Shown here piece by piece: positions 1 through 16,597 of a DNA stretch of 16,597 nt; the first letter of the stretch is position 1, and every line of letters starts with the position of its first letter. A program made the translations under genes and the position numbers. Source of the stretch: a bacterium (GTDB lineage: Bacteria > Eisenbacteria > RBG-16-71-46); NCBI GenBank assembly GCA_043779265.1, contig JAYWEM010000165.1, positions 1-16,597 on the forward strand. Direction: 5' to 3'. Under the pieces are notes generated by a model. That model was not told where the DNA came from. It saw only the letters and a list, made by a program, of their open reading frames with translations, and ran no database searches.

Positions 1-51
1 GGTGCAGACCCTGCCCCCTGTTCATCGGCAACTTCGTGAATCGCCTTCAGT

Positions 52-783
52 TCAGACCTTGGTGACGGTTGCGGCCTGATTCCCCTTGGGCCCGGGCACG
101 ATATCGAACTCCACGCGATCCCCTTCGACCAGCGAACGGAACCCGTCCGAGGCGATGGCGGAGAAGTGGACGAAGATATCCTCGCCGGTGTCCGTGGCGA
201 TGAAACCGAAGCCCTTGGCGTCATTGAACCACTTCACGACGCCCTGCTGACGGCCCTCGCTGGAGACCGGTGCCTGCGGTCGCGGACGCTGTTCGCCGCC
301 GCCGCCGCCGCCGTGGCCACCGCCATGTCCGTGACCACCACGATCACCGCGCTCGCCGCCGCCGCCGGTGCCCTTCGAGGCGTTGAAGCAGTCGCGGCAG
401 AGCACTGGTCGGCCCGAGGTCGGCTGGAACGGCACCTGGGTCTCGATGCCGCACTGCGAGCAGATCGCGTCATGCATCGGACGCTGTCCACCGCCGCCGC
501 CGCCGTACCCGCCGCCTCCACCACCTCCGTAGCCACCGCCTCCACCACCACCGCCGTAGCCACGGCCACCACCTCCGTAGCCGCCACCGCCGCCACCGCC
601 ACCGTAGCCACCGCCACCACCGCCGCCGTCGCGGCCCTGCTTGCGTGCATCTCGGCAACCCTTGCAGCGCGTGGGCTGATTCGTCAGCCCGCGCTCACGG
701 TAGAAGGCCTGCTCACCTGAGGTGAACAGGAAGTCCTGCCCGCAATCCACACAGGTGATGCTCTTGTCCTCTCCCATTGACAT
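52..783 (-). CDS. Zinc-ribbon (zf-trcl-like) + CxxC-x17-CxxC + cold-shock domain fusion protein with Gly-rich linkers (243 aa)
   Basis: N-terminal [35 protein letters not shown], central [22 protein letters not shown], and C-terminal [27 protein letters not shown] with RNP1/RNP2. Start moved from 855 to the ATG at 783 (777 is an alternative) because GGAGG lies at 800-796. Confidence 0.92.
488..630 (-). repeat. Low-complexity (Gly)n-Tyr coding repeat (GGN-rich), five YGGGG units
   Basis: Plus strand reads ccgccgccg/ccaccgcc/ccgtagcc repeats, translating to [51 protein letters not shown]. Confidence 0.9.
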
Positions 784-839
784 GGCGCGCTGCTGCCTCC
801 GGTACGACGAGTGGGACACGGCTGGGCGAGAACACGAAT

Positions 840-865
840 GCCTCAGCAGGCACACCTGCTGAGGC
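840..865. other. Perfect 11-bp inverted repeat (hairpin) in the putative 5' UTR of the cold-shock fusion gene
   Basis: GCCTCAGCAGG-caca-CCTGCTGAGGC, with no U-tract on either side. Confidence 0.8.
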
Positions 866-980
866 GACTCAGGCGACGAGGCGTACGATCACGGCCATCA
901 GGTTCGACTCAGGATGCACAGGCGATCTCTGGCACGTCTTGCACTCGAGGGAACTGCCCACGGACGGTGCTGCGGAGGGA

Positions 981-1010
981 AGTATCCCGGCCCGTGGAGG
1001 CGAGAGTCAA
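981..1010 (-). promoter_or_regulatory. Putative sigma70 promoter for the cold-shock fusion gene
   Basis: Minus strand TTGACT (1010-1005) - N18 - GATACT (986-981); the -35 overlaps the upstream gene's stop codon. Confidence 0.55.
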
Positions 1011-1885
1011 TACGTGGTTTTCAGGCCCCGGACCGGCCCCGAATCGCCCCTGAAACGCTCCGGGCGGCACAGAGCGTGCAGGATCTCGGCCATCGTGAGG
1101 ACATCCAGCAGGTTGTGGTGGAACACCGGGACCAGCTTCCGGGCCTCTCCCTGCGCCACATAGTCATGGTAGAGCTGCGGCACCTCGGCACTCGGGACGT
1201 CGCCCGAGCGGTCCCGGCGGCAGATGTGCCGCTCGAGTGTCTGCAGCCGGCAGTCGGGAAGCGTCGCCTTCCAACGTCGCCTCGAGGCATGCAGCAGGTC
1301 GAGGTGCTGGGCCGGCAGCGTCAGGTCGACCAGGTGCGCGGTCGCGCGCGAGACCAGCTGCGGACCATCGAACGAGCGACCGTTGAACGTGACGAGGGCA
1401 TCGAAGCCCCGTGCCTGCTCGGCCACCGCGGCCACGAGCCCGGCCTCCTCGCCGTAGTGCCGCGCGAAATACTGGCGCAGCACGAAGTCCTCACCGTTCC
1501 AATGCATCGTGCCGGCGAGGAACACCATGCTGCCACCGAGTCCGCACGTCTCGAGGTCGAGGAACAGTGCGCGCTCGAGCCCGCCCGCGGCAATGGCCCG
1601 GAGGAGCGGCTCGCTCTCGGGCGGAGTCGGGAGACGGCCCCAGTGCGGCTTCGGCTTCTCGATCGCCGAGCGCAGTCGCTCATGTACGTACACCGCACCG
1701 TGGCGCTCATGACGCCACTCGCCGCCCGAGAGGAACTCCTCGACTCCGGAGTCCACGCCGCGTGTGACGGCGGCGCGTCGGCGCGAACGCGGCTTGGCCG
1801 CCTGGGCGGACTCGCTCGTTGCATCGCTCCCCGATCGGCGCTGCCGAACGAGTTCTCCGAGTCGGGAGCGAAGCCCGTCGCGCAT
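1007..1885 (-). CDS. mrfB: YprB/MrfB-family RNase H-like (RNase_H_2) DEDD 3'-5' exonuclease (292 aa)
   Basis: Motifs LFLDLETCGL, VTFNGRSFDGP, HLDLL, LQTLE and HHNLLDVL match the YprB RNase H-like family. An MrfA-type helicase lies in the same window. The symbol is a family-level call. Confidence 0.85.
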   Translation of the reverse strand: MRDGLRSRLGELVRQRRSGSDATSESAQAAKPRSRRRAAVTRGVDSGVEEFLSGGEWRHERHGAVYVHERLRSAIEKPKPHWGRLPTPPESEPLLRAIAAGGLERALFLDLETCGLGGSMVFLAGTMHWNGEDFVLRQYFARHYGEEAGLVAAVAEQARGFDALVTFNGRSFDGPQLVSRATAHLVDLTLPAQHLDLLHASRRRWKATLPDCRLQTLERHICRRDRSGDVPSAEVPQLYHDYVAQGEARKLVPVFHHNLLDVLTMAEILHALCRPERFRGDSGPVRGLKTTY

Positions 1886-1889
1886 CGCG

Positions 1890-2648
1890 CTACTCGACTC
1901 GCTCGCTCATCAGCACGAGTCGGCGGCTCTCGGTCGTGAGCGGCTCGCCCGCGATGCTCCCCGACACCTGGCGCACGGCGAAACCATGGCGCCGCAACAG
2001 CGCCGAGAGTTCCGCGCAAGTGTAGGCGCGCAGTGTGTACTCCTTGGTGACCTGGGGCCCGCCCGTGGGGTCGATCAGCATCTGTCGCGACATCACCCGC
2101 GAGGATTCCAGGTCGAGGGTGGTCTCCTCCATCAGCAGCGCACCGTCGGATCGCTGCTGCCACGTCCGTTGCTGCGGGTGCGTGAGCAGCCAATCGCGAT
2201 TCATCACGTCGAGCAGGAAGCGCCCCCTCGGCTCGAGCACGCCCGCCACCTGTTCGAGCACGAGTTCGTTGTCGTCATCGCTGAAGTAGCCGAACGAGGT
2301 GAAGTACGAGTACACGCCGTGGAATCGCCCGATGTCCTGGAGCGCGCGCATGTCGCCCGGCTTCCAGGTGACCTCGGCGCCCGCGCTCTGCGCGTCCTCC
2401 GCCGCGATCGCGAGGTACTTGGCGTTGAAGTCGAGGCCGGTGACGCGGAACCCGCGACGCGCCATCGCCACCGCATGACGTCCGAACCCGCAGGCCAGGT
2501 CGAGCACGTCGCCGCCTTGCGGCAGCGCCAGCGACCTCTCGATGAAATCGACCTCGGCGGCCGTGGTGGCCTCGGTGAACTGGGGCCGGTAGATGCGGAG
2601 ATAGTCGTCATCGAAGAATGCGACCGGCCATTCGGGCTGGGTCGACAT
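1890..2648 (-). CDS. Class I SAM-dependent methyltransferase (252 aa)
   Basis: Motif I VLDLACGFGRH, then VTGLDF, GDMR, FTSFGYF and LEPRGRFLLD. Start set at ATG 2648 (MSTQPEW) with GAGG upstream. The stop is 4 nt from the exonuclease start. Confidence 0.9.
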   Translation of the reverse strand: MSTQPEWPVAFFDDDYLRIYRPQFTEATTAAEVDFIERSLALPQGGDVLDLACGFGRHAVAMARRGFRVTGLDFNAKYLAIAAEDAQSAGAEVTWKPGDMRALQDIGRFHGVYSYFTSFGYFSDDDNELVLEQVAGVLEPRGRFLLDVMNRDWLLTHPQQRTWQQRSDGALLMEETTLDLESSRVMSRQMLIDPTGGPQVTKEYTLRAYTCAELSALLRRHGFAVRQVSGSIAGEPLTTESRRLVLMSERVE

Positions 2649-2776
2649 GCGGAGGGCCTCACGAGATGGGGGATCGGCGAGAGTGCGACGGGACCGGCGA
2701 TGATAGTCGGCCCGGGCACGGATGGGCAGCATCCTCCCAACGGCGGCGAGGGCCACGCCATGATGGATGAATTCAG

Positions 2777-2805
2777 TTGAAAGAGGTCCAGCGGGCGCGC
2801 AATCT
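2777..2805 (+). promoter_or_regulatory. Putative sigma70 promoter of the large repeat protein gene
   Basis: TTGAAA (2777-2782) - N17 - CAATCT (2800-2805) in the divergent intergenic region; GGAG RBS at 2844-2847. Confidence 0.45.
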
Positions 2806-2852
2806 CTGGGACCTCGAAGTGGAGTCCGCCTTCGCCACGGCTCGGAGACCAG

Positions 2853-5800
2853 ATGCGTTTCGCTTCCGCCGTTCGCACGATCTGCCTCGCTCTGCTGACC
2901 GCGCTTCCCGTCAGCACTGCCCAGGCGCAGGTGCGCATCCAAGAGGTCCTGCTCGTCTGTGCCGACGGGTTCCCACAGGCGACCTTCGTCGAACTGTTGT
3001 GCACGAGCCCGACCCAACGTCTCGATTCATCCATCCGACTCCGCGTCTACAACTCGGACGGGTCGCTCCGGATGAATCTGGGGCTCTCCAACTCACCCCC
3101 CGGACCGCTCTGGGGTGAGGGGCGCACCTTCCTGTTCGCAAGCTCGGGCTTCGAGTTCACGACCGGTGTTCCGCCGGACGCGGTGATGGGGATGAGCCTT
3201 CCCGGAACCGCCGGATCGATCCGTGTCATCTGGGTTCATCCGATGACGGGAGTCGAGTCCGTACTCGACTGGCTCGACTACAGCCCGGGCGGACTCGCCC
3301 AGGCACCTCAACCTGGCCGCTCGCTCACGCGCGACGCATTCGGGCGCTGGACCGAGTCGGCCGATGTCTCACCGACCAACCTGGCGGGCGTTCAGGCGAG
3401 CGCGCCGCAGTGCTTCTCGATCACCCCGCCGCACGCGAGGATCCGCGAGGTCCAATGGCAGTGCCCGGAAGGGGGCCTGTCGAGCCAGTTCCTCGAACTG
3501 GCTCCGCGCGTGGGAGCCTCACGCTTCGATCGCCTCATCGGCGTACGTGCCACGGACCGCAATGGCACGCTCCTCTTCGAGCGCACCGACTTGTTCGGTA
3601 CGGAGACAGGTCGTGTCTGGGAGCCTGGCACGCCATGGCTCATGGGCCATGCGGCACTCCGCACGGCGCAAGGGGCAACGGCGGACATCGTGCTGCCCGT
3701 GGCGCTCGACACGCTCGCGGGACGGATCGACCTCTACTGGATGCGCACTCCGTCGGAGCGCATCGGGCTGGACTCGATTCTCTATGGCCCCGGGACCATC
3801 GAAGTGCCGCCGCCTGGCAGCTCGCTCCAGATCTCCGACGTCGGGTACACCGTCTCGGTGCCGTCGCCGCAGAACCACTCCCTCGCGCTGCTCACGGACC
3901 AGCGTTGCGGCCGGCCCGATCCGATCCCTCTCACCGTGTCGGAGTTCACGCTCCAGTGCCTCGACGGCGGAACCGGCCGCGCATTCGTCGAGGCGATCGG
4001 GCTCGGCGCCTCGCCCACCTGGGCGCGCGACGTGGTGCTCGAACTCCGCGGTCGCGGAGGCGAGTTGCTCGAACGCGTCGAGGACCCCTTCGCGGGCCTC
4101 GGCACGGCGCGCCTCGCGAGCGGCCAACACTGGCTGATCGGTTCTCCCACGTGGCGAAGCGCGAGCGGCCAGGGCCCCGACCACGTGCGGACGCTCAACC
4201 CCGACACGTTGTCGGGCGAGATCCGGGTGCTGGCCTGGGATCGACTCGGCCAGCTGACGCCTCAGCGCGTGATCCCCTACGGCACGATCCAACAGCCTCG
4301 ACCGGGGCCGGGTGGTTCTCTGGTCCTCTCGGGCGAGTCCCACGTGCCGCAGTCGCCGCCCACGCCCACGACGCGGTCGGGCGCGCTGCTCTCGAATCAC
4401 GACTGTCGCCGTCCGATCACGAGCCGCGTACGGATCTCCGAGTTCCAACTGATGTGCACTTCGGGCGAGGCGCGCGGTCAGTTCGTGGAGCTCATTGCCA
4501 TGAGTGAGGGCGAATCGTTCGACCCCGAACTCTCCGTCCGGATCTTCGATCGAAACGGAGTGCTCACGGGGCAGTACTCGGTCACGCCGCCCTCCCTGGG
4601 AAGTCCGTGGTCCGCGGGACGGCGCTGGCTGCTCGCTCGGCCGGAGTACGCGCTCGGGTTCGACCGGCGGCCCGACCGCGACCTCATGAGCCTGCTCGAT
4701 CCGGTCGCAGGACGGATCGATCTCGTTGGCCGCTCCGGCAGTGTCGCCGCGGTGCTCCATTCCGTGAGTTACGGCGGCACGTCGCCCGCGCCTCCACCCG
4801 GTGCCAGCCTGGAATCGCTCGATGGCGAGTCCTTCAGTGTCCAGATCGAGCCCAGCCCGACCAATCACGCAGGCGTGCGGTTGTCGGCGTCAGCGTGCCT
4901 TGGCCCGGCGCCGTCGCTGGGTCTCAGCGAGTTCCTGACGGGATGCGCCAGTGGCGAGTCGGTGAGCCTCGTCGAGCTGACGGTGTTCGGCTCGGGCGTT
5001 GCGGCGGACAACACGCTGCACCTGCGGACGTACGATGCGGCGGGAGATCTCCTCTGGGAGACACCGCTCACGCTCGGTGTTCCCAGCGAGCAGATGCTCG
5101 GCGTGGGCAGCCGCTGGCTGCTCGCCGACGACGCAGCGAGCACGCGACTCTCGCTGGTACGCGACCAGCAACTCCCGGTTGCGCTCGATCCCGCGGGCGG
5201 CCGACTCGCGATCGTGCGCCGCAACCTGCTCGGCTCGGTCACGCTGGACTCGGTCGCGTACGGCTCGGGTGCACTCCCAGCGCCGACCCCGGGGATCTCG
5301 CTGGCGCGCGCCGCGGGAGGGGCATGGGCTGCGTCGACTCCGGACTTCGCGAGCCGCAATGGAACGAGAGTCGCGAGTGTCGGCTGCTTCGATCAGTCGC
5401 TCGCCCAGGTCCGGCTGCAGTCGATCTCGCTCCAGTGCGCCGACGGCGGCACCGCGACCCAGTTCATCCATCTGATCTCAGAGGGCTCGGGGCTCGAGTT
5501 CTTCTCCGAATTGCTCATCCGCATCCTGGATCGCAATGGCGAGATCATCCGCGAGCTGACGCGCCCGTTCGGAGAATCCACGGGGCAACCGTGGCTCCAA
5601 GGAACGTCGTGGGCGATGACCGCGCATGACTACCGCAAACTCGGCTGTCTTCCCGCGCCCGATTTCACGTTCGAGCCCGAGCTCGATCTCGTGGCCGGTG
5701 CGGTGCAGGTCGTCGTGCGCTATCCCTCGCACGAGACCGTGCTCGACGAATTGCGCTATGGACTCACCGGCGAACCTCCGGCGCCCCCTCCCGGTCAGTC

Positions 5801-7961
5801 GCTCACCTGGAACGGCATCGCGTACGTGCTCGACGCATCGCCCGAGCTCTTCAACCGCCGCGACACCGATCTGCCGCTCCAGATCTGCGCCCCGGATGAA
5901 CGCATCGCCACGATCACCGCGGCGGGACTCGGCTGCGTGGGCGGCAATGCGCTCGGCCAGTTCATCGAGTTGCGCGCCGAGAACGCGACTCTCTACGACC
6001 GCAGGATGGCACTCGAGGTCTTCGACATCGCCGGGGCGCTGGTGTGGAGGAGCACCGACCTCGTTCTGTGGTTCGATGGCATGCCATGGCCCGCCGGTCG
6101 GCACCACCTCGTCGGGCACACCCTGCAGGCCGTCACGCTCGGCCGCTGCGTGGACTCGTACATGCCCGCGGTGCTTCCCGCCGGCGGCGGCGTGATCGAG
6201 TTGGTTGTGCGCGAGCCCCGTTGCCGCCGCGTGCTCAGTCGATTCGACTACCGTCCGCTCGCCGCCTCGACGCTCCCCGGGCAGGGGTGGAGGCGCATGT
6301 CGGATGGCTCCATCGCGATCGACCCGGCCCCGCGGCCCAAGTGCACGAGTGGCGACTCCACGTCGATCGTCCCCTGCTATGACCTGCCGACGACGAGTCG
6401 GGCCGTGGTCCAGGAGATGCTGCTGCAGGACGTCGCCGGTGCGACATCGTCCCAGTTCATCGAGTTGAGTTCGAGCGGCGCTGGCGAACTATTCGATGGC
6501 AACGTGGGCCTTCGCACGTTCGATCGAAACGGTGTTCTGCTGCAGGACGTGTTGCCCGAACAGCTCCCGCTCGCGAGCGGGCTCTGGCTGCCCGGGCGCA
6601 CGCGGCTGCTGGAACGAGGCACCTTCATCGGCGCGCCCTCGCTTCGACTGCTCGCGGCGCTCGACACGCTCGCCGGCGCGATCGAGGTCACGCACCGAAG
6701 CGGCGGCGCGACCTCCGTGCGCCAGCGGCTGACTTATGGCGCCGGCGGCGAGGTGACGGCACCGACGCTCGGGCGGTCGATCCAGCGCCTGCCGGATGGC
6801 GCGTATTCGAGCGATGCCTCGCCCAGTCCGCAGTCGGGTGACACCACGCGATTCTCGCCCGCGATCCACGCCGGTTGCGGCTCGGGCGTTCTCTACAACG
6901 CGTCCGGACTGGGTGTCGAGCACGCGGGCCTGCCTGTCTATGCGCGATCCCACGTGGGAATGCCCGTGACGCTCGGCTACGACCTGCAACGTGGCCGGGT
7001 CTGGGCGGACGTCGGTCCGGATCGCTCCGCGAGCGCGCTCGCGAGGGACTCGTTCATCGTGTGGGTGCCCGAGCCCGCACCCGCGACGATCGACGTGCTG
7101 GTGCGCGTGAGAGCCGAGATGACCATCGCGTGCGCGGGCATGGAGTGCGGACAGGGCTCGGTCACCGTGACCTGGGCCAGCAGCACCGTGTCCCACACGC
7201 TCCAGCGCACATCGGACGGCGGGCATCAGGTGGACTATATCCTCACAGTGGTTCCGAACGTGCCATTCCACCTGCAGTTCCTGGTCCAGACGCGATCGAC
7301 GCACTGTCTCGGCCCGTGGGCGTCGGTTCGCGGCATGGCACGCTGGGCGATCCATGATCTACCTGCGGAGGCTTCGGTCACCTCGTGTGCCGGCTACACG
7401 CCCGGCGACCCCACGGCGGCACAGCTCGCGCTCCTCTCGGCCGAGGCGTTCGCCGAGCGCAACGTACTGGCGTGGCAGGTCAGCACTTCTGCGGGCTTCG
7501 TCGCGCTGCTGGAGCGACGAGCGGCGGAGTCGGACTGGCTGCCGATCGCCGAACTCATGCCCGATGGCAGTGGCGTGCTGCGCTATGAGGACACCGATGT
7601 CCGCCCCGGAACGCGGCATGCGTACCGACTGCGCTGGACGGACCCGGATGTCGGCGTTCAGCTGACGCCCGAGGTCGTGCTCGTGACGCCGAGCGCGCTT
7701 CGATTCGCGCTGCATGCGATCCACCCGAATCCTGCGGTGGATGGTTTCGCCGTCGAACTCGAGCTGGCCGAGCCCGGCGACGTCGTGTTCGAGGTGCTCG
7801 ATATCGCGGGACGGCGCGTGATGCGTCACTCGACGAGGCGTGAAGCCGGGCGGCAGCAGATCCGGCTCGAAGGTTCGGCAGGATTGCCGACCGGCTCCTA
7901 CGTCGTGCGCGTCCGGCAGGGCGAACGCAGCGCGACCAAGCGCGTCATCGTCGCGCGCTGA
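2853..7961 (+). CDS. Large secreted protein: signal peptide, eight tandem ~165-aa lamin-tail-like repeats, one beta-rich domain, and a T9SS type A/FlgD-Ig-like C-terminal module (1702 aa)
   Basis: Signal peptide ending AQA|Q. Repeats begin xRIxE....C..G....QFxEL and end PxPGxSL...SPxN...C. C-terminus FALHAIHPNP..EVLDIAGRRV..LPTGSYVVRVRQG..TKRVIVAR. Confidence 0.85.
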   Translation: MRFASAVRTICLALLTALPVSTAQAQVRIQEVLLVCADGFPQATFVELLCTSPTQRLDSSIRLRVYNSDGSLRMNLGLSNSPPGPLWGEGRTFLFASSGFEFTTGVPPDAVMGMSLPGTAGSIRVIWVHPMTGVESVLDWLDYSPGGLAQAPQPGRSLTRDAFGRWTESADVSPTNLAGVQASAPQCFSITPPHARIREVQWQCPEGGLSSQFLELAPRVGASRFDRLIGVRATDRNGTLLFERTDLFGTETGRVWEPGTPWLMGHAALRTAQGATADIVLPVALDTLAGRIDLYWMRTPSERIGLDSILYGPGTIEVPPPGSSLQISDVGYTVSVPSPQNHSLALLTDQRCGRPDPIPLTVSEFTLQCLDGGTGRAFVEAIGLGASPTWARDVVLELRGRGGELLERVEDPFAGLGTARLASGQHWLIGSPTWRSASGQGPDHVRTLNPDTLSGEIRVLAWDRLGQLTPQRVIPYGTIQQPRPGPGGSLVLSGESHVPQSPPTPTTRSGALLSNHDCRRPITSRVRISEFQLMCTSGEARGQFVELIAMSEGESFDPELSVRIFDRNGVLTGQYSVTPPSLGSPWSAGRRWLLARPEYALGFDRRPDRDLMSLLDPVAGRIDLVGRSGSVAAVLHSVSYGGTSPAPPPGASLESLDGESFSVQIEPSPTNHAGVRLSASACLGPAPSLGLSEFLTGCASGESVSLVELTVFGSGVAADNTLHLRTYDAAGDLLWETPLTLGVPSEQMLGVGSRWLLADDAASTRLSLVRDQQLPVALDPAGGRLAIVRRNLLGSVTLDSVAYGSGALPAPTPGISLARAAGGAWAASTPDFASRNGTRVASVGCFDQSLAQVRLQSISLQCADGGTATQFIHLISEGSGLEFFSELLIRILDRNGEIIRELTRPFGESTGQPWLQGTSWAMTAHDYRKLGCLPAPDFTFEPELDLVAGAVQVVVRYPSHETVLDELRYGLTGEPPAPPPGQSLTWNGIAYVLDASPELFNRRDTDLPLQICAPDERIATITAAGLGCVGGNALGQFIELRAENATLYDRRMALEVFDIAGALVWRSTDLVLWFDGMPWPAGRHHLVGHTLQAVTLGRCVDSYMPAVLPAGGGVIELVVREPRCRRVLSRFDYRPLAASTLPGQGWRRMSDGSIAIDPAPRPKCTSGDSTSIVPCYDLPTTSRAVVQEMLLQDVAGATSSQFIELSSSGAGELFDGNVGLRTFDRNGVLLQDVLPEQLPLASGLWLPGRTRLLERGTFIGAPSLRLLAALDTLAGAIEVTHRSGGATSVRQRLTYGAGGEVTAPTLGRSIQRLPDGAYSSDASPSPQSGDTTRFSPAIHAGCGSGVLYNASGLGVEHAGLPVYARSHVGMPVTLGYDLQRGRVWADVGPDRSASALARDSFIVWVPEPAPATIDVLVRVRAEMTIACAGMECGQGSVTVTWASSTVSHTLQRTSDGGHQVDYILTVVPNVPFHLQFLVQTRSTHCLGPWASVRGMARWAIHDLPAEASVTSCAGYTPGDPTAAQLALLSAEAFAERNVLAWQVSTSAGFVALLERRAAESDWLPIAELMPDGSGVLRYEDTDVRPGTRHAYRLRWTDPDVGVQLTPEVVLVTPSALRFALHAIHPNPAVDGFAVELELAEPGDVVFEVLDIAGRRVMRHSTRREAGRQQIRLEGSAGLPTGSYVVRVRQGERSATKRVIVAR
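2931..6870 (+). repeat. Eight diverged tandem protein-domain repeats (~495 nt period)
   Basis: Repeat starts at 2931, 3435, 3930, 4428, 4917, 5409, 5907 and 6402 (163-168 aa apart). Shared motifs: QFxEL, xRxxDRNG, W..G..WL, LD..AG.I, LD...YG, PxPGxSL. Confidence 0.88.
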
Positions 7962-7970
7962 GCCGATTCG

Positions 7971-10385
7971 CTACCCCACCCACCGCCGCAGCATCGTCCG
8001 GGCCGCCTCCTTGGTGGGGATCTCACGCGCCTTCTTGATGGTGTCCCAGTCCTGCTGCTGAGCGGGGTTCAGCACCGGCAGACCGACGCAGGCCGGGCAG
8101 CCGTCGCCGCACGGGCAGCCTTCCAGGTGCGTGAGCGCGGCGTCGGCCAGTTCGTCGAGTCGTGAGTAGCCCTGCTCGGCGAATCCGAGTCCGCCGGGAT
8201 AGCGATCGAACAGGAACAGGGCCGGACGCCCCAGATTCGAGGAGTCGAGCGTGCCCTGCACATCCATCGGGTCGCACATCGACAGCAGCGGCAGTAGTTG
8301 CACGAACAGATTCCGCACCCCCCCCAGGGCCTCCCACGGGTTCAGCCCGGCAGCGGCGACGGCGCCCCAAGCCGCTTCACTCGGCGCGAACCACAACCCG
8401 GCCGTCTCGAGCGACAACCTCGGCAGCTCGAGCGGGTGATGTCCGATCGAGTCGAGCGAGCGATAGCGGATCTTCTTGAACGCCACCGTCTGCCAGCTGT
8501 ACGTGAGCTCGCCGAATCGCACGCTCTCGCCTCGCCAGTCGCGGCTCTGCAGTTCTGTGCGCACGCGCACGTTCGTCTCGAGGACGGGCTGCGTGTAGTA
8601 GTCGACCTCGCGCGGTTCGACAGTGGCGATCTTCTGCTCGAGGTCGAGCTTGCGCACCCAGTGGCTCTGTCCCTCGTGCAGGTAGATCGCCTCCGGGTAC
8701 ACGAGCTCCAGACCCGAGATCGCATCGACCGTACCCACCACGGCGTTGTTCCGCGTGCCATCGACGATGGTGTACGTGTCATCGCCCATGTTGCGCAGCG
8801 AGACCTTGCGCTGGGGGAACTCCGTCCGCGCCCAGTAGGTGCGTCCATCGATCGTCCGCGTCTCGCCCGCCTCCTCGAGTGCGGCGAGGATCGCGGGCAT
8901 CTGCGGACCGAATGCGGCCTCGTCCGCTTCGGAGAGCGGCAGCTCGTAGGCGGCGCACGCCAACTGCTGCGCCAGGAGGTACGGATTGTGCGGATCGATG
9001 CATGCCGCCTCGGGACTGCGCCCGAAGAACCACGACGGCCGACGCATCAGGTACTGGTCCACAGTGTCGTTGTACGCCACCAGGACGACGATGCTGGGCC
9101 GACCGCTGCGCCCGGCGCGTCCCGCCTGCTGCCAGATGCTTGCGAGCGTGGGGGCGGCGCCGATCAGGATCGCGGCATCCAAGCCGCCCACGTCGATCCC
9201 CAACTCGAGCGCGTTGGTGCTGACGACGCCCCGAAGCTCCCCGGAGAACAGCGCGCGTTCGATGGCGCGACGTTCCTCGGGCAGATAGCCGCCGCGGTAG
9301 GGCTTGATGCGATCGGCCAACGGCGGCAGGTGCATCGCCTCGAGTCCGAGGTTCGCATCGGCGGGCAGTCGCGCCTTGGATCGCTGGAGTTGTTCGCGCG
9401 CATAGCGGAACACCAGCTCGGCCGAGACCCGCGACTTGGTGAACGCGATCGCCTGGCCGCCTCGCTCGATCAAACCGGCCAGCAGCTGGCAGCCCTCGAC
9501 GTTGCTCGAACGCCGTTCGACGCGCGTCTCGTCGCGATAGGGCGGGTTCCAGAACACGAAGTGCTTCTCGCCCCTCGGCGCGCCATCGTCGTCCACCACC
9601 TGCACGGCTCGGCCGAGCAGCCCGGCGGCCAGTTCTCCCGGATTGCGGATGGTGGCGCTGCAGAACACCGTGCGGTACTCGCCGCCATAGTGCCGCACGA
9701 GCCGATCGAGACGGCGCAACACGTTCGAGACGTGACTGCCGAAGATGCCGCGATAGGCGTGCAGCTCGTCGACCACGACGTAGCGCAGATTGCGCAGGAA
9801 GCGCGCCCATCTCGCGTGCTGCGGCAGGATGCCGGCGTGCAGCATGTCGGGATTCGACAGGATCACGTTGGCGCGCTCGCGCAACTGCCTTCTGGTGCTC
9901 GGCGCCGTGTCGCCGTCATAGACGCCCGCCTCGAGCGAGGCGCGCACGCGTTCGTCGGCCGAGGCCACACGCGTCAGACTCTTCAACTGGTCCTGCGCCA
10001 GGGCCTTGGTCGGGAACAGGTAGAGCGCGGTGGCGCCGGGCGCTTCCAGCAGGGCCTCGAGCGTCGGGAGTTGGAAGCAGAGGCTCTTGCCGCTCGCAGT
10101 GCCCGTCACGACGACGGTGTCGTGTCCGGCGCGCAGCGACTCGATCGAGCGAACCTGGTGCGTGTAGAGCCGGTCGATGCCGCGCGCCGAGAGCGCGGCG
10201 GCGAGCGCCGGGTGGAGTCCCGGCAACAGCTCGCCGAAACGCGCGGGTCGCGCCGCGAGCGTCTCCCAATGGACCAGGGCGCCTCGGTTGTCGCGGCGCT
10301 CGGAGTACTCCGCGAGCCAGCGGACCAGACCGTCGTCCGCCTCCGACTCATCCCGCTTCGAGAACCGCCCCGGCGCGACCCTCAT
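7971..10385 (-). CDS. mrfA: MrfA/YprA (Hrq1/SftH-like) DExH-box helicase with C-terminal DUF1998 zinc-binding domain (804 aa)
   Basis: Motifs LYTHQ, TGTASGKS (I), PTKALAQDQ (Ia), YDGDT, NPDMLH, DELH (II), SAT (III), TNALELGIDVG (V), QQAGRAGR (VI), and C-terminal CD..LFDRYPGGLGF..CPCGDGCPAC. Start set at ATG 10385 because the longer ORF overlaps the neighbouring gene. The symbol is a family-level call. Confidence 0.93.
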   Translation of the reverse strand: MRVAPGRFSKRDESEADDGLVRWLAEYSERRDNRGALVHWETLAARPARFGELLPGLHPALAAALSARGIDRLYTHQVRSIESLRAGHDTVVVTGTASGKSLCFQLPTLEALLEAPGATALYLFPTKALAQDQLKSLTRVASADERVRASLEAGVYDGDTAPSTRRQLRERANVILSNPDMLHAGILPQHARWARFLRNLRYVVVDELHAYRGIFGSHVSNVLRRLDRLVRHYGGEYRTVFCSATIRNPGELAAGLLGRAVQVVDDDGAPRGEKHFVFWNPPYRDETRVERRSSNVEGCQLLAGLIERGGQAIAFTKSRVSAELVFRYAREQLQRSKARLPADANLGLEAMHLPPLADRIKPYRGGYLPEERRAIERALFSGELRGVVSTNALELGIDVGGLDAAILIGAAPTLASIWQQAGRAGRSGRPSIVVLVAYNDTVDQYLMRRPSWFFGRSPEAACIDPHNPYLLAQQLACAAYELPLSEADEAAFGPQMPAILAALEEAGETRTIDGRTYWARTEFPQRKVSLRNMGDDTYTIVDGTRNNAVVGTVDAISGLELVYPEAIYLHEGQSHWVRKLDLEQKIATVEPREVDYYTQPVLETNVRVRTELQSRDWRGESVRFGELTYSWQTVAFKKIRYRSLDSIGHHPLELPRLSLETAGLWFAPSEAAWGAVAAAGLNPWEALGGVRNLFVQLLPLLSMCDPMDVQGTLDSSNLGRPALFLFDRYPGGLGFAEQGYSRLDELADAALTHLEGCPCGDGCPACVGLPVLNPAQQQDWDTIKKAREIPTKEAARTMLRRWVG

Positions 10386-10479
10386 CCCCGTCCCCCGCTT
10401 TCGTTCACTGCACAAGCGGGCAGTATGATGCTTCGCGCACTTGCAGGGAAGCGAGAATCCGTCTGAGTCGCTCCTGGTG

Positions 10480-13119
10480 TCAGGGCAGTGCGATCGCACG
10501 GCGCACGTGGCTGGCACCGAGCTGGGAGAGCCGCAGCCAGTGGATCCCCCGTGCCGCCTCCGCAGTCGCGAACTCCAGTTGCTGACGGCCCCGTCGACCA
10601 TCGAACTCGCTGCTCACGCTCCGCCGCCCCGCGACATCGAACACCTCGATTCTGGCGGGTGCGTGGAACGGCAGGTCAAGCGTCAATCGCCAGCGACCGT
10701 CGCTCGAGGACACCGCCGAGGCGATTCCCACGCCGGCGATCCGAGGTCGCGTGACTTGGATCACGGAGCTGACATGCTCCTCGCCGCCTTGGCGTACCCG
10801 AATCCGATACTCGATGCGATCGTGATCGCCCGGCTCCGCATCGAAGAGGACCACCTCGTGCTCCCCGTTCACCAGAGCATCGGCCACATGAGTCCATGCG
10901 GCTTCTGGCCGGGCGCGGCGCTCTAGAGAAGCAGTCGCTGTCGCGCCACCAGACAGCCGCCACGAGAGTCTGATGCCGGCTCCCACGAACTCCGTGCTCA
11001 GATGTGACGCCACGATGGCAGTGGGGCCGAAGCGGTCGAACGCGAGTAGTTCGAGCAGGCTCGCCTGCGCGAAGCTGTGCGGCTGGGTGTGGGGATGCGA
11101 CGCGAGGCCTCCGTGTACGAGGAGGCGATTCGAGGAAGGCTGAACGAACAGACTCGGCTCGGCGCGAGCAAGATGCGGGCTGGTTGGGGAGAGCCTCTTC
11201 CAGGTCGGCACGGGGGGCTCTAGGTCGAGCTGCCAGAAGTCGGTGCTCACCGTGCCGTAAGTCGAGGGACGTCCGGCATGGAAGATCAAAGCGCGCCGCC
11301 CTTCATCGAACGCCATCGATGCCTGCACGAGCGGCACTGAAGCAACGGTCGTGGCGAGTGGAGACCACCGATTGGAGTCGGAGAACGCGAGCTGGTGAAG
11401 CGTGCCGTCGGAACGCAGCACGATCATCCGGTCGCCAGCCGCATCGAAGGCCGCCTGGAGTGTCGTGTAGCCACCCACGATGGGGATGCTCACCCCTGGG
11501 GCCGAGCCGATTGTCGGCAGGGCGGTCCATTGGAGCGAGTCTCCTGCTGTCTCCAGCGTCCAGGTCTGCGCGGTGTCGAGGCTCCCGTAGCCGCAGGCGA
11601 CGACAAGTCGAGCTCGTGCGGGGTCGAAGACCTGAGCGTGGAAGTATCGCTCGAGGCGCGGGCTGGACTTGACGGGGAGCTTCGTCCAGGTCGGAGTGGG
11701 AAGCAGTCGAAGCTCCCAGACGTCGAATTGCGCGATCCTCACGATGTTGCGGCCTGCTCCGTGCCCGGAGCCGCACCCTAGATCGAAGCGCGCCTCGCCG
11801 CCGAACAACAGGTGCCGCCCCGATTCGGCATCCGTCGCGAACCGTGCTCCCGTGCTTCGGACCGGACGAGACGAGGGGGTCCCGACGAGCATCTGGATCG
11901 AGCCCGTGCTGGGTGCGCCCGGAAGCAGGGTGAGTTGGTCCTGATCCACCTCGATCGCATCCACCAGCGATTGATAGCAGCCGTTCACGAGTTCGATAGT
12001 ATGCCCCGCCCAGATGATGCTCTGGCCCGTGACTGGGTCCTGTGCGAGCGCCGCTCCGCGGGTATGGGCAGGCCATGGCAAGGAAGGCGACTCATAGAGA
12101 CGCCGGCTGACATGGGAGTCGATGTCGACTGCGAAGATGTCGCTGGAGTATGGAGCGACTGGATCGAGCGGCGTGCCGAAGGCGATGATGAGTTCTCTCC
12201 GCCCAGCGTCGAGCCCGAGCACGGGCAGTCGCCGTCGACCCGGCACATCGCCCGTGAGCGTCACGGACTCCCACCTCAGAGTAGGCGAGAAGTGGAGGAT
12301 CCAGAGTCTGGAGTCCTGGTCGCCGAACAGGAACGCGCGGTCATTGGCTTCGTCCAAGACCATGCGAGCGCCCCTCCGAACACCGGGCGCCTCGCCATTC
12401 GCCAACAGTCTCACCCATCGGGGCTCGGGGCTGAACTCCACCGCCCACAACTCATCCGAGGCCTGAACCTCGTATCCACCGTAGAAGACGATGCGGTCCC
12501 GCGAGCGATCGAACACGCTCGCAGTGACTTCGTAACGATAGCTCGGTGGAATGCCCAGCATGGGAAGCACCTGCCACGGGCCCGAGAGGTCGGCGGGCGT
12601 GACATGGACCTGATTGGGGTCAGAGTAGAGGTTCGGCAGGTTCACGAGCACGAATCGATCGCGTGTCGGGTCGTAGGCTGCAGGACCTCGGTGGATGATC
12701 GGCGCATCCCGGTGCTGGTAGAACCGCGGCAGACCGTCGAGACTCGAGTGGTACCCCATGTACGATGAGAAGAAGGCGGCGGGACTCGGGAAGTAGCCCC
12801 CAGCAGTCAACACGCGACGTCGCGTGGGATCGAGCACCGAGGTGGTTCCATCGAGCATGAGCGCGCCGCCGAGCGGCAGGTGGTCCCAATCGCCGGTTTC
12901 GATGTGGTAGCGCCAGAATTCGTGGCGATCGTCGAAGTTGCCGCTCAGCCAGATGCTTCGCGTGGCAGCGTCATAGAATCCGGCATCCGCCAGCGAGATG
13001 GGCGGCGGACCGAGTCGGCGCCATGTGCCGTCCTGCGCGGAGGCCGGCTCGGAATCCGCGCCGATCACCGTCGCGAGGACATAGACTCCGAGCCGCAGCC
13101 CATGGAGAAGGGAACGCAT
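10480..13119 (-). CDS. Secreted Kelch-like double beta-propeller protein with T9SS/FlgD-Ig-like C-terminal module (879 aa)
   Basis: GGAGG precedes ATG 13119; signal peptide ends ASA|Q. About 12 repeats of the type xD..RxRxxxxGG...D.W......W. C-terminus IEVFDVAGRR..ARGIHWLRLSQLG..RRAIALP. Confidence 0.82.
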   Translation of the reverse strand: MRSLLHGLRLGVYVLATVIGADSEPASAQDGTWRRLGPPPISLADAGFYDAATRSIWLSGNFDDRHEFWRYHIETGDWDHLPLGGALMLDGTTSVLDPTRRRVLTAGGYFPSPAAFFSSYMGYHSSLDGLPRFYQHRDAPIIHRGPAAYDPTRDRFVLVNLPNLYSDPNQVHVTPADLSGPWQVLPMLGIPPSYRYEVTASVFDRSRDRIVFYGGYEVQASDELWAVEFSPEPRWVRLLANGEAPGVRRGARMVLDEANDRAFLFGDQDSRLWILHFSPTLRWESVTLTGDVPGRRRLPVLGLDAGRRELIIAFGTPLDPVAPYSSDIFAVDIDSHVSRRLYESPSLPWPAHTRGAALAQDPVTGQSIIWAGHTIELVNGCYQSLVDAIEVDQDQLTLLPGAPSTGSIQMLVGTPSSRPVRSTGARFATDAESGRHLLFGGEARFDLGCGSGHGAGRNIVRIAQFDVWELRLLPTPTWTKLPVKSSPRLERYFHAQVFDPARARLVVACGYGSLDTAQTWTLETAGDSLQWTALPTIGSAPGVSIPIVGGYTTLQAAFDAAGDRMIVLRSDGTLHQLAFSDSNRWSPLATTVASVPLVQASMAFDEGRRALIFHAGRPSTYGTVSTDFWQLDLEPPVPTWKRLSPTSPHLARAEPSLFVQPSSNRLLVHGGLASHPHTQPHSFAQASLLELLAFDRFGPTAIVASHLSTEFVGAGIRLSWRLSGGATATASLERRARPEAAWTHVADALVNGEHEVVLFDAEPGDHDRIEYRIRVRQGGEEHVSSVIQVTRPRIAGVGIASAVSSSDGRWRLTLDLPFHAPARIEVFDVAGRRSVSSEFDGRRGRQQLEFATAEAARGIHWLRLSQLGASHVRRAIALP

Positions 13120-13230
13120 GCAGGCCTCCGGAGGGTTGGTCGGAGTGCGAGCCATCTCCGACTCGACACTCAAGAGTCTATGCGGCTGACCGAGTCGAAA
13201 CCACTGCCGATCCGAGCCCGAAGCACTTTG

Positions 13231-14295
13231 TTACTCGATGGAGCGTTGGGTCTGCTCGAAGCCGCTCACCACCCAGTCGCCATCGCGGGCTTGGAAACTC
13301 ACGCGGAACGCGTCCTGTCCGCCTCGGAAGAACACCATCTGGAGCCCACTCGGATCGGTGCCCGGGGCCACTCGCCACCGCCCCTTGCCGCCCTCGTCCC
13401 AATCGAATCGACGGGCGAAGTCGACGAGTGCCGGATCGGTCACATGACGCGACGCCCGCACGTGGTCGCCAGCGATGAGCGCTGCGATCAACGAGGTGAA
13501 GGCCGAATAGGGCGACGGGACCAACTGGTCGTCGATCCGCCGGAAGCCCTTGCTGCCCCAGACGAACCGCGCCTCGCGATCGACGTGCGGACACGAGGAG
13601 CACTCATCGAAGTAGGGCGTCGGCTTGAAGGTGCGCGTGGTCAGATCCACTCCGTGATCCCCGGCCACGAACTCGCCCGCGCCGGTTCCGCCCAGAGAAT
13701 CGCCGGGGAGCAGCTGCAACAGGTCCCAGCGCCCGCCCGCCGCTCGCTTCCAGACCATGAGCGTCGGCTCGGTGCCCGAACCCACGCGTCGATCGAAGAG
13801 TGCCGCCGTCTGAGCCGTGTCAGTCGGCACGCCATCGTTGCCGAAACCGCGTGTCGCCACCTCGACCAGATGCAGTCCGCCACCCTCGATCGTCTGCAGC
13901 CGGACATCGTCGCCCTCGCGCCAGAACAGATAGGGCCAGGTACGCCCCAGCGCCTCGATCCGCGAGAACAGGTTGATGACGAGAGCCCGATCGGAGCCCG
14001 CGACCTCGCCGCCCAGGCCCAACGAATCGAGCACGCCCTGCACTCGCTCGCGCCACGGAGCGGTCGGGCGCAGTCGGAGCGCCGCGTGGACGACGCGTGC
14101 GCTGGCGGCGGCGGCCTGGTCGTCGGCGCCCTCCTCCCACTTCCTCACGGCCGTGCGCGCGAGCACGGTGAAGGAGTCCGGAGCGCTGGCGAGCGAATCG
14201 GCCTCGGGCGGGATCAACTGCGGCGTGCGGTCACAAGCCGTGATCGAGACGCACGCGAGCAGGCACAGGCCGAGCAGCGTGATGCGGCGACTCAT
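13231..14295 (-). CDS. Putative lipoprotein of unknown function with a CxxCPH motif (354 aa); paralog of the upstream gene
   Basis: MSRRITLLGLCLLACVSITA|C lipobox-like signal. Its ATG overlaps the upstream TGA (ATGA at 14295-14292). Purine-rich GAAGGAAG lies upstream. Confidence 0.8.
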   Translation of the reverse strand: MSRRITLLGLCLLACVSITACDRTPQLIPPEADSLASAPDSFTVLARTAVRKWEEGADDQAAAASARVVHAALRLRPTAPWRERVQGVLDSLGLGGEVAGSDRALVINLFSRIEALGRTWPYLFWREGDDVRLQTIEGGGLHLVEVATRGFGNDGVPTDTAQTAALFDRRVGSGTEPTLMVWKRAAGGRWDLLQLLPGDSLGGTGAGEFVAGDHGVDLTTRTFKPTPYFDECSSCPHVDREARFVWGSKGFRRIDDQLVPSPYSAFTSLIAALIAGDHVRASRHVTDPALVDFARRFDWDEGGKGRWRVAPGTDPSGLQMVFFRGGQDAFRVSFQARDGDWVVSGFEQTQRSIE

Positions 14296-15446
14296 GGTCC
14301 CACTTCCTTCGTCGTACGCGCCACCACCACGGGTTTCCAATCGCGGATCACCCAACGGCCATCCCGGATGGTGAAGTGGAAGATCCAACGCTTGAATCCG
14401 CCATCGCCCAGCACTCGCAACGCGAGCCACTCCGGCCATGGCTGCTGCTCCTCGCCGTACTCGACGGTCCAGGCGCCGCGCTGTTTCGATCGACCCCAGC
14501 CGGCATCGAGCGCCTCGCTCAAGCGACCGGGATCGGCGAGCAATCGGCCCGCGGACTCGCGATCGCCCGCGGCCAGCGTCACCGCGAACAGGCGCAACGT
14601 CGCGATGGGGCCGGGGAGGATGCGGGCATCGTGCGCCACGAAGCCCTCGGGACGCTCGGTGTAGATGCGCTCTTGGATCAGCGCCGGCGTCCCGCGCTCG
14701 AGCACGAGGAAGGAGTCCGCCTCGATCTTCTGGAAGTTGATGAGTTCGGGGTGACCATCGTTGTTGACGTCGCCGAAGGTCACGTCGCCCGGCTCGCCCA
14801 GATCGGGGCCATGCCCTTCGTACTGAACGAGATTCCAGAAATAGCCGTCGGGACTGAGCCTCAGGTACTTGAAGCCGAAACGGGCCGGAACGGAGCGCTG
14901 CGTGTACACGATCGCCGCGCCATAGGGCCCCGTCGCACGGCCGGTGTACCACGCCCGCAGGCGCGGCCGGATCCCGGCGGGGAAGCTGACGCCCTGCATG
15001 CGCAGATCGTTGCCGCGGTACCACATCAGGTAGCCGACAGCGCCCGAGCCGGGCCGATACGGATTGCGGACCATGACGAACACGATGCTCGGCTGCAGCG
15101 GATCGTTCACGACATCGACGTCGGCTCCCAGCGAATCGAGCGTCGCTTCGATGATGGGGGCCTGCAGCATATTGCTGCGGCCGAGCAGGCGGAGCAGCCG
15201 CCTCGCTCCCTGCGCGACCAGTTCGAACGCCTGGATATCGCGAGCGGAGAGTGAATCGGTCCGCTGCTCCTGGAACCGCACCTTGGCCGAACTCACGAAG
15301 CGGACGACGGAGTCCGAGGCGGCGGGCGTCCAGGGCTGCACGGCCTGCGCGAGCGCCGAAGTCGGCGCGAGCATCGACGCGGTCGACAACGCGAAGCCGA
15401 CGACGGCGAACGCGAGGAGCGCGTGGGATCGGGGTCGGTGGGTCAT
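14292..15446 (-). CDS. Putative exported protein of unknown function (384 aa) with one DxNxDG (FG-GAP/VCBS-like) motif; paralog of the downstream lipoprotein
   Basis: Signal peptide MTHRPRSHALLAFAVVGFALSTASMLAPTSALA|Q and motif FGDVNNDGHPELI. Start uncertain (15446, 15458 or 15461). Confidence 0.78.
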   Translation of the reverse strand: MTHRPRSHALLAFAVVGFALSTASMLAPTSALAQAVQPWTPAASDSVVRFVSSAKVRFQEQRTDSLSARDIQAFELVAQGARRLLRLLGRSNMLQAPIIEATLDSLGADVDVVNDPLQPSIVFVMVRNPYRPGSGAVGYLMWYRGNDLRMQGVSFPAGIRPRLRAWYTGRATGPYGAAIVYTQRSVPARFGFKYLRLSPDGYFWNLVQYEGHGPDLGEPGDVTFGDVNNDGHPELINFQKIEADSFLVLERGTPALIQERIYTERPEGFVAHDARILPGPIATLRLFAVTLAAGDRESAGRLLADPGRLSEALDAGWGRSKQRGAWTVEYGEEQQPWPEWLALRVLGDGGFKRWIFHFTIRDGRWVIRDWKPVVVARTTKEVGP

Positions 15447-15456
15447 GGCACGGACC

Positions 15457-15484
15457 ATCATCGTGGCGCGGCCGAGGCGGTCAA
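15457..15484 (-). promoter_or_regulatory. Possible sigma70 promoter for the paralog pair
   Basis: Minus strand TTGACC (15484-15479) - N16 - GATGAT (15462-15457), 10 nt before ATG 15446; no clear SD, so a near-leaderless transcript is possible. Confidence 0.3.
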
Positions 15485-15524
15485 GCAGCAAGCCCACCCC
15501 GCACGGATTCCTCACGGGTTCTTG

Positions 15525-16597
15525 TCATCGGTCGCGCGCGGCGAGTGGCTCCGGCCCCGCATTGCGACGCAGGTAGACGACGACGGCACGCGCCGGCGTG
15601 ACGCCGGTGACCGCGGTGCCGATCGTGCGACCAGCGATCCATTGGATGCCGTGCAGCCCTCGACCACGCGCGGACTGCTCGAGCCACGCCCCGATGCCGT
15701 CGCTGCGCAGCATCGCCAGGGCAGGCGTCTCGCAGGGCTCCGCGACGCCGAGGAAGCCATTGACCTCGGGGAACGGCGGCCCGGGCCAACCGAAACTGCA
15801 CGCGACGAAGTCCGACAGCGTCTGCCACGCACCAAGCGGGTTCACGAGCAGGCTGTCCGAGAATCCCGGTTGGAGCGGCATGTAGAGCCGCGCGGAAACG
15901 ATCGGTGCGTTCGCAAGGGCGGCCGGAGCACCGCGGAAGTGCATCGCGAGGGAGTGCCCGGGCCCGGCGAACTGCGTGGTCGAGTTGCAGTACTGGATCC
16001 GGGGCGTCTGGAGACGCGAACCACCATAGTCACTCATCGCCCAGGTGACCGAATCGACCGCCCAGCCCTCGGGATACGTGTCGAACGCCATCGGTCGCCC
16101 GGCGAGACGCTCACCCGTCAATACATTCTCGGTCGTGACGCTCCAGTGGACGCGCGCGCCGCGCGGCCAGGCCAGCCGAGGCAGGAAGGCCAGCGCCGTG
16201 CCGCGCTGAAGTGCCGGGATCGTCCGATTGGCCACCGCCGCCGAATCCGTCGAGGCGTACACCTCGTGGATCATCTGGTTCGACACGCCGCCATTGCCGC
16301 CCCATCCCATCATCACGAGCGGACCCTCGCGCGCGAGCGAGTCCGGATAGCTGTAGGTCGGCCGGCGCAGGCTGTTCGTCTTGAACTGGAAGAACCGCCG
16401 CTCGCCGAGGCTGGTTCCATCGAGCGCCTGCAAGTCGGCTGCGAACTCGACGGTGTAGGTGCGCTGCAACTGCAGCGTGACGCGCGGGCGGAGCCGGATA
16501 CGGCGCGGAGCCGGCTCATACGAGATCGCGCAGGACACGCGTTGCGTGTCGAGCTTGAGGAACACGCTCGTGCTATCCACCGAACTCGCCTCGAGCG
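15525..16597 (-). CDS. Ig-like (Big_5/SbsA-like) domain-containing exported protein, 5' end outside the window
   Basis: The frame is open to the window edge (LEASSVDSTSVFL..). RRIRLRPRVTLQLQRTYTVEFAADLQALDGTSLGERRFFQFKT resembles the Big_5 consensus. The C-terminal part contains APIVSARLYM. Confidence 0.7.
   Translation of the reverse strand, partial: LEASSVDSTSVFLKLDTQRVSCAISYEPAPRRIRLRPRVTLQLQRTYTVEFAADLQALDGTSLGERRFFQFKTNSLRRPTYSYPDSLAREGPLVMMGWGGNGGVSNQMIHEVYASTDSAAVANRTIPALQRGTALAFLPRLAWPRGARVHWSVTTENVLTGERLAGRPMAFDTYPEGWAVDSVTWAMSDYGGSRLQTPRIQYCNSTTQFAGPGHSLAMHFRGAPAALANAPIVSARLYMPLQPGFSDSLLVNPLGAWQTLSDFVACSFGWPGPPFPEVNGFLGVAEPCETPALAMLRSDGIGAWLEQSARGRGLHGIQWIAGRTIGTAVTGVTPARAVVVYLRRNAGPEPLAARDR

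Follow-up and report, generated by a model that had tools for sequence, protein, structure and literature searches.

Bacterial cold-shock proteins (Csps), such as CspA of Escherichia coli (1mjc), CspB of Bacillus subtilis, and CspA of Staphylococcus aureus, mostly stand alone as single domains of approximately 70 amino acids. Plant cold-shock domain proteins (CSDPs), such as AtGRP2, and animal Lin28 combine a cold-shock domain (CSD) with 2 small zinc modules, and the spacers of AtGRP2 are described as Gly-rich, with Arg and Tyr (PMC11602973). The same pair of zinc modules that concerns us here, zf_Tbcl and zf_Tbcl_2, makes up small proteins annotated by NCBI as "zinc-ribbon domain containing protein", in which the modules are connected by a flexible, often Gly-rich linker. 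Among small proteins with the CxxC-x17-CxxC pattern, 2 from M. mazei have been reported to bind Zn on the basis of ICP-MS, and a role in transcription has been suggested for such proteins (PMC12704099).

Here, we describe a gene that joins these parts in a single protein. The window analyzed, by which we mean the whole stretch of 16,597 nt, is an entire contig from an uncultured lineage of Eisenbacteria. On its minus strand, an open reading frame (52–783) runs from an ATG at 783–781 to a TGA at 54–52 and encodes 243 amino acids, and the frame on the plus strand is closed. The CSD of this protein is 55–60% identical to those of the 3 Csps named above, with an rmsd of 1.4–1.9 Å, and a long structured 5′ leader is common to this gene and the Csps. 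Unlike the stand-alone Csps, however, the protein carries a 179-residue N-terminal extension with 2 zinc modules; unlike the small zinc proteins, which have the same modules in the same order and lack a CSD, it is fused to one. The downstream neighbor of the gene lies beyond the contig end.

Architecture of the three-module protein

The initial annotation had read the 243-residue frame as 2 Cys4 zinc modules followed by a complete carboxyl-terminal CSD. Pfam, TIGR04272, sequence motifs, and homologs all agreed with this layout, and all 3 Pfam matches exceeded their curated cut-offs. The first module (residues 5–51; 631–771, minus strand, as for all features of the gene) is a zf_Tbcl domain (PF13451) with the pattern CxxC-x25-CxxC, matched at an E-value of 1.4e-20 and 73.4 bits against a cut-off of 24. 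It is followed by linker 1 (484–630), a degenerate tandem repeat of 49 residues with GYG repeats and 84% Gly. The second module (residues 101–137; 373–483) is a zf_Tbcl_2 domain (PF23477/TIGR04272) with the pattern CxxC-x17-CxxC, matched by Pfam at 3.8e-18 and 65.3 bits (cut-off 27) and by TIGR04272 at 67.5 bits (cut-off 36). Linker 2 (247–372), rich in Gly, His, Arg, and Pro and, like linker 1, predicted to be disordered, leads into the CSD (residues 180–242; 58–246), which PF00313 matched at 2.1e-27 and 95.2 bits (cut-off 27). Support for the start at 783 comes from a Shine-Dalgarno sequence, GGAGG, at 796–800, which is nearly invariant in the leader alignment, and from the aligned start codons of relatives.

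A protein search gave 1,799 matches among 8,000 scored candidates, and the best 120 of these homologs all carry the 3 domains in the order ZF1-ZF2-CSD. Within this set, the x25 spacing of zf_Tbcl was kept in 118 proteins and the x17 spacing of zf_Tbcl_2 in 120; RNP1, RNP2, and the KWF Trp motif of the CSD were found in 119, 120, and 118, respectively, and all 3 are intact in the window protein (KGFGFI, IFVHF, and KWF). From what is established for such domains, the CSD is almost certain to bind and melt pyrimidine-rich RNA through the aromatic residues of RNP1 and RNP2, and each Cys4 module is predicted with high confidence to bind Zn. The net charge is small and positive, at +1 and +2 for the zinc modules and approximately +1 for the whole protein. 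The protein scores under every NCBIfam Csp equivalog cut-off. Its genome encodes a single PF13451 gene, along with 3 clear csp domains and one weak match.

AlphaFold2 returned 3 confident modules (block pLDDT 75–96) separated by linkers with pLDDT below 50, without any packing between the domains (pTM 0.34). The modeled CSD is a five-stranded OB fold that superposes on E. coli CspA (1mjc) with an rmsd of 1.4 Å over 69 columns and a Foldseek TM-score of 0.91 by target. Both zinc modules were modeled as a beta-hairpin plus a helix. The label "zinc ribbon" used at first was therefore right as to the 4 cysteines and wrong as to the fold, as the models show no three-stranded ribbon and Pfam describes a "probable treble clef"; on these models, the modules are probably treble-clef-like. 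Structure searches with the zinc pair found nothing significant among solved structures (VIA Z at most 3.7; Foldseek E no lower than 0.5), including a weak and non-significant likeness to C2H2 fingers, and a comparison of the 2 modules with each other detected no likeness.

The proposal that this protein had converged on the Lin28/CSDP design found no support in that form. The order of domains is reversed, with an N-terminal CSD in Lin28 and the plant CSDPs and a carboxyl-terminal one in the best 120 homologs of the window protein. None of these 120 contains the CCHC knuckle C-x2-C-x4-H-x4-C, nor a CCCH motif, and both Lin28 and AtGRP2 match the window protein over the CSD only (residues 176–239 for the Lin28 chains). 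With Cys4 modules that are probably treble-clef-like and bear no relation to CCHC knuckles, and with Gly-rich linkers that fused relatives can do without, the likeness is a loose analogy only, not homology.

The Gly-rich linkers that had been seen as part of the architecture are indeed prominent in the window copy, but they are no constant feature of it. Among the best 120 homologs, the first linker measures 13–49 residues (median 20) and the second 24–101, with varying composition, and some fused relatives have only 7–15% Gly in their linkers. Gly-rich linkers are also present in zinc-pair proteins that are not fused.

A conserved hairpin in the leader

The gene is preceded by a leader of about 190 nt (784–975, minus strand), which alignment showed to be conserved within the family, and by a sigma-70-type promoter (TTGACT-18 nt-GATACT; 981–1010, minus strand), of which one was found against 0.1 expected in shuffled sequences. 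The promoter pattern also matched in 56 related loci, placing a like promoter 180–214 nt upstream of the start. A leader profile built without the window's own row recovered positions 965–831 at an E-value of 8.5e-12, and the next match in the genome was at 0.0037; the profile thus found no strong second occurrence in the window genome, and no regulon. Rfam held no match to the leader.

Conservation is limited to a GC-rich, terminator-like hairpin (840–865, minus strand) that is followed by an imperfect U tract and forms a candidate attenuator. Its pair probabilities are close to 1. In 30 leaders from family f1, to which the window genome belongs, 93% of cells are paired and 7 of the 10 pairs show two-sided changes, a covariation that none of 500 shuffles equaled and that also exceeded slid controls. 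The leader as a whole folds no better than shuffled sequence (z 0.45), and one leader motif yielded no consistent hairpin. Using a criterion chosen after the leaders had been seen, a terminator-like element was detected 30–72 nt before the start in 26 of 30 leaders from f1 and 14 of 24 from a related family, f7, versus 11 of 749 other starts in the window genome.

The U tract behind the window hairpin is weak (5 of 10), and in the window leader no antiterminator fold competes with the hairpin (a penalty of approximately 26 kcal/mol). Read-through would consequently depend on a trans-acting factor or on leakiness of the terminator, or else the leader would act as a small RNA or stability element. 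The leaders of f7 (e.g., L112:1294–1491) have an added long-range stem, as well as a pairing of the hairpin loop with the sequence just before the Shine-Dalgarno, 95% of which is paired. This loop pairing can form a pseudoknot or an alternative fold that masks the Shine-Dalgarno, and it is absent from Rfam.

Taken in its context, the hairpin is probably a regulatory attenuator or stability element. There are precedents among the Csps: S. aureus CspA is reported to autoregulate through a hairpin in its 5′ UTR (PMC5815144), and B. subtilis CspB and CspD to change terminator read-through in both directions (PMC8307031). We hypothesize that the fusion gene is autoregulated via its leader; that the window protein itself acts on the hairpin is a tentative suggestion, to which we give less than even odds. 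The same arrangement of promoter and then leader hairpin is seen at a stand-alone csp paralog elsewhere in the window genome (L002:1800–1860), where the hairpin comes with 7 consecutive T, well upstream of the start codon.

Distribution and origin of the fusion

PF13451 was found in 76 of 121 genomes of the phylum, including 42 of the 44 other members of f1 and all 26 of f7. The phylum-level tallies in this study take in a few unpublished genomes, none of whose loci underlies a claim made here. Of the 43 f1 genomes with a PF13451 match, 35 were examined: 29 carry the intact fusion, 2 have a copy cut by contig ends, and 4 have a gene broken by a stop or frameshift and directly followed by the CSD. 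One genome of the sister family f2 carries the fused form as well. In f7, a separate csp gene starts 42–79 nt behind the stop of the zf-zf gene in all 26 genomes, mostly with a TTG start codon and with a Shine-Dalgarno in the spacer, the position of which matches linker 2 of the fusion. The same split form was found in both testable genomes of f3. The chance of a csp gene being so placed is approximately 0.0005 per locus, for loci that, as kin, are not independent. No csp gene was present within 2.1–2.7 kb of the zinc-pair gene in families f5 and f14.

Because these sister families hold the parts as a two-gene operon, the fusion probably derives from such an operon. The simplest reading, which we think likely from this context, is a single event that removed the stop and spacer between zf-zf and csp. 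A careful tree of the zinc core (72 rows and 80 columns, with half of the f7 rows and one fifth of the outside rows) contains a branch, supported at 92/88 and not starred, that separates the fused forms, and joins the split forms of f3 and f7 at 97/84. Quick trees disagree with one another: one places the f7 clade, with its split genes, within the fused forms and another does not, so that fission of a fused gene could also have given rise to the split form. The CSD tree is poorly resolved and too weak to decide the origin. A full-length locus from a Ca. Eisenbacteria MAG falls within the family of the window genome in the trees, in line with a probable Eisenbacteria host.

Second zinc-pair copies in 2 genomes (L123 in G095 and L139 in G074) resemble those of Chloroflexota, with which L139 also groups in a quick tree; they possibly stem from bin contamination or transfer, and were left out of the family counts.

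Directly upstream of the fusion gene lies an RNase_H_2 gene (1007–1885), which we take to be YprB/MrfB-like, and which occupies this place in 34 of 36 f1 loci. A gene for an MrfA-type DEAD/Zn helicase (7971–10385) is found near the RNase_H_2 gene in relatives, and is separated from it here by a methyltransferase gene and a gene of 5.1 kb. The latter (2853–7961) encodes a predicted secreted protein of 1,702 residues with internal repeats, in which a C-terminal T9SS-type sorting domain is the sole domain recognized. Further along, a Kelch-like beta-propeller and 2 adjacent, apparently related secreted proteins are encoded (10480–13173, 13231–14376, and 14292–15515), with no or weak Pfam matches.

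Beyond this phylum, the zinc pair is widespread. Its profile is matched by 14,859 representatives at 50% identity (E ≤ 0.001), and of the genomes sampled, 121 of 151 from Chloroflexota and 67 of 101 from Bacillota encode it. Zinc modules were also found fused to SigH-like, ClpN, IF-3, and HEAT proteins, partners that speak for roles other than RNA handling. In several Clostridia-like sequences (P0142–P0160), a SigH-like sigma factor runs in frame into the zinc-pair protein. Other proteins (P0278, P0292, P0300, P0305, P0334, and P0277) carry 3 to 5 tandem zf_Tbcl_2 or 4 zf_Tbcl modules with spacers rich in Arg, Gly, and Asp, some with Lys-rich tails. Up to 7 zinc-pair paralogs per genome were seen in Chloroflexota (L158–L227 and L287–L328), many with short leaders that appear self-complementary from end to end and with protein tails whose last residues are RW or RY. 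Apparent fusions with ribosomal S2 and L10 are, by inspection only, probable metagenome mis-joins, and 3 unannotated matches in phage records were uninformative.

Proposed RNA handling by the zinc modules and alternative readings

The most likely function of the protein, in our view, is that of an RNA chaperone helped by its zinc modules and controlled through its leader, with a probability of roughly 0.58. The Csp-type CSD would be the unit that chaperones single-stranded RNA, tethered as beads on a string to a two-finger zinc module, which in turn would help to engage RNA or RNA–protein particles. From its context, it is reasonably likely that the zinc pair makes contact with RNA or with particles associated with the ribosome. 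In 96 unfused proteins from 3 phyla, the positions conserved in at least 70% comprise the 8 cysteines, 9 basic, and 9 aromatic positions.

Part of this context comes from algae, mainly Chlorophyta and Haptophyta, in which Gly/RGG-rich linkers tie the same first zinc module to finger types known for binding RNA; in the one sequence group examined, these proteins have neither a CSD nor zf_Tbcl_2. The ESM Atlas holds algal clusters of zf_Tbcl with CCCH (440 members, score 0.90) and of zf_Tbcl with CCHC and CCCH (109 members, score 0.78), the second being a lead, and Pfam confirmed one algal protein of the CCCH/CCHC type, with RGG-type linkers.

A second part comes from Bacillota, where the 31 best-scoring loci, not a random sample, were studied. 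The raiA motif RNA (RF03072), an abundant noncoding RNA of unknown function, ends 31–41 nt before the start of the unfused zinc-pair gene in 8 of the 27 loci scanned with Rfam, 7 above the Rfam threshold (L156, L236, L237, L238, L240, L242, and L243) and 1, a short form, below it (L239). With 63 of 115 neighboring ORFs scanned, hpf was found directly after the zinc-pair gene in 3 loci, one locus was ordered zf-csp-hpf, and secA and prfB were also among the neighbors. At the window locus, no covariance-model match to RF03072 was obtained, nor was there one genome-wide, where control genomes also gave none.

The neighborhood table of Soares and colleagues, covering 887 genomes, agrees with this placement: all 36 entries for "zinc-ribbon domain containing" proteins, counted by annotation name and not by PF13451, are at +1 of the raiA RNA (PMC10861870, supplement file 3), often preceding an ABC transporter, csp, and raiA. 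These 36 make up 4% of the genomes, many being close kin, and a position within the conserved comF-hpf-secA region could explain the +1 placement. The main text of that paper does not contain the word "zinc" and names no candidate protein partner from synteny. In other reports, KhpA and KhpB are given as partners of the raiA RNA (PMC12968392), and synteny is regarded as a poor guide (PMC11706538).

Together with the split zf-zf/csp operon, the algal CCCH/CCHC fusions and the neighborhood of raiA RNA and hpf suggest that these zinc fingers may handle RNA. To this extent, the initial view of the fusion as a Rosetta-stone hint of RNA binding by orphan zinc modules gained support. The link to csp is lineage-limited. 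In Chloroflexota, 1 of 141 zinc-pair genes has a csp gene nearby; in Bacillota this holds for 1 of 31 loci, and among metagenome loci for 3 of 24, 2 of these being near-copies. The reversed order, csp then zf-zf, occurs in one other lineage.

The Bacillota neighbors hpf/raiA, secA, and prfB would also fit a zinc pair that is a protein-interaction module, docking for example on the ribosome, a hibernation factor, or RNA polymerase, and delivering the CSD to its site without binding RNA itself. The modest net charge of the modules, the transcription role suggested in PMC12704099, and the fusions of zinc modules to IF-3, SigH-like sigma factors, and an RNAP alpha-CTD-like domain are in line with such a role. 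The SigH fusions, however, look like read-through, since a sequence resembling a leftover RBS still precedes their zf start and they group with short, unfused members. Moreover, the invariant Arg and aromatic residues, and the CCCH/CCHC fingers and RGG-type linkers that accompany zf_Tbcl in algae, fit contact with RNA. We therefore consider this explanation unlikely, while giving it some weight.

The fusion could also be a near-neutral merger of 2 co-regulated stress or stationary-phase genes, which fixed their expression at 1:1 and left the halves independent. Such a merger would agree with a split operon that f7 has kept in every genome, linkers that vary freely in length and composition, a model without packing between domains, and the scarcity of csp near most zf-zf genes elsewhere. 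It accounts less well for the retention of the fusion through a whole family and in one sister family, or for the reversed csp-zf-zf pair in another lineage. A separate Atlas cluster of Chloroflexota proteins with zf_Tbcl and a CSD (67 members) also speaks against it, as a lead only: this cluster was not recovered in the 10 genomes searched in full, and no three-domain match was among the best 150 rows from 401 Chloroflexota genomes, with at most 7 candidates scored per genome. On balance, a near-neutral merger seems improbable.

Treble-clef fingers of other families bind DNA, and with the sigma-factor fusions this could point to a DNA-binding transcription regulator whose fingers read DNA and whose CSD binds ssDNA or nascent RNA; the likeness to C2H2 fingers is non-significant, however, and the strongest context is RNA-related, making this very unlikely. 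Finally, a spurious frame or an assembly chimera over the GGC repeats, to which the repetitive nature of linker 1 and its rank as the longest first linker among the best 120 homologs might have pointed, can be dismissed, as a single Logan contig covers window positions 209–1900, reaching through both linkers into the CSD, with 0 differences in either of 2 runs that are possible sources of the window DNA (the remaining CSD lies on an overlapping Logan contig), the identical protein is present on 2 contigs, from NCBI and ENA, and the best 120 homologs share its layout.

The three-module protein is thus a genuine fusion, kept throughout a family of uncultured bacteria, and a variant of the Csp family. 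The architecture is catalogued, in 4 auto-named clusters of the ESM Atlas with the same domain set, yet undescribed in the literature searched, which took in few subscription papers. We also considered a wider reading, which we regard as doubtful: zf_Tbcl and zf_Tbcl_2 might form a widespread RNA-binding module that partners a structured RNA transcribed from directly upstream of the module's gene, this RNA being the leader in Eisenbacteria, where the fused CSD would be the melting unit, and the raiA motif RNA in some Bacillota.

Neither of the 2 zinc modules, common as they are, has been assigned a function, and the fusion with a CSD makes their function directly testable. Should the outcome be negative, a lineage-specific domain fusion remains. 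If the zinc fingers do bind RNA, they would constitute a new bacterial RNA-binding module, and the window protein a bacterial multidomain Csp analogous to the plant CSDPs, while in a subset of Bacillota the zinc pair would enter consideration as a partner of the raiA motif RNA.
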